From NCBI GenBank assembly GCA_965217895.1, contig CBDCJV010000002.1, positions 4,960,001 to 5,024,000 on the forward strand: a stretch of 64,000 nucleotides of DNA, in the 5' to 3' direction. Shown here in pieces: positions 1 to 64,000 of this stretch. The notes beneath the pieces are model-generated. The model searched no databases, was not told the origin of the DNA, and worked only from the letters and a program-made list of their open reading frames with translations. Origin of the DNA: Waterburya sp. Lineage in GTDB: Bacteria; Cyanobacteriota; Cyanobacteriia; Cyanobacteriales; Xenococcaceae. The position numbers and the translations under genes are program-made. Numbering within the stretch: the stretch's first letter is position 1; each line of letters starts with the position of its first letter.

Positions 1-18
1 GCAATGGTTCGGACAAAA

Positions 19-1479
19 TTAGGCAGCAATAGCTCCGTAGTCATAAAGGTTTGAGTAATTGGGATGGGATTTAATTAAAGTAGGCTCTAGATCTAACTTG
101 TCAATAAATCGTTCAAGCAGATGGTAGTTAAGCGCACGGCGTTTGTAACTTGCCATTGAAAAAACAAAATTAGTCGAACAATTATGCTGTTGAACAGTAT
201 CCAATTTGGCAAGATTGAGCGCAGTGAGTGAAGCATTAAAATGAAAATCAAGCTTGCTTAGATCGCGAGCCTGACAATCAGCTAACCCTGTAAACTGTTT
301 ACTATCACGAAACACAAACTCGATTTGGAAGCGAGATTTATAGTAGAGATAAATCGAGTAAGCATCAAGCTCAAGATGAGTGCAAAATAAAACAGCATAG
401 CTTGAAGAAGCTGAATTATTGAGTAAATAGACTATCCGAACTTGGCGTTTAAGACTGATAGACCAAACAACGGCGGTGTAAAGATCTATACCGTTAGATA
501 ATTGAGTGACCAACTCAAAGTTATTTTGGTTGGTTAAATCGACTTTTTTGCCATACTTACGAGGTCGTCCTCTTCCTGAATATTCTTCTCGGTTGGGATA
601 ACGTAAATTGGCATCCCGTCGTAATTTTCCGATTGCTTCTAGCTTGAGGTTGGTGACTCCTTCGACCCATTTAATTTTGCTGTAGAATCCATCACTGACT
701 ACATAGCGAAGGGAGCTGGTTCACAAGTAGCAAGTAGCAAGTAGCAAGTAGCAATTTTACCTCTCGTTAAAACAAGAGGATTGAAACAAAGAAATGTGTT
801 TTATTTTTTTTCGTCTTTAAAGAGCGCAACGCTTGCGCGTTGCCAGTCGTCTTCGACGACGATCTGAGCCTTTCAGGCTCTGCGCTTTAGACCAACTTCG
901 GAGTTACTTAATTGCTATCTGTTATCTGCTACTTGTTACTTTTGCTCCAAAGGAGCTGGGTAAATAAGGAACAGTTACTTCTAATTGAGCTAGATAGTGA
1001 TTAATCCTAGTCGTTTCTGGTTGCTCATTTTTCTCTAAAGATGAGTTCTTGGCTGGTGTTTGCTGAACACTGAGGCTGTATCCCCTTTTTTTGCCTACAT
1101 CTACTACTGCCATTGCCGAAATCTCTAATCCTTTCTCTGCTCTTGATGCACTGCCGTTGTAAAAGCGATCCAGACCATAGGTTCGTTTTCCACTTTTGGG
1201 AATAAAAGAACAGTCTACCGCTAGGATTACCTCTGATTTAGAGTCAATTGCTTGCTCTATTAGCTTTTGGTTGAATTGGATGAAGTTAAAAGAACGTTGA
1301 TATTGTCGCCGATATGTTCGCTCACTGATTTGACTATAACGACTTAAGTTAACAAAATTAGCTCTACCGCAACCTACAAGCAGAGTTGAAAATAAGGTCA
1401 AGATAAATTTCTTTTGAGGATGTGTTAAATCCCCCATCGAGATCAGTAAGCTTTGTATAATTGTTTTGACGCTATCCAT
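19..1479 (-). pseudogene. DDE transposase interrupted by a 240-bp insertion
   Basis: ORFs 922-1479 and 19-513 join in frame (..PYLPSS|LRYVVSDGFY..) when 720-959 is removed, giving 406 aa. Motifs AVDCS, SDGFY and Y-x2-R-x3-E-x6-K (YKSRFQIEFVFRDSK). Confidence 0.9.
720..951. mobile_element. 232-bp non-coding inserted element with inverted heptamer-repeat arms and internal hairpins
   Basis: Flanked by direct repeat GGAGCTGG (712-719, 952-959). Left arm is (CAAGTAG)x4-CAATT and the right arm is its degenerate reverse complement. Three GC-rich hairpins lie inside. Confidence 0.85.
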
Positions 1480-1561
1480 TGCAGGTAATCTTTCAACACT
1501 TTTACCTTAATTCAGTGGATGGCTTTTTTTCTCTCTTTTACAAAAATTGTCCGAACCATTG

Positions 1562-2194
1562 TTAATATGGATTGACTATTAAGCTATGATTCTTCGCAAT
1601 AGAAAGAATTGTATCTCTAAGATCTGGATGATTTAAATTCAAAATCTCAACTTTTACCGATGCCATTTTTGACTTTGCCCTTTCATATAAAACGACAGCA
1701 TCTTCACCGTTGTGCGCTCCAGCAAAAATCAAACCATCAATTTCTCCATACAGTTGGTGATTCTCATAGAAGTAGCGCCCCCAAGCTTGAGAAATATCTC
1801 TTTCGGTAATAGATGATATAGCAGCTAGTGTTCCTGCTGCCATCGCAGCAGAACCCCTTAAGTCTAGTAGCTCGAAAGTATCTTTTAGAGTAATAAAAGC
1901 TAACTGTTGCTGTTCGATCCTAATTACTCCACCATCACCAAATATTTCTACTAAACAACAAGATAAGCTAAATCCAGCATAGATAACACTTCACTCAGGA
2001 TCTATTCTGTTTTTACTTTCTCGATGATGATCGAATCTACTTATTGGTCCATAGTTACGGAAACTAATGTCAGTAGCGTCATACTTTGTCGGATCAAAGA
2101 TCCGTATCAACACATCACTACTATTCAAAGTTGTTAATTTTGGGGCTACACTCCTTAGCGGTGGAGGCAAATGAACTCGACCATTACCAACCAA
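1562..2194 (-). pseudogene. RES-domain toxin with one in-frame TGA
   Basis: ORFs 1991-2194 and 1562-1843 share a frame; read-through gives RFDHH..DPE*SVIYAG..CLVEIFGD..LLDLRG..VVLYER. It overlaps the 3' end of the antitoxin gene. Confidence 0.8.
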
Positions 2195-2789
2195 TACCTA
2201 CCGCTCTGGCTTCAATTACTACAGCTTCAATCTCACCCTGCTTAAGCATCTCGATTGGTGTCTTTTTATCGAATGCTAAATGAGGTTTATTAAACCAGTT
2301 CAGTTTAGTAAAGTCAGAAACATCTAAAGCAGCCAGTACCTCTGACAAACCGTCTATAACTCCATCGTCTCCAGACGGGTCAAACTGCCATAAGGGATAT
2401 TTGTAGACTCCTCCATCCTTTACCCCTAGCAAAGTCTTAGCCAAACGGCGATCGCGCACCGTGGCTCTATTTTGGCATCCCAGAAGCTCGGCTACCTTGG
2501 AAGAGGTAATGCTCCCTGAGAGCAATTCTCGACGACGCTGATAGTAACGTTCCAAATTAGCTAGTTCCAACTCCCAAGACTGCCCCTCAACGTAATCCTT
2601 ACCTGCAATCTTTTTAGCTAATTCCTTCTCAGCAGAAGATACTACCTGTGGCTCTAACGAACGTTGCAGGATTTCTAAATGTTTTGGTTCGGCGATCGCA
2701 ATTAGAGCTTCTATACGCTTTAGAATTGCCGTTGCTGATTTGCGTTTGGACTTGGGGACTTCTATCTCAGCTAGAAAAGTATTTTTCAT
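2184..2789 (-). CDS. Xre/MbcA/ParS-type antitoxin of the RES toxin
   Basis: Central HTH-like segment (SSKVAELLG), YPLWQF, and C-terminal WFNKPHLAFDKKTPIEML typical of the MbcA/ParS C-terminal domain. Directly upstream of the RES gene. Confidence 0.75.
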   Translation of the reverse strand: MKNTFLAEIEVPKSKRKSATAILKRIEALIAIAEPKHLEILQRSLEPQVVSSAEKELAKKIAGKDYVEGQSWELELANLERYYQRRRELLSGSITSSKVAELLGCQNRATVRDRRLAKTLLGVKDGGVYKYPLWQFDPSGDDGVIDGLSEVLAALDVSDFTKLNWFNKPHLAFDKKTPIEMLKQGEIEAVVIEARAVGIGW

Positions 2790-3023
2790 GGTTTATTAAC
2801 CGAATTTTCTACTCTAATTGTAGCTTATGTATGAGATGTAGGCAAAAATAAAAACTAGATATGAAATGTTGTTTTACCACCGATTAGTGTCCAAATAAGA
2901 TCTAGGAATTGTAAACTTAGTAGCTGTAATTATTTATATAAACAGTTTTTGGATATTTATATTAAATACAATAGTTATTTGATACGCAATTGATATGCAA
3001 AAATTAAAATGAGGCAAGCAAGC

Positions 3024-3051
3024 ATAATTTCTGGTATAATTTCTGGTAGAT
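3024..3051 (+). promoter_or_regulatory. Probable vapBC promoter/operator
   Basis: Tandem 12-mer ATAATTTCTGGT x2 contains an extended -10 (TGGTATAAT). SD AGGAGG precedes ATG 3072. Confidence 0.55.
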
Positions 3052-3071
3052 GTTGATTAGGAGGTTTAAGT

Positions 3072-3308
3072 ATGCCCAGTACATCGGTTTATCTACCAGA
3101 GGAAATGTCGACCAGATTGAAGAAATACTCGGATAAGGCAGATGTCAAACAAAGTACCAATAGCATTATTGTTGCTGCTCTATCAGAATATTTAGATAAA
3201 TATGAAAGTATTAAACAGTGGAGTACTGAATTTCTAGAATGGGGGGGTGAAGAAGAAACAGAAGGGTTCGAGATAGATCGTACTCCTTGGAGAGAAATTG
3301 AACTTTGA
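3072..3308 (+). CDS. RHH/CopG-like antitoxin (VapB-type)
   Basis: N-terminal beta-helix-helix pattern (TSVYLPEEM..), acidic C-terminus, strong SD, 4-bp overlap with the PIN gene. Confidence 0.7.
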   Translation: MPSTSVYLPEEMSTRLKKYSDKADVKQSTNSIIVAALSEYLDKYESIKQWSTEFLEWGGEEETEGFEIDRTPWREIEL

Positions 3309-3712
3309 AATATTTATTAGATACTACTACTGTTTCTGATTACTTAAGAAAGAATCAAGCGGTAGTGACACATCTGCATAGTACTCCACCTATTGATCTG
3401 GCTATATCTACTATTACCAAGTTTGAAATTGCCTACGGTTTGGCTAATAAGCCTAGTTTGATTGAAAAGTATCGTCATCAATTGTCCGAACTATATCAAA
3501 AAACTAATAATCTGGTGATTGATGCCCAAGTAGCAGATCTAGCGGGAAATATTAGAAGTGAGTTAAAAAATGCTGGTACGCCCATTGGCATCCCCGATAT
3601 TTTGATTGCTGCTACCGCCCGTCTCCACGGCTTAACTGTCGTCACCAGCAATATCAAAGATTTTACCAAGATCGAGAAATTGCCAGTAATTGATTGGAAA
3701 GAAAAGCTTTGA
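3305..3712 (+). CDS. vapC: PIN-domain toxin (VapC family)
   Basis: YLLDTT..S, ITKFEI, PDILIAATA and VVTSNIKDF PIN motifs. Confidence 0.9.
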   Translation: MKYLLDTTTVSDYLRKNQAVVTHLHSTPPIDLAISTITKFEIAYGLANKPSLIEKYRHQLSELYQKTNNLVIDAQVADLAGNIRSELKNAGTPIGIPDILIAATARLHGLTVVTSNIKDFTKIEKLPVIDWKEKL

Positions 3713-3718
3713 ATCTGA

Positions 3719-4210
3719 GTGATGGGAAGAAAACCTAACCCTACTTGCCATTACTGTGCCAAGAACTATCTCCGAGAGGAAGAGGCAAAACAAAAGCATC
3801 CAGAATGTTATGTAGGTCATAACTGTCGTATTAAGCGGAGTCGGCTAAAAAATCCTGGTAAGGTGAATGCTAAACGTCGTCAAAATGCTGCCAGGAAAAA
3901 AGGTATTACAACCATAGAGCCTATATTACCCGAAGCGTACCGAGCAGAGCTTGAGATTTACGGCAAAAAACATCAGTTTGTTCATGCGATCGCTCTCAAA
4001 ATATATCAAGGAAACAAGCTATCCCATCAAATGTTACCGCAGCACACTCAAGGATTAAGACAGCCAGAATTAGAGGCTTATATTCAAAAGCTTCTAGATT
4101 ATCTAGAGACGGAGTATGGGGTTGATTGTTATGGACTGATCTATTGGCTAAGTCCTGTTCATTGTCCAGAATGCAAAACTAACGTACCTAGCAACAAGAT
4201 TTTGAACTAA
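3719..4210 (+). CDS. Cys/His-rich (putative Zn-binding) basic hypothetical protein
   Basis: CHYC..HPEC..C cluster, basic helix, C-terminal HCPEC; 163-aa open frame directly after vapC. Confidence 0.7.
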   Translation: MMGRKPNPTCHYCAKNYLREEEAKQKHPECYVGHNCRIKRSRLKNPGKVNAKRRQNAARKKGITTIEPILPEAYRAELEIYGKKHQFVHAIALKIYQGNKLSHQMLPQHTQGLRQPELEAYIQKLLDYLETEYGVDCYGLIYWLSPVHCPECKTNVPSNKILN

Positions 4211-4228
4211 CTCATTTGAACTAACTCA
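4201..4228. repeat. 14-bp perfect tandem duplication TTTGAACTAACTCA
   Basis: 4201-4214 is identical to 4215-4228; it spans the stop of one gene and abuts the ATG of the next. Confidence 0.9.
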
Positions 4229-4810
4229 ATGGATTACTCGTTTAGTAGTATAATTCAACAAGTTAACTTAATTGACTCATCTGAGTTGGGAGATGAGATA
4301 AAGCTGCGGCGATCGGGTGAACTTTTCTATTAGGGTAGTATTAATCTTGTAGAGCAAGCGAAAATAGCTTTAGCAGTAGCACAACGGCAGGAGATTAATC
4401 TTGTTGATACTTCTATTGATGATAGTTTTAGTCAATTTTTATTTTCTTTAACTCAACAAAGTATTAGTACTTCATTTTTAGCCAAGTACCTCATTCCCCA
4501 GCCAAAAACAGCATATCAAAGAAAATCATCAATTAAAACTCAGGTATTAAGTTCAACTGAAGCAATAAGTTTATTGGAAGCAGACATAATTGAATCAGAG
4601 GTCATTTCCCTTGCCCACGATGAGGATATTAATGCCTGGATAGAGCGAATAAGAAGGTGTCTTGAAACTAATCCCAAAATCGATACCATGCTCCAAATTG
4701 TAGAAGCCACTAATCTATCTATAGCTCAAGTGTTTATCTCTTTATTATTTAGTGATTATAAGCTTATTCAGCGAAATAATTTCTATGGGGAAATTGAGAT
4801 CGAAAACTAG
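4229..4810 (+). pseudogene. Hypothetical protein, possibly ScpA/kleisin-like, with one in-frame TAG
   Basis: ATG 4229 is in frame with ORF 4574-4810; the only internal stop is TAG 4331-4333. C-terminus reads LAHDEDI..VFISLLF..LIQRNNFYGEIEI. Confidence 0.6.
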
Positions 4811-4868
4811 TCCAATTTTCTTCGAGCGCCTGTAACAGGGTCGTTACAAGTGTTACGAACAAAGCGCC

Positions 4869-5408
4869 TTAAGCATACTCAAAACTCAGCTTTTCAATAT
4901 CTTCATTCACTAATGATGAAGTTTGTATCTCTATTTCTCGAGCGCTATAAACAAAAGTCCCTTCTCTTAATTGAAATATTTTTTTTAGTTGGAGGACATC
5001 ATCTGTATCTCCAAAATATATCAGTCCTGAAATTCCTGAAGAATCAAATATGTAATTAATAGCCATTCTATAGCTTTCTTGAGTTATTTCCTGTCTACCC
5101 CGATCTAACTGAGATATGATGTTAGCCTTAAAATTGTTCTGTTTGCAGTACTGCTTGATTTTACAGCGTACAGTTTTTTCTTGTTCTTTAGTGGTGCAGC
5201 GTAAATAGACAACGATTGACTGTTTTTTCAAAGAGCGATATACAGGAGAAGACTTAAATTCTTGGACAGTATTTTTATTAAATACTCTTTTGCCATTGGT
5301 TTCAATTCGACTAAAACTGATGTGTCCATCGTCAACCAGTTTGTTTACGGCTGATTCTGACAAACCAAGCAAATCCATTACTCCTCTTAAATAAAGTCCT
5401 TTTTCCAT
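4869..5408 (-). CDS. HTH plus degenerate serine-recombinase (IS607 TnpA-like) protein
   Basis: N-terminal excisionase/MerR-like HTH (VMDLLGLSESAVNKLVDDGHI) followed by IVVYLRCTT..Q, resembling YARVS(S/T)..Q. Start chosen at the ATG with SD GAGG. Confidence 0.6.
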   Translation of the reverse strand: MEKGLYLRGVMDLLGLSESAVNKLVDDGHISFSRIETNGKRVFNKNTVQEFKSSPVYRSLKKQSIVVYLRCTTKEQEKTVRCKIKQYCKQNNFKANIISQLDRGRQEITQESYRMAINYIFDSSGISGLIYFGDTDDVLQLKKIFQLREGTFVYSAREIEIQTSSLVNEDIEKLSFEYA

Positions 5409-5529
5409 CCTCTTCCTCTTTGAACTACATAAAATTAAATGAATCAAATTAATTGTTCACTATCTTAATCCGATCGTTGACAATTTTGGCTAGATACAAA
5501 TCAAAATTCAGATTTTTAAATTATAAAAT

Positions 5530-6600
5530 TCAACCTATTTCCCAGACTCGCTCTTTTTCCTTAGTCTGTTCGGAATTAGGTTCGGGCTTGGTGTGAATAG
5601 TTTTTCTGGTTTCTGATTGAGCTTCTTTTGCTATATTTGATTCCCACTCGCCAAAGATTTGGTCGAGCATTTGCTTCATCTTCAAAGGAATATAGTTTCG
5701 TATATTAGTCATATTCCAACTAACATCTAGCTTTGGCTCTAATTCAACTATTTCATTACGATTAGCCATCAAAATTGCATCGGTATCCCGTTCGGGATCG
5801 AAACTTACCCTGTGTGACAAAAGCCTAGGTAAACTTGCATTGTGCAGTTTACATCCCCTCACTTTAAAATCTTGCAGCTTATAGCTAATTCCTTTGACTA
5901 CGTTATCTTCAATCCGAAACTTGGGGTCAATCTGTAACCTTTGTAAACGAGCTATGAATATTGACAAGCTTGGGCGGTCGTGGCTAGCTAAGTCAATACC
6001 TGATTGAATTTTGATAGTGTAAGGCACTTTTGGTTTTTCTTCTCTTTCTTGCTTTTGGTATTCTTCAATCTCTCGCATCATCCTCTGTACTTGTCCTGTA
6101 GAGGTAGCCTTATATCCTCGTCGATCTGAAGAATGTACGTGGGTCAAATTATGGTTTACTTCTCTTTCTCTCAAAATCTTTTCTAACTTTTTCCGCTCAA
6201 AACTATCCTTAACTCGGCGACCTTCAAAATCAATCACATTAATCAAAATATGAAAATGATCGTGATTATGAGTGCGATCGTGTCCTGGGTCAATGCGGTC
6301 GTGACGTACTACCATAAACTGATTATCATCGTAACCAAGTTCTTCTCTAATCGTGTCAGCTATATCTTTTACAGTCCAATAATCCTGTTCTCCATCTTCA
6401 GGAGCAAAAGCAACTGAGATGTGTTTGACTGCTTTTTGGCATCTATAATTTTGTTCGGCACAAAGCTTGAGTTCGGCAATCATCTCATGGCGATTAAACC
6501 CAGCTAAATTAGTATCGATAAGTACTGGAGTCTTAGTTGGATCGAGGAGATAGTCAACTATACCCCGAAAGTCCTTGCCAGTAGCAATGTTGCCAATCAT
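5530..6600 (-). CDS. Relaxase/mobilisation nuclease (MOBP-like)
   Basis: N-terminal Tyr motif (FRGIVDYLL), KHISVAF and HUH motif HDHFHILIN; overlaps mobC. Confidence 0.9.
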   Translation of the reverse strand: MIGNIATGKDFRGIVDYLLDPTKTPVLIDTNLAGFNRHEMIAELKLCAEQNYRCQKAVKHISVAFAPEDGEQDYWTVKDIADTIREELGYDDNQFMVVRHDRIDPGHDRTHNHDHFHILINVIDFEGRRVKDSFERKKLEKILREREVNHNLTHVHSSDRRGYKATSTGQVQRMMREIEEYQKQEREEKPKVPYTIKIQSGIDLASHDRPSLSIFIARLQRLQIDPKFRIEDNVVKGISYKLQDFKVRGCKLHNASLPRLLSHRVSFDPERDTDAILMANRNEIVELEPKLDVSWNMTNIRNYIPLKMKQMLDQIFGEWESNIAKEAQSETRKTIHTKPEPNSEQTKEKERVWEIG

Positions 6601-6852
6601 TTTCTGTTCTTATCTACCATTAACAATCGAAGCATATTCAATTCTTTATTGACGCTGCTGATATAAGTGTTAATGTCACTTAACTCTTCTGGCAAAGGAT
6701 AATGAGCAGGGACAGAACCACCTTCTAAGCGTTCTGTATGCAAAACTTTGGCTATTTGGTTGATGTTATTGCCGATTTGATTTAGTTCTCTTGAAACCTG
6801 ACCCATAACTCGATAGGTTTGCCAGTTGACCTTGAATATAGGTGCAGGCATG
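6597..6852 (-). pseudogene. mobC: MobC relaxosome accessory protein, N-terminally truncated
   Basis: ELNQIGNNINQIAK signature is present. The N-terminal RHH part is missing and is replaced by the upstream oxygenase reading frame. Confidence 0.7.
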
Positions 6853-7317
6853 GAGATGCTTACAGTGAAATTCAATTAAATCACCAGGATGGAGTAAATA
6901 ATTGATACAGGCATTAGAACTATTGTTGATTCGGCAATCACTATAGCTGAAATTAGCCACATCGCCTAAGTTCAATAATCTCGCAGTATCAGAGGCAAAA
7001 CTAGTATCTCGATGATGCTCTATCTGAGCGTTACTGCAAACGTTATTATTTCGTCCGTGGAAACTGATCAAAGCGGTATTACAATTAGGATATAGCCACT
7101 GAATTACTTTGTTTAAATAAACATCATTGTAGGCAGGAGTTAATTCTGGTTGTCTGCTTAAGCTAGGTTCGTTGATTAGCCACAGGCGGTAGCGATCGCG
7201 GGCATATCGCGAGACATCTAGACTCATTTTAAGTACTAATTGACTGAGACAGTATTGATGAAAATCATGATAGGCTTGACCTCGATCGCAAATATTGGCA
7301 ATAAATTTTAAACTCAT
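6766..7317 (-). pseudogene. 2OG-Fe(II) oxygenase (AlkB-like), 3'-truncated
   Basis: IEHHRD (HxD), RLLNLG and LHPGDLIEF..HLHAC (distal His). The final Arg-bearing strand is absent and the tail is out-of-frame mobC sequence. Confidence 0.6.
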
Positions 7318-7624
7318 TTTCAAAATAACAATATAAGGCAGTGTTGCGAAAAGAAAAACTCGATCGCACATATTTTCTACAGCAGAAATCAATTAATTCA
7401 GAACTTGTTACCAAAAGCTGAACTTTAATCTTTTTAGTTAATAATTTTATGAGCTTAGAAATATAAACTATGTTGAAGATTTTTTTGGAAACTAAATGTC
7501 TCGATTTAAAAATAACTCTTAGGCAATGGCTAAAAGCTGAATAGTTGCAGATAAATGCGATCGCGATTATACGGACTTTGGCGATTCAAGTCTCGACAAA
7601 CACTTAACAATAGAGAGTCAAAAA

Positions 7625-8580
7625 ATGCCTCAAATCACTATAGTTATTCCTGCCTACAATTCCTTGCCCTATCTTCGGGAAACACTAGAAAGTGTTTTTC
7701 AGCAAACCTATAAAAATTTTGTATTGTAGTCAATAACGGCAGCACTGATGAAACAGAACAGTATGTCTCTTCCCTAAGCGATCCTCGCTTGAGATTGATT
7801 AATCAAACCAATAAAGGTTCTTCCATTGCCCGCAATACAGGAATTACTAATGCCCAAGGAGAATACATTGCTTTTCTAGACGATGACGATCTTTGGGGGC
7901 CAACTAAGCTTGTCAAACAGTTAAGTATTTTAGAAGCAAATTCAGAAGTTGGCTTGGTATACACTTGGGTTGCTTATATAGACGAGCAGGGAAAATCTAC
8001 AGGCAGAACCTTTAACAACTGCATGGAGGGTCATGTTTGGCAAGAGCTAACTGCCCACAATATAGTTGAATGTGGTAGCGTTCCTATGGTTCGTCGTTCC
8101 TGCTTTGAAGCTTGTGGAATGTTCGATCAAAATCTAGGCTCTGCCTTTGAAGATTGGGATATGTGGCTGAGGATAGCAACTTGCTACCCCTTTAAAGTAG
8201 TTAAAGAATCTTTAGTATATTATCGACAACGTTCGGCTAGTAGTTCCAAAAATTGGCAGGCAATGTCAAAAAGCTTTAATTTAGTTATCGAAAAGGCTTT
8301 CGCTTCTGCTCCACCAGAGCTACTTGATTTAAAAAAGCGAAGCTATGGTTTGGCTTATATGTGTTTGGCCTGGAAACCACTACAATGCGATCGCCAAGAT
8401 TATCAAAAAGCCGATTATTTTTTTCGACAGGCTCTTAAACACTATCCCCAGTTACGTTTTTCTAAAGAATATGTGCGTCTCAGTTTTGCGATCGCTCTGA
8501 TGCGATTGCTCAAACCTAATGGTTATACCAAAATTAAATCGCTATTCTACGCACTTCGGAGATTAAAGCCCAGTAAATAG
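7625..8580 (+). pseudogene. Family 2 glycosyltransferase, frameshifted near 7720
   Basis: MPQITIVIPAYN..TYKNF from ATG 7625 shifts frame to IVVNNGSTD..; ARNTG, FLDDDD and EDWD motifs. Confidence 0.85.
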
Positions 8581-8749
8581 TTGAACAATAGGGAGTCAAA
8601 AAAGAGTCAAGGAATAACGTTTATATTTAGCTTTTGGGTGCTTAAAAATCTCTCTAAAGCGACACCTCACGAACAATTCTAACCACATAAATAACCAGTT
8701 AAAAGCTTTGCAAACAAATACTAGATAAGTAAATACATTTAGTGAAATT

Positions 8750-9019
8750 TCAGGGATTTCTTCTGCTTCTGGAGCATGACTTTAAAGCGATTGTATTTTT
8801 TCTAACCCACCGAATTATAGTATTGTAGTTAACGCCTGTAACTCTCTCGATTACCCGAAAACCTAATCCATTGACGTACATTTTTAGGCAATTTTCTATC
8901 ACCGATGAAGAATAACCCGCCTTAGTATACTGATTGATAAATTGATTGATAAATTGGCGATCGCATTCCTGGCAATGGTAATTCTGTTTTCCTCTCATCC
9001 CTACGGGATGCAACGCCAT
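8750..9019 (-). mobile_element. IS1-family InsA-like remnant
   Basis: GKQNYHCQECDRQF and CLKMYVNGLGFRVIERVTGVNYNTIIRWVR. No DDE part; contains a 12-bp internal duplication. Confidence 0.75.
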
Positions 9020-9193
9020 CAGATTATTAATCGCTGAAATTTTATAGCCAAATTATAGATGCAGTCAATTCATGTTTGCGATTATTCTAGTAAATAAGAA
9101 AAATTAATTTAGCAGTATTGATTCTAGTTACACAATCAAAGATGACGACTGGACAATGCTCAATGATAAATGTTTATTTGCTCAATGTAAAAA

Positions 9194-10177
9194 ATGGCCG
9201 CAACCGACTTTAAAGATTATTACCAAGTGCTAGGTATAAATAAAGACGCTTCTGCCGAGGAGATTAAAAAAGCCTATCGTAAACTGGCGCGGAAATATCA
9301 CCCTGACCTCAATCCAGGAGATGAAAAAGCCGAAGCTCGCTTTAAAGAAATAAATGAAGCGCAAGAAATATTATCCGATCCTGAAAAACGCGCCAAATAC
9401 GAGCGATACGGACAATATTGGCAGCAAGCAGGACAAGGAGGCGCACCACCGTCAGGAAGTACTGGTACAAGAGTCAATGTAGATGTCGGCGGTTTTGATT
9501 TTAGTCAATATGGAAACTTTGACGACTTTGTTAATGATATATTAGGTCGCACTGCTAGCAGCCAAGGTAGAGGTAGCTATAGTTATCGTACCTCCCCTGG
9601 AGGCTTTGGTGGTTTTGCTGATGGCTACAGTGATATGCCTACCCAAGATAGTGAAGCTGCAATTGTCCTTACCTTTTCTGAAGCCTTTCACGGGACACAA
9701 AAACAGTTTCGCATTGGCAATGAAACAGTCAAAGTTCGCATTCCTGCTGGGGCTAAAACAGGTAGCCGTCTACGAATCAAAGGTAAGGGACAACCAAGTC
9801 CTTTTTCAGGACAGCAAGGAGACTTATATCTCAATATTGAACTACAAACCCATCCTTTGTTTAAGTTCAAAGGTGATAATTTGGTTGTCGAAATCCCCAT
9901 TACCCCAGAAGAAGCTGTATTAGGCACAGATATTATTGTTCCTACTCCAGATGGCAAAGTAACGATGAAAATTCCTGCGGGGGTTGATTCGGGACAATCT
10001 TTGAGATTGAAAGGTAAAGGCTGGCGCAAACCTAACAAACAACGTAGCGATTTGCTGGTGAAATTAAAAATTGTTACTCCCAAAGACATTAGCGATACAG
10101 AAAAAGAATATTATCAAAAGATTCAGCAGGCTAGTAGCTATAAACCCCGCAAAAGTTTGGAGAATATTAAATTATGA
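9194..10177 (+). CDS. cbpA: DnaJ-class co-chaperone (CbpA-type, no Zn finger)
   Basis: J-domain with HPD, G/F region and DnaJ C-terminal domain; coupled to a CbpM-like gene. Confidence 0.85.
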
Positions 10178-10467
10178 GTAGTTTGTCACGCGATGTAATT
10201 TCCCAACAGGGCGATGCTTTAATTAGTTTTGAGCGCGTCGCTACTATTACCCAAACTTCGATTACTACAATTCAGTGTTTTATTCGGCTGGGAGTAATTG
10301 AACCAGAAGGCTCAATGTTAAGACAAGAAGATACCTTGCGAGTAATAAAAATTATGCGTCTACGAAGAGACTTAGGCTTAAATCTAATAGGTGCAGCAAT
10401 GGTATTAGAGCTTACAGAAGAAAATCATCGCTTGCGATCGCAATTAAATGCTTTACGTCAGCCTTAA
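10174..10467 (+). CDS. cbpM: Chaperone modulator CbpM (MerR-like)
   Basis: [19 protein letters not shown] motif; ATGA overlap with cbpA. Confidence 0.8.
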
Positions 10468-10636
10468 GAAGTATTTACGATTAAAACAGCCAAAAGCCTC
10501 TCTATATAAGCAATATGAAGTTTTAACCATAAATAAAGATCTGTCCTTTGCTGGATAAAAAAACCTTAAAAAATGAAGAAGATAAATTATCAATTCTCAT
10601 TTATTGAGAGTGTTTTTAGATTAAGCATCAATAAAT

Positions 10637-11107
10637 ATGACAGAACATCAAAGGGCAATTGGCATTTTTGAGAATGCTTTAGATGCCGAAGTCGCACTAA
10701 AAGAGCTAGACAAGTCACACTTTTCTCTAGAGCAAGTTTTTGTAATTGCTCGCAATACAGAGAAAGAAGGAAAAATAGTAGGTACGCAACTATGCGAATC
10801 ATTACGCGATCGCTTTAAGACCCGTATTAGCAGCGTTGCTCAAGACTCGGAGATTTCTAGGGACGAAACTGTAATTAGTTTGACTAATGCCTTAATTCAC
10901 CTAGATATTCCTGTTGATACGGCGCGACTGTATAACGATTTGGTTGCTCAAGGTGAGTATCTAATCATGGTTGAAGGTAACACAGCAGATCTATTAGGTG
11001 CAGAGAAGATCTTAAATGGCTGTGGTGTTCGAGAGTGGGTTATTTACAAAATTGTTTCGGAACATCCCGAAGTAATTATTGTCGATCGCCGTACTCATCA
11101 TTCATAA
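10637..11107 (+). CDS. General-stress-protein-like hypothetical protein
   Basis: RAIGIF..AEVALKEL..F..EQVFVIAR and YLIMVEG pattern. Confidence 0.6.
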   Translation: MTEHQRAIGIFENALDAEVALKELDKSHFSLEQVFVIARNTEKEGKIVGTQLCESLRDRFKTRISSVAQDSEISRDETVISLTNALIHLDIPVDTARLYNDLVAQGEYLIMVEGNTADLLGAEKILNGCGVREWVIYKIVSEHPEVIIVDRRTHHS

Positions 11108-11339
11108 AATTATCGCGATTATGATTGCTTTAATATTTAATCTGTCATATTTACAGCTTTAATCTTTGAAACTATTATCTAGCTTTCTTATTGTTACTTA
11201 ATCTTTAATACATACACAAAGACATTTTGTAGTTAAATAAAAGTACTTAGAGAAGCAGATAATCAATAATTTTTAACTGGCGTGGGAATGCCTTTTAATC
11301 ATCTCAACTAAACAAAATTCAACATAGGAACAAATTATT

Positions 11340-11963
11340 ATGGCTTATACAGATCCAGTCGGAAACAGAAATACAGTGGTAGAAACAATTGCTATTCCAG
11401 ACGACCGAGATCGAATTAGGTGGGGACCTATTTTAGGTGGGATTTTTGTGGCGATCGCCACTCAGCTAATTCTTAGTGCTTTGGGTACTGCGATCGGTTT
11501 AATCACTGCTAACTCTGGTGTTGTAACTGGTATTTGGACAGTTGTTACTCTATTAATTGCTCTATTTATTGGTAGTTGGGTAGCTGCTGCTGGCTGTAGC
11601 CCGATGAATGGTAAAACAGCAATGCTACACGGATTGATTCTCTGGGCGACAACCTTAGCTCTTAGTGCTTGGTTACTTGCTAGCGGGGTATCAGGAGCTT
11701 TTGGAGTAGTAGCTTCTAACGCAGGAGAAGTATTAAATCAGGCACAACAACCTGGTGGTATTACCGTTCCTAACCAAGTCCCAAATATACCAACTGCTAA
11801 AGTAGAGAATGCGTTAGACACAGCAGCTTGGTATTTTATTATCGGCTCACTGCTAGGTCTAGCTGCATCTTTGATCGGTGCTTCTGTTGGCGCGAAAAAA
11901 CCCAGACCTGTTCGTACAGGAACAATTGCTGAACCTCAAACGCCAGAGAATCTCGCTAGATAA
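11340..11963 (+). CDS. Conserved membrane protein (about 4 TM)
   Basis: RIRWGPILGG start, hydrophobic helices and HGLILWA. Confidence 0.75.
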   Translation: MAYTDPVGNRNTVVETIAIPDDRDRIRWGPILGGIFVAIATQLILSALGTAIGLITANSGVVTGIWTVVTLLIALFIGSWVAAAGCSPMNGKTAMLHGLILWATTLALSAWLLASGVSGAFGVVASNAGEVLNQAQQPGGITVPNQVPNIPTAKVENALDTAAWYFIIGSLLGLAASLIGASVGAKKPRPVRTGTIAEPQTPENLAR

Positions 11964-11981
11964 ATCTAGATAAATATTATA

Positions 11982-12003
11982 GGGGCTGTTGGTCAACAGC
12001 CCC
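11982..12003. terminator. GC hairpin between convergent genes
   Basis: GGGGCTGTTG-GT-CAACAGCCCC inverted repeat. Confidence 0.5.
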
Positions 12004-12248
12004 AGGGCTATTTCATTCTTGAAAGCTTTAGCATATGTCTTCAAGACCAAAAAAGGGCAGGTTTCGTATACCTTAGTTAATTATTGTCATGACTAATCTC
12101 TAATTAATCATCTGATTCTAGATTGAGTAGGCAGGCGGAATTAAACGCAAAACCAGAAACAAGATAAATTTTGATGGCGATTAGCGATCTCTCTTGTTCC
12201 CTATGCCCCAATTCTCTACTAAAGCATCTTCTAATTAATCTGACCCAC

Positions 12249-12887
12249 CTACTTATTAGGCTGGGGAGTCATTCTTAGGTAAGGCTTAATTTCCTCAACA
12301 CCTTTGGGAAATTTCTTCTTAGCATCTTCAGTAGAAATTGCTGGAGAAACCACCACATCTTCACCATCTTTCCAGTTAACAGGAGTTGCAACTTGATAAT
12401 TGTCTGTTAGCTGTAATGAATCAATTACTCTCAGGATTTCAGGAAAATTACGACCTGTACTTGGAGGATAAGTCAAAGTTAAACGTAATTTTTTATTGGG
12501 GTCAATAATAAATACTGAACGGACTGTAACTTTAGCATCCGCATTAGGATGAATCATGTCATAAAGGTCAGAAACCTTTTTGTCAGCATCCGCCAAAATG
12601 GGATAATCAACTTTTGTTCCTTGAGTTTCGTCAATATCACCTACCCAACCTTTGTGAGAATCTGCATCATCAATGCTTAAAGCAATAGTTTTGACGTTAC
12701 GCTGATCGAATTCTGATCTGAGTTTTGCTACTTCACCTAACTCAGTTGTACAGACAGGGGTATAGTCGGCGGGGTGTGAGAAAAGGACTACCCAGCTATC
12801 TCCAGCCCAATCATAAAAGGAAATTTCTCCCATGCTAGAAGCTTGAGTAAAATCAGGCACAGTATCGCCTAATCTAAGATGAGACAT
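12249..12887 (-). CDS. 1-Cys peroxiredoxin (Prx6)
   Basis: FSHPADYTPVCTTE, GRNFPEILR and ATPVNW. Confidence 0.95.
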   Translation of the reverse strand: MSHLRLGDTVPDFTQASSMGEISFYDWAGDSWVVLFSHPADYTPVCTTELGEVAKLRSEFDQRNVKTIALSIDDADSHKGWVGDIDETQGTKVDYPILADADKKVSDLYDMIHPNADAKVTVRSVFIIDPNKKLRLTLTYPPSTGRNFPEILRVIDSLQLTDNYQVATPVNWKDGEDVVVSPAISTEDAKKKFPKGVEEIKPYLRMTPQPNK

Positions 12888-13042
12888 TATTATAAACCTC
12901 GATATCGTTTTGCAAAAGCCGTAGTCTATCTTCCCATGAAATGAGTAATCTATACCATGGTCTTAACCCTTCTTGATAAGAGATCTTATTTCTTGATTCT
13001 GGTTGGCTTATTCGGCGATCGCCTTACAGTTAGATCATCTAA

Positions 13043-14290
13043 TTAAAAATTAGAAATTATGGGTAAATACACTGTAAAACAGCTTCCAATATCTACCTGA
13101 CTGGTAACGGTAATTTTCCCTTTATGGTTGCGAATAATTGCCTGGGTAATTGCTAACCCCAAGCCCGATCCTCCTTGGTAATAAGAGCGAGAACGATCTG
13201 CTCGCCACAGACGCTCAAAGACTAGATCGAGATGTTCCCTTTGAATGCCAATTCCCGTATCTTCTACAGTTACCATGATTTCTCGACCAAGGCGATCGCT
13301 ACTTATTTCAACTTCTCCCCTAGCAGGAGTATATTGAAGCGCATTTTGAATTAAATTAGTAAAGGCTCGTGCTAATTTAGCTTCGTCTCCAACCAACCAT
13401 AAATCATTCTCGATCTTAGCCTTGAGCTTGATTTGTTTAGTTGCTGCTTGAGATTTATACAGGTTAACCAAGTCTCTAAGTAAAGCCGTTAGATCGATTC
13501 TTTTGAACTCAAAATCAGCAACTTTATCGCTGCGGGTTAGGAGCAATAAATCTTCCGTAAGCTGGGACATTTGCTCGCTTGCCATGGCGATCGCCTGAAA
13601 TTTTTCGCCATCGCTGGCTCGCATTCCTTGAGGATAAGTTAAAGCTACTTCAGCGTTAGTACTAATTGCCATTAAAGGACTTCGCAGTTCGTGAGAAGCG
13701 TCGGCGGTAAATTGTCTCAGACGTTTAAAGCTCTCTTCAATGGGCTGCATTGCCTGAAGGTTGAGCCAGCCACTACCCAAACTACTAAGAACAAAGGCAA
13801 CAACTGCACCTACAGTTAACCCCGTATCAAGCCTGGCGATCGTTTCGTTTACTTCTTCCAAGGACTGACTGACGCGGAGATAGCCGATCAGCTGACTACT
13901 ATTACTTTTAAAGATAGGTAAGGTAACAACCTGAAGCTTAACTCCGTCTATTTGAGCGTGAGTGGTTTGATCGGCTTCAAGGGGTAAAGTAGAGATATAG
14001 CGTCTGCTGCCCTGCTGTTTAATTAATTTTCCTTGAGTATCAAACCATTGAAAAGCTTGTTGCGTCCTTTCTAACTGTTGTGGCGGAAATTCCGTTTCCG
14101 ATTCTAAATATCCCTTGTCAAACTCTGCATTAGCTGCCGTTCCTTCGGCGACTGCCGTTAGTCGTTCGCTGGCTTGGTGTCTAAGATTACGAACAAACAC
14201 CAAACGCATCGCAAAAGCAGACCCCAGAAAAACTAGAGCCAAAACAAGTAGATTAGATAAAAATAAACGATAGCGAATCTTTTGGAACAC
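13043..14290 (-). CDS. Membrane sensor histidine kinase
   Basis: Two TM helices, ASHELRSPL H-box, and N, G1, F, G2 boxes. Confidence 0.95.
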   Translation of the reverse strand: MFQKIRYRLFLSNLLVLALVFLGSAFAMRLVFVRNLRHQASERLTAVAEGTAANAEFDKGYLESETEFPPQQLERTQQAFQWFDTQGKLIKQQGSRRYISTLPLEADQTTHAQIDGVKLQVVTLPIFKSNSSQLIGYLRVSQSLEEVNETIARLDTGLTVGAVVAFVLSSLGSGWLNLQAMQPIEESFKRLRQFTADASHELRSPLMAISTNAEVALTYPQGMRASDGEKFQAIAMASEQMSQLTEDLLLLTRSDKVADFEFKRIDLTALLRDLVNLYKSQAATKQIKLKAKIENDLWLVGDEAKLARAFTNLIQNALQYTPARGEVEISSDRLGREIMVTVEDTGIGIQREHLDLVFERLWRADRSRSYYQGGSGLGLAITQAIIRNHKGKITVTSQVDIGSCFTVYLPIISNF

Positions 14291-14331
14291 GATAATTAAT
14301 AGCTAATTTTGCAATGATCGAGGTTTCGCTC

Positions 14332-15027
14332 TCATCCTTCATTTTCGATCCTTTCTAGTGAACCCAGACGATAGCCGATGCCATAAACTGTTTCAATTAA
14401 ATTATCCTCACTTCCTGCTGCTTTTAACTTTTGGCGCAGGTTGGTAATGTGAGTTTTAATCGTTCCTTCTCCCGATGAGTTGTCAAATTCCCAAAGCTGA
14501 TTGAGAATAGCCGAACGGGTTAAAATTTGCTGAGGATGGCGTAAAAAGTATTCTAAGATCGAGTATTCTTTCGGGGTTAATGAAAGTGGATTACCTTGAT
14601 AGGTTACTGCTCCCGTACTTGGATTAAGCTGCAATTCCTCGTAGCCAAAAATCTGTGGTTTGAGTTCAAAACTTCTGCGGGATAAAGCCCTGATTCTGGC
14701 AGCTAGTTCTTTAAGTTTAAATGGCTTGACCAAATAGTCATCTGCGCCCGCATCTAGACCCATCACTTTGTCATCGACAGTATCTTTAGCAGTGAGCATT
14801 AGAATTAATGCCTTAGATTTGGCTGTTCGCAGACGCTTACAAAGCTCAATACCATCAAGTTTTGGTAACATCAGATCTAGCAAAATTAGGTCAAACTCAG
14901 CCCCTTGAGCATATTCCCAACCCTCCAAACCATCCCTGGCTACTTCCACTATATGACGTTCGTTTTTTAGACCTTCTATTAGGGGTTTAGCAATGCGATC
15001 GTCGTCTTCTACTAATAAAATTCGCAT
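14332..15027 (-). CDS. OmpR-family response regulator
   Basis: REC domain (VEDD, LLDLMLP, KPF) plus winged helix (IETVYGIGYRL). Confidence 0.95.
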   Translation of the reverse strand: MRILLVEDDDRIAKPLIEGLKNERHIVEVARDGLEGWEYAQGAEFDLILLDLMLPKLDGIELCKRLRTAKSKALILMLTAKDTVDDKVMGLDAGADDYLVKPFKLKELAARIRALSRRSFELKPQIFGYEELQLNPSTGAVTYQGNPLSLTPKEYSILEYFLRHPQQILTRSAILNQLWEFDNSSGEGTIKTHITNLRQKLKAAGSEDNLIETVYGIGYRLGSLERIENEG

Positions 15028-15057
15028 AATTTTATTTCTTATTTATGGCAATCCATT

Positions 15058-15447
15058 TTAGCGACTCAAATTCTTGCACCATAAAACTAATAAAGCACCT
15101 GCCAAAAACCAAATTCCTATAATAACTACGGTTGCAGTCTGACGATAGAATTTACTCTTAGGCGATGCGATCGCTGTTTCTGCTTGACGACGACAATCAT
15201 CCATAATATCAGTTGGAATCAGCTTTAGGATCAAAGTGATTGCCAATGGTAGCAAGATCAGATCGTCCAGCAGTCCTAAGACGGGGATAAAATCGGGAAT
15301 TAGATCGATGGGACTAAGAGCATAGGCGATCGCAAAACTAGCTAAAAATTTTACGTACCAAGGAATTCTTCCATCTTGGCAAGCATAGTAAAGAGCATAG
15401 ATTTCTTTTTTAAGTTCTCTTGCTTTTTGCCGCCATTGCTTCATCAT
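15058..15447 (-). CDS. YkvA/DUF1232 membrane protein
   Basis: YALSPIDLIPDFIPVLGLLDD; start at MMKQW. Confidence 0.85.
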   Translation of the reverse strand: MMKQWRQKARELKKEIYALYYACQDGRIPWYVKFLASFAIAYALSPIDLIPDFIPVLGLLDDLILLPLAITLILKLIPTDIMDDCRRQAETAIASPKSKFYRQTATVVIIGIWFLAGALLVLWCKNLSR

Positions 15448-15472
15448 TATTTCATCGTCTAAATCTTTTTTA

Positions 15473-16984
15473 TCAGTATAGAGACAAATGAAAACCTTTG
15501 TCCCAGATACCAATATAAATACCGTTATTCTTATTGCGTTGAATCACCCCTGCTAAGTTTTGAGATTCAAATTGATTTTCCGCACTTGTTTTAAAAAATA
15601 CCTGATTGATTTTATTTTCTACATCTGGTGAATAGTTTTCTAACAACAACTCTTGTACCGCCTGATGAATTGTTGCTAAATCAACAGAATCATTAAAAGT
15701 CATTTCTGTTTGGCGTACTTTTTGTGTTTTTTTATCAGCCAAATAGCTTAAGGCAACTTGGTTAGGAGCAAAATTAAAATAGGAAAATGCCTTACTATTT
15801 CCCCAATAGCCTTGGGTTTCTATACTAGGATTTCCTAAAGCATTGAATATTTTCTCTTGATCGGTGCCTACAGGAAAAATAGGTATATTTAAGCCATCGA
15901 GCGATTTGATAGGAGATGAAGTTTTAAAACCGCCAGACATAGTTTTCATTCTCTCAGTGGTTGCAGAAGAATTATCTAGTTTGTCTTTTTCTGATAGCTG
16001 GGGCAAACCAAAGTTTAATAAACTAAAAATAATGCCGATGATTCCCAAGCTCAAAAAAAACAACAGTGATACAAGCTTGATTTCAGGAGTCAAAAAAGAT
16101 TTTTTAGTCAGCCGATCATCAAAAGATCTAGAGATAAGTACAGGTTGAGAATGAAGTGCCTGTAACATTTCTTCTGCTGAGGTAAAGCGATCTTGAGTTC
16201 TAGGACAAATTGAGCGATCGATAACTCTAGCTAAATTAGTTTTTAGATCGGGTGCTTCATGCTGCCATAGCAGTTTATTGTTAAAAGAACTGTGGTTTAG
16301 CTCTGCGGGGGTTTTTCCCGTTAACAAATAAATGATTGTCAATCCTAAACTATAGAGATCGCTGGCATAAACTGACTGTCCTTTTTCTTGTTCTGGAGAA
16401 ACATATTCTTTTTGGTTAGCAAGTGCAAAACTTTCTCGATAGAATTTTTCTGGTTTTTTGGCTAATTCTTTGACACCGCCAAAATAAATTGGCACGGGTA
16501 GATAATCTTGCTTTCTGCCTTGGTGCAGCCAATTTTGTTTACGGAGTAAAATACTGCTAGGTTTTAGCTGACGATAAACAATGTCGTAACTATGAATATA
16601 TTTGAGAACTCGGAGAATACTATCTAAGATTTGCCTAGCATCTGCTTCACAGACTACACCCTCTTGCTGTACTTTTTGTTCTAGAGTAACGCCGTCGATC
16701 CATTCACGAACTAAATAGAAATCTTCCCCGTCCATAAAGCATTCATACAGTCGTGGAATTTGCGAATTTTCACCGCTCAGGCGTTTTAAAACAGTAGCTT
16801 CTTGGTTAAATAAAAGCCTCATTCCCTCTACATAAGGATTGCCTAAAATTGGTCGAAATTTTTTAATAACATAACGACAGAATGAAAATTCACTTCGATC
16901 CTTAGCCAAAAAAGTTTCGCTAAACTGATCCTTGCCTAAAGTTTGTAAAATATAGTACTTGTTTTGAATTAATTTACCTTTCAT
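15473..16984 (-). CDS. Membrane-anchored Hanks-type Ser/Thr kinase-like protein (probable pseudokinase)
   Basis: Kinase fold with degenerate catalytic motifs, one TM helix and a C-terminal extracytoplasmic domain. Confidence 0.85.
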   Translation of the reverse strand: MKGKLIQNKYYILQTLGKDQFSETFLAKDRSEFSFCRYVIKKFRPILGNPYVEGMRLLFNQEATVLKRLSGENSQIPRLYECFMDGEDFYLVREWIDGVTLEQKVQQEGVVCEADARQILDSILRVLKYIHSYDIVYRQLKPSSILLRKQNWLHQGRKQDYLPVPIYFGGVKELAKKPEKFYRESFALANQKEYVSPEQEKGQSVYASDLYSLGLTIIYLLTGKTPAELNHSSFNNKLLWQHEAPDLKTNLARVIDRSICPRTQDRFTSAEEMLQALHSQPVLISRSFDDRLTKKSFLTPEIKLVSLLFFLSLGIIGIIFSLLNFGLPQLSEKDKLDNSSATTERMKTMSGGFKTSSPIKSLDGLNIPIFPVGTDQEKIFNALGNPSIETQGYWGNSKAFSYFNFAPNQVALSYLADKKTQKVRQTEMTFNDSVDLATIHQAVQELLLENYSPDVENKINQVFFKTSAENQFESQNLAGVIQRNKNNGIYIGIWDKGFHLSLY

Positions 16985-17281
16985 TAAGGTATAAAGACAG
17001 GATAATAATAAAGAACTACATTACAGTTTAGTTAATTAAAGTTAATGACTCTATAAACTTGCATACATATCGACACAAAGTTAACTATATCTTTGAGATC
17101 GATATCTAACAAGCGATCGCTTTTGTTGTTACGACTCATCAGGCAATAGCTACGAGCTGTTTTACTTTCCGCTTAATCGACTAGAAAAAACAAATATTAA
17201 AATTTGGGAATATCAAGGTATACCTTTATATACGCAAGACGCATCAACACTAGCAACTACAGCTACAGACGATAAAATTAA

Positions 17282-18148
17282 TTAGAGGGAACGAATACGA
17301 TTTTTATAGGCTCGATCATCCAATCCATTGCCGACATTGGCGGTTTGAGGATTGATGTCTTGCTGCAAAATTTTAATGCGCTCGGTCGTAGCAGGATGAG
17401 TGCTTAAAAAAGCAGGAGGAGAACCACCTTTGCTTAACAGCTTCTGCATAAAGCCTAACATACCTGCGGGGGCGTAGTTGGCTTTAGTTATTTCTTCTAG
17501 CCCTAAGTGATCGGCCTGTAGTTCGTCAGCACGACTATTAGGACGACTAACAGCTAATTCTACTCCAATTTGGATCGCATTGCTGCGGTCTACTCCTGCT
17601 GCGGAAAGTAATCCCTGAGAAATTGCGCGATCGCGCATTTGTTTTATAGCATGACGAGCCGCAATATGACCAATTTCATGACCAATTACGCTGGCTAATT
17701 CTGCCTCATTATCTGCTGCGGCGATCGCGCCTTTGTTAATATATACATAACCACCCATAGTCGCAAAGGCATTAATGCTGTTATCATCAACTACTTGGAA
17801 AATGTAGGGAATATCTGGGCGTTGGCTAGTTTTGGCTAGTCGCTGTCCAACCTCATTTATATAGCTGTTAATAGAGGAGCTGCGGTATAATTTGACTTGA
17901 CCAGAACTTATTAGCTCTTGATTGATGCCTTTTCCTAGCTCTTCCTCTTGGGCATTAGAAATATTTGATATTTGAACTATTTGAACTCCCCGAATCATTA
18001 ATTCTAGCCAGGAAATAGCATAGCTAGGTTGAACATTGCCCAAGCCAATACCGACGGTAATCATAAAAGTAATTGAACCAGTGGCTAAACGGCGACAAAA
18101 ACGATGAGAAAAGCGACAATATTGCTGGGACATTGGGTTGAATAACAA
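17282..18148 (-). CDS. M48-family metallopeptidase
   Basis: INAFA, HEIGH (HExxH), E..AD, FLSTHP; N-terminal signal/TM segment. Confidence 0.9.
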   Translation of the reverse strand: MLFNPMSQQYCRFSHRFCRRLATGSITFMITVGIGLGNVQPSYAISWLELMIRGVQIVQISNISNAQEEELGKGINQELISSGQVKLYRSSSINSYINEVGQRLAKTSQRPDIPYIFQVVDDNSINAFATMGGYVYINKGAIAAADNEAELASVIGHEIGHIAARHAIKQMRDRAISQGLLSAAGVDRSNAIQIGVELAVSRPNSRADELQADHLGLEEITKANYAPAGMLGFMQKLLSKGGSPPAFLSTHPATTERIKILQQDINPQTANVGNGLDDRAYKNRIRSL

Positions 18149-18294
18149 TTAATTTAAAGAAAACAAGTGCTATAAGTAACTACCTTGCAAAAAATATGAC
18201 GGTGTATACACTTGTAAAGTTGCACTGCGTCTTGGCAAAATTCCTAAAAAAAGCCACAGGAACTTTGGTTGTTCCAATTAAATTAATTAGAGAT

Positions 18295-19428
18295 TCAAGA
18301 AAAATCTATTTGTAAAATGGATAAATCATCTTCAAATTGAAAATTAGGATGCCAGCTTCTAACGTACTGTAGTAAACGTTTTAAGTCTCTTTCGGGTGTT
18401 TGCTGATATTTTTTTAGTAAATTAATTAATCGATCTAAACCCCAATGAGAATTAAGCTGTTGCTCCACCTCATAAATTCCATCGCTGAATATGTACAGGC
18501 TAGAGTTTGCCACAATTTCACACGAAGCATTTACATACTGAATATTGGGAAACATCCCCACAGGTACTCCTGGAGTCTTGAGACGCTGTTCTGTAGATCT
18601 CAAGCTTGGGGTTAGTAGAATTGCAGGGGGATGCCCAGCACTAGAGTAAGTTAAGCTACGGTTTTGGCGATCGTAAACACCATACCAGATAGTAAAATAT
18701 TTATCATTGCGATCGCTCATCTGAAAAGCCTGGTTCAATCCTTTCAGCACTGAGTCTGGTTGATAATAATCGACGTTGCTCAATCCACGGGATCTTAATA
18801 GATTAACTACCGCCAAAGAAGGCAAAGAAGCCCTCAAGCCATGACCTGAAACGTCTAAAAGATAAAAGACCATATGGCGATCGTCTAACCAAAAATAATC
18901 AAAACTATCCCCTCCTAATTGTCGTGAAGGAATAAAGCAAACATCAATGCTTAAAGACGGATGATGGAGAGGCTCTGGTAAAATTGTACTAACATATTCG
19001 GCTGCTTCAGCTAATTCAGCTTCTAATAACTGTTTTTGACTTTGCAGATCTTTGCTTAGTTGATGTAAACGCAATCCTGCTCTAACTCTAGCTTTTAGTT
19101 CATTCATCTCGATTGGCTTACATAAAAAATCATCCGCACCAGCATCCAAACCTTTAACTCGATCTTCTACTGAATCTAAAGATGTAAGCAGAATAAAAAA
19201 GGTAGTGGACAATTCAGGAGTGGATTTAATTTGACTACACACCTCTAAACCGTTTTTGCGAGGCATAATCCAATCACAAATAATTAGCGCAGGACGAATT
19301 GTTTTGGCTTTGATTAGTCCTTCTTCACCATCACTTGCCAAGGTGATATCATAACCCTGCATATTAAGAGTTCTCTTCAAAAGTAGTTGAGTTGTAAAAT
19401 CATCGTCAATAATCAGAATTTGAGCCAT
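18295..19428 (-). CDS. Response-regulated PP2C phosphatase (REC + SpoIIE, RsbU/RsbP-like)
   Basis: REC domain; GGDSFD, DVSGHG, SAGHPP, FSDG and EDDLS motifs. Confidence 0.92.
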   Translation of the reverse strand: MAQILIIDDDFTTQLLLKRTLNMQGYDITLASDGEEGLIKAKTIRPALIICDWIMPRKNGLEVCSQIKSTPELSTTFFILLTSLDSVEDRVKGLDAGADDFLCKPIEMNELKARVRAGLRLHQLSKDLQSQKQLLEAELAEAAEYVSTILPEPLHHPSLSIDVCFIPSRQLGGDSFDYFWLDDRHMVFYLLDVSGHGLRASLPSLAVVNLLRSRGLSNVDYYQPDSVLKGLNQAFQMSDRNDKYFTIWYGVYDRQNRSLTYSSAGHPPAILLTPSLRSTEQRLKTPGVPVGMFPNIQYVNASCEIVANSSLYIFSDGIYEVEQQLNSHWGLDRLINLLKKYQQTPERDLKRLLQYVRSWHPNFQFEDDLSILQIDFS

Positions 19429-20077
19429 AGTAAATTGATAGTTTTCTTATCTGATGACCGAAGGTAATGGCAGTCATTGCCTACTAAGCTATAAAGCAGT
19501 AAGACTTTTAGAGCTTATGTCAAGTGTGACGCTCCTGCCTCAAAGAAGCTTTATGTCCATTAGCTAGGAAAATCCCATTCAAGGGCGTGTCTTAAGTTTA
19601 GGCTATGGTGCTTTAAACAGAAACTGAGTGGTGAATTAAACGGTGTACTCAACTATAGAGGATAAAAGAGCAAATTTGAGCGTCAAGTTTTTGATGCGCG
19701 TATATCTGGCTGAACTCTTTAGGAGGTCTGACTTCTAATGGCTATGTGACCATACGTTTCATCTATCTACTTGTCAAAAGCCGATAAATTTGTCTCTAAG
19801 CAAAACATAAAGTTGTCTTGTTAAACTATAGATAAAATACTAATCAAGAATTATCCATATTTCTATAACCTTGAGAATACTAAAAGAAAGAAAAAATACA
19901 AGAGACATGAGAATTAAATTACCAATTAATTACCGTCTGTTCATGTAGATAACGTTAGTTGGGTTAAAACAATTTTGACGGTGATCTTACTAAGGAATTG
20001 TCTTTTCAGTCAACCAAAAGTAAGGCTTTTAGCTTATCTAGAACTTAAGTTAGATAGTCATCATAAAACAAATACTG

Positions 20078-20551
20078 TTGCCATATTTTTGCCTGTTATG
20101 TTTGAAAGAGGCACTTAACAAGTTGAAAGTCTTACGAACCATTAAAATTAAAGTTCCTAGCAATTTACAATCACTTGATAAAGTGTTGACTGAATTTAAT
20201 CAAATCTATCAGGATTTTATTCCCCTTCGAGATTGGCTACAGTGTAGATTGGCTTTGGCTGAAGGATTTACTAATGCAGTGCGACACGCTCACAAAGATT
20301 TGCCCCCAGATGTCCCAATTAGAATCGAAGTATTTCTCAGTCAAACAGATATAAAAATTGAAATATGGGATTATGGTTCTGCTTTCGATCTAAATAATTT
20401 TATTGTCAAAAATGCTCAAAAAAATAATGATTGGCTTGGAAGTGGTCGTGGAATCTCGATTATGAACAAGATTTGCGATCGCCTAGATTACTACCACACA
20501 GAAAACCAAGAAAATTGCTTAGTAATTGTCAAAGAGTTTGGCAATTACTAG
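20078..20551 (+). CDS. RsbW-like anti-sigma factor/Ser kinase (HATPase)
   Basis: LALAEGFTNAVRHAH, WDYG..FD and GRGISIM; true start uncertain. Confidence 0.85.
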   Translation: MPYFCLLCLKEALNKLKVLRTIKIKVPSNLQSLDKVLTEFNQIYQDFIPLRDWLQCRLALAEGFTNAVRHAHKDLPPDVPIRIEVFLSQTDIKIEIWDYGSAFDLNNFIVKNAQKNNDWLGSGRGISIMNKICDRLDYYHTENQENCLVIVKEFGNY

Positions 20552-20623
20552 CTTGATAATGATTCTAATTTGCAGGATGCTAACTAATAGTAAATCCGAT
20601 CAATAAAAACTGCTTAGCTACGT

Positions 20624-21145
20624 CTATTCTTTCATAATAGTATCTTCGATAACTATCGTTTCTTTAGATGATTTATCGATAGGATTAATCGGTTTATAAG
20701 CTGCTTTTTCCTCATCACAATAGCGTAAAAATTGGCTGCTATCTGTAGAATAGGTAATATAGCTATAGGCAATTTTGATGCTGCTACCAATATGAATAAC
20801 GTCTCCAGAAACTAGTCGGTGTAAAGATTTCTTGCTGCCATTGATCGAAATACCGTTACGGCTTCTTTGTCTTTTGCCTTTACCATCAATAATCCAGTAT
20901 GAGTAGTCGCTTTTGTCTCCTCCTTCTGAATATCTCATCCAAGCCACAGTGGCATGATGTCTTGATGCCAAAGCATCATTAATTACTAGATCGTTATGAG
21001 GGTGACGACCTACAGAAAATACATTGACGTTGAGAGAGACAGCCCTTCTCGATTCTGGAGACTCTACAATTAAAACGTGTCTGCCTTTTGCTAAATCGGC
21101 TTTATTTAACTTGACCAAAGTAAGTTTAGGTTTTTTATCAGCCAT
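20624..21145 (-). CDS. FHA-domain protein
   Basis: VGR..ND, ASRHHA, SRNG and LVSGDVI motifs. Confidence 0.88.
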   Translation of the reverse strand: MADKKPKLTLVKLNKADLAKGRHVLIVESPESRRAVSLNVNVFSVGRHPHNDLVINDALASRHHATVAWMRYSEGGDKSDYSYWIIDGKGKRQRSRNGISINGSKKSLHRLVSGDVIHIGSSIKIAYSYITYSTDSSQFLRYCDEEKAAYKPINPIDKSSKETIVIEDTIMKE

Positions 21146-21423
21146 GTGGTTGAAATAGATACTTTTATATCTAACATTGATATTTAAGTAAGGCAGCATC
21201 AAAGATATTTTAAGTATAAATATCTGTTAGTTAGGGGAAAAATAAAATGCTGATATTTAGCAAAACAAATATTTAAATATAGAATTATGATAATTTACTT
21301 ATTTTCTTTATTCTAGTCTAAAAAAATTGATCGGCAAGAATATTTGCTCTTTCAAAAGTGAACTTGATTTACCTATAAAATGTCATCGGTAAAATTATGT
21401 AATTTTTAAACCTATAAGTAGAA

Positions 21424-22767
21424 TCAATGAGAAACTAAGGGCGTACAATGAACTTTGAATCCTGCCTCTTGTAAAGATGCTATAGCTTGGGATTCATTTT
21501 GCACCCAAAATTTCTGTCCAAAGCGAATAAACTGTCTTTGTTCTCCTTGACCGATCGCTGCAATTACAGGGATTTTAAACTTATTTTGTTCTTGAGACTG
21601 TTCTGCTAAAATTCTTTTTAAATAATTACTTTGTACCCGATCCAAAGCTTGTTCTGGAGTAATTTCTAGCACGATCATTCTAACTTGTTCTATTTCTTCA
21701 GCATCATCAATAATTAGCTGATATTTATCATTTCGCTGTTGTGCTTTCCCCCAAACAATTAATTGCTTACCCTCTGCCAACAAGGGTTCTAAATCCTGGT
21801 AAGTACTGGGAAAAATTGTTCCCTCTGCTTCCCCTGTAATGTCTTCCATCTGTACAAAAGCCATGCGATCGCCTTTTTTAGTTGTAATCTTGCGAACAGA
21901 ATTCAACATGACTACCGCACTAATTTTTTCTCTAGCTTTTTGCTCTGATAATTCGCTTAGACTAATCGGAGATAAAATTTGTGCTGCTTGATAAACTGCC
22001 TGGAGAGGATGATCGCTGATATAAAAACCAATATATTCTTTTTCTAAACGAAGTTTTTCCTGTAGGGGATAATCTTCAGTTTTAGAAGTGCTAGGTGCTT
22101 GTTCAAAAGCTGCTTGAGACTTTGACTCACCACCACTATTCATTATGTCAAACAGATTAAGTTGACCACTGGCTTTTTCTTTGTGGCGTTTTTGCGCCCA
22201 AGATGTCAGCACATCAATATCATTAATCAACTGCCGACGATTAGACTCTAGCAAATCGAAAGCACCACAGTATATTAGTGTTTCCAATGCTCGACGATTG
22301 ACAGTACGTAATTCCACTCTTTCGCAAAAATCTGCTAAGGATTTGAACTCACCGTCTGCACTCCTTGCCATCAGAATATTTTCGATCGCACCCTGTCCTA
22401 AATTCTTAACTGCCGATAAACCAAAAAGAATATGATTATTGTTCAGAGGAGTAAAGTCTTCTTCTGAGCGATTAATGTCGGGAGGTAAAATCTTGATTCC
22501 CATTTTCTGAGAATTTTCCCGATATTTATCGACTTTCTCCTGATTACCACTACTAGCAGTCAGCAAAGCCGACATATACTCTACGGGATAGTTAGCTTTG
22601 AGGTAGGCAGTTTGATAAGTTACATAGGCGTAAGCAGTGGAATGGGATTTGTTGAAGCAATTAGATGCCACCATGCCATTAGCTAGCAAAAAATTATGGT
22701 CTTGAGCTACACCAAGATCGTATACGGTTTGTTTACCTAATGATTGACGACTGACAATTTTTACCAT
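21424..22767 (-). CDS. dnaE-c: DNA polymerase III alpha, C-terminal part with C-intein
   Basis: 36-aa Int-C MVKIVSRQ..HNFLLANGMVASN followed by CFNKSHSTAY; OB fold. Confidence 0.97.
   Translation of the reverse strand: MVKIVSRQSLGKQTVYDLGVAQDHNFLLANGMVASNCFNKSHSTAYAYVTYQTAYLKANYPVEYMSALLTASSGNQEKVDKYRENSQKMGIKILPPDINRSEEDFTPLNNNHILFGLSAVKNLGQGAIENILMARSADGEFKSLADFCERVELRTVNRRALETLIYCGAFDLLESNRRQLINDIDVLTSWAQKRHKEKASGQLNLFDIMNSGGESKSQAAFEQAPSTSKTEDYPLQEKLRLEKEYIGFYISDHPLQAVYQAAQILSPISLSELSEQKAREKISAVVMLNSVRKITTKKGDRMAFVQMEDITGEAEGTIFPSTYQDLEPLLAEGKQLIVWGKAQQRNDKYQLIIDDAEEIEQVRMIVLEITPEQALDRVQSNYLKRILAEQSQEQNKFKIPVIAAIGQGEQRQFIRFGQKFWVQNESQAIASLQEAGFKVHCTPLVSH
22660..22767 (-). other. Split DnaE intein, C-terminal half (36 aa)
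   Basis: VYDLGV, HNFLL, terminal Asn followed by +1 Cys. Confidence 0.95.
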
Positions 22768-22946
22768 GACTTTTCATTTATCATTGAGCATTTATCATTA
22801 ACAATTGACCCCGTCTCAAGATGATAGAGAACCAGTATTTAGGTTACAAGTTATAAATCACAGTCAATCTGCAGAGACAGACAGGACTTAGGATCGCTAG
22901 AATTATAGTTTATTAAAATACTTTTATTAAATTTGGGGCAACGCCT

Positions 22947-24653
22947 ATCGACACTATATACGGTAAATATAAAGGATTAAAATCAAGTCAACTCAAGCAG
23001 CTAAAAAAACTTTATCATCAGAAGTTGCCTGGGGATACTATTGTGACGACCGAGTTCGCTCAAAGGTTGGCTGCCATTAGCACAGATATTAATCAACCAG
23101 TCTGCACCTATTTTAATCGTCGTGGACAGGCAATTAGAGTCGGCGTAGGCAATGCCCATCAGACACAAATTCCGCCTCTAGAATTGCCTCGTTATGGTGC
23201 CAAGCGTCTTTCAGGGATTCGCTGTATTGTCACTAAGCTTAAGCCAGAGCCACCTAAAGAATCTAGCTTGACGGCAATGGTATGTCAAAGGCTAGATGCT
23301 CTGGCTGTATTGACCCTAACTGGTGCAGGTAAATTAAAAAGAGGTGGAGGGGCAACTGGCTATATTCAAGATACTTATCTAGCTCATTTGTTACCTCAAT
23401 CGGCAGTAAATCAAGCAGAACAAGAGTATTGGTCGGTATCTAAGCCGATGAATTTGGAAGCTTTAAGTGGACAGAATTTTCTAGATTTAGTCGAAGGCTT
23501 AGAGGCAGAATTTGAACGGGAATATGTGGCACAGCAAGTAGATATCAACCACGATCGCGTAGTTATGGTTGGTTTGCAGGTAGACAAGACTGGCGATCAA
23601 GAATTTGAAGATCGCTTAAATGAGCTTGTAGGGCTGGTGGACACCGCAGGAGGAGAAGTCTTAGAAATAGTTCGTCAAAAGCGATCACGCCCCCATCCTC
23701 AAACCTTAGTCGGGGAAGGTAAGGTACAGGAAATTGCCCTACGGGTGCAAACCCTTGGGGCAAGCTTAGTAGCATTCGATCGCTCACTCTCCCCTGCTCA
23801 AATTCGTAATTTAGAGGCTCAATTTGGCATACGGGTAGTCGATCGCACTGAAATTATTCTCGATATCTTTGCTCAACGCGCTCAATCTCGTGCAGGGAAG
23901 CTACAGGTAGAGTTAGCGCAACTGGAGTATATGTTACCCCGCCTTATAGGAAGGGGACAGGCAATGTCTCGTCTTGGTGGCGGTATTGGGACAAGAGGAC
24001 CTGGGGAAACTAAGTTAGAAACCGAAAGGCGAAGTATTCAAAAGCGAATTGCCCGTTTGCAGGGAGAAGTAAATGAATTACAGGCTCATCGTTCGCGGAT
24101 GCGCCAGCAGCGTCAAAAACAAGATGTTCCTAGTATCGCGATCGTCGGTTATACTAACGCGGGTAAATCTACGCTAATTAATGCTTTAACCAACTCTGAA
24201 GTCTATGTAGCCAATCAGTTATTTGCCACCCTAGATCCTACTACCCGTCGCTTATCTATTCCCGATGCCGATACGGGTGAACCAAGAAATATGCTCTTGA
24301 CTGATACAGTGGGCTTTATTCAACAGCTACCACCGCCACTAGTAGATGCTTTTCGCGCCACCCTCGAAGAAGTCACCGAAGCAGATGCTTTGATTCATGT
24401 TGTGGATTTATCCCATCCAACGTGGGAAAGTCAAATCCGTTCAGTGATGGAAATTTTAGGGCAAATGGCGATCGCACCAGGTCCAATATTACTAGTGTTT
24501 AATAAGTTAGACCAAGTAGATAGTCAGGCTTTAGCTAAGGCAAAAGATGAATTTCCCTTGGCTTTATTTATCTCTGCCAGCGATCGCCTGGGACTGGAAA
24601 CTCTTCGGCAAAAGCTATCTTTATTGGTTGATTTTGCAGGGGTAGGGGATTAG
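22947..24653 (+). CDS. hflX: GTPase HflX (long cyanobacterial form), probable ATC start
   Basis: GYTNAGKS, LFATLD, DTVG, NKLD and GPGETKLE. Conserved-looking N-terminus IDTIYG..GLKSSQLKQL lies in frame upstream of TTG 23025. Confidence 0.9.
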   Translation: MDTIYGKYKGLKSSQLKQLKKLYHQKLPGDTIVTTEFAQRLAAISTDINQPVCTYFNRRGQAIRVGVGNAHQTQIPPLELPRYGAKRLSGIRCIVTKLKPEPPKESSLTAMVCQRLDALAVLTLTGAGKLKRGGGATGYIQDTYLAHLLPQSAVNQAEQEYWSVSKPMNLEALSGQNFLDLVEGLEAEFEREYVAQQVDINHDRVVMVGLQVDKTGDQEFEDRLNELVGLVDTAGGEVLEIVRQKRSRPHPQTLVGEGKVQEIALRVQTLGASLVAFDRSLSPAQIRNLEAQFGIRVVDRTEIILDIFAQRAQSRAGKLQVELAQLEYMLPRLIGRGQAMSRLGGGIGTRGPGETKLETERRSIQKRIARLQGEVNELQAHRSRMRQQRQKQDVPSIAIVGYTNAGKSTLINALTNSEVYVANQLFATLDPTTRRLSIPDADTGEPRNMLLTDTVGFIQQLPPPLVDAFRATLEEVTEADALIHVVDLSHPTWESQIRSVMEILGQMAIAPGPILLVFNKLDQVDSQALAKAKDEFPLALFISASDRLGLETLRQKLSLLVDFAGVGD

Positions 24654-24704
24654 TTATCTAGCCGTACAAGCTTAGATTAGGATACATAACCTATCTCTGC
24701 TCGA

Positions 24705-24770
24705 AAGTAGCAGATAGCAAGTAGCAAGCAAATAAACAATGTAATTAGTAATTAAAACTTGCTACTTGAG
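24705..24770. repeat. AAGTAGC/AGATAGC heptamer array with inverted partner
   Basis: aaagtagcagatagcaagtagcaagc ... cttgctacttg; same heptamer family as the arms of the 720-951 element. Confidence 0.7.
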
Positions 24771-25025
24771 ATAAATATGTTCAACAAAGTCAGCTACAGC
24801 ACCCAGAACTGGTGACAAAACAACTACGGTTGCTGCACCAATAATGATTGTCCTAGAAGTACTACCCTGTTCTTTAACCAACTGAAAAAATCTTTCATCC
24901 CATCGCTTAACTTCAGTTTCAATTCGCTTATTTGTCTCGCGAATATCTTGGTCTAATTTATCTAGCCGAGAATTACTTAACTCCACTAGAGTTAATATTT
25001 TAGTCAATTGTTCTTGCTCAGTCAT
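24762..25025 (-). CDS. Small coiled-coil protein with C-terminal hydrophobic segment
   Basis: MTEQEQL.. heptad pattern, KRWDERFFQ and a hydrophobic tail. Confidence 0.6.
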   Translation of the reverse strand: MTEQEQLTKILTLVELSNSRLDKLDQDIRETNKRIETEVKRWDERFFQLVKEQGSTSRTIIIGAATVVVLSPVLGAVADFVEHIYLK

Positions 25026-25123
25026 AAAATCTCTTTCAATTAAAAGCGCGATCGCATTTTCTAAGTCACAGATTATCATCCGCTTTTTTTGCTGCAACAA
25101 TTTTGGCAACGTCTAGATAGATA

Positions 25124-25157
25124 AAAAAGGTAGAAATTTTTACATTTCTACCTTTTT
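25124..25157. terminator. Intrinsic terminator downstream of clpC
   Basis: AAAAAGGTAGAAAT / ATTTCTACCTTTTT 14-bp inverted repeat with A/T tracts. Confidence 0.8.
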
Positions 25158-25191
25158 AAACTATTAAACTAATTTAACGATTATTTATCGC

Positions 25192-27663
25192 TTACGAAGA
25201 GGGAAGTAATTCAATCTTCTCTTTTTGCGGTATGATTGCTACCTTGTTTTCTTCGTCGATATCTACCGTTGCACTATCTCCCTCGCTCAAACGACCAGTA
25301 AGTATCTCTTCAGCTAAAACATCTTCTAGAAGACGCATAATTGCTCGACGTAAAGGACGCGCACCGTAGGAAGGATTGTAACCTTCATCTACAAGTCGAT
25401 CTTTAAATTTGTCGGTAACTTCTAGAGTAATATCTTTTTCAGTTAAGCGTTGGAATACTTCTTTGAGTAAGAGTTCGCTGATTTCTTTTACTTCGTCTTT
25501 GTTTAGCTGGCGGAAGACAATAATTTCATCAAGACGATTGAGGAACTCTGGGCGGAAGTAGCTTTTTAGCTCTTCATTAACCAGCGAACGGATACGGTTG
25601 TATTGAGATTCTGCTTGATCGTCAGCAAACTCAAAACCAAGACCGCCACCACCTTTTTCAATCACCTTGGAGCCAATGTTAGAGGTCAAAATTAAGAGGG
25701 TATTCTTAAAGTCTACTGTTCTACCTTTGGCATCAGTTAGGCGACCATCCTCAAGTATCTGCAAGAGCATATTGAAGATATCGGGGTGTGCTTTCTCAAT
25801 CTCATCAAATAATACGACTGTATAGGGACGACGACGAACTGCTTCGGTTAGCTGTCCACCTTCGTTGTAGCCGACATATCCTGGAGGCGAACCAATCAGT
25901 TTAGAAACTGTATGGCGTTCCATATATTCAGACATATCAAGGCGAATCATTGCGTCTTCCGAACCAAAGAAGTAAGTTGCTAAAGCTTTGGTAAGCTCGG
26001 TTTTACCCACACCAGTCGGACCAGAGAAGATAAAGCTAGCGATAGGACGGTTAGGATTTTTTAGACCAACTCTAGCTCTTCTAATGGCGCGAGAAGTAGC
26101 TTTAACCGCATCTTCCTGCCCGATAATGCGCTGATGAAGGGTGTCCTCCATGTGCATTAGTTTTTCGGACTCAGATTCAGTAATCTTATTGACTGGAACT
26201 CCTGTCCAAGAAGCGACAATGTGAGCGATTTCCTCTTCATCGACAAAGGGAGACTCCTCTGTGCCATCTTCTTCGTTTTTCTTGGTTGAAGCAATATTGC
26301 GAATTTGCTCTTTAATTTCCATTTCGCGATCGCGCAGTTCTCCTGCCTGATCGAAGTCTTGGGATCTTACCGCGTCGTCTTTTTGCTTAAGAATTTCTCG
26401 TAGTTCCTTGTCTAGCTCTTTGGCTGCGGGAGGAAGTTGAGAATTAATCAAGCGGACGCGAGAACCAGCTTCATCAATTAAATCGATCGCCTTATCTGGT
26501 AAAAAGCGATCGCTGATATAGCGATCTGATAGCTTGGCTGCTGCTACTAATGCTTCATCTAATATTTTTAATTTATGGTGTTGCTCATAACGCTCGCGCA
26601 AACCATAAAGGATTTCGATAGTTTCATCTACCGATGGTTCACCAACCTGTACGGGTTGGAAACGACGCTCTAATGCAGCATCTCGTTCAATATGCTTACG
26701 ATATTCGTCGAGGGTGGTAGCACCAATACACTGTAGTTCTCCCCTCGCCAAGGCTGGCTTAAGGATATTTGCAGCATCAATCGCGCCTTCGGCTGCACCA
26801 GCACCAATCAAAGTATGTACCTCATCAATTACCAGAATTACGTTTCCAGCCTGACGAATTTCATCCATGATTTTTTTAAGGCGTTCCTCAAATTCACCAC
26901 GGTACTTTGTACCAGCTACCAGTAAACCAATATCTAGAGTAACAACCCGTTTTTCTTCTAAAATATCGGGAATATCTCTATTGGCAATGCGTTGTGCCAG
27001 TCCTTCGGCGATCGCTGTTTTACCCACCCCAGGTTCACCAATCAGAACGGGATTATTTTTGGTACGACGACCAAGAATCTGAATTACGCGCTCGATTTCT
27101 TTTTGTCTACCCACAACAGGATCGAGTTTACCTTCTCCTGCCATTTGGGTCAGATTTGAGCCAAATTCATCGAGGGTAGGAGTTTTATTTCTGCCTGGTG
27201 TACCACCAGAACCAGCAGCCACTTCGGCAGTTTCTCCTAACATTCTGATTACTTGAGTGCGGACTTTCGACAAGTCTACGCCTAGGTTTTCGAGGACTCG
27301 CGCCGCAACTCCTTCCCCTTCTCTAATCAATCCTAAAAGAAGATGTTCTGTACCAATATAGTTATGACCTAACTGGCGTGCCTCTTCTAAGGATAATTCC
27401 AGAACTCTTTTAGCTCTGGGAGTAAAAGGAATTTCCACGGCGACAAAACCAGAACCGCGCCCGATAATTTTCTCAACTTCGATCCGAGCATCTTTAAGAT
27501 TAACTCCCATCGACTTGAGAACTTTGGCAGCGACTCCAGTTCCCTCTCCGATTAAACCTAAGAGGATTTGTTCTGTGCCTACGAAATTATGACCCAAGCG
27601 GCGTGCTTCCTCTTGGGCTAACATAATTACTTTTATTGCCTTTTCTGTGAAGCGTTCAAACAT
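25192..27663 (-). CDS. clpC: ATP-dependent Clp protease ATPase subunit ClpC
   Basis: [22 protein letters not shown]; two AAA+ modules ([16 protein letters not shown]). Confidence 0.98.
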
Positions 27664-27782
27664 GACTTATTTCCATCCACCTGCTGCTTGCCCTTGTTAT
27701 GGTGATTTTAGCACAGCCTTTTAGTTTCCTGACTCTGCCTATAAGTTGGGGAATTGCGGTATAAAAGTTAACAATTATTATT

Positions 27783-28379
27783 TTAATTCAATTGGCATTG
27801 GTTGTGCCGTAAGCGATCGCCTAAATTTTCCTGCCATTGAGATAAACTAAGCTGAAAAGTGTCTGACTGTATTTCATTTCTCCACAGGATCAAAGCATCG
27901 TCTCCAGTTTTTTGATAGTAATTTTTACGTTTTCCTGCAACTTGGAAACCAAATTTTTGATACAGATTAAATGCTTGAGAATTATTAACATTGACTTCTA
28001 AAGTTGCTCGTTCCATCTTTCTGGCGATCGCTTTTGTTAGCAAAGTTAATAACAGTAATTGCCCAAATCCTTGGCGACGATAGTCAGGATCGACTCCCAG
28101 TAAGGTAATATGAGCTTCTTCCATAATTGCCCACAGACAAGCCAAACCAATGATTTGGCTGTGGGTAGTTTCTGCTTCATCCTCAGCAAGATGTAAAGCA
28201 ATCAAATCGCTGTTGGGACTATCAATTTCTCTAAGATAAGCTTCTGCTGTCCATAAGCCACCAAAACAAACCCGATCTAAATTCACTATCTCAGGCACTT
28301 GAGGTGTGGTTATTGCTGCAATTTTTATAATTTTCACCACTAAAAAAACTTTTGGTTGAGGTAACAAGCCAATAGCCAA
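27783..28379 (-). CDS. rimI: Ribosomal-protein-alanine N-acetyltransferase
   Basis: EAHIT, RRQGFG, TLEV and LYQKFGF..G.RKNYY; conserved position between clpC and lysA. Start uncertain. Confidence 0.88.
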   Translation of the reverse strand: MAIGLLPQPKVFLVVKIIKIAAITTPQVPEIVNLDRVCFGGLWTAEAYLREIDSPNSDLIALHLAEDEAETTHSQIIGLACLWAIMEEAHITLLGVDPDYRRQGFGQLLLLTLLTKAIARKMERATLEVNVNNSQAFNLYQKFGFQVAGKRKNYYQKTGDDALILWRNEIQSDTFQLSLSQWQENLGDRLRHNQCQLN

Positions 28380-28467
28380 TAGCTTTTACCTATTTTTTGA
28401 CATCACCTAGACTGTAAACTAGAAAATAAGAAATAATATAACTTTACTAACCACCCAAAAAGAAATT

Positions 28468-29877
28468 ATGCTTCGGAGCGATCGCAGTTTACCAAATACG
28501 GGACACCGTTATGTTCCTCAAATTACCAGTTTAGACATTCCTCCTTCCCCTAATCAAGAACTACTACCTTTAACTGCCAAAATCAACAGCAAAGATAATT
28601 TGTCAATCGGTGACTGTGAAATTCAACAGTTAGTTCAACAGTACGGTTCTCCTCTATACATACTGGATGAATTTACCCTCAGAACAGCCTGCCGCCAATA
28701 TCGAGATAGCTTTAATACCTACTACGGTGGTGAATCCCAGGTGATTTATGCTTCTAAAGCCTGGAGTTGTCTTGGGGTATGTCGTATTATTGATAGTGAA
28801 GGCTTGGGTTTTGATGTAGTGTCTGGAGGAGAGCTTTTTACTACAATTAAAGCAGGAGTTGGCAAAGAACAAATTTATTTCCACGGCAATAATAAATCGA
28901 TTGCTGAATTAGAATTTGCCGTAGAAACTGGCTGCACAATTATGGTAGATAACCGGCTAGAATTAAAAACTTTAGCTCAAATTGCCTCAGACAAAAGCAG
29001 CCAGCCCGTACCAATTATGGTGCGTCTGACTCCTGGGATTGAATGCCACACTCATGAATATATTCGTACAGGACACCTAGACAGTAAATTTGGTTTCGAT
29101 CCTAATCAGCTAGATGAAGTATTTACTTATTTAAGTCAACAAGCTAGTCTTAGCTGTATCGGCTTGCACGCTCATATCGGCTCACAAATTTTTGAGCGTC
29201 AACCTCATCAAGATTTAGCAGAAGTTTTGGTTGACTGGATGCAAAAAGCTCAGGGATATGGCTTACCAGTAACAACTCTTAACGTAGGTGGTGGTTTGGG
29301 TATTTGTTATACCGAATCTGACGATCCTCCAAGCATTTCTGAATGGGTAAAAGCGGTTAGTACTGCCGTAGAAAACGCCTGTAACAAAGTTGGCTTGGCT
29401 CTTCCTAAATTAATGGCTGAACCTGGGCGATCTCTAATTGGTTCTGCCTGTGTCACTGCTTATACCGTTGGCAGTCGCAAAGAAATTCCTAATTTTCATA
29501 CTTATGTTGCAGTAGATGGAGGGATGTCTGATAACCCTCGTCCGATTACCTATCAATCGGTTTATCATGCAGTGGTAGCCAATAAAATGTCTGCCCCCAT
29601 TACAGAAGAGGTAACAGTAGCGGGTAAGCACTGTGAATCTGGAGATATAATCATTAAAGATGCCGCTTTACCCGAAACTGAACCAGGAGATGTTTTAGTG
29701 GTAATGGATACGGGAGCATACAATTACAGTATGGCATCTAATTACAATCGTATTGGTAGACCCGCAGCAGTAGTAGTTTACGAAGGGGAGGCAAACTTAA
29801 TTATTGAAAGAGAATCTTATCAAAATTTAATCGAACGCGATCGCCTTCCCGAAAGACTGGTAAAACATAAAAAGTAG
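28468..29877 (+). CDS. lysA: Diaminopimelate decarboxylase
   Basis: YASKA, HIGSQ, EPGRS, HCESGD and GAY..SM.SNYN. Confidence 0.97.
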   Translation: MLRSDRSLPNTGHRYVPQITSLDIPPSPNQELLPLTAKINSKDNLSIGDCEIQQLVQQYGSPLYILDEFTLRTACRQYRDSFNTYYGGESQVIYASKAWSCLGVCRIIDSEGLGFDVVSGGELFTTIKAGVGKEQIYFHGNNKSIAELEFAVETGCTIMVDNRLELKTLAQIASDKSSQPVPIMVRLTPGIECHTHEYIRTGHLDSKFGFDPNQLDEVFTYLSQQASLSCIGLHAHIGSQIFERQPHQDLAEVLVDWMQKAQGYGLPVTTLNVGGGLGICYTESDDPPSISEWVKAVSTAVENACNKVGLALPKLMAEPGRSLIGSACVTAYTVGSRKEIPNFHTYVAVDGGMSDNPRPITYQSVYHAVVANKMSAPITEEVTVAGKHCESGDIIIKDAALPETEPGDVLVVMDTGAYNYSMASNYNRIGRPAAVVVYEGEANLIIERESYQNLIERDRLPERLVKHKK

Positions 29878-30021
29878 ACTTAGTATATAAGCTAGCGTAC
29901 TTTGTTTTAGTTGCTGGTATTAGTATTTAAGAGAGCTTAAAGCTTTTGCCAAATGTAATTTGATACCTTGAATTTCGAGGTTTTTGTCCCGCTAACCATT
30001 TACAGCAAATTAATTAAAATA

Positions 30022-30936
30022 ATGTCATTGTCGGGTTTTGTTCCTGACTTAAATCGGGTTTCCTGGTTGCCAGATCTAATCAATATCATCGATCTAGGCT
30101 TAGTTCTAGCTTTAAGTTATGCCCTACTGCTAATTATTGGCGAGGGAGAACGTCGTAGCCTTTGGATGGTAAGAGGCTTTATCGTCCTAATGCTGGCAAC
30201 GGTAGTCAGTGGACAACTAGAGCTAAACCTACTCAAATTTCTCTTAGAAAAATTAGTCTTAGGTTCTGCCGTGGCTATGGCAGTAATTTTTCAGTCGCAA
30301 TTTCGCCGTCTTTTAGAGCAAATTGGCAGAGGAGAAATTTTACAGTTATTCAAAGGTTCAGGTAGACCAAAAACCCAATCAGACAGCGTAGTCGAGCGTA
30401 TTGTAGAAGCAATTAAAGAACTATCCCAGAACCGTACAGGCGCACTGGTGCTAATGGAAACCACTGGCTCTTTAGAGGAAGAAGATTTTGTGTCTCCAGG
30501 AGTGGATTTGAATGCAGAAGTTTCTAAAGAACTTTTGCAAACTATCTTTCAAACCAGCACTTTGTTACATGATGGTGCAGTATTAATTAGTGGTTCTCGC
30601 ATCCTGGCAGCAGCAGTAATCTTACCGCTTTCAGAAAGAACCGCATCTCGACAGTTAGGCACTCGTCACCGTGCAGCAATGGGAATCACCGAAAGAATAG
30701 ACAAGTGCCTGTGTATTGTTGTCTCAGAAGAAACTGGTTCGATCTCCTTAGCTGAAAAAGGAACGTTAAATAGACCCCTAACCAGTAGTAAACTAAAAGA
30801 GCTATTACAGGCGAGATTTGCCCCTGTAGTAGAGCGGGATGCAGTGCGTCTTAGTCGTAAACTTGGGTTTCAGGGAAAAGTTTTATTAGAGCGCATTAGG
30901 CGTTGGCGATCGCCTGATTCTCGTAAAAAAAATTAA
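30022..30936 (+). CDS. cdaA: Diadenylate cyclase CdaA
   Basis: Three N-terminal TM helices; LHDGA, GTRHRAA and VSEETG. Confidence 0.93.
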   Translation: MSLSGFVPDLNRVSWLPDLINIIDLGLVLALSYALLLIIGEGERRSLWMVRGFIVLMLATVVSGQLELNLLKFLLEKLVLGSAVAMAVIFQSQFRRLLEQIGRGEILQLFKGSGRPKTQSDSVVERIVEAIKELSQNRTGALVLMETTGSLEEEDFVSPGVDLNAEVSKELLQTIFQTSTLLHDGAVLISGSRILAAAVILPLSERTASRQLGTRHRAAMGITERIDKCLCIVVSEETGSISLAEKGTLNRPLTSSKLKELLQARFAPVVERDAVRLSRKLGFQGKVLLERIRRWRSPDSRKKN

Positions 30937-30965
30937 AATCATTAAAATTGAGTTTATGCTTTTTT

Positions 30966-31002
30966 CTAAAAGCTAAAAGCTAATAGCTAAAAGCTAATAG
31001 CT
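30966..31002. repeat. Heptamer tandem repeat CTAA(A/T)AG x5
   Basis: ctaaaagctaaaagctaatagctaaaagctaatagct. Confidence 0.85.
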
Positions 31003-31090
31003 ACGAACCAGTAAATTTTGAACGAAGCTATTTCACACGCTTACTATAGTTAATGTTTAATGATAAATGTTCCCTGTTCAATGTTAAAAG

Positions 31091-31846
31091 ATGAGCCTAG
31101 AGTCAGTCACTTTGCGACAACTTCCTATAGATTTAATCTCTGACCTTTTGCCCCAGCACGTAGCGGTAATTATGGACGGTAATGGTCGCTGGGCAAAAAA
31201 TCAAGGCAAGCCTCGCATTGTAGGTCATCAAAAAGGTGTCGATACGTTAAAAGATTTGTTACGCTGCTGCAAAGACTGGGGCATTCCTGCTTTAACTGCC
31301 TATGCTTTTTCAACAGAAAACTGGGGTAGACCTCGTGGGGAAGTACAGTTTTTGATGACCTTATTTGAGCGGGTGCTAAGGCGAGAACTTGAGGAAATGA
31401 AAGAAGAAAATGTCAAAATTCGCTTTGTAGGCAATTTAGAAGATTTGCCGACCTCTCTACGCCAAGAAATAGATCGCTCGATGGAAGACACTAAACATAA
31501 TCAGGGAACTCAGTTTACCGTGGCAACTAACTATGGTGGCAGACATGAAATTATTCAAGCCTGTCAGGCGATCGCCAAAAAAGTAGAACAAGGGTACTTA
31601 AAAGCAAATCAGGTTAACGAAGATTTATTTGAACAACATTTATACACTCAGGGAATCCCTCATCCAGATCTTTTGATTCGTACCAGTGGTGAGATGCGAA
31701 TTAGTAATTTTTTGCTTTGGCAAGTAGCTTATGCGGAAATTTATGTTACTTCTACTCTTTGGCCAGATTTTGATCGAATTGAGTTTCACAAGGCTTTAGC
31801 CACCTATCAGCAAAGAGATAGACGCTTTGGCAAAGTGAAGACTTAA
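31091..31846 (+). CDS. uppS: Undecaprenyl diphosphate synthase
   Basis: [19 protein letters not shown] and [16 protein letters not shown]. Confidence 0.97.
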
Positions 31847-31854
31847 GTAAGCGA

Positions 31855-32499
31855 CTAACTATTTTGTTGCTTAAGATATGCAAATACAGACTTGTCGCCA
31901 ATATCAGGGTCGATCGCCTGAATCATTTTTCTCACAGCAAAGACGCTAAAGCCGATTGACCAGATTCCTAGTAATGTCTGTTCTATTTCCACAGGAATAA
32001 TTCCCGCTATATGTCCTAATAGCAACAGGGGGACGATAGGAGTTAATATTTTTGTTTCAAGGCGATTAAAGCAAAAAGCTTCTTTAAAAAAAATTCCTGT
32101 TAAGGCAGCAAAGGTAAAGCCTGTACCAAATAGGGTAAAAGGATGATTATATATGTATAGTGCCAAAGGTTCATTGGTCTGGGTGGCGATCGCCATTGTG
32201 GCAACTGTGCCAATTACCCAAAATCCTTGTAGGACTCGATGTAAAGCCTTCAGGTAAATATGAATATAAACTAGGCTAACACCCAATCCCAAAGAAAAGA
32301 GAGCAAATAAGAATGTGATAGCTGGTAAAGCAGCCTTACCTTGAGCAAAGAAAAGATTAGAGGCGATCGCAAAGCTAGCTGCTGCCAAAACTAGACCTGC
32401 ACGATAGATAATTACTTCTAGGCGATCGCTTTTGGTAATAGTATAATCGCCAAATTGTCCTTTATAGGTTTGAGGTTCTTTGTCTAAAAGAGCAATCAT
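31855..32499 (-). CDS. DUF2301-like membrane protein
   Basis: IHIY, KEAFCF and DIGDKSVF motifs; multiple TM helices. Confidence 0.75.
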   Translation of the reverse strand: MIALLDKEPQTYKGQFGDYTITKSDRLEVIIYRAGLVLAAASFAIASNLFFAQGKAALPAITFLFALFSLGLGVSLVYIHIYLKALHRVLQGFWVIGTVATMAIATQTNEPLALYIYNHPFTLFGTGFTFAALTGIFFKEAFCFNRLETKILTPIVPLLLLGHIAGIIPVEIEQTLLGIWSIGFSVFAVRKMIQAIDPDIGDKSVFAYLKQQNS

Positions 32500-32609
32500 A
32501 ATTAACTTTATGTGAATTAGCTTTATTCTAATTTATTGGTTTTAAGCTCTTAGAGGTTGTCTAAGAAGTTTAATTGGCTGCCTTTCTCAACTTACATTAG
32601 GCATATATA

Positions 32610-33401
32610 CTAAAAACTTATTTTTACTTGAACTATATCTTGCCAGGTAAGCTGTAATTTTGCTTGGGCGTTTGCGCCATTGACCGCAATTTCTATCCAG
32701 CCATGACTACCAACTATAGCTATATTTTCGCCTAGGTTGACATCGCTATAAGTCTTGCCCTTATGAATCGTAATATTCTGGATAACTACTTGCCATGTTT
32801 TTCCTTTAACTAAACCACCAGGAATATTAGTAATCAAGTTGCCAAAATGATCTATATACTGAATACAGCCAGTAATTTGCTCAGGAGTTTGTCTTAGCGG
32901 TGGTAAATTCAGTTTAGTTAAACTAGCTGGATCGATCGCCTGACCTAATTCTTGAATTTTAACTCCGTTAGCTAGGTGTGCGCCAACAGGAGCAAAAATA
33001 TCTCTGCCGTGAAAAGTGTGACTGGGATCTGATACTCGCCAATACTGAGGATTGGTTAACTCTACAGCAGAAATAACTTCATCTAGTTCTAAAATACCGC
33101 TACAGATACCATTGTCAGGACAAACTACATATCCTTTCCTCAGTTTAATAGCTACGCCTCTTCTACTGCTACCAACTCCTGGATCGACTACCGCTACGTG
33201 AACTGTCTGAGATGGAAAATAGGGATAGGCATTTAATAAAGCAAATCTGGCTGCGAGTAGATTTTGTGGGGAAAGTTGGTGAGTTAGATCGATTACCTGT
33301 ATTTGAGAATTAACTGCTGCGATCGCGCCTTTCATCACGCCGACATAAACATCGCGATCACCAAAGTCGGTTAACAAAGTCACAATGTTACCTGAAGCCA
33401 T
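32610..33401 (-). CDS. SAM hydroxide adenosyltransferase (DUF62; chlorinase/fluorinase family)
   Basis: LLTDFG, VVDPGVG, TFHGRDIFAP and IDHFGNLITN. Confidence 0.9.
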   Translation of the reverse strand: MASGNIVTLLTDFGDRDVYVGVMKGAIAAVNSQIQVIDLTHQLSPQNLLAARFALLNAYPYFPSQTVHVAVVDPGVGSSRRGVAIKLRKGYVVCPDNGICSGILELDEVISAVELTNPQYWRVSDPSHTFHGRDIFAPVGAHLANGVKIQELGQAIDPASLTKLNLPPLRQTPEQITGCIQYIDHFGNLITNIPGGLVKGKTWQVVIQNITIHKGKTYSDVNLGENIAIVGSHGWIEIAVNGANAQAKLQLTWQDIVQVKISF

Positions 33402-33465
33402 AATTTTGTAATCCTTAATTCTGATTTTAGTCTATTGTTGCGATTTATTGGCACTCTTCGATCTT

Positions 33466-33507
33466 GTATCTGAAGTTACAGGATTATTAGGCTGTGGTTG
33501 ATAGTAT
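33466..33507 (+). promoter_or_regulatory. NtcA-activated promoter of the amidase operon
   Basis: tGTA-TCTGAAGT-TACa (33466-33479), then exactly 22 nt, then TAGTAT (33502-33507), matching GTA-N8-TAC-N22-TAN3T. Confidence 0.85.
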
Positions 33508-33678
33508 TTTAGTAAACAAAACATTAAGTTCATTATCATCAAATCCATTTTCAACTGCGATTGACAAAGCCAGGGTTCGACGGGCGATCGCAATAATAAA
33601 TGTCTTGTATTGGTTGTAAAAAGTGAATTAGTGAATTTTGCTCAAAAATCAATTAAATAAAAATAGGAGTTAATAAAG

Positions 33679-34779
33679 ATGGCTTTTCACGGAGATATTT
33701 CTTCTAGTAAAGATGCTGTGGGCGTAGCAGTCGTTAACTATAAAATGCCTCGCCTCCACACTAAAACCGAGGTCATAAAAAACTGTCACAAAATTGCCGA
33801 AATGATTGACGGGATGAAAGTAGGATTACCAGGAATGGACTTGGTTATCTTTCCCGAATATTCAACTCACGGTATTATGTACGATCGCCAGGAAATGATG
33901 GATACTGCTGCCGTTATTCCTGGAGAAGAAACCGCAATTTTTGCAGCAGCCTGTAAGCGAAATAAAGTCTGGGGCGTTTTTTCCCTGACGGGAGAAAGAC
34001 ACGAAGAGCATCCGACAAAAGTTCCTTATAACACTTTAATCTTAATGAACGACGAGGGCGAAATCGTTCAAAAGTATCGTAAGATTATGCCTTGGTGTCC
34101 GATTGAAGGCTGGTATCCAGGAAATAATACTTATGTTTCAGAAGGGCCAAAAGGACTAAAAATCAGCTTGATTATTTGCGATGATGGCAATTATCCTGAA
34201 ATTTGGCGCGACTGTACCATGAAGGGTGCAGAACTGATTGTGCGCTGTCAGGGCTATATGTATCCAGCTAAAGAACAGCAAATTATTGTGTCCAAAGCGA
34301 TGGCGTGGATGAATAATACCTATGTAGCTGTTGCTAACGCTTCTGGCTTTGACGGTGTGTATAGCTATTTCGGACATTCGGCAATTGTCGGTTTTGACGG
34401 ACGTACTTTAGGAGAATGTGGCGAAGAAGAAAACGGCGTACAGTATGCCACTCTTTCTAAATTCTCTATCCGCGACTTTCGCGCTAATGCTCAATCCCAA
34501 AACCATATATTTAAGTTAATGCACCGTGGCTACACTGGTTTGATTAACTCTGGAGAAGGTGCAGAGGGTGTACAAACCTGTCCCTTTGATTTTTATCGCG
34601 ATTGGGTACTAGACGAACAAAAAGCCAAAGAAACGGCGGAGAAGATTACACGCTCTACCGTCGGTACAGAGGAATGTCCTATTGAAGGATTACCAACAGA
34701 GGCAGCTACAGCAGAAGCTCCAGAGAAGTTAGAGCCAATGCCACAGCTAGAGACAAAATCAGAACCCAGCTTAGTCTAG
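33679..34779 (+). CDS. amiE: Aliphatic amidase (nitrilase superfamily)
   Basis: [22 protein letters not shown]; Glu-Lys-Cys triad motifs FPEYS, YRKIMPW and ICDDGNYPE. Confidence 0.92.
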
Positions 34780-34835
34780 AGCTTAACTATTTAGATGAAT
34801 GTCTAAAGTCTGTCGGGTAAACATTTTCTGATTAT

Positions 34836-35861
34836 ATGGAGAACGAACCAATGCTTGATTATGAAATCTTCGATCTTGGAGAGGTTACAGTTCAGTCAGG
34901 AGCAACGTTACGAGATGCCAAACTGGCATACAAAACTTATGGTACTCTTAATGCCGATAAAAGCAACGTCATTGTTTATCCGACTTGGTATTCTGGGCAA
35001 CACTACGACAACGAATGGTTAATTGGGTAGGGTATGGCACTCGATCCCCAAAAATACTTTATTATTATTCCCAATATGTTCGGGAATGGTTTATCTTCTT
35101 CACCTAGTAATACGCCCCCTCCTTATGACCGCGCTAGATTTCCTCACGTAACTTTTTATGACAACGTTGTGGCACAGCAGCGTTTAGTTACAGAAAAATT
35201 TGGCATTGAAAAGATTGCATTAGTTACTGGCTGGTCGATGGGAGCAGGACAAACTTACCAGTGGGGAGTTAGCTATCCAGAAATGGTCGAACGCATTTTT
35301 CCTTTTTGTGGTTCTGCCAAAACTAGCCTTCACAACATTGTCTTTTTAGAAGGGGTAAAAGCCGCAATTCAAACTGATGTAGCTTGGCAAGAAGGATGGT
35401 ACGAGCAGCAGCCTAATAAGGGATTAAGGGCTGTCGGTCGAGTTTATGCTGGTTGGGGATTGTCTCAGGCTTTTTATCGCCAAAAGGTCTATCTCCAGAT
35501 GGGATATTCATCTCTAGAAGATTTTTTGGTAGCTTTCTGGGAAGGCTTTTTTCTGCGCAAGGATGCCAACAATCTTTTAGCTATGCTGTGGACTTGGCAA
35601 AATGGCAATATTGGTAACACGCCAGGATTTGACGGCAATTTTGAGCGAGCATTGGCAGCAATTAAAGCTAAAGCGATTGTGATGCCAGGAGAAACCGACC
35701 TCTACTTTCCCCCAGAAGATAATGAATACGAAGTAAAGCATCTGCATAACGCCAAGTTTCTTGCCATTCCTTCTATTTGGGGTCACTTTGCTGGTGGCGG
35801 TATTAATTCGGTTGATACTGAGTTTATCGATCGCAACATCCAAGAATTACTAGCACGATAG
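34836..35861 (+). pseudogene. MetX/homoserine acetyltransferase-like alpha/beta hydrolase with in-frame TAG
   Basis: ORFs 34836-35030 and 35034-35861 share a frame (NEWLIG*GMALDP); GWSMG elbow, DLYF and WGH. Confidence 0.8.
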
Positions 35862-35906
35862 CCACAGATATTGTTTTTAGTACTCAATTTAAACTAAAAA
35901 CCAAAA

Positions 35907-35937
35907 AGTGTTCTAACACAGCCTTGTATTGCTATAT
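35907..35937 (-). repeat. 31-bp repeat, inverted partner of 39959-39989
   Basis: Reverse complement ATATAGCAATACAAGGCTGTGTTAGAACACT; 29/31 identical to its partner. Confidence 0.85.
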
Positions 35938-35949
35938 TTAAAAAATACT

Positions 35950-36030
35950 ATATAGGACTTACGCAGTTTAACGAGTTTTGCCCCCTAACCCCCCAAATCT
36001 GGGAGGAACAAGACAAGAATTGAAAGTCCC
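35950..36030. repeat. Cyanobacterial dispersed repeat fragments
   Basis: ATAGGACTTACGCA end plus CCCCCTAACCCCCCAAATCTGGGAGGAAC..AAAGTCCC; similar CAGGACTTACG near 63012. Confidence 0.55.
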
Positions 36031-36084
36031 TGGATAGAGATCGCAGTTTGAGGTTCGAGACGCTTTCTGACCCATAGTTTTTCA

Positions 36085-36376
36085 TAATTTAATGGAAGCG
36101 ATCGCTCGTGACAAAGCTGGAGAATACGAGAAACAAGGCCTTTTAGATTAAATGCGCGATCTATTTTGGGATAGTAAAGCTTGGCAGGATTATATTTATT
36201 GGCAGAGTCAGGATAAAAAGACCCTTACTAATCCATTTGAAGGCATGGGAAAACCAGAACCGTTAAAGGAAAACTTGTCAGGTTATTGGTCGCGAAGAAT
36301 TGATGAAACTAATCGAATTGTTTATAGAGTGACTGATGAATACATCAAGATAATTTTTTGTCAGTATCATTATTGA
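36085..36376 (+). pseudogene. yoeB: Degenerate yefM-yoeB (Txe/YoeB) toxin-antitoxin locus
   Basis: YoeB motifs WQDYIYWQ, GKPEPLK..LSGYWSRRI and CQYHY with an apparent internal deletion. Only an antitoxin-like C-terminal tail remains upstream, ending at TAAATG. Confidence 0.75.
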
Positions 36377-36518
36377 TTAATGAATATAGCGATCGCTCTT
36401 TCTATACCCATATAAAGCGATCGCCCTACTCTCAAATCATAAATATTTATACCCAATTTCCTCACTACAACAATAAAATCATTGATAATTGGTAATTGAT
36501 CATTGATAATTGATTTTT

Positions 36519-39248
36519 ATGTCTTTTGTTGGCTTACATATCCATAGCGACTATAGCTTGCTTGATGGTGCATCTCAGATTCCTCAGCTAATCGATCGCG
36601 CTTTAGAATTAGATATGCCAGCGATCGCTCTTACGGATCATGGAGTAATGTATGGGGCGATTGAACTGATCAAAGTCTGTCGCAACAAAGGCATCAAGCC
36701 GATCATTGGCAATGAGATGTATGTAATTAATGGCGATATTGAAGTCAACATCACCGAAAAGAAAAAACGCCACCGCAAATATCATCAGGTAGTGTTGGCG
36801 AAAAATACCCAGGGATACAAGAATTTAGTTAAGCTAACCACTATTTCCCACCTCAAAGGCTATCAGGGTAGCGGTATTTTTGCCCGTCCCTGTATTAATA
36901 AAGAACTATTAGAGAAATATCACGAAGGTTTAATTGTTACTAGTGCTTGCTTAGGAGGAGAAGTTCCCCAGGCAATTTTAAAAGGCGATCTTGCTCATGC
37001 AGAAAAAGTAGCCAAATGGTATCAAGATTTGTTTGGCGATGACTACTACCTAGAAATACAGGATCACGGTTCACCAGAAGATCGGATGGTGAATGTGGCA
37101 ATTGTCAATATTGCTCGCAAATTAGGTATCCAATTCATTGCCACCAACGATTCTCACTTTATCTCTTGCTATGACGTAGAGGCACACGATGCTTTATTAT
37201 GTATTCTGACTCAAAAGCGCATAACCGATGATAAAAGGCTGCGCTATAGCGGTACAGAGTATCTTAAGTCCGCCGACGAGATGAGGCTGCTGTTTCGCGA
37301 TCATTTAGAAGATGACGTGATCGAAAAAGCGATCGCAACTACCGTAGAAGTTGCCGACAAAGTGCAGCCCTATAACATTCTGGGCGAACCCCGTATTCCT
37401 GATTATCCTGTTCCCGCAGGACATACTGCCGATAGTTATTTAGAAGAAGTTACTCGCCAGGGTTTATTAGAAAGGCTCAAGTGTCGCAACCATCACGAAG
37501 TTCCAGCAGAATATATGCAGAGGCTTGAGGTAGAACTCAAGGTCATGCAGTCAAAAGGCTTTTCTACTTACTTTCTGGTAGTTTGGGACTATATTAAATA
37601 CGCCAGAGATAATGATATCCCCGTTGGACCAGGGAGAGGTAGTGCTGCGGGGTCATTAGTGGCATATTGTCTCAAAATCACCAACATCGACCCAATTCAT
37701 CACGGTTTACTGTTTGAGCGTTTTCTCAATCCCGAACGGAAATCTATGCCTGATGTAGATACAGATTTCTGTCCCGATCGCCGTAGCGATATGATTAAAT
37801 ACGTTACCGACAAGTATGGTGAGGCAAATGTTGCCCAAATTATCACCTTTAACCGCATGACTTCTAAGGCGGTGTTAAAAGATGTGGGTAGGGTATTAGG
37901 CATTGACTTTGGCGATCAAAATCGGATTGCTAAGATGATTCCTGTAGTGCGCGGTAAACCGACTAAGCTTAAGGTGATGATCTCTCAAGGCACTCCTGAA
38001 CCCGCTTTTAAACAGGCTTATGAAAGCGAAAGTGTACCTATTTATGACGATAACAAAGGGGAAATCGGTTCGGTGGCAGTTCGCAACTGGGTTGATATGG
38101 CAATTCGCATTGAAGGTACAAATAAAACCTTCGGGGTTCATGCTGCGGGAGTAGTTATTTCTTCCCAACCTTTAGATGAAATTGTACCTTTACAAAAAAA
38201 TAACGATGGCTCGGTAATTACTCAATATTACATGGAAGATGTTGAGGCTATGGGTCTTTTGAAAATGGATTTTTTAGGCTTAAAAAATTTAACCACCATT
38301 CAGCGAGCAGCCGCTCTAGTTCAGAAAACTCAAGGTGTCACTTTAGATTTAGATCAAATACCTCTAGATGAACGCAAGGCATTAGAAATTATTGCTAAGG
38401 GTAAGCATAAAAAGCTGCCTGACGACATTCAAAAGACTCATAAACTCTTCCGCGCTGGTAATTTAGAGGGCATTTTTCAACTCGAATCTGATGGCATGAA
38501 ACAAATTACTAGAGACTTAAAACCTTCTGGGATAGAAGATATTTCTTCTATCTCCGCTCTCTATCGTCCAGGGCCTCTAGACGCAGGATTAATTCCGATT
38601 TTTATTGATCGCAAACATGGTAAAGAACAGGTTAGTTATCAGCATCCTCTATTAGAATCCATTCTCAAAGAAACCTATGGAGTAATTGTCTATCAAGAGC
38701 AAATTATGAAAATTGCTCAGGAATTAGCAGGTTATTCTTTAGGTGAAGCTGACTTACTCCGTCGCTGTATGGGTAAAAAAAAGCTAGCTGAAATGGAGAA
38801 ACATCGAGAGAAGTTTATTGATGGTTCGGCTAAAAATGGTGTCAGAAAAGAGGTAGCCAATGAACTATTCGATCAGATGGTACTATTTGCCGAGTATTGC
38901 CTAAGTTACGATACAGAAATATATACCGTTGAATATGGGGCGTTGCCCATTGGCAAAATAGTTGAGTCAAAAATTAAATGTAGCGTCTATACCGTAGATA
39001 AAAATGGTTTGGTTTATACTCAGCCTGTAGCGCAGTGGCATGATCGCGGTATACAAGAAGTTTTTGAATATACTCTAGATAATGGCTCAAGCATTCAGGC
39101 GACAAAAAATCACAAATTCATGACTACTGATGGACAAATGCTGTCCATAGATCAAGTATTTCAAAGGGGTTTAGAACTTAAAGAAATTGGTTCTCTTAAA
39201 TACAAACTACAGCCTTTAGCAATGAAACATTTTAGTGGACATTCATGA
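36519..39248 (+). CDS. dnaE-n: DNA polymerase III alpha, N-terminal part with N-intein
   Basis: PHP domain [27 protein letters not shown] and [12 protein letters not shown]. Confidence 0.97.
38898..39248 (+). other. Split DnaE intein, N-terminal half (116 aa)
   Basis: Block A CLSYDTEI and block B ATKNHKF. Confidence 0.95.
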
Positions 39249-39339
39249 CTTACAATATTTACTAATGTGATTTCAAGAGTCAAATATTTTCTCAAGAAAT
39301 CTAATTTTTGCCATTGTAATTATTATTTCTCTTATCAAC

Positions 39340-39954
39340 ATGGATATCAAAAAACTTATTTCTACAGCTAACGAACTACATACTAAATTGAGCGATGTAG
39401 ACCAGAAAGTAATTAGTAGAAAACAGGAATTGGACAATATTAATAGAGCGATAAGCCAAGCACAACAGCAATTAGAGCAAAAAGTAGCTGCTATTACCAG
39501 TGCCATTAATAATAAGCACCAAGAGTTAGAAAATTTAAGTCAGGAATTATCTAATCGTCAATCTTTGTTAGCTGAAATACAGGGCAATGTAGCGTCAAAT
39601 GCTGCAAATAATGCTAAATATGAAGCGAAAGCAAATAACAACGTAGAATCTAAAAATACCCCCCAAAATTTAGGTCAGCCAGCAGACATATTTGTTGAAA
39701 TGAAAAAACAAGCTTCTCTAGAAGACTATATAAGATCTAAATTTGAAAAGGAGTATGGTATTAAATATCCTAATTCAGGACAAGCTCTGAACGATAAAGA
39801 TTTTAATATTGTGCTAGAAAGGTTAATCGAGCGAGCAAGACAAAATAATAATCTACCTGAAGCGATCGAAGATTATTTATCAAATTACTCCAAAACTTTG
39901 AATAATCAGCAGATAGAGGAAATGAGGAAAAAAGCAGGTTCTGTGACAAGATAA
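39340..39954 (+). CDS. Coiled-coil hypothetical protein, possibly a 5'-truncated fragment
   Basis: 204-aa ORF rich in Q/E/N/K. An in-frame hydrophobic stretch (LIFAIVIIISLIN) precedes the ATG, after a TGA at 39268. Confidence 0.55.
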   Translation: MDIKKLISTANELHTKLSDVDQKVISRKQELDNINRAISQAQQQLEQKVAAITSAINNKHQELENLSQELSNRQSLLAEIQGNVASNAANNAKYEAKANNNVESKNTPQNLGQPADIFVEMKKQASLEDYIRSKFEKEYGIKYPNSGQALNDKDFNIVLERLIERARQNNNLPEAIEDYLSNYSKTLNNQQIEEMRKKAGSVTR

Positions 39955-39958
39955 GAAT

Positions 39959-40500
39959 ATATAGCAATACGAGGCTGTGTTAGGACACTCCCTGCGAGAA
40001 AGTTGTACTCACAGCATCTAATACCCCTTGGCTACTTACGAGCAATCAAATTTTCTGTCCTGTCTTGGTGCGCGTACATGCGGCTAAAGCCTTTGTCTTG
40101 CTAAGTCAGCATTCCCTTGCGTCTTACGCCGACGCGGGGTCTGACTTCTGTCGGCGACGCGCCCTCCTTATGCCGGGGAACTCGTCCACCGCAACTGTCT
40201 CACCGCGTCGCCTGTGGTTTCCCAGGCGTTTATGTCGCCCGTCAAACTGTCGAACCCTTTAGGGGGTCGCACCGCTAACCGATTAACGTACTGCGATAAT
40301 TTATAATCTCCAGCTTAAAAAAACTTGATGTCGGTTAAATACACATTAGACCTCTTACATAAGTTCGCTCAATCTCGGTTGTGTTTAGGGAAAAGGTAGG
40401 ATTGCGCTTTCTACGTAGTTAATTAACTCAATCCCTTACCCCTAGATGCGAGAAAGGACTTGTCCGTATCTAGTACCCCTTTCTCCTTTTCCCAATTGTC
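39959..40500. repeat. Cluster of nested GC-rich hairpin repeats and element ends
   Basis: 31-bp repeat end; nested stems GGTGCG/CGCACC, AAGTCAG/CTGACTT, GGCGACGCG/CGCGTCGCC and CGCCTG/CAGGCG; TAGACCTCTT end; GGGAAAAGG/CCTTTTCCC. Confidence 0.75.
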
Positions 40501-40549
40501 ATCGATGACGGGGCGCATACTCCCATTCATTAAACGGTAATGCCATACT

Positions 40550-41437
40550 ATGCTAATTGTTATTTGTGGTGTGACTGCCAGCGGTAAATCTGGTTTAGCT
40601 TTAGAAATTGCTCAACGTTTAAACACAGCGATCATTGGCGCAGATTCTCGGCAAATATACCGCGAGTTTGATATTGGCACAGCCAAACCGTCTTTAGCCG
40701 AACAAAAATTAGTTCCCCATTACCAAATTGATATTTGTGAGCCAACCGAGACATTGACTTTAGCAGAATATCAGCAGCAAACTCAAGAACTAATTAAGAC
40801 GAGTAATCATTCTTTGTCATTATTAGTGGGTGGTACAGGATTGTATTTAGATGCAATTACTAAAGGTTTAAAGATACCTAGGGTATCGCCACAGCCAGAA
40901 TTGCGATCGCAATTGTCTTCTCTAGGACAAGCACAAATTCACGGCTGGTTAGCTCAAGTTGACCCTAAAGCAGCCAGAAAAATTCATCTTAACGACCAAT
41001 TTAGAACTTTGAGAGCGTTAGAAGTTTTTTATGTTACGGGTGTTCCTATTTCCGCCCAGCAAGGCGAAAATCCACCTAATTATCCCATTTTACAGATTGG
41101 CTTAGACGGCGATGTGGCAGCTTTAGACAAGAAAATTGCTACACGCACTAAGCAAATGATCGAGATGGGATTAGTTCAAGAGGTAGACTATCTCTGTCAT
41201 AAATACAGTGAGAATCTACCTTTGTTAAATACCCTGGGCTATAGCGAAATCAAACAATATTTAGCTGCTGAAATTAATTTAGAACAGGCGATCGCTCTAA
41301 CTGTTACTCACACCCGTCAATTTGCCAAACGTCAGCGTACTTGGTTTAGAAAAAACAAAAATATCCGTTGGTTTGATAGCGGTAGTTATGATTTGGTTGA
41401 GCAAGTTTGGCAAACAGTACAAGAATTTATTAATTAA
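40550..41437 (+). CDS. miaA: tRNA dimethylallyltransferase
   Basis: GVTASGKS, DSRQIY..DIGTAKP, VGGTGLY and TRQFAKRQRTWF. Confidence 0.97.
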   Translation: MLIVICGVTASGKSGLALEIAQRLNTAIIGADSRQIYREFDIGTAKPSLAEQKLVPHYQIDICEPTETLTLAEYQQQTQELIKTSNHSLSLLVGGTGLYLDAITKGLKIPRVSPQPELRSQLSSLGQAQIHGWLAQVDPKAARKIHLNDQFRTLRALEVFYVTGVPISAQQGENPPNYPILQIGLDGDVAALDKKIATRTKQMIEMGLVQEVDYLCHKYSENLPLLNTLGYSEIKQYLAAEINLEQAIALTVTHTRQFAKRQRTWFRKNKNIRWFDSGSYDLVEQVWQTVQEFIN

Positions 41438-41480
41438 GGCGTAAAAGCAGAATATATTCTGCTCCTAATTTTTTAGCTAT

Positions 41481-41750
41481 CTAAAAAGCTTGAATCCATT
41501 CTTTTATTTGATATTCAGTCCAAATACCATTTTGCCAATAGGGGTCAGACTCTACTAAATGGCGAACAGTTTCTTGATTGTCGGCTTCGTAGATACCAAA
41601 AACCTGAGTATTGTCTTTGGTTGGTCCTAAAGTAATTAGAATTCCCTGCTCTTTTTGACCGCCAAGACCATCCAAATGCGCTTGACGGTAGGGACTACGC
41701 TTTTCTAAGGCATTTTCACAATAGCTTCCCCACATAATATATTTGGGCAT
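41481..41750 (-). CDS. YciI family protein
   Basis: R..HL, GPT and DPYW motifs. Confidence 0.85.
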   Translation of the reverse strand: MPKYIMWGSYCENALEKRSPYRQAHLDGLGGQKEQGILITLGPTKDNTQVFGIYEADNQETVRHLVESDPYWQNGIWTEYQIKEWIQAF

Positions 41751-41890
41751 AGTATTTTCAATTTGGTATTTAACCTTACTATTATTGACATAAATCTGCC
41801 TCTCAATCTTGATGACCGCGATTTATTTGACACAGATAATGCTGATTTCTTATTCCCACACTGCCTTAAAATTCTCTTAACTCTTATTAT

Positions 41891-42868
41891 TTATCTGGCT
41901 GAACAAGTTCCTTCTAACTTTTTGTGGCGACAACAGTACAAAGTTAGTAGTAAAAACAAACCTGTCCCTGTTAAATACTTAATTAAACTGGGAATTGTAA
42001 GACTAGGCGAGAAAAAACCTTCAATTGTTCCTGCAATAATTAACATAGGAATGATGCCAAATAATAACTGTGCAGCTTTAGTGCTGTTTGACTTGAGGGC
42101 ATCAATACGGCGATACTTACCAGGAAAAATCATGGCTTTGCCAATTAGTAATCCTGCACCTCCTGCAAAAAAGATAGCAGGTAATTCTAATGAACCGTGA
42201 GGAAAAACAAACGCCCAAAAAGGGTATGCTAAATTATTCTTGCCTACTAAAGTCGCTATCGTACCAATAGATAAGCCATTGCTTGCCATCAGAAAAATGG
42301 TATATAGTCCTGCGGTAATTCCGCCAGCGATCGCCGCAAAGGAAACAGAAAGGTTATTAATGGCGATGCTGCTAGAGGCTAAAGGTTCAACTCCTACAAT
42401 TGAACCTGTCCAGAGTTCGCCATCTTCTTGAACCTTATTAATTAAATGCTCAGGGACAGTAATAGCAATGAAGGTTGGATCTTGCCAAGCGTACCACCAA
42501 GCAGTTATACCCGTGAGGAAAAATATCCCAGTGGCGATCGCAATATACTGCCAAGTTTCTTGTACAATCTGCGGAAATCCCCATAGATAAAATTCTTTTA
42601 CCTGTTGCCATTCCTGACGTTTTGACCCCTGATAAACTTGGTTATAGCCACGGGAAGTAAGTTTTTGCAGATCTTGAATAAGGATATTACCGACTTTGTT
42701 TGTCCTTGCTCTGGCTAAATCTGCGGACACAGAGCGATACAGACTGGCTAAATCTTTAATTTCTGATGCTGATAAAGACTTTATGCCTTTAGTTTCTGCT
42801 AGCTGCAATAGATTATCTAAATGCTTCCAGTTTTGCTCTCTCCTGGCAATCCAACGTCGAACATTCAT
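41891..42868 (-). CDS. SpoIIM (DUF95) family membrane protein
   Basis: LYR.VSADLARA, PHGSLEL and AGTIEGFFSP. Confidence 0.85.
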   Translation of the reverse strand: MNVRRWIARREQNWKHLDNLLQLAETKGIKSLSASEIKDLASLYRSVSADLARARTNKVGNILIQDLQKLTSRGYNQVYQGSKRQEWQQVKEFYLWGFPQIVQETWQYIAIATGIFFLTGITAWWYAWQDPTFIAITVPEHLINKVQEDGELWTGSIVGVEPLASSSIAINNLSVSFAAIAGGITAGLYTIFLMASNGLSIGTIATLVGKNNLAYPFWAFVFPHGSLELPAIFFAGGAGLLIGKAMIFPGKYRRIDALKSNSTKAAQLLFGIIPMLIIAGTIEGFFSPSLTIPSLIKYLTGTGLFLLLTLYCCRHKKLEGTCSAR

Positions 42869-43145
42869 TTAGTACGCCTAATGTAAATTGCTTTGGTTCA
42901 AATTAAATAGTTTAAAGCTATTAGCTGCTAGCTTCTTGGCGCACCGCTTTTAGCCTTTAAAGTTGTTTTTTAAATTACTTTTTTTATAACCTGAGTTTCA
43001 TAAAGAAAGGTTAATTCATCCTTACTCATAAAAAAAGAGAATGACGAGAGAAATCGTTCTCATTCATCATCCTCTAAAGTATTTATAGTTACTGTAGACG
43101 ATGACTTTTACCGTGTCCACAATCAATAACTAAGCTTTTTAATAT

Positions 43146-43487
43146 TTAGAAACGGCTGTTTTGGCTGTTAGGCTTGTAAACAATAAAGCTAACTGTTTGA
43201 CATTGCTTAATGTTGTCAAAACCAACAACGCGAATGTAACAGTCGGAATATTCAGAACGACATTCACGAACTTCGTTTAATACTTCTTGAGAGCTACGAG
43301 CATCAAATAAAGGTAGCTTCCATAAAGTCCAGTGGTGCAATTTAGGAGTAGGATCTTTTTCAAACTCTACACCAGGAATATAGCCTTGGTCGATCATGTG
43401 ATCAATTTGTTTGGCAATTTGCTGATCGGTTAAAGGAGGCAAAAAAGAAAGGGTTTCGTAACGACGCTCTTTAGGTAAAGTTTTCAT
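43146..43487 (-). CDS. rbcS: RuBisCO small subunit
   Basis: [19 protein letters not shown] and YIRVVGFDN. Confidence 0.98.
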
Positions 43488-43511
43488 AGCTTATCTTTGC
43501 GTATATTTGTT

Positions 43512-43916
43512 TTAATCAGAATCTTCTGTTTCCCCAGTCGCTTGGGTTGCATCCAGGTTAGAAGTTTCAGTTTGCGATCGGGTAAGACGTTCCAAAAGAT
43601 GACGACGATGAGCCAAATTATCTTGCTTTACCTTTGAAGTAACTATTTCAGGGATAAACTCTAAAGTCTGCTCTGCCATAGTAGCGCGAACGGTCATTAT
43701 TCGCAGAGCAAGTTCCTTTCCTCGTGGCTCTGACATAATTTCGTCGATATAGGCTTCTGCATCTCTCAGCTTGCCCCCCGAAGAATATTGTCTCAACCAA
43801 ATGGCTTCTCCTGGATTGGTTTCGGCTAATTGTTCAATAATTAGCATTACCGCTTTATAAGTAAGATAATTTTGAACTATCTTTGCCGTATCTTTTGCAA
43901 TTTCTTTTGGTTGCAT
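43512..43916 (-). CDS. rbcX: RuBisCO assembly chaperone RbcX
   Basis: IAKDTAK..YLTY.A, LALRIMTVR and RRHLLERLT; lies between rbcL and rbcS. Confidence 0.95.
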   Translation of the reverse strand: MQPKEIAKDTAKIVQNYLTYKAVMLIIEQLAETNPGEAIWLRQYSSGGKLRDAEAYIDEIMSEPRGKELALRIMTVRATMAEQTLEFIPEIVTSKVKQDNLAHRRHLLERLTRSQTETSNLDATQATGETEDSD

Positions 43917-44190
43917 TTAGGGCGCATCATCAATTAGAAAAAAAGTACTTTTTTCGCTATTTTAACGACCTACTTCGTCGAAAAATAACCTCCGTAGCTC
44001 TGCTATGCAGAACATTTTTCTCCTTGTATCTCGCTAAAATTGCTTCAAAAGCATCTTCTCCTCCAAATGATGACACGCCCTAGTTCAGGACAGCTATTCT
44101 GAGATATAAAGACGAGAGATTGTTATCAATTCCTTATTTTTAACCCCAGACTTAACTGTTAGCTGTTCATAAATAACTATTCGCGCTCTG

Positions 44191-45606
44191 TTAGAGGGTA
44201 TCTACAGCGTCAAACTCGAACTTGATTTCTTTCCAAAGTTCACAAGCTGCGGCAAGTTCAGGACTCCAGCGGCACGCTTCACGGATAACGTCGTTACCTT
44301 CGCGAGCTAGGTTGCGTCCTTCGTTACGAGCTTGAACGCAAGCTTCTAAAGCCACACGGTTAGCAGTTGCACCAGGAGCATTACCCCAAGGGTGTCCTAA
44401 AGTACCACCACCAAACTGTAGACAGGAATCATCACCAAAGATTTCTACTAGTGCAGGCATATGCCATACGTGGATACCACCAGAAGCAACAGGCATTACC
44501 CCAGGCATAGAAGCCCAATCTTGGGTAAAGAAGTTACCCCGTGAGCGGTCTTCTTCTACATAGTCTTCACGCATTTGGTCAACAAAACCTAGAGTGATAT
44601 CACGTTCACCCTCAAGTTTACCGACAACTGTACCTGAGTGAAGGTGGTCACCACCAGACATACGTAAACATTTGGCTAGTACGCGGAAGTGAATACCATG
44701 ATTTCTTTGACGGTCAATTACTGCGTGCATGGCGCGGTGAATGTGTAGTAGTAGACCATTTTTACGACACCATTTAGCTAAGGTAGTGTTAGCAGTAAAA
44801 CCACCAGTTAAGAAATCGTGCATAACAATAGGAGTACCAATTTCTTTAGCGAATTCAGCACGTTCCATCATGTCTTCGCAGGTAGCAGCAGTTACATTGA
44901 GGTAATGACCTTTAACTTCATTAGTTTCTGCTTGAGATTTTTCAATTGCTTCTTGGACAAACAAAAAGCGATCGCGCCAGCGCATGAAAGGCTGAGAGTT
45001 AATATTCTCGTCATCTTTGGTGAAATCTAGACCACCACGCAGACATTCATAAACTGCACGACCGTAGTTTTTAGCAGATAAACCTAATTTAGGTTTGATT
45101 GTGCAACCTAGTAAAGGACGACCATACTTGTTTAATAAGTCTCTTTCCACGGTAATTCCGTGAGGAGGCCCTTGGAAAGTTTTCATCAAGGCTACAGGAA
45201 TCCGCAGATCCTCCAAGCGCAATGCACGCAGGGCTTTGAAACCAAAAACATTACCGACTAAAGAAGTAAGAATGTTAGTTACAGAACCCTCTTCAAACAA
45301 ATCCATGGGATAAGCGACAAAACAGAAATACTGATTGTCTTCACCAGGAACGGGTTCAACTTCATAACAACGACCTTTATAGCGATCAAGATCGGTCAAA
45401 CCATCTGTCCATACTGTTGTCCACGTACCTGTAGAAGATTCAGCAGCTACCGCAGCAGCACATTCTTCTGCGGGGACACCAGGCTGAGGGGTCATGCGGA
45501 AACAAGCCAAAAGGTCTGTATCCTTGGGAGTGTAGTCTGGGGTGTAATAGGTCAGGCGATAGTCTTGTACACCAGCCTTAAATCCAGCACCTGTCTTAGT
45601 TGCCAT
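44191..45606 (-). CDS. rbcL: RuBisCO large subunit (Form IB)
   Basis: [10 protein letters not shown] and TIKPKLG; full length. Confidence 0.99.
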
Positions 45607-45850
45607 GTTTGGTCATTCCTCCATAAATAAAACGCTTAATTTTTACTTTCCTATAGAGTCACTTATCTTACAGACTCTATTACCGTTAAAAAAAATCAGT
45701 AGAAAGATATCTCGCGGTCTTAAAAAATTTTTGCTCAAGACAGCATTAGCTGCTTCTTTTCGCAATTTCTTATGTTATCAGAATATCACGGATATTAATC
45801 TTTTCTGTGTATTTTGCTCTCGTTTCTAATTTGATTATTTTTTCAATTAG

Positions 45851-45865
45851 ATTAATTAAACTAAT
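45851..45865. promoter_or_regulatory. Putative RbcR (LysR-type) binding site upstream of rbcL
   Basis: ATTAA-TTAAA-CTAAT matches ATTA(G/A)-N5-(C/T)TAAT; AT-rich context lowers its significance. Confidence 0.5.
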
Positions 45866-46209
45866 GAGTTTTTTAAAGCAATCTAAGAATGTTAAGAATT
45901 ATTAATAGTTTCTTTATTAACTTAGCTTATTGCTTTTAAAGTCCGCATCAAATCAATTTTTTACTAAGCATTTTTACTTATTATTACTGTTAGATTAAAA
46001 TTTTCATGTTTTAAAAACTGTTGTTTAGGACTATTTTTCTAAAACAATAGTCATCTTCAATAACAATAGTAAATAATACCTAAAGTATAAAATCGACATC
46101 AGCTAAAAGTTGTGTCGATCTAGTTAAATTTAAATACTATGTACTGTCTTAAAGCGAAGAGCTACAAAACTACAAATTTTTAACAAAGTCAATTCATGTT
46201 AAGCGTATT

Positions 46210-46863
46210 TTATTGACTTGAATTACCAGCATTAGAACTCAAACCTTTGCTGTGAGGAAATAAGGTTACTAAAAGTTCGTTAACGTAAACTTGTCCAACA
46301 ACAGGAGCTTTATTTGGCTTGACAGCAAATTCAACGGATGTTTCTACTCGATCTACTTCTTGAGTGGATGGAGCAGCAGGATTATCTTGCCAAAAATCTT
46401 GACTTGCTGTCTGCTTGGGTTGAGTGGGATTATAACCATTTGCTCGATAACCATTTTTGCTATTTCCTTGGGAGTTGGATTTTTTCTGATTCTCACTCAA
46501 GTTCACTTTACGAGACAGATCGCCAATAATTGAACCAGGCTCAATTACCTTCATTGCCTCAACATCTTCTTGAAAAATTGTGCTAGAAGTACCAACACAA
46601 GCATTATTGCCAATTTTGCTAGCACCAATTATTAAAACTCCCGAACCCAAAATAGCACCATTACCAATTTCAATTGAACCCTGACAGGCATTAATAATTG
46701 CCCCCATACCAACACAAGCATCTGCACCAATGACAATTCGGCACTCAGGAGCAGCTTGTAAGATAACTCCTGATGCCAAGGAAGCAGTAGGGTGAATTTC
46801 AACATCACCGCTAATGCGTATGTCTTTATTTAATACAGGTTGCGGTGGTGGTAAATAAATCAT
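46210..46863 (-). CDS. ccmN: Carboxysome protein CcmN
   Basis: Hexapeptide repeats, linker and C-terminal encapsulation peptide VVGQVYVNELLVTLFPH. Confidence 0.95.
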   Translation of the reverse strand: MIYLPPPQPVLNKDIRISGDVEIHPTASLASGVILQAAPECRIVIGADACVGMGAIINACQGSIEIGNGAILGSGVLIIGASKIGNNACVGTSSTIFQEDVEAMKVIEPGSIIGDLSRKVNLSENQKKSNSQGNSKNGYRANGYNPTQPKQTASQDFWQDNPAAPSTQEVDRVETSVEFAVKPNKAPVVGQVYVNELLVTLFPHSKGLSSNAGNSSQ

Positions 46864-46976
46864 TGGCTAGTATTTTGATTATGGACGCAAGAACAGCTAT
46901 TTTTTCTCTAGCGTATGAGACAAACAACTGCTCTTTTGTCCAATAAAGTAATGAATGCAACCTCTATAGTGGTAAC

Positions 46977-49067
46977 TTACGGACGTTGAATAATAGTTTC
47001 TGCCACTCTTCTTTTGCTTTTAGGATCGATTCCTAACAAGCGGACGTACTCACCATGATGTTCCGCTAAAAGAACTTTCAAAGAAGCAACCACATCTAAC
47101 TCATTGCGACTATCGATAGTCGCGGAGCTTTTCCAAGACTTAGTTTTAAAGCGTCGTTTATCCGCGTGTTCTATGCCAATTTTATAGCCCGCAGCAAGTA
47201 AAGAGCGTACTTCCTGAGTAGCTTCATTACTAATTTGCTTTTGGCTGAAGTCGTTATAATGAGCAGGACGACTATTTTTACTATCATCGTTGGTATAGTT
47301 AGCTACAAAGTAGCCTCTATCCTTTACATTACTATTACTCTGTCTGCCATTGCCGTTACCGTTGCTCTTGGCTTGAGGATTATCACCAGGTCTTTGGATA
47401 ATAGTTTCAGCCACTCTACGCCTAGCTTGAGAATCAATGCCCAGCATACGGACATATTCACCGCTATGTTCTGTCAAACAGTCTTCTAAAGCTGCAACAA
47501 CTTCTGATTCGCGTTTACTTTCAATGGGAGAACAGCTTTTCCAAGATTTGGTTCTAAAACGTCGTTTATCGGCGTGTTCTGAGCCAATTTGATAACCAGC
47601 AGCCAACAAAGAGCGAATTTCTTGAACTATCTCTGAATCTAAACTGCTGCTACTACCGTTGCTGCTATAACTAGCTCTACCACCATTACCATTGCTATAG
47701 TTAGAGCTAGAAGAACTTCTAGAAGACTGTACAGGGGTTTCTCCAGGACGCTGCACAATTATTTCCGCCATTCTTCTTTTGACATGGTTATCAGCAGCAA
47801 CAATGCGAACGTATTCGTTAGGATATTCCGCCATAGTTTTTTCAATAGCATCAAATACCTTGTTGCTACCACCTTGAACTTGCCCAACCGTTAGCCAAGA
47901 TTTGGTTTTAAAGCGACGTTTGCTGGCACGCTCGATACCAATACTACAGCCTTGGGAAACCAAGCTATCAATCTGTTGAGAAGCGTCACCGTTGAGGCTG
48001 CCACTACCATTGGTGCTATGGCTAGAGCGATTTCTGCCACTGCGGTTGCGACCTCGATTATGATTGGCAACATTTCTAATTGTTCCTTCACCTGGAGTAT
48101 CTCCAGGTCGCTGAACGACCATCTCCACGATTCTTCTATTGGCTCTGGGGTCTACGCCAATTACCCTCACGTACTCTCCCTGGTATTCACGAAGTACAGA
48201 ATCCAATTCAGCCATTACATGACTTTCGTTTCGGCTGGCAATTTTCTCGCCAGTTAGCCATGATTTAGTTTTAAAACGACGACTGTTAGCGTGTTCGGTG
48301 CTGATGATACAGCCTTGCGCCAGTAGCGATCGCACCTGGTTACTAATATCTGAACTTAAACTCATATTCTCTACTGATTTTATATAATTATTTTCATTAT
48401 TAACATCAAAGGTCAGATTTTCATCTGCTTCTCTACGTTTGCTAGCTTGTTTCATTTTGGGGTTGATACAGGCATCATTATCGGCACACTGATAGCCAGC
48501 TAAAAGTGCTTCGTTAACTTCGACGACATGGCTGGCAAAAGAGCGATCGCTCTCGATAACATTAGGTAAGCGTTCAGCCTGCTGCTGATTAACAATTACC
48601 GCGCCAGAAGGAACATATTTCCCTGGGGGAATTTCCACATCTTGAATCAAAGCGTGCATCATGACAATGCAGCCATCTCCCACCTTGGCATTAAACACCG
48701 TCGAGCGAAAACCAATAAAGCATTCATCACCGATGTATGCTGGACCATGAATTAACGCCATGTGAGTGATGCAGGTATTCTTACCAATCCAGACAGAATA
48801 TTCATTGCCATCGTCACCAGCTACCCGACCTTTTTCTAAGCCATGAATTACCACACCGTCTTGAATATTAGTGCTTGCACCAATATAAAAAGGCGTTCCT
48901 TCGTCGGCTCTGATTGAGCTTCCTGGGGCAACAAATACGTTTGCTCCTATTCTTACATCTCCGATCAGCCTAGAGAAAGAGTGTACGTAAGCAGTTTTAT
49001 CTACTTGTGGTGTCGCCAGATCCTCAGACCAGGGGGTGGGGGGAGCCGCTTTAGTGCGGACTGCCAT
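46977..49067 (-). CDS. ccmM: Carboxysome scaffold CcmM (gamma-CA domain + 4 RbcS-like repeats)
   Basis: [14 protein letters not shown], and four EH/RA..RRF.TKSW repeats; likely internal start ATG at 48365 (MSLSSD). Confidence 0.97.
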
Positions 49068-49116
49068 TGCTTTTATTCCTCCTAAATTAACTTCGCCAGC
49101 TTCTCTAAGTAGTCAA

Positions 49117-49225
49117 AAGGCAGCGGTACATCGCCCTGAAAAGGCGTTGCCTTCTTGCTCAATAGCCTTAACGGGGAGACCCCCCGCAACGGCTTTTCGC
49201 GCTGCGCTAACCGCGGAAGGCGGTC
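49117..49225. repeat. GC-rich multi-hairpin insert between ccmL and ccmM
   Basis: Stems AAGGCAGCG/CGTTGCCTT, GGGG-AGA-CCCC and ACCGC/GCGGT. Confidence 0.65.
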
Positions 49226-49248
49226 AATTCCTGCTGTGGATTTAAATC

Positions 49249-49557
49249 TTACAACAGGCGTTCAGCCTCTTTTTTACTATAGAGAGCATTGCGGTCTACA
49301 TTGACCGTATCTATGATGCCGACAATTGTGGCATCAAGTGGTTTGGATTCTTGACCAGCCTCAATACGAGCCGCGCTACCTCGACTCACTAGAACCCATT
49401 CATCAACACCAGCACCAATCAAGTCTCCTGCCACTTCGTATTGAGGTAAAAGCTGCCCTTCTTCATCTATATATTGAACTAAAAGCAACTTAATCCCTCT
49501 CATGCTAGGAGCTTTATGAGTGCTAACTACCGTGCCACGAACTTGGGCTATCTGCAT
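49249..49557 (-). CDS. ccmL: Carboxysome vertex pentamer CcmL
   Basis: MQIAQVRGTVVST..EWVLVSRGSAAR. Confidence 0.97.
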   Translation of the reverse strand: MQIAQVRGTVVSTHKAPSMRGIKLLLVQYIDEEGQLLPQYEVAGDLIGAGVDEWVLVSRGSAARIEAGQESKPLDATIVGIIDTVNVDRNALYSKKEAERLL

Positions 49558-49577
49558 ACCATACTGCCTAAATTAAT

Positions 49578-49916
49578 CTATGGTCTTCTAAGAGGACGAG
49601 GATTGACGCTTTCACGAAACTGTTCTACAGCCTCTGTATAGCGAATAGGTAGAACGTACTCTAGGTTTTCGTGAGGACGGGCAATGATATGAGTAGACAG
49701 AACCTGTCCACCATTAACTCTGGCAACGTTTTCTGTTCCCGCGGATACAGAAGCCTGAACTTCTGATACGTCGCCTCTTACAATTACGGTTACACGACCT
49801 GTACCAATTTTTTCGTAGCCGACTAAAGTGACACGGGCTGCTTTGACCATAGCGTCTGCTGCTTCTACTACCGCGGGGAAACCTAGTGTTTCGATCATTC
49901 CGACTGCAATTGACAT
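49578..49916 (-). CDS. ccmK1: Carboxysome shell hexamer CcmK1
   Basis: BMC domain with a C-terminal extension of about 9 aa. Confidence 0.95.
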
Positions 49917-50022
49917 TATTTTTAACTCCTGAATTATTTAGTTGGCGACTTAGTAAACTATGGATAAGCTTAATCGCCTTGGTTAATTATCTAGACCACC
50001 AGCCATGGCTGGCGGTTGCTAT

Positions 50023-50334
50023 TTAATAGGTACGAAACTGTTCTACTTCTTCTGTATAACGAATAGGTAGAACATACTCTAGGTTTTCGTGAGGACGAGC
50101 AATAATGTGGGTAGAAAGAACTTGTCCACCATTAACTCTAGTCACGTTTTCTGTACCAGCAGCAACAGAAGCCTGAACTTCTGATACGTCGCCTCTTACA
50201 ATTACGGTTACACGACCTGTACCAATTTTTTCGTAGCCGACTAAAGTGACACGGGCTGCTTTGACCATAGCGTCTGCTGCTTCTACTACCGCAGGAAAGC
50301 CTAGTGTTTCAATCATTCCAACTGCAATTGACAT
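50023..50334 (-). CDS. ccmK2: Carboxysome shell hexamer CcmK2
   Basis: BMC domain of 103 aa; first gene of the operon. Confidence 0.95.
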
Positions 50335-51403
50335 ATTTTTACTCCTTTATAGTTTGGGATTGACCTTGGTGTTTTTGCCAAGGAATCGCCAATTGTGTTT
50401 AATTAACTGTTTTTGGATTGAGACTGAAAAAAGTTTCAACCATTCCTACTGCGATAGGCATTTTCTATCTTTTTCTCTTCAAACCAATTATAAAAAGTGG
50501 GTGAACACAAAAACAAAAAATAACGACCTATTCCTATAGCTTTTGTTGCTATTACAGGCTTGGTGGCAATTATTAAACTTATTTTCTAGTTCATATTGAA
50601 TATGAATTTCTGAAATTTCTCTAAATTTATACTTCAGAACTGTTTACACCGCTCTGACTAAGTAGGCACATTTAGAAAAACTTGTGTTGATTAATTTACC
50701 CATCCATAAACAAGCATAAATAACCGTGACTCCTTTGACAACATAAAACATGATTATATTTTTTAATTTGATTGTTCATGATAATTAATACTTATTTAAA
50801 AAATAGCTGTCTGAAGTTGCCAATAGTCATTTGTCCTGCTAAGCAACTTACTTTTTATAATTTATTTATAATATCTGTTATTAGACCGTTTAAAACCTGT
50901 GTACAAATGTAACTTCAAGAAATATAAAGCTAACTCTTGGGTAAAGAATATAGTCGCTAAAACTTAACCAGGCAGGCTTTTAGTATCAAACGAATAACAT
51001 TAGAGTATAAATACTCAGTAAATAGGTGGTCTGAATTATTCCTGACAAAAATTTGGCACAAACAAACTGTTTAATCTAAATAAGCCTCATTTGCCAAAAA
51101 AGTCAGCCCACGAATAGGGAATAAATTATTTTATTATTTTGATAGTTATCTTGCCAACGCCAGACAGATGGTTGTAAAACTCGAAAAGTTTGAGAGTTTG
51201 CTAAACCCGCCCTAACTTAATTGCTCTGATTAAAGTATTTGAATAAACCCATCGCAAATTTAAATAGTATTTGAGAGCATGATAGCTGGTAAGATAAAAC
51301 TTTAACAAAAGTATTAAATCACCGTTGATGCAGCTAAAAGTTAGCTAATAAAAATACTTAATAACTATAAATTTGGCGTTGTATATTCCTTAAAACAGTT
51401 TTG

Positions 51404-53299
51404 ATGACTGAATTTTTATTTGAAAATTCCTGGATAATTCCTTTATATAGCCTAGTGGGGGCAGTTTTAAGCCTACCTTGGTCTTTGGGAATTATTCGCA
51501 AAACAGGACCCCGCCCAGCAGCCTACCTCAATATTTTGATGACTCTGGTGGGATTTATTCATACCTCATTAATTTTTAACCTGATTTGGAAAACTGAGGC
51601 TCAACAGTTTGTTTTTCATTGGTTGCAGGTTGCCGATTTAGATTTAACCTTATCAATTGAAATATCTCCTGTTAGTTTTGGAGCTTTAGAACTGGTAACG
51701 GGTATTAGTCTTTTGGTACAGATCTATGCCCTGGGCTATATGGAGAAAGACTGGTCTTTAGCACGCTTCTTTGGCCTGATGGGATTTTTTGAAACATCTT
51801 TAGCAGGATTAGCTATTAGTGATGGTTTGCTGTTGAGCTATTGTCTTTTGGAAGCTTTGACCCTTTCTACCTATCTTCTAGTGGGTTTTTGGTATGCCCA
51901 GCCCTTAGTGGTGACTGCTGCTAGGGATGCTTTTTTGACTAAGAGAGTAGGAGATATTGTGCTGTTGATGGGCATAGTAGCTCTTTCTACATACGGACAA
52001 GGACTGAGTTTTTCTCAATTGGATACATGGGTAGAAGTAAATCAGCTAGATTCTACCGTGGCAGCTTTTCTAGGTTTGGCTTTGATTGCAGGACCTATTG
52101 GTAAATGCGCTCAGTTTCCCCTCAATCTTTGGCTAGACGAGGCGATGGAGGGACCAAATCCTGCGGGTATAATGCGTAATTCCATTGTGGTTTCGGCGGG
52201 CGCTTATGTGTTGATTAAGCTAGAACCAGCTACAACTCTTTCACCAGTTTCTGCTTCTGCCTTAATTATTATCGGCACAGTTACAGCAATTGGCACATCT
52301 TTAATGGCGATCGCTCAAATTGACATAAAAAGAGCTTTATCACATTCTACTAGCGCCTATATGGGTTTGGTCTTTATTGCGGTGGGCTTGAGACAGGTTG
52401 ACATTGCTTTTTTGCTCTTGTTTTGTCATGCGGTTTCCAAAGCCCTGCTATTTATGAGTGCGGGGTCAGTCATTCTGACTACCAGCAATCAAAACGTGAC
52501 GGAAATGGGTGGCTTATGGTCAAGAATGCCTGCAACAAGCTTATCGTTTTTAGCAGGAGCGGCAGGATTAATTGGTTTTGCCCCTTTAGGTATGTTCTGG
52601 ACTTATCAACGCTGGTTTAGTGGAGCTTGGGATGTAGACTGGTGGTTATTACTAATTGTAATGTTTGTCAATACTTTTTCAGCTATTAATTTAACCCGTT
52701 TGTTCCGAGTTATTTTTCTAGGCAAACCACAGGTCAAAACTCGTCGCGCGCCTGAAGTTCCCTGGCAAATGGCAGTACCTATGGTGGCTTTAATGGTGGT
52801 TACTATTCTGACTACTTTTGCGCCCCTAGAGTGGTCTTTGTGGTTGAGTCCCAATCGACCTTTAACTCTCGAACAGCCAGAATTAATCAATCAATATGCC
52901 GTGCCGTTGCTCATTGCTTCTGGTCTATTGGGCTGTGTAATTGCTTCAACTATAAAAGTGCGTAAAGCTTGGGCAAGATCTAGCAATTTTACCCTGCGAT
53001 TTTTCCAAGATCTGTTGGCTTATGATTTTTATATAGATAAGCTTTACGAAGTGACAGTAATTGCAGCCGTTTCTACCGTAGCTAAATTTACCTCTTGGGT
53101 TGATCGCTACATAGTTGATGGTGCAGTTAATTTAGTTAGTATCGCCACGATTTTTAGCAGTAATGCCCTAAAATACAACAATACTGGGCAGTCTCAGTTT
53201 TATCTTGCCACGATTGTGATCGGCATTGGACTGATGTTGTGGTCAATGCTTAACGGTCAGTGGTCAATAGTGACTAATTATTGGTCATCGATTATATAG
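51404..53299 (+). CDS. ndhF4: NDH-1 CO2-uptake subunit NdhF4
   Basis: RKTGPRPAAY and WLDEAMEGP; divergent from ccmK and clustered with cupB. Confidence 0.88.
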   Translation: MTEFLFENSWIIPLYSLVGAVLSLPWSLGIIRKTGPRPAAYLNILMTLVGFIHTSLIFNLIWKTEAQQFVFHWLQVADLDLTLSIEISPVSFGALELVTGISLLVQIYALGYMEKDWSLARFFGLMGFFETSLAGLAISDGLLLSYCLLEALTLSTYLLVGFWYAQPLVVTAARDAFLTKRVGDIVLLMGIVALSTYGQGLSFSQLDTWVEVNQLDSTVAAFLGLALIAGPIGKCAQFPLNLWLDEAMEGPNPAGIMRNSIVVSAGAYVLIKLEPATTLSPVSASALIIIGTVTAIGTSLMAIAQIDIKRALSHSTSAYMGLVFIAVGLRQVDIAFLLLFCHAVSKALLFMSAGSVILTTSNQNVTEMGGLWSRMPATSLSFLAGAAGLIGFAPLGMFWTYQRWFSGAWDVDWWLLLIVMFVNTFSAINLTRLFRVIFLGKPQVKTRRAPEVPWQMAVPMVALMVVTILTTFAPLEWSLWLSPNRPLTLEQPELINQYAVPLLIASGLLGCVIASTIKVRKAWARSSNFTLRFFQDLLAYDFYIDKLYEVTVIAAVSTVAKFTSWVDRYIVDGAVNLVSIATIFSSNALKYNNTGQSQFYLATIVIGIGLMLWSMLNGQWSIVTNYWSSII

Positions 53300-53391
53300 T
53301 GATGAAGCTGCTGTGACCGTTAGTCAATTCAATAAAGATCAATTGTTTAAAACATTTAGATTAATCGGTTTTTCCGAAGATCGTCAAAATT

Positions 53392-54843
53392 ATGCTCAGT
53401 GCCTTAATTCTCATTCCTTTTTTGAGCGCAGCCATAATTGGCTTGACTCCAATCAAAGACAAAAATATCCGTAGCGTTGCCGTAATTACGGCAGTCAGTA
53501 TTTTAGTTTTAAATATGGTTTTGGGTCTTCAATTTAATTTTCAGCAGTCAGGTTTACAGTTTGCCGAAGACATACCCTGGATTGAATGGATTGGTCTAAA
53601 TTATCATCTGGGAATTGACGGTCTTTCTTTTCCTTTGGTATTGCTTAATAGTCTTTTGACTTTGATCGCTATTTTTATTACTAGCCCTGCAATTCAAAGA
53701 CCCAAGTTATATTATGCAATGCTGTTTCTGCTTAATGGTGGGGCAACGGGTGCATTTTTGGCTCAAGATTTACTGCTGTTTTTCTTGTTTTATGAGTTAG
53801 AAATTGTACCCCTCTACTTCCTGATTGCTATTTGGGGTGGGGCGAGAAGAGGTTATGCAGCCATGAAGTTTTTGCTTTACACAGCTTTATCGGGAATTTT
53901 GGTGCTGGCTTCCTTTTTGGGTTTGGTATGGTTGACTGGCGAAACCAGCTTTGACTATCTCATATTGCGATCGCATACTCTGCCTTTAAATAGTCAATTA
54001 TTATTGCTGGCACCGCTTTTAATTGGCGTATTTATTAAAATTCCTATTTTTCCTTTTCATACCTGGCTGCCCGATGCCCACGTAGAAGCATCTACGCCCA
54101 TATCTGTGCTGCTGGCGGGGGTGCTGCTAAAGCTCGGTACTTATGCCTTATTGCGTTTTGGAATTGGTCTATTTCTAGAAGGTTGGGTTTATCTTGCTCC
54201 TTGGCTGGCCTATTTAGCGGGAATTAGTGCCTTATATGGAGCTTCCTGTGCGATCGCTCAAAAAGATATGAAAAAAGTAGTAGCGTACTCTTCGATTGCT
54301 CACATGGCATATATTCTCTTGGCAGCAACCGCTACTACCCGCTTGAGCATGAGTGCAGCAGTATTTCAGATGGTAAGTCATGGATTAATTTCTGCTTTTC
54401 TTTTCCTGCTTGTCGGCATGGTTTACAAAAAAACTGGTTCACGGGATGTAGATGTCTTGAGAGGTTTACTAAACCCCGAAAAAGGTCTGCCTGTTACTGG
54501 CGGGTTAATGATCCTAGGAGTGATGGCAAGCTCTGGTTTACCTGGAATGGTGGGCTTTATCTCAGAATTTCTCGTGTTTAGAGGCAGTTTTCCTATTTTC
54601 CCTATTCCCACCCTTCTATGTTTAGTGGGAACCGGCTTAACGGCAGTTTACTTTTTGCTAGTAATTAATAAAGTCTTTTTTGGTCGCCTTACCGTTGGTT
54701 TGACAAATATCCCTCCCGTGCAATGGAAAGAACACGCTCCTGCTTTTGTTTTACTGTTGCTAATTATTGCCTTTGGTATCAAGCCAGATTGGGTAACTCA
54801 CTGGAGCGAAGTACAGGCTGTTGCTCTTTTAACAGGCGGTTAA
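53392..54843 (+). CDS. ndhD4: NDH-1 CO2-uptake subunit NdhD4
   Basis: FPFHTWLPDAHVEA and YSSIAHM; gene context. Confidence 0.88.
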   Translation: MLSALILIPFLSAAIIGLTPIKDKNIRSVAVITAVSILVLNMVLGLQFNFQQSGLQFAEDIPWIEWIGLNYHLGIDGLSFPLVLLNSLLTLIAIFITSPAIQRPKLYYAMLFLLNGGATGAFLAQDLLLFFLFYELEIVPLYFLIAIWGGARRGYAAMKFLLYTALSGILVLASFLGLVWLTGETSFDYLILRSHTLPLNSQLLLLAPLLIGVFIKIPIFPFHTWLPDAHVEASTPISVLLAGVLLKLGTYALLRFGIGLFLEGWVYLAPWLAYLAGISALYGASCAIAQKDMKKVVAYSSIAHMAYILLAATATTRLSMSAAVFQMVSHGLISAFLFLLVGMVYKKTGSRDVDVLRGLLNPEKGLPVTGGLMILGVMASSGLPGMVGFISEFLVFRGSFPIFPIPTLLCLVGTGLTAVYFLLVINKVFFGRLTVGLTNIPPVQWKEHAPAFVLLLLIIAFGIKPDWVTHWSEVQAVALLTGG

Positions 54844-54899
54844 GCTTTGATCTTTAAAACTCAATCACTGATTTAAATAAAACAATTTATTAAATAGTT

Positions 54900-56051
54900 A
54901 TGGTTAATACTCCTGTTAGACGTTCTAAGTCTCGTTTAGTAGACGAATATATTACTAGATTAGAACAAGGAAATGCCTTGCTTGATGATTCTCCTCAAAA
55001 TTTAGTGGAGGTTGTTGGCATCCTCAAAAGTTACGGCATAGTTCTTGATGCTTATTCCATTAATCTCTGCTATATTGCTAATACCCAATTTTTGAAGCTG
55101 TTTCCCCTATTCAAATATTTTAATGGGAAGGTAAATACTGAGAAGGTTGCTAAGTTTCTTTGGCACAAACGCATCAATTACGAATACGCTGAATATTGCA
55201 TGAAAGCCATGTTTTGGCATGGTGGTGGCGGGCTAGATGCCTATCTTGATACTCCAGAATTTACGGCTCAAGCTGATAAGTTAATTAAAGCTTACTTTAA
55301 ATACAATCCTTTGATGCTAGTTCTGCACAAAGCATTTAAAGACTTTTTGCCAGAGCAAATGCGTCAGATGGCTTACTACAGTGGATTAGGGCAATTCTGG
55401 CGAGTGATGAGCGATATTTTCTTAGAATTATCTGATAGTTACGATCGCGGTGAGATTAAATCTATTCCTGATGTGGTGAAATTTATTCTCGATGGTTTGG
55501 TTGCCGATGCTACTCGACCAATCACTTATACGGTGAAAGTTCGTGGTCAGAAGTACGATATTATTCCCGAATCAGCAGGACTAACTTTTTTAGCTGATAC
55601 AGGCGTTCCCTATATAGAGGCGATTTTCTTTAGAGGCACTCCTTTCCCAGGCACGGTATCTTACAATGCTCAGGCTTATGAAATTTCTTACGATCTCGGT
55701 ATGTTCAACTATGGAGCATTATTTGCAGATCCTTTGCCTATTGGCGGTGCAGGAATTCCTCCTACTTTGCTGATGCAGGATATGAGACATTTTTTACCTG
55801 ACTATCTGCGTCAGCTTTATCGCCAAAGCCCCCGTGGAGAAGGAGATATTAGAGTGCAAATCTGTCAAAGCTTCCAAAAATCAATGTTTTGTGTAACCAC
55901 CGCTGCAATTCAAGGGTTAGCACCTCATCCTTTAGATACCAAAGATCCAGAACAACGAACTGTTAATCATCAATATCTTAAAAATTGGCTAAATCGCATT
56001 ATAGAAACTCAACTTATTAAAGTAAATACTAAGACAGAATTTCAGCACTAA
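54900..56051 (+). CDS. cupB: CO2 hydration protein CupB (ChpX)
   Basis: EVVGILKSYG, EYAEYCM and GIPPTLLMQDM; 383 aa (short form). Confidence 0.9.
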   Translation: MVNTPVRRSKSRLVDEYITRLEQGNALLDDSPQNLVEVVGILKSYGIVLDAYSINLCYIANTQFLKLFPLFKYFNGKVNTEKVAKFLWHKRINYEYAEYCMKAMFWHGGGGLDAYLDTPEFTAQADKLIKAYFKYNPLMLVLHKAFKDFLPEQMRQMAYYSGLGQFWRVMSDIFLELSDSYDRGEIKSIPDVVKFILDGLVADATRPITYTVKVRGQKYDIIPESAGLTFLADTGVPYIEAIFFRGTPFPGTVSYNAQAYEISYDLGMFNYGALFADPLPIGGAGIPPTLLMQDMRHFLPDYLRQLYRQSPRGEGDIRVQICQSFQKSMFCVTTAAIQGLAPHPLDTKDPEQRTVNHQYLKNWLNRIIETQLIKVNTKTEFQH

Positions 56052-56095
56052 CGACTATTTGTTAAGCTTTCTAACGCCAGCTTTTTTAGTAAGAC

Positions 56096-56572
56096 TTAAT
56101 TGTCTACCGTTACGGGGATTTGTGACTGGATTCGTCGGGCTAAGTCCTCCGAAGGTTTTAAGTTGTTGTACAACACCATAGTAGTAGTTTCATTTTGTTT
56201 AAAGCCGATACGCTCGTAAAAGCTTTGCTGATGGGTGGTAGTTAGATAAACTCTTTCTACTTTGCTAACTAAAGGATGAGATATAACAGTTTCTACTAGC
56301 TTTCTGCCTAAGCCTATGCCTTGATAATCGGGGTCAACAACTACATCCCAAATTCCAGCACGGTAAATACCATCAGAAGTTGCTCTAGCAAAGCCAATAA
56401 GATGTTCTGCGTCCCAGACTGTAACTACAGGATTGCTGTTGGCGATCGCAATTTGTAAGTCATTGATATTTCGTTCTTGCGCCCAAAAAGCTGTTTTTGC
56501 GAACAAGCGTTGTAGCTGTACGAAATCTACTTTTAACTTATCGGCACAAAATTGAATATGACTACAATCCAT
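56096..56572 (-). CDS. GNAT N-acetyltransferase
   Basis: IGFARATSD, YQGIGLG and FYERIGF. Confidence 0.9.
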   Translation of the reverse strand: MDCSHIQFCADKLKVDFVQLQRLFAKTAFWAQERNINDLQIAIANSNPVVTVWDAEHLIGFARATSDGIYRAGIWDVVVDPDYQGIGLGRKLVETVISHPLVSKVERVYLTTTHQQSFYERIGFKQNETTTMVLYNNLKPSEDLARRIQSQIPVTVDN

Positions 56573-56929
56573 TGCGGTTGATACCTCTTAAGAAAATTAC
56601 CAAAAATCTCTTGATATTACGTATAAATCTAGCTTGATTTGTTCTAATTCAAGTGTGATTTAAAACACCAATTTATTAGTTGTTGATTTTTTCCATTTTA
56701 CAGATATATTTGTAATTTTTTGGCTAAATATCCAGGATATGTGTCTTTATTTCCTGACATTGAAAATGTTTAGTATTAGTCAACAGTAGGGTAGGCATTT
56801 ATGAAAACCAGAATCTAAAATCAATTATTTAGGTGATGCCCACCAGCTAGTAATTTTTTCAAAAGTTGTGGTAATTAAGTATTAATAGCTAGATTAAAGA
56901 AAAATATTAACTATGCCCAACAATTATTT

Positions 56930-57799
56930 ATGACTTCTCAACGTTTGGGAATATTATATGCAGTCTTAGCTTATGGCATTTGGGGATTGTTTCCAGTGTA
57001 TTGGAAACTTCTTGGCTCAATTCCTGCTCTAGAAATTTTAAGTCATCGCGTCATTTGGTCTAGCGTATTATTGTTAGGGGTTTTGTTTGGCTACAAGCGG
57101 TGGCAAGAGTTGGGCAAGCTGCTTTTAAAACCAAGGCAATTACTACCTTTACTCGCTTCAGGCAGCATTTTAGCTTTTAATTGGGGATTATATATTTATG
57201 GAGTTAACAGCGATCGCATTATTGAAACTAGTTTAGGATATTTTATTAATCCTCTAGTTAGCGTGCTGTTGGGTGTAATTATATTGCGCGAGCGGCTTCG
57301 ATGGTTACAGTGGCTTGCATTTGGTTTAGCAACTCTCGGTGTTGGCTACTCAATTTTTGCTGCGGGACAAGTTCCCTGGATTGCTTTGGGATTAGCTTTT
57401 TCCTTTGGAACTTACGGACTTTTAAGGAAAATAATTGTTGTTAACCCTTTACTAGGGTTGACAGTAGAAACCTGCTTATTAGCTCCCGTGGCGATCGCTT
57501 ATCTTACATGGCACAATGACAACCACTTTGGACAAAATGGGCTGATTACCCTGCTCTTGATTGGTTGTGGAATCGTAACGTCTGTTCCCTTATTTTGCTT
57601 TAACAGTGCCGTACAGCTACTGCGACTTTCGACTATCGGGTTTTTACAATACATTGCACCCAGTCTGCAACTAATAATCGGCGTTTGGTTATACCATGAA
57701 CCCTTTACGAGAAATAATGCGATCGTCTTTGGCTTGATTTGGACTGCATTAGCAGTTTATTCGGCTACTTCCCTTGTCAAATCGTCAAAGATGAAATGA
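56930..57799 (+). CDS. rarD: EamA/RarD family transporter
   Basis: EILSHRVIWS, ETSLGYFINPL and GFLQYIAPS. Confidence 0.9.
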   Translation: MTSQRLGILYAVLAYGIWGLFPVYWKLLGSIPALEILSHRVIWSSVLLLGVLFGYKRWQELGKLLLKPRQLLPLLASGSILAFNWGLYIYGVNSDRIIETSLGYFINPLVSVLLGVIILRERLRWLQWLAFGLATLGVGYSIFAAGQVPWIALGLAFSFGTYGLLRKIIVVNPLLGLTVETCLLAPVAIAYLTWHNDNHFGQNGLITLLLIGCGIVTSVPLFCFNSAVQLLRLSTIGFLQYIAPSLQLIIGVWLYHEPFTRNNAIVFGLIWTALAVYSATSLVKSSKMK

Positions 57800-57886
57800 A
57801 TAGAGGGGATTTTGATTAATGGCGATCGCGACTAACGTAATCGCTACGATTAAGAGTAAAATTCTCGAAGGTGGTGCATTTGAATA

Positions 57887-58297
57887 TTAGTCGAAAAAAA
57901 TCATATTTTCGTAAGGATTTTCTTTGATTGCTGCTAAACGCGATCGCCAGTTGCCTAAATGAAGTTCTAATTTGTGATTGTCAGGATCTAAAATGTATAA
58001 TGAATCTCCCTCGCTAGTATTTTCTTGCCATAGCTTGAAATTATGCCGCTCAATATTTTGGCGATATTCTTTTAAAAATTCTGGCGCAACGCTAAAAGCG
58101 ATATGAGTATAGTCTGAAGACATTGGACTATCAAGATTGGGATTCACAGATAAACACAGCCATAAATCCCCTGCTAATAAATATGCACCACGTTTCCATT
58201 TAGCCAGAGGCTTACAGCCCAAGGTTTGGGTATAAAAATTAAACGATGTTTCCAAACAAGAAACTGATAAAGTAAGGTGATTTAATCCTGTTAACAT
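57887..58297 (-). CDS. VOC-family FosA-like glutathione transferase
   Basis: GLNHLTL, GAYL, DYTHIAF and NTSEGDSLYILDPDNHKLELH. Confidence 0.85.
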   Translation of the reverse strand: MLTGLNHLTLSVSCLETSFNFYTQTLGCKPLAKWKRGAYLLAGDLWLCLSVNPNLDSPMSSDYTHIAFSVAPEFLKEYRQNIERHNFKLWQENTSEGDSLYILDPDNHKLELHLGNWRSRLAAIKENPYENMIFFD

Positions 58298-58322
58298 TAT
58301 TTTTGCTTAATTAATAATTTTT

Positions 58323-58952
58323 ATGATTACTATTGCCTTGCCAAAAGGCGCATTATTAAAAGACAGTATCGAATTATTTCGCAATCTAGGCTTAGATTTT
58401 AGTGTTTTTCTTGATCAAACCAATCGTCAGCTACAAATTAGCGATCCGACAAATACCGCCAAAGCTTTATTAGTTAGAGCGCAAGATGTGCCTGTATATG
58501 TAGAATATGGGCAAGCACAACTAGGAATTGTTGGTTATGATGTATTGCGAGAGAAACAGCCAGAAGTTGCTAACCTAATAGATCTTAAATTCGGTCATTG
58601 TCGTTTATCAGTAGCAGTACCCGCTAGTAGTCCTTATAAACGTTCGGTTGAACTGCCACCCCACGGTAGAGTAGCATCTAAATTTGTTAACTGTGCCAAA
58701 GAACATTTTGACAGTATAGATTTACCCGTGGAGATTGTTCCTTTATCTGGTTCAGTAGAATTAGGGCCAATTACGGGAATGTCTGAAGCTATCGTAGATC
58801 TGGTTTCTACAGGCAAAACTCTTAAGGAAAACGGCTTAATTGAGACAGATATACTATATGAAAGCAGTGCTAGATTAATTGCCCATCCCCTTAGCTATCG
58901 TCTCAATCGTGACAATATTAACGACCTAGTAGCAAAGTTGAGTAAAGAGTAA
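58323..58952 (+). CDS. hisG: ATP phosphoribosyltransferase (short form)
   Basis: IALPKG, GSVELGP and [15 protein letters not shown]. Confidence 0.96.
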
Positions 58953-58986
58953 AAAATTAGAAGTGCAAAGTTGGCTGTTGTATTTT

Positions 58987-59409
58987 TCAAGATTCTAAAA
59001 ATGCGATCGCCTTTAATTTAATCCTGTCTGGGTCAACTTTTGCTCCTAACTCCCTGGCATCTATTTTTCCTTCAAATGCCTCGAAAGATGCTTCTTGCAA
59101 AGCATGATCGTAAGCTTCTTCTATTATTTCATTTAAAGTTTGAGAATTGGCATAATAACCACCACTGCGCTTACGTTTATTAGTTCTATTGATATATTTG
59201 ACCGAGTTAAATATCGATCTATCCCAAGAGCTAGTAGTTCTGGCTTCAGCTTCTTGCTTAATTAAATGAACGAGAAGAATAATCATGTAGCTATAAATCT
59301 TATTTAATTTATCTTCTACTGACATTTCCTCTAAATCGTTGACAATGGACAATGCACCTTGATAATCTTGATTTTCTATTTTTTCCCTCAATTTTTGCAG
59401 TTCATTCAT
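58987..59409 (-). CDS. DUF29-like protein
   Basis: LEEMS, LLVHLIK and TSSW pattern. Confidence 0.7.
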   Translation of the reverse strand: MNELQKLREKIENQDYQGALSIVNDLEEMSVEDKLNKIYSYMIILLVHLIKQEAEARTTSSWDRSIFNSVKYINRTNKRKRSGGYYANSQTLNEIIEEAYDHALQEASFEAFEGKIDARELGAKVDPDRIKLKAIAFLES

Positions 59410-59645
59410 AACCTTATTTTTACGTCAGCACTAATAACTATTATATGATCTGAGTAAAATAGACGAAACTATTGTGACAACTAAGTTTCGCGCACTTAGA
59501 ATAATCGTGCTATAAGTCTGCAAGCCTTGGTACTACTCTTTTTTGAGGATATGTTGTCATAATTTGAATTAAAGACTAGACACAAATAGCAAATTAAAGC
59601 TAACGACCAATAGCCAAAATCACAGATATATTTTAATCAAAATTT

Positions 59646-61481
59646 ATGATCGCCACTTCCCACACTTCAGAAACTAAAGAAAAAAAACCAGAGAATGATT
59701 GGCGGTTATTTCTGAAGCTAGTTCCTTATGCTCGCCAAAGCAGAGGAATACTAATTGTTTCTTTGGTTTTACTCGTTCCTTTGGCTGTGGCTGGTGCAAT
59801 TCAGCCTTTAATTGTTGGTCAAGCTATTTCGTTGCTTAAAGGAGAATCAACCTGGAGTTTTTTGCATGGGGTATCTATCAAAGAGGGAATTAATCTTTTA
59901 TCAGGGTTGCTTTTAATCACGGTATTAATCAAGCTCATGTTTTCGTCAGTGCAGGGTTACCTGGTACAAAAAATTGGACAGGAGATTACTGCCGAAGTCA
60001 GACAAGATTTGTTTACTCACGTGACTTCTTTGGCATCAAGCTTTTTTGATCGCACTCCTGTAGGCAAACTAATTACTCGTATTGCCAGTGATGTAGAAGC
60101 TTTAGGAAATGTTTTTGCCAGCGGTGCAATTGGCGTAGTTAGTGATTTTGTTTCTATTTTGGCAATTATAGTGATGATTTATCTCACTAACTGGAAGTTG
60201 GCATCAATTCTGGTTTTTATGCTGATTCCCGTGACGGCACTAATTATTTATTTTCAGCAGCAATATCGTAAAGCCAACTATAAAGCCAGGGAAGAATTAT
60301 CTAAGCTTAATTCCATGCTGCAAGAAAATATTACTGGGATTAATATTGTGCAGCTATTTCGGCGGGAAAAATACAATAGCCAAATGTATCGCTCAATTAA
60401 CAAACGCTACCGCTCAGAAGTTGATAAAACTATCTTTCATGATTCGGCTGTATCGGCGACGCTAGAATGGATTGCCTTAGTTGCGATCGCAGCAGTTCTT
60501 TGGGTAGGCGGGATCTTTGTTCTTCGCGATAGTATGCAGTATGGAGAACTAACGGCGTTTATTCTCTATGCTCAACGGTTATTTAATCCCATACGCCAGT
60601 TTGCTGATAAGTTTACCATGTTTCAGTCTGGGTTTACGGCGATCGAAAGGATTACGGAATTGCTAAAAGAACCGATTGAAATTAGAGATAAAATCATCTC
60701 TGTTGCCGAAGGACACCGTACTTTGTTATCCAATGATGCTAGTAATTCTCAAACAGGGGAAATTCGCTTTGAGAATGTTTGGTTTGGCTATAAAAGCGAT
60801 GAATATGTAATCAAAAATTTAGACTTCACTATCAAACCTGGAGAAAAAGTAGCTTTAGTCGGTCCTACAGGTGCAGGAAAAAGCTCTATAATTCGTTTGC
60901 TGTGTCGTCTTTACGAACCAAGTAAGGGCAGAATATTAGTAGACGGCATTGATATTAGAGATATTCCCCAGGCAGATTTACGTCGTTATATTGGTGTGAT
61001 TTTACAAGAAAGCTTTTTGTTTGCAGGAGATGTCAAACGCAATATTACCTTGGGCGATGATTATTCTTTTGAAGAAGTTAAACAGGCTGCCAAATTAGTT
61101 AATATTGATAGCTTTATTGAAGATTTGCCCGATGGCTACGACACAATCTTACGGGAGAGAGGTACAAATCTTTCGGGAGGACAAAAACAGCTTTTAGCTT
61201 TTGCGCGGGTTGCTATCCGTAATCCTCATGTTTTGATTTTAGATGAGGCTACTTCCAGCTTAGATGTATCCACCGAAGCTTTAATTCAATCGGCTTTAGA
61301 TCAGCTATTGATCAATCGTTCGGCAATTATTATTGCTCATCGTCTTTCTACTATTCGTAACGTAGATAAAATTTTGGTGCTAAAGCGTGGCGAATTAGTA
61401 GAATCTGGTAGTCATGATGAATTATTAGCTACTGAAGGATTGTACTCCAGCTTATACAAATTACAAATGCTAGGAAATTAG
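59646..61481 (+). CDS. ABC exporter (fused TMD-NBD, MdlB-like)
   Basis: GPTGAGKS, LSGGQKQ, ILDEAT and IAHRLST. Confidence 0.95.
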   Translation: MIATSHTSETKEKKPENDWRLFLKLVPYARQSRGILIVSLVLLVPLAVAGAIQPLIVGQAISLLKGESTWSFLHGVSIKEGINLLSGLLLITVLIKLMFSSVQGYLVQKIGQEITAEVRQDLFTHVTSLASSFFDRTPVGKLITRIASDVEALGNVFASGAIGVVSDFVSILAIIVMIYLTNWKLASILVFMLIPVTALIIYFQQQYRKANYKAREELSKLNSMLQENITGINIVQLFRREKYNSQMYRSINKRYRSEVDKTIFHDSAVSATLEWIALVAIAAVLWVGGIFVLRDSMQYGELTAFILYAQRLFNPIRQFADKFTMFQSGFTAIERITELLKEPIEIRDKIISVAEGHRTLLSNDASNSQTGEIRFENVWFGYKSDEYVIKNLDFTIKPGEKVALVGPTGAGKSSIIRLLCRLYEPSKGRILVDGIDIRDIPQADLRRYIGVILQESFLFAGDVKRNITLGDDYSFEEVKQAAKLVNIDSFIEDLPDGYDTILRERGTNLSGGQKQLLAFARVAIRNPHVLILDEATSSLDVSTEALIQSALDQLLINRSAIIIAHRLSTIRNVDKILVLKRGELVESGSHDELLATEGLYSSLYKLQMLGN

Positions 61482-61525
61482 TTCTTTGGATATCTCAACT
61501 TTAAGCTGGATCGCAATTTTCAAGA

Positions 61526-61960
61526 TTAAGTTTCAAGATTAAGAATTTCCTGGGGATAATCACAGCCAGAAAGCATGATAGATGTAATGGCTGAATAAGC
61601 TTCAGCCCAGGCTGCTGCAACCTCAGCTGTCCAGCGATCTTCGAGGACAAAAGCCATTGATTTGAGTAAAGCGGATCCTACCATTGGGTAATGCTCTGGA
61701 ATAACGCCGTATTTCATGTGCTTTGTTCCTAAGCCTTGAAGTGCATCAGTTAGTGTATCTGGTTTGGTTAAGTTATCTACCACCAGTACGAGGGAAGCAA
61801 ATAACTTTTGACCTTGCTGATTCATATCAGTACCAGAAAATAAGGGTTTTACCTGGGGATAATCGGCAAATAATGTATTGTAAAAGCAATTTGTCAAATC
61901 AGTTTGGCGATCGCATACTAATCTAAAGCTAGTTTCTAACAAATCAATTTGTAGAGTCAT
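61526..61960 (-). CDS. Single-domain globin (flavohaemoglobin-type globin fold)
   Basis: FY..LF..YP.VKPLF, Q..KL, LG.KH..YGV..EHYP.VG and AW..AY. Confidence 0.9.
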   Translation of the reverse strand: MTLQIDLLETSFRLVCDRQTDLTNCFYNTLFADYPQVKPLFSGTDMNQQGQKLFASLVLVVDNLTKPDTLTDALQGLGTKHMKYGVIPEHYPMVGSALLKSMAFVLEDRWTAEVAAAWAEAYSAITSIMLSGCDYPQEILNLET

Positions 61961-62035
61961 AGAAAATTTTTCGTTACTTAAACATTAAAGATAGTTTGAC
62001 AACATTACTCTGAAAAAGCCATGAGATAGCTTCTA

Positions 62036-62134
62036 AAGGGTTAGCTCCGCGTCCCGCTCCGCATATAGCCGCATCTAGGAGCTAATCCTTGAGGAATCCT
62101 TTACAACTACCGAACCCGAATGCTTCGCCCTTAC
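62036..62134. repeat. Hairpin repeat plus REP-like half site
   Basis: AAGGGTTAGCTCC/GGAGCTAATCCTT stem (62036-62090) and CCGAATGCTTCGCCCTTAC (62116-62134). Confidence 0.6.
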
Positions 62135-62455
62135 TTCATCATATTGTTCTAATTGAAAACAAGCTGCTCTGCAAAAAAAGTTTATTTTACTACTAATTAA
62201 TATTGATATTTATATCATTTATATCTTTATATAGAGCGAAGACCCAACTAATCAGATTAGGCTCGTTATAATTACAATTTGGCATAAAACAATCTAAAGC
62301 TAGCCTTTAGCTCATAATTAACTTAAGTTAGAGATGGGCTAAGAGTTTTACTCCTAAACGGACAGAGTAATCTTGACTCAAACTAACGTTAATATAAGAT
62401 TGGTTGCATTTTCAGCCTAAAGATATTTAATAGTACTTGGAAAATATCACGATGT

Positions 62456-63010
62456 TTGAGGTGTATGTCTAACATTCATAACTTAAATAGTTTTTCAGCT
62501 AATTCTGGAGTAGATTTATTACAAAAAGAATGGAAGGATTTTAATCGCTTTCATTTTCAAGGAGAATATCCCTGTCCTGTTTGCCGTCACGGTAAAGTAA
62601 GAGAGATGCCGATGATGGAAACTTTCGCCTGTGGCTTTTGTCAACATATTTTCACGACAAATTTTGACAAACAATTGTTGAAGATGGCGGACAGTCAATT
62701 GCCATTAACTTGGTACTGGAATGGCAAAACCTGGAAGGGAATTCATAGAGAGGGTGCAGAGATAGGCTGGGCTTACTTGTTATTCGCCTTTGGTTTTGTC
62801 TGTATTCCTACGGCAATTATTGCTTCTGGAATGTATCTGTTCCCACCAACAGCAGATAGTCTCCTATCCTGGCTTCCCTTAACCTGGACGATTCTGACGT
62901 TTTGCGCTCATCTACTTTGTGTTGTTTGGCTAATAATTGAATATTATCAATTTCCTATTTTTCTCTACTTTCGAGCTTTGAGAAGAAAACTATCGTTACG
63001 AGATAATTAG
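62456..63010 (+). CDS. Zn-ribbon membrane protein (hypothetical)
   Basis: CPVC..CGFC plus two TM helices. Confidence 0.7.
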   Translation: MRCMSNIHNLNSFSANSGVDLLQKEWKDFNRFHFQGEYPCPVCRHGKVREMPMMETFACGFCQHIFTTNFDKQLLKMADSQLPLTWYWNGKTWKGIHREGAEIGWAYLLFAFGFVCIPTAIIASGMYLFPPTADSLLSWLPLTWTILTFCAHLLCVVWLIIEYYQFPIFLYFRALRRKLSLRDN

Positions 63011-63062
63011 CCAGGACTTACGGATTTTAATGCTAAACAAAAAAGCCGTTAGGCAGCCAAAT

Positions 63063-63884
63063 CTATGAAGTTGAGGCACTCAAAACTACAGTAGCCAGTT
63101 TGATTGATTTAAGCATCTCAGCAGCGGAAGCAAATCGCCGTTGAGGAAGCTTTTGCATGGCTTTAGATATAGTAGAACGCAATAGAAAAGGAATTGTATG
63201 AGGAATACTCACTATTTTACTTAAATGGGAATTTCTTAAATCTTGATAGATGCCTGAGAAAGGTCTTTCTCCTACCAAAAGTTCATACAGCATTACCCCA
63301 ACAGCATAAAGATCTGAAGCATGGGAATAATGACCATAGAATTGTTCTGGAGCCATGTAAGCAGGTGAACCTGTATCGCCATTACCCGAAGGTTGGGAAT
63401 TTATCTCTGAAGCCAGACGAGCGATACCAAAATCAGCAATTCGAGCAGTCCAACCGTCTGCTTGAGGTTCTAATAAAATATTTTCTGGTTTAAGGTCTCG
63501 ATGAACAATATTGCGATCGCGCGCATACTCTAAACCTGATAAAATATCTGTAATTAGCTTGAGACTTTGTAGTGGCTCTATTTTCTCCTCAGACTCAATT
63601 AGCTCTCTCAAAGTCCCTCCTTGGCAGTAATCCATTACCAAATATCTTCTAGTAGGGCTATACTCTAATCCTCGACAGCTAACGATATTTGGATGCTGCA
63701 AAGTTACCAAAAATCCCAATTCACGCAAAAACATCTTGGTAGAAAATTGTTTTCGGTCAAGTTCTTTGAGAGCTACTAGTTCTTTAGTTTGAAGATGTGC
63801 TGCACAAAAAACCTGACCGTATTGACCTTGACCAAGGGAGTGTAAAATCTGATATTGGGATTGGTATTTAGCATCTAGAGACAT
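63063..63884 (-). CDS. Hanks-type Ser/Thr protein kinase (kinase domain only)
   Basis: GQGQYG, VALK, HRDLKPEN, DFG and YMAPE all intact. Confidence 0.93.
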   Translation of the reverse strand: MSLDAKYQSQYQILHSLGQGQYGQVFCAAHLQTKELVALKELDRKQFSTKMFLRELGFLVTLQHPNIVSCRGLEYSPTRRYLVMDYCQGGTLRELIESEEKIEPLQSLKLITDILSGLEYARDRNIVHRDLKPENILLEPQADGWTARIADFGIARLASEINSQPSGNGDTGSPAYMAPEQFYGHYSHASDLYAVGVMLYELLVGERPFSGIYQDLRNSHLSKIVSIPHTIPFLLRSTISKAMQKLPQRRFASAAEMLKSIKLATVVLSASTS

Positions 63885-63892
63885 ACTAAGAG

Positions 63893-63942
63893 AGGTCAGG
63901 GGTCAAGGGTCAGTTAGGGGCGAACGGCTGTTCGCCCGTACA
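63893..63942. repeat. Heptamer run plus REP-like palindrome
   Basis: (A/G)GGTCA(G/A) x3, then GGGCGAAC-GGCT-GTTCGCCC-GTACA. Confidence 0.65.
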
Positions 63943-64000
63943 GAAGTTAGGAAAACAAGCCACTAGCTAATACTTGGTCAGAATCTCGCCCATTAGCAGC

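Follow-up and report, generated by a model that had tools for sequence, protein, structure and literature searches.

What is the gene-less DNA that splits a transposase gene near the start of the window (the whole 64,000-nucleotide stretch of a Waterburya sp. genome analysed here), and how did it come to lie there? The interrupted gene, read on the minus strand at 19-1,479, encodes an IS701/IS4-like DDE transposase whose best NCBIfam match, below the cut-off, is the IS701 family. As the initial annotation had proposed, removal of 720-959 leaves 406 amino acids up to the first stop. Throughout, G000 denotes the genome of the window and C2 its contig, while other G numbers denote other genomes and L numbers denote numbered loci. 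The insert is not an assembly chimera, because contigs from two runs of one sample (X1 and X2) span each junction without differences (records 300-748 and 928-1,400), and contigs of X3 and X4, which carry a different organism label and belong to a different study, contain the host gene with 1 difference and a joint from 711 to 952. This joint omits exactly 240 bases and represents the empty allele, in which 8 letters are ambiguous. Three filled copies of the host IS are present in the genome; the insert would have landed once in this IS701-like element, two more identical copies having come with the host IS. Two toxin-antitoxin-like pairs adjoin the host IS, one at 1,562-2,789, where short ORFs lie downstream of a weak Xre/MbcA/ParS match, and one at 3,072-3,712, where a small ORF precedes a PIN-domain gene.

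The element measures 240 bp (720-959) and is flanked by no target duplication. In IS605 orientation, on the minus strand, it reads TTAC|CCAGCTCC...CTTGTGAA|, with the left cut site TTAC (960-963) being unduplicated host DNA and the right cut site being TGAA (720-723). A BLAST search of G000 detected full and partial copies, and the family there comprises 28 copies of 167-363 bp at 17 independent sites, three of which are multiplied to 3, 3 and 8 copies; the further copies with the same ends that the initial annotation had suggested looking for thus exist. The family consensus on the minus strand is TTAC|C(N)A(A/G)CTCC-TTY-GGAG...CTACTTGTGAA|. All 27 two-ended copies follow TTAC and all 28 copies end in TGAA (end pattern with 1 mismatch allowed), and empty sites indicate the same two cut sites. 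A right-end search of G000 that did not demand the target returned 37 matches, 27 of them with a left arm less than 400 bp away; GTAA follows each of these 27, and in each the GGAG(C/T)T.G end is the element's own. TTAC is found at 34 of 36 distinct family sites; many of these sites came from searches whose pattern included TTAC, which leaves the 27 of 27 as the unbiased count. The background frequency of TTAC is 0.5% of strand positions.

Comparison with empty sites gave a gap of 0 for paralogues of G000 sites 337313 and 3825004, for the G000 orthologues of G019 sites L039 and L041, and for G020 at site 724221. At site 2007364 the gap is also 0, yet the target bases differ in relatives; a search for empty counterparts of sites 141175 and 723085 found none. 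The 232-bp length and 8-bp duplication originally assigned to the insert do not agree with these data. GGAGCTGG at 952-959, taken for one half of the duplication, is the element's own end and is present in all copies, and the minus-strand host sequence past the cut, CCAGCTCC at 712-719, equals the first 8 bases of the element by coincidence, as judged by homologue and site comparison. In uninterrupted homologues this position is conserved coding sequence for P-S/N-S-L. Host and element start match 8/8 at 1 of the 17 sites, and the other 16 match at 0-4 positions. The element ends are not inverted repeats of each other, the arms being subterminal. A MITE of a DDE transposon was considered and rejected, as terminal inverted repeats and target duplication are both lacking. 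A fixed target and the absence of duplication, two of the features expected of an IS200/IS605 derivative, were both found.

Alignment of 14 chosen copies revealed a common order. Next to the left cut stands a small hairpin, after which come a heptamer array, a partial left-end copy in inverted orientation, AAAG and a hairpin starting with CCTC; beyond an AT-rich spacer follow xAAT, the CCTCT...AGAGG hairpin, the mirrored array and finally TGAA. On the minus strand of the window copy, the left-end hairpin GCTCC-TTT-GGAGC (944-956) is the element's own and includes the supposed right duplication. It is followed in the left linker by the left heptamer arm of AAGTAGC variants (910-942), by the inverted partial left-end copy AACTCCGAAGTTGGT (891-905) and by AAAG (885-888), a putative left guide that lies 75 nt from the cut and predicts TTAC. 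The inner left, IPL-like hairpin is interrupted by a nested 60-bp GC-rich insert with three hairpins (824-883), absent from L036, the closest uninterrupted relative; the rest of this hairpin is TCTTTAAAGACGA (811-823). GC-rich hairpin inserts are likely later additions. Farther right are the putative right guide CAAT (780-783), which predicts TGAA and fits in the window copy, the inner right, IPR-like hairpin CCTCT...AGAGG (760-779), with a pattern as in IS605/TnpB right ends of the genus, and the right heptamer arm of four CTACTTG units on the minus strand within a 40-nt right linker (724-756). The inverted arms described at the outset were confirmed (717-756 against 910-949, 40 nt, 78% complementary), as were the four CAAGTAG units, the mirrored array, the three GC-rich hairpins and folding beyond chance (RNA z -6.7, DNA z -6.3).

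In 14 hand-picked sequences, 89.5% of the cells of the inner hairpins are paired, compared with 37-60% in slid controls, and 27 two-sided changes were counted as opposed to 11.4 after shuffling. At the level of sequence, the comparison demonstrates two inner hairpins that are kept by compensatory changes and resemble the IS605/TnpB ends of the genus; L122 and L009 have a single inner hairpin. The left-end hairpin and the inner inverted copy covary family-wide, with a mean perfect complement of 7.95 compared with 6.56 +/- 0.34 when shuffled (19 combinations), and pair weakly in the window copy. In the fold of lowest predicted energy the two arms are paired with each other, an arrangement that would keep the cut sites away from the guides, and in the folding prediction this arm pairing competes with pairing between the left end and its inverted copy. 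We also observed a small insert, ACATGCGG...CCTTTGT, that recurs exactly at the foot of IS605-like hairpins (L233, L318, L328, L334 and L331, G000 copies 337313 and 2503167, and the coding IS605 end L085) and looks like a repeat targeting IS605-like palindromes.

In IS608, guide base 1 pairs with target base -3, base 2 with -4 and base 4 with -1. This register was applied to the four bases preceding the inner left hairpin and calibrated on coding tnpB elements (30 loci), where a tetramer that fits is located 14-26 nt before the hairpin in all 24 readable cases, the chance value being 0.23. Across the genus we found four guide/target classes, AAAG/TTAC, AAGA/TTAT, GAAG/TCAC and CAAG/TGAC; the IS608 pairs given in parts of PMC3201880 and PMC5934647 are AAAG/TTAC and GAAT/TCAA. 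Inner motifs alone fetched 36 loci, 26 of them readable, and the guide fits the target in 23 of the 26, with element-start patterns that were adjusted after the loci had been viewed. The fits comprise AAGA or AAAA with TTAT (14, including the coding element L207), AAAG/TTAC (7) and GAAG/TCAC (2), and the misfits are L227, L233, which has an insert after AAA, and L237. The left-end motif fetched 29 loci and added the CAAG/TGAC class, with three copies in G062. An inner guide was readable in 11 of these loci and fits in all 11, for a motif that fixed the last two target bases only and a set in which 6 of the 11 loci repeat the inner-motif set; the outer AAG preceding the arm fits the target in none of the 11. 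The covarying classes represent a handful of lineages rather than independent draws, so that the Fisher P value for the inner-motif set is overstated, and the boundary of the TTAT class rests on three G026 copies and L207. A search for an empty site of that class found none.

Of the 17 G000 sites, 11 carry AAAG as inner tetramer and the other 6 carry TGCG or GCAG, all after TTAC. As for the right guide, 5 of the 17 sites have CAAT, which fits TGAA (the window copy among them), and the remaining 12 (GAAT in 11, AAAT in 1) misfit at -3 only. The site with 8 copies holds 5 different inner sequences, indicating that inner sequence can change after insertion, and such change may explain the exceptions. 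A second functional guide is possible, because GCAG also precedes the hairpin of the tnpB element L283. Read from these alignments, the left guide predicts the target by the IS608 rule, and target choice through base pairing between inner guide and target is likely. The initial suggestion that the element selects its target by pairing thus survives in altered form, with the 4-nt guide at 885-888 as the probable agent and the GCTCC/GGAGC complement as a one-off. Extended element-target pairing as a general rule was rejected upon the 17-site comparison.

We consider it probable that the element is a non-autonomous, PATE-like IS605 derivative moved in trans by a Y1 TnpA. It would be a deletion derivative of an IS605-group transposon, transferred as single-stranded DNA by a Y1 (HUH) TnpA supplied from elsewhere and inserted 3' of TTAC without duplication, with TGAA at its right end. 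TnpA would bind the two inner hairpins, and the four bases before each would pair with the cut sites. The linkers, which measure 71-132 nt on the left and 27-90 nt on the right at the 17 G000 sites (75 and 40 nt in the window copy), would loop out, perhaps aided by the inverted left-end copy, which would place TTAC beside the guide. The heptamer arms likely invaded tolerant linkers as passengers and would have become mirror-matched by template switching between arms, and the helper transposase would now be absent from G000. Counting against this explanation are the break of the inner left hairpin by the 60-bp insert in the window copy, the six G000 sites with TGCG or GCAG in place of AAAG, the 12 right-guide misfits, the predicted pairing of the arms and the lack of an intact TnpA in G000.

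The family shares with the IS608/IS605 group insertion 3' of TTAC without duplication, AAAG before the left hairpin and xAAT before the right one, as described in portions of PMC3201880, PMC5934647 and PMC3597680, and a left linker longer than the right. It differs from IS608 in being gene-less, in its right cut TGAA with an often misfitting guide, and in having linkers that hold paired heptamer arrays and an inverted left-end copy and far exceed the 19 nt on the left and 10 nt on the right of IS608 (excerpts of PMC3201880 and PMC5934647). According to part of PMC3597680, linkers of 15-16 and 8 nt are usual family-wide, and IS608 tolerates 27 and 20 nt with some loss. Compared with the usual lengths of about 15-19 and 8-10 nt, the linkers of the present family are too long. 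L225 has a left linker of 21 nt.

Like the PATEs of Haloquadratum, as portrayed in sections of PMC3119063, the elements are short and non-coding, cause no target duplication, contain palindromes related to IS605 ends, have core deletions between palindromes and carry palindromes invaded by small repeats. Absence of coding sequence, of duplication and of terminal inverted repeats were all found here. Haloquadratum PATE palindromes are near-terminal (20-50 bp variable end) and without inverted repeats in that partial account (PMC3119063), whereas those of our family lie deep inside and are accompanied by subterminal inverted heptamer arms. We use the label PATE-like because in the window copy 75 and 40 nt separate the IS605-like palindromes from the ends. 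PATEs are also known in some cyanobacteria, as cited in a passage of PMC4853749. REPINs and their RAYTs are similar in that small non-autonomous hairpin DNA is thought to use a Y1 enzyme (PMC3116915, in part), but our family is not a REP doublet and has a fixed tetranucleotide target. The RAYT-like gene of G000 is frameshifted and its flanks differ. The tnpB-only IS605 elements of the genus (L207, L282, L297, L283 and L198) have the same GG(G/T)TT-guide-CCTC left motif, right hairpin and guide rule; they differ in coding for TnpB and in left linkers of 18-22 nt, a heptamer array being present in L283 only, on the left side. Cyanobacterial STRRs and SDRs likewise feature heptamer arrays and GC-rich nested hairpins; in our family these belong to a larger element whose ends are defined.

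Among the coding relatives, the tnpB element L207 shares the inner left motif, its AAGA being 21 nt away from TTAT. In L086 (G005), an intact IS605 element with both tnpA and tnpB, 23 nt separate TTAC from AAAG; L080 in G019 is another intact IS605 of the genus. The tnpB element L283 (G005, 1337-2735), 1395 bp long, opens with TTAC|CAAGCCCTTCGGGC followed by a heptamer array and has an ordinary right end with no right arm; it may be a parent or a hybrid. The right-hairpin pattern matches both the family and canonical GAAT...TCAA IS605 right ends, one of them behind a tnpB fragment (L198), and kinship to coding-IS605 hairpins was found at both the left and the right. Y1 matches were obtained in 4 of 5 relatives searched. 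No intact IS605 TnpA was found in G000, where 9 TnpA queries gave only short weak matches. The sole Y1 match there is a frameshifted gene (G000:C2:2354798-2355330, L001) followed by GTAG-type palindromes, which we read as RAYT-like. G000 has one TnpB, with ends that differ from those of the element. An autonomous partner with the same ends, which the initial annotation had asked for, was not found carrying tnpA in Y1 and TnpB searches of G000, at the Y1 loci of five relatives, in GTDB and metagenome scans or in pattern searches. One pattern search gave three matches outside the genus, with 3 mismatches each, and its reversed control also matched in 3 genomes. The strict left end is present in 5 of 39 genus genomes, and the variant left end has matches, not all of them full elements, in 19 of 39 other genomes. 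Of 15 stretches returned by the GTDB and metagenome left-end scan, 9 were chance matches in other phyla; the others belong to Pleurocapsa, Waterburya, two Calothrix and an unclassified cyanobacterium.

The linkers of different family members are filled by six heptamer types. In 17 of 19 cases the best pairing partner of a left arm is a right arm of the same type, L227 being a tie and one arm of L215 missing. L108 has the same ends and core as the family and both arms swapped. Among the 28 G000 copies, six hairpin loops are found in either orientation, a sign of template switching (PMC8604942); we therefore attribute the mirror match mostly to template switching and regard the arms as likely passengers. 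As the initial annotation had supposed, heptamer arrays do travel as the arms of a discrete non-autonomous element (28 copies, 17 sites). Among 116 arrays of this heptamer class with at least 2 units in the genome, 49 lie inside family copies, supporting spread by the element; 61 array loci lie outside the family, so it is not the source of all of them, and at 53 of these the flank is multi-copy. The two relatives proposed within the window, 24,705-24,770 and 62,036-62,090, contain none of three family motifs, and the former array belongs to a MITE-like family with a single array.

At least three such small MITE-like families, recognised by eye, have a single CTACTTG array each, of 2-32 units at a fixed inner position, with the ends TATAGC..GCTATA, TATAGTC..GACTATA and TAAACC..GGTTTA (e.g. 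G000:C2 662706, 3182293, 890893 and 3997357). In L319 (G001), a copy of our family, a long TTTATCC array and the end of a MITE-like family take the place of the right part. Right-end-only remnants with CAAT/TAAT, the hairpin, a short heptamer run and TTGAA occur in several genus genomes (L177, L181, L184, L185, L182 and L191). Sister families (L212, L215, L217, L220 and L276; L317, L333 and L336) have other cores, GGCAGAG or GGCAGGA arms, TTAT or TGAC targets and apparently other right ends (TTAT, TGAC).

A bolder version, which we regard as doubtful though conceivable, sees a widespread cyanobacterial class of IS605 miniatures and takes the linkers to be folded DNA modules, with the inverted left-end copy carrying the cut to the distant guide, arm pairing acting as a mobility switch, arrays seeded across genomes and the element retargeted naturally at least three times through changes of its guide letters. 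Such seeding or exchange of STRRs across genomes would be suggested because the arms adopt the host's own heptamer.

The arms would also be functional if the long heptamer stem itself were bound by TnpA, the preceding AAG serving as guide and the right linker consisting of the 8-nt tail. At 17 of 17 sites the distance between the end of the outer AAG and the cut is 19-21 nt, which is the family-norm geometry, the arms stay mirror-matched, the 58-nt copy L107 lacks both inner hairpins, and the six sites without inner AAAG could be covered. We nevertheless judge this improbable, as the outer tetramer fits the target at 7 of 17 G000 sites and at none of the 11 loci where the inner one fits, TTAT-class copies are without such an outer guide, and no guide is offered for TGAA. 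Another proposal holds that an independent inverted-heptamer frame captured an IS605 core and spread by a repeat-directed route not involving TnpA. Elsewhere in G000 there are indeed two loci at which inverted arrays of other heptamers enclose a small gene, and searches of this genome found TnpA to be absent, yet those gene frames carry none of the family motifs, the insertion sites are TTAC rather than repeat runs, and the target follows the inner guide. We think this route quite unlikely for the spread of the element; such a frame may still account for the origin of the arms. The two frames, at G000:C2:3012300-3012780 and 1097650-1098100, enclose small four-helix-type ORFs.

Very little speaks for a structured RNA, whether derived from a CRISPR repeat or not, that would spread by way of an RNA intermediate. 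There is a weak CRISPR-DR9 match at 748-787 (20.4 bits compared with a gathering score of 45), and the plus strand gave a slightly better RNA fold in 6 of 11 copies folded; however, the full 40-mer occurs only within family copies, the chromosome has no GGATTGAAAC arrays with repeat spacing, and 748-787 is the IS605-like right hairpin read backwards. An Rfam search gave 8 matches at E<=10, none near the gathering score. A CRISPR repeat was rejected, no repeat-spacer array with the same repeat being present. Least credible of all is a MITE-like element of 232 bp that duplicates 8 bp of its target and owes its movement to a DDE transposase or to GCTCC-GGAGC pairing, a version that draws on the 8-mer on both sides in the window and the 8 ambiguous letters of the empty allele and that is refuted as a family rule by the 8-mer being the element end in all copies, the gap of 0 at empty sites, the match at 1 of 17 sites and the lack of terminal inverted repeats, although likeness to the 8-mer possibly aided the window insertion alone.

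No prior description of this architecture was found in the openly accessible literature searched. The element involves neither a new enzyme nor new chemistry; its unusual feature is a putative guide whose distance from the cut is roughly fourfold the usual one, the space between being taken up by paired heptamer arms that travel with the element. Four guide/target classes on one small scaffold provide natural guide-target variants, and the long linkers suggest that TnpA operates across distances four to nine times the textbook length, which bears on how the transpososome is built. For part of the cyanobacterial heptamer repeats, the family provides a concrete vehicle, accounting for 49 of the 116 arrays of the class, most of the others adjoining repeated sequences.
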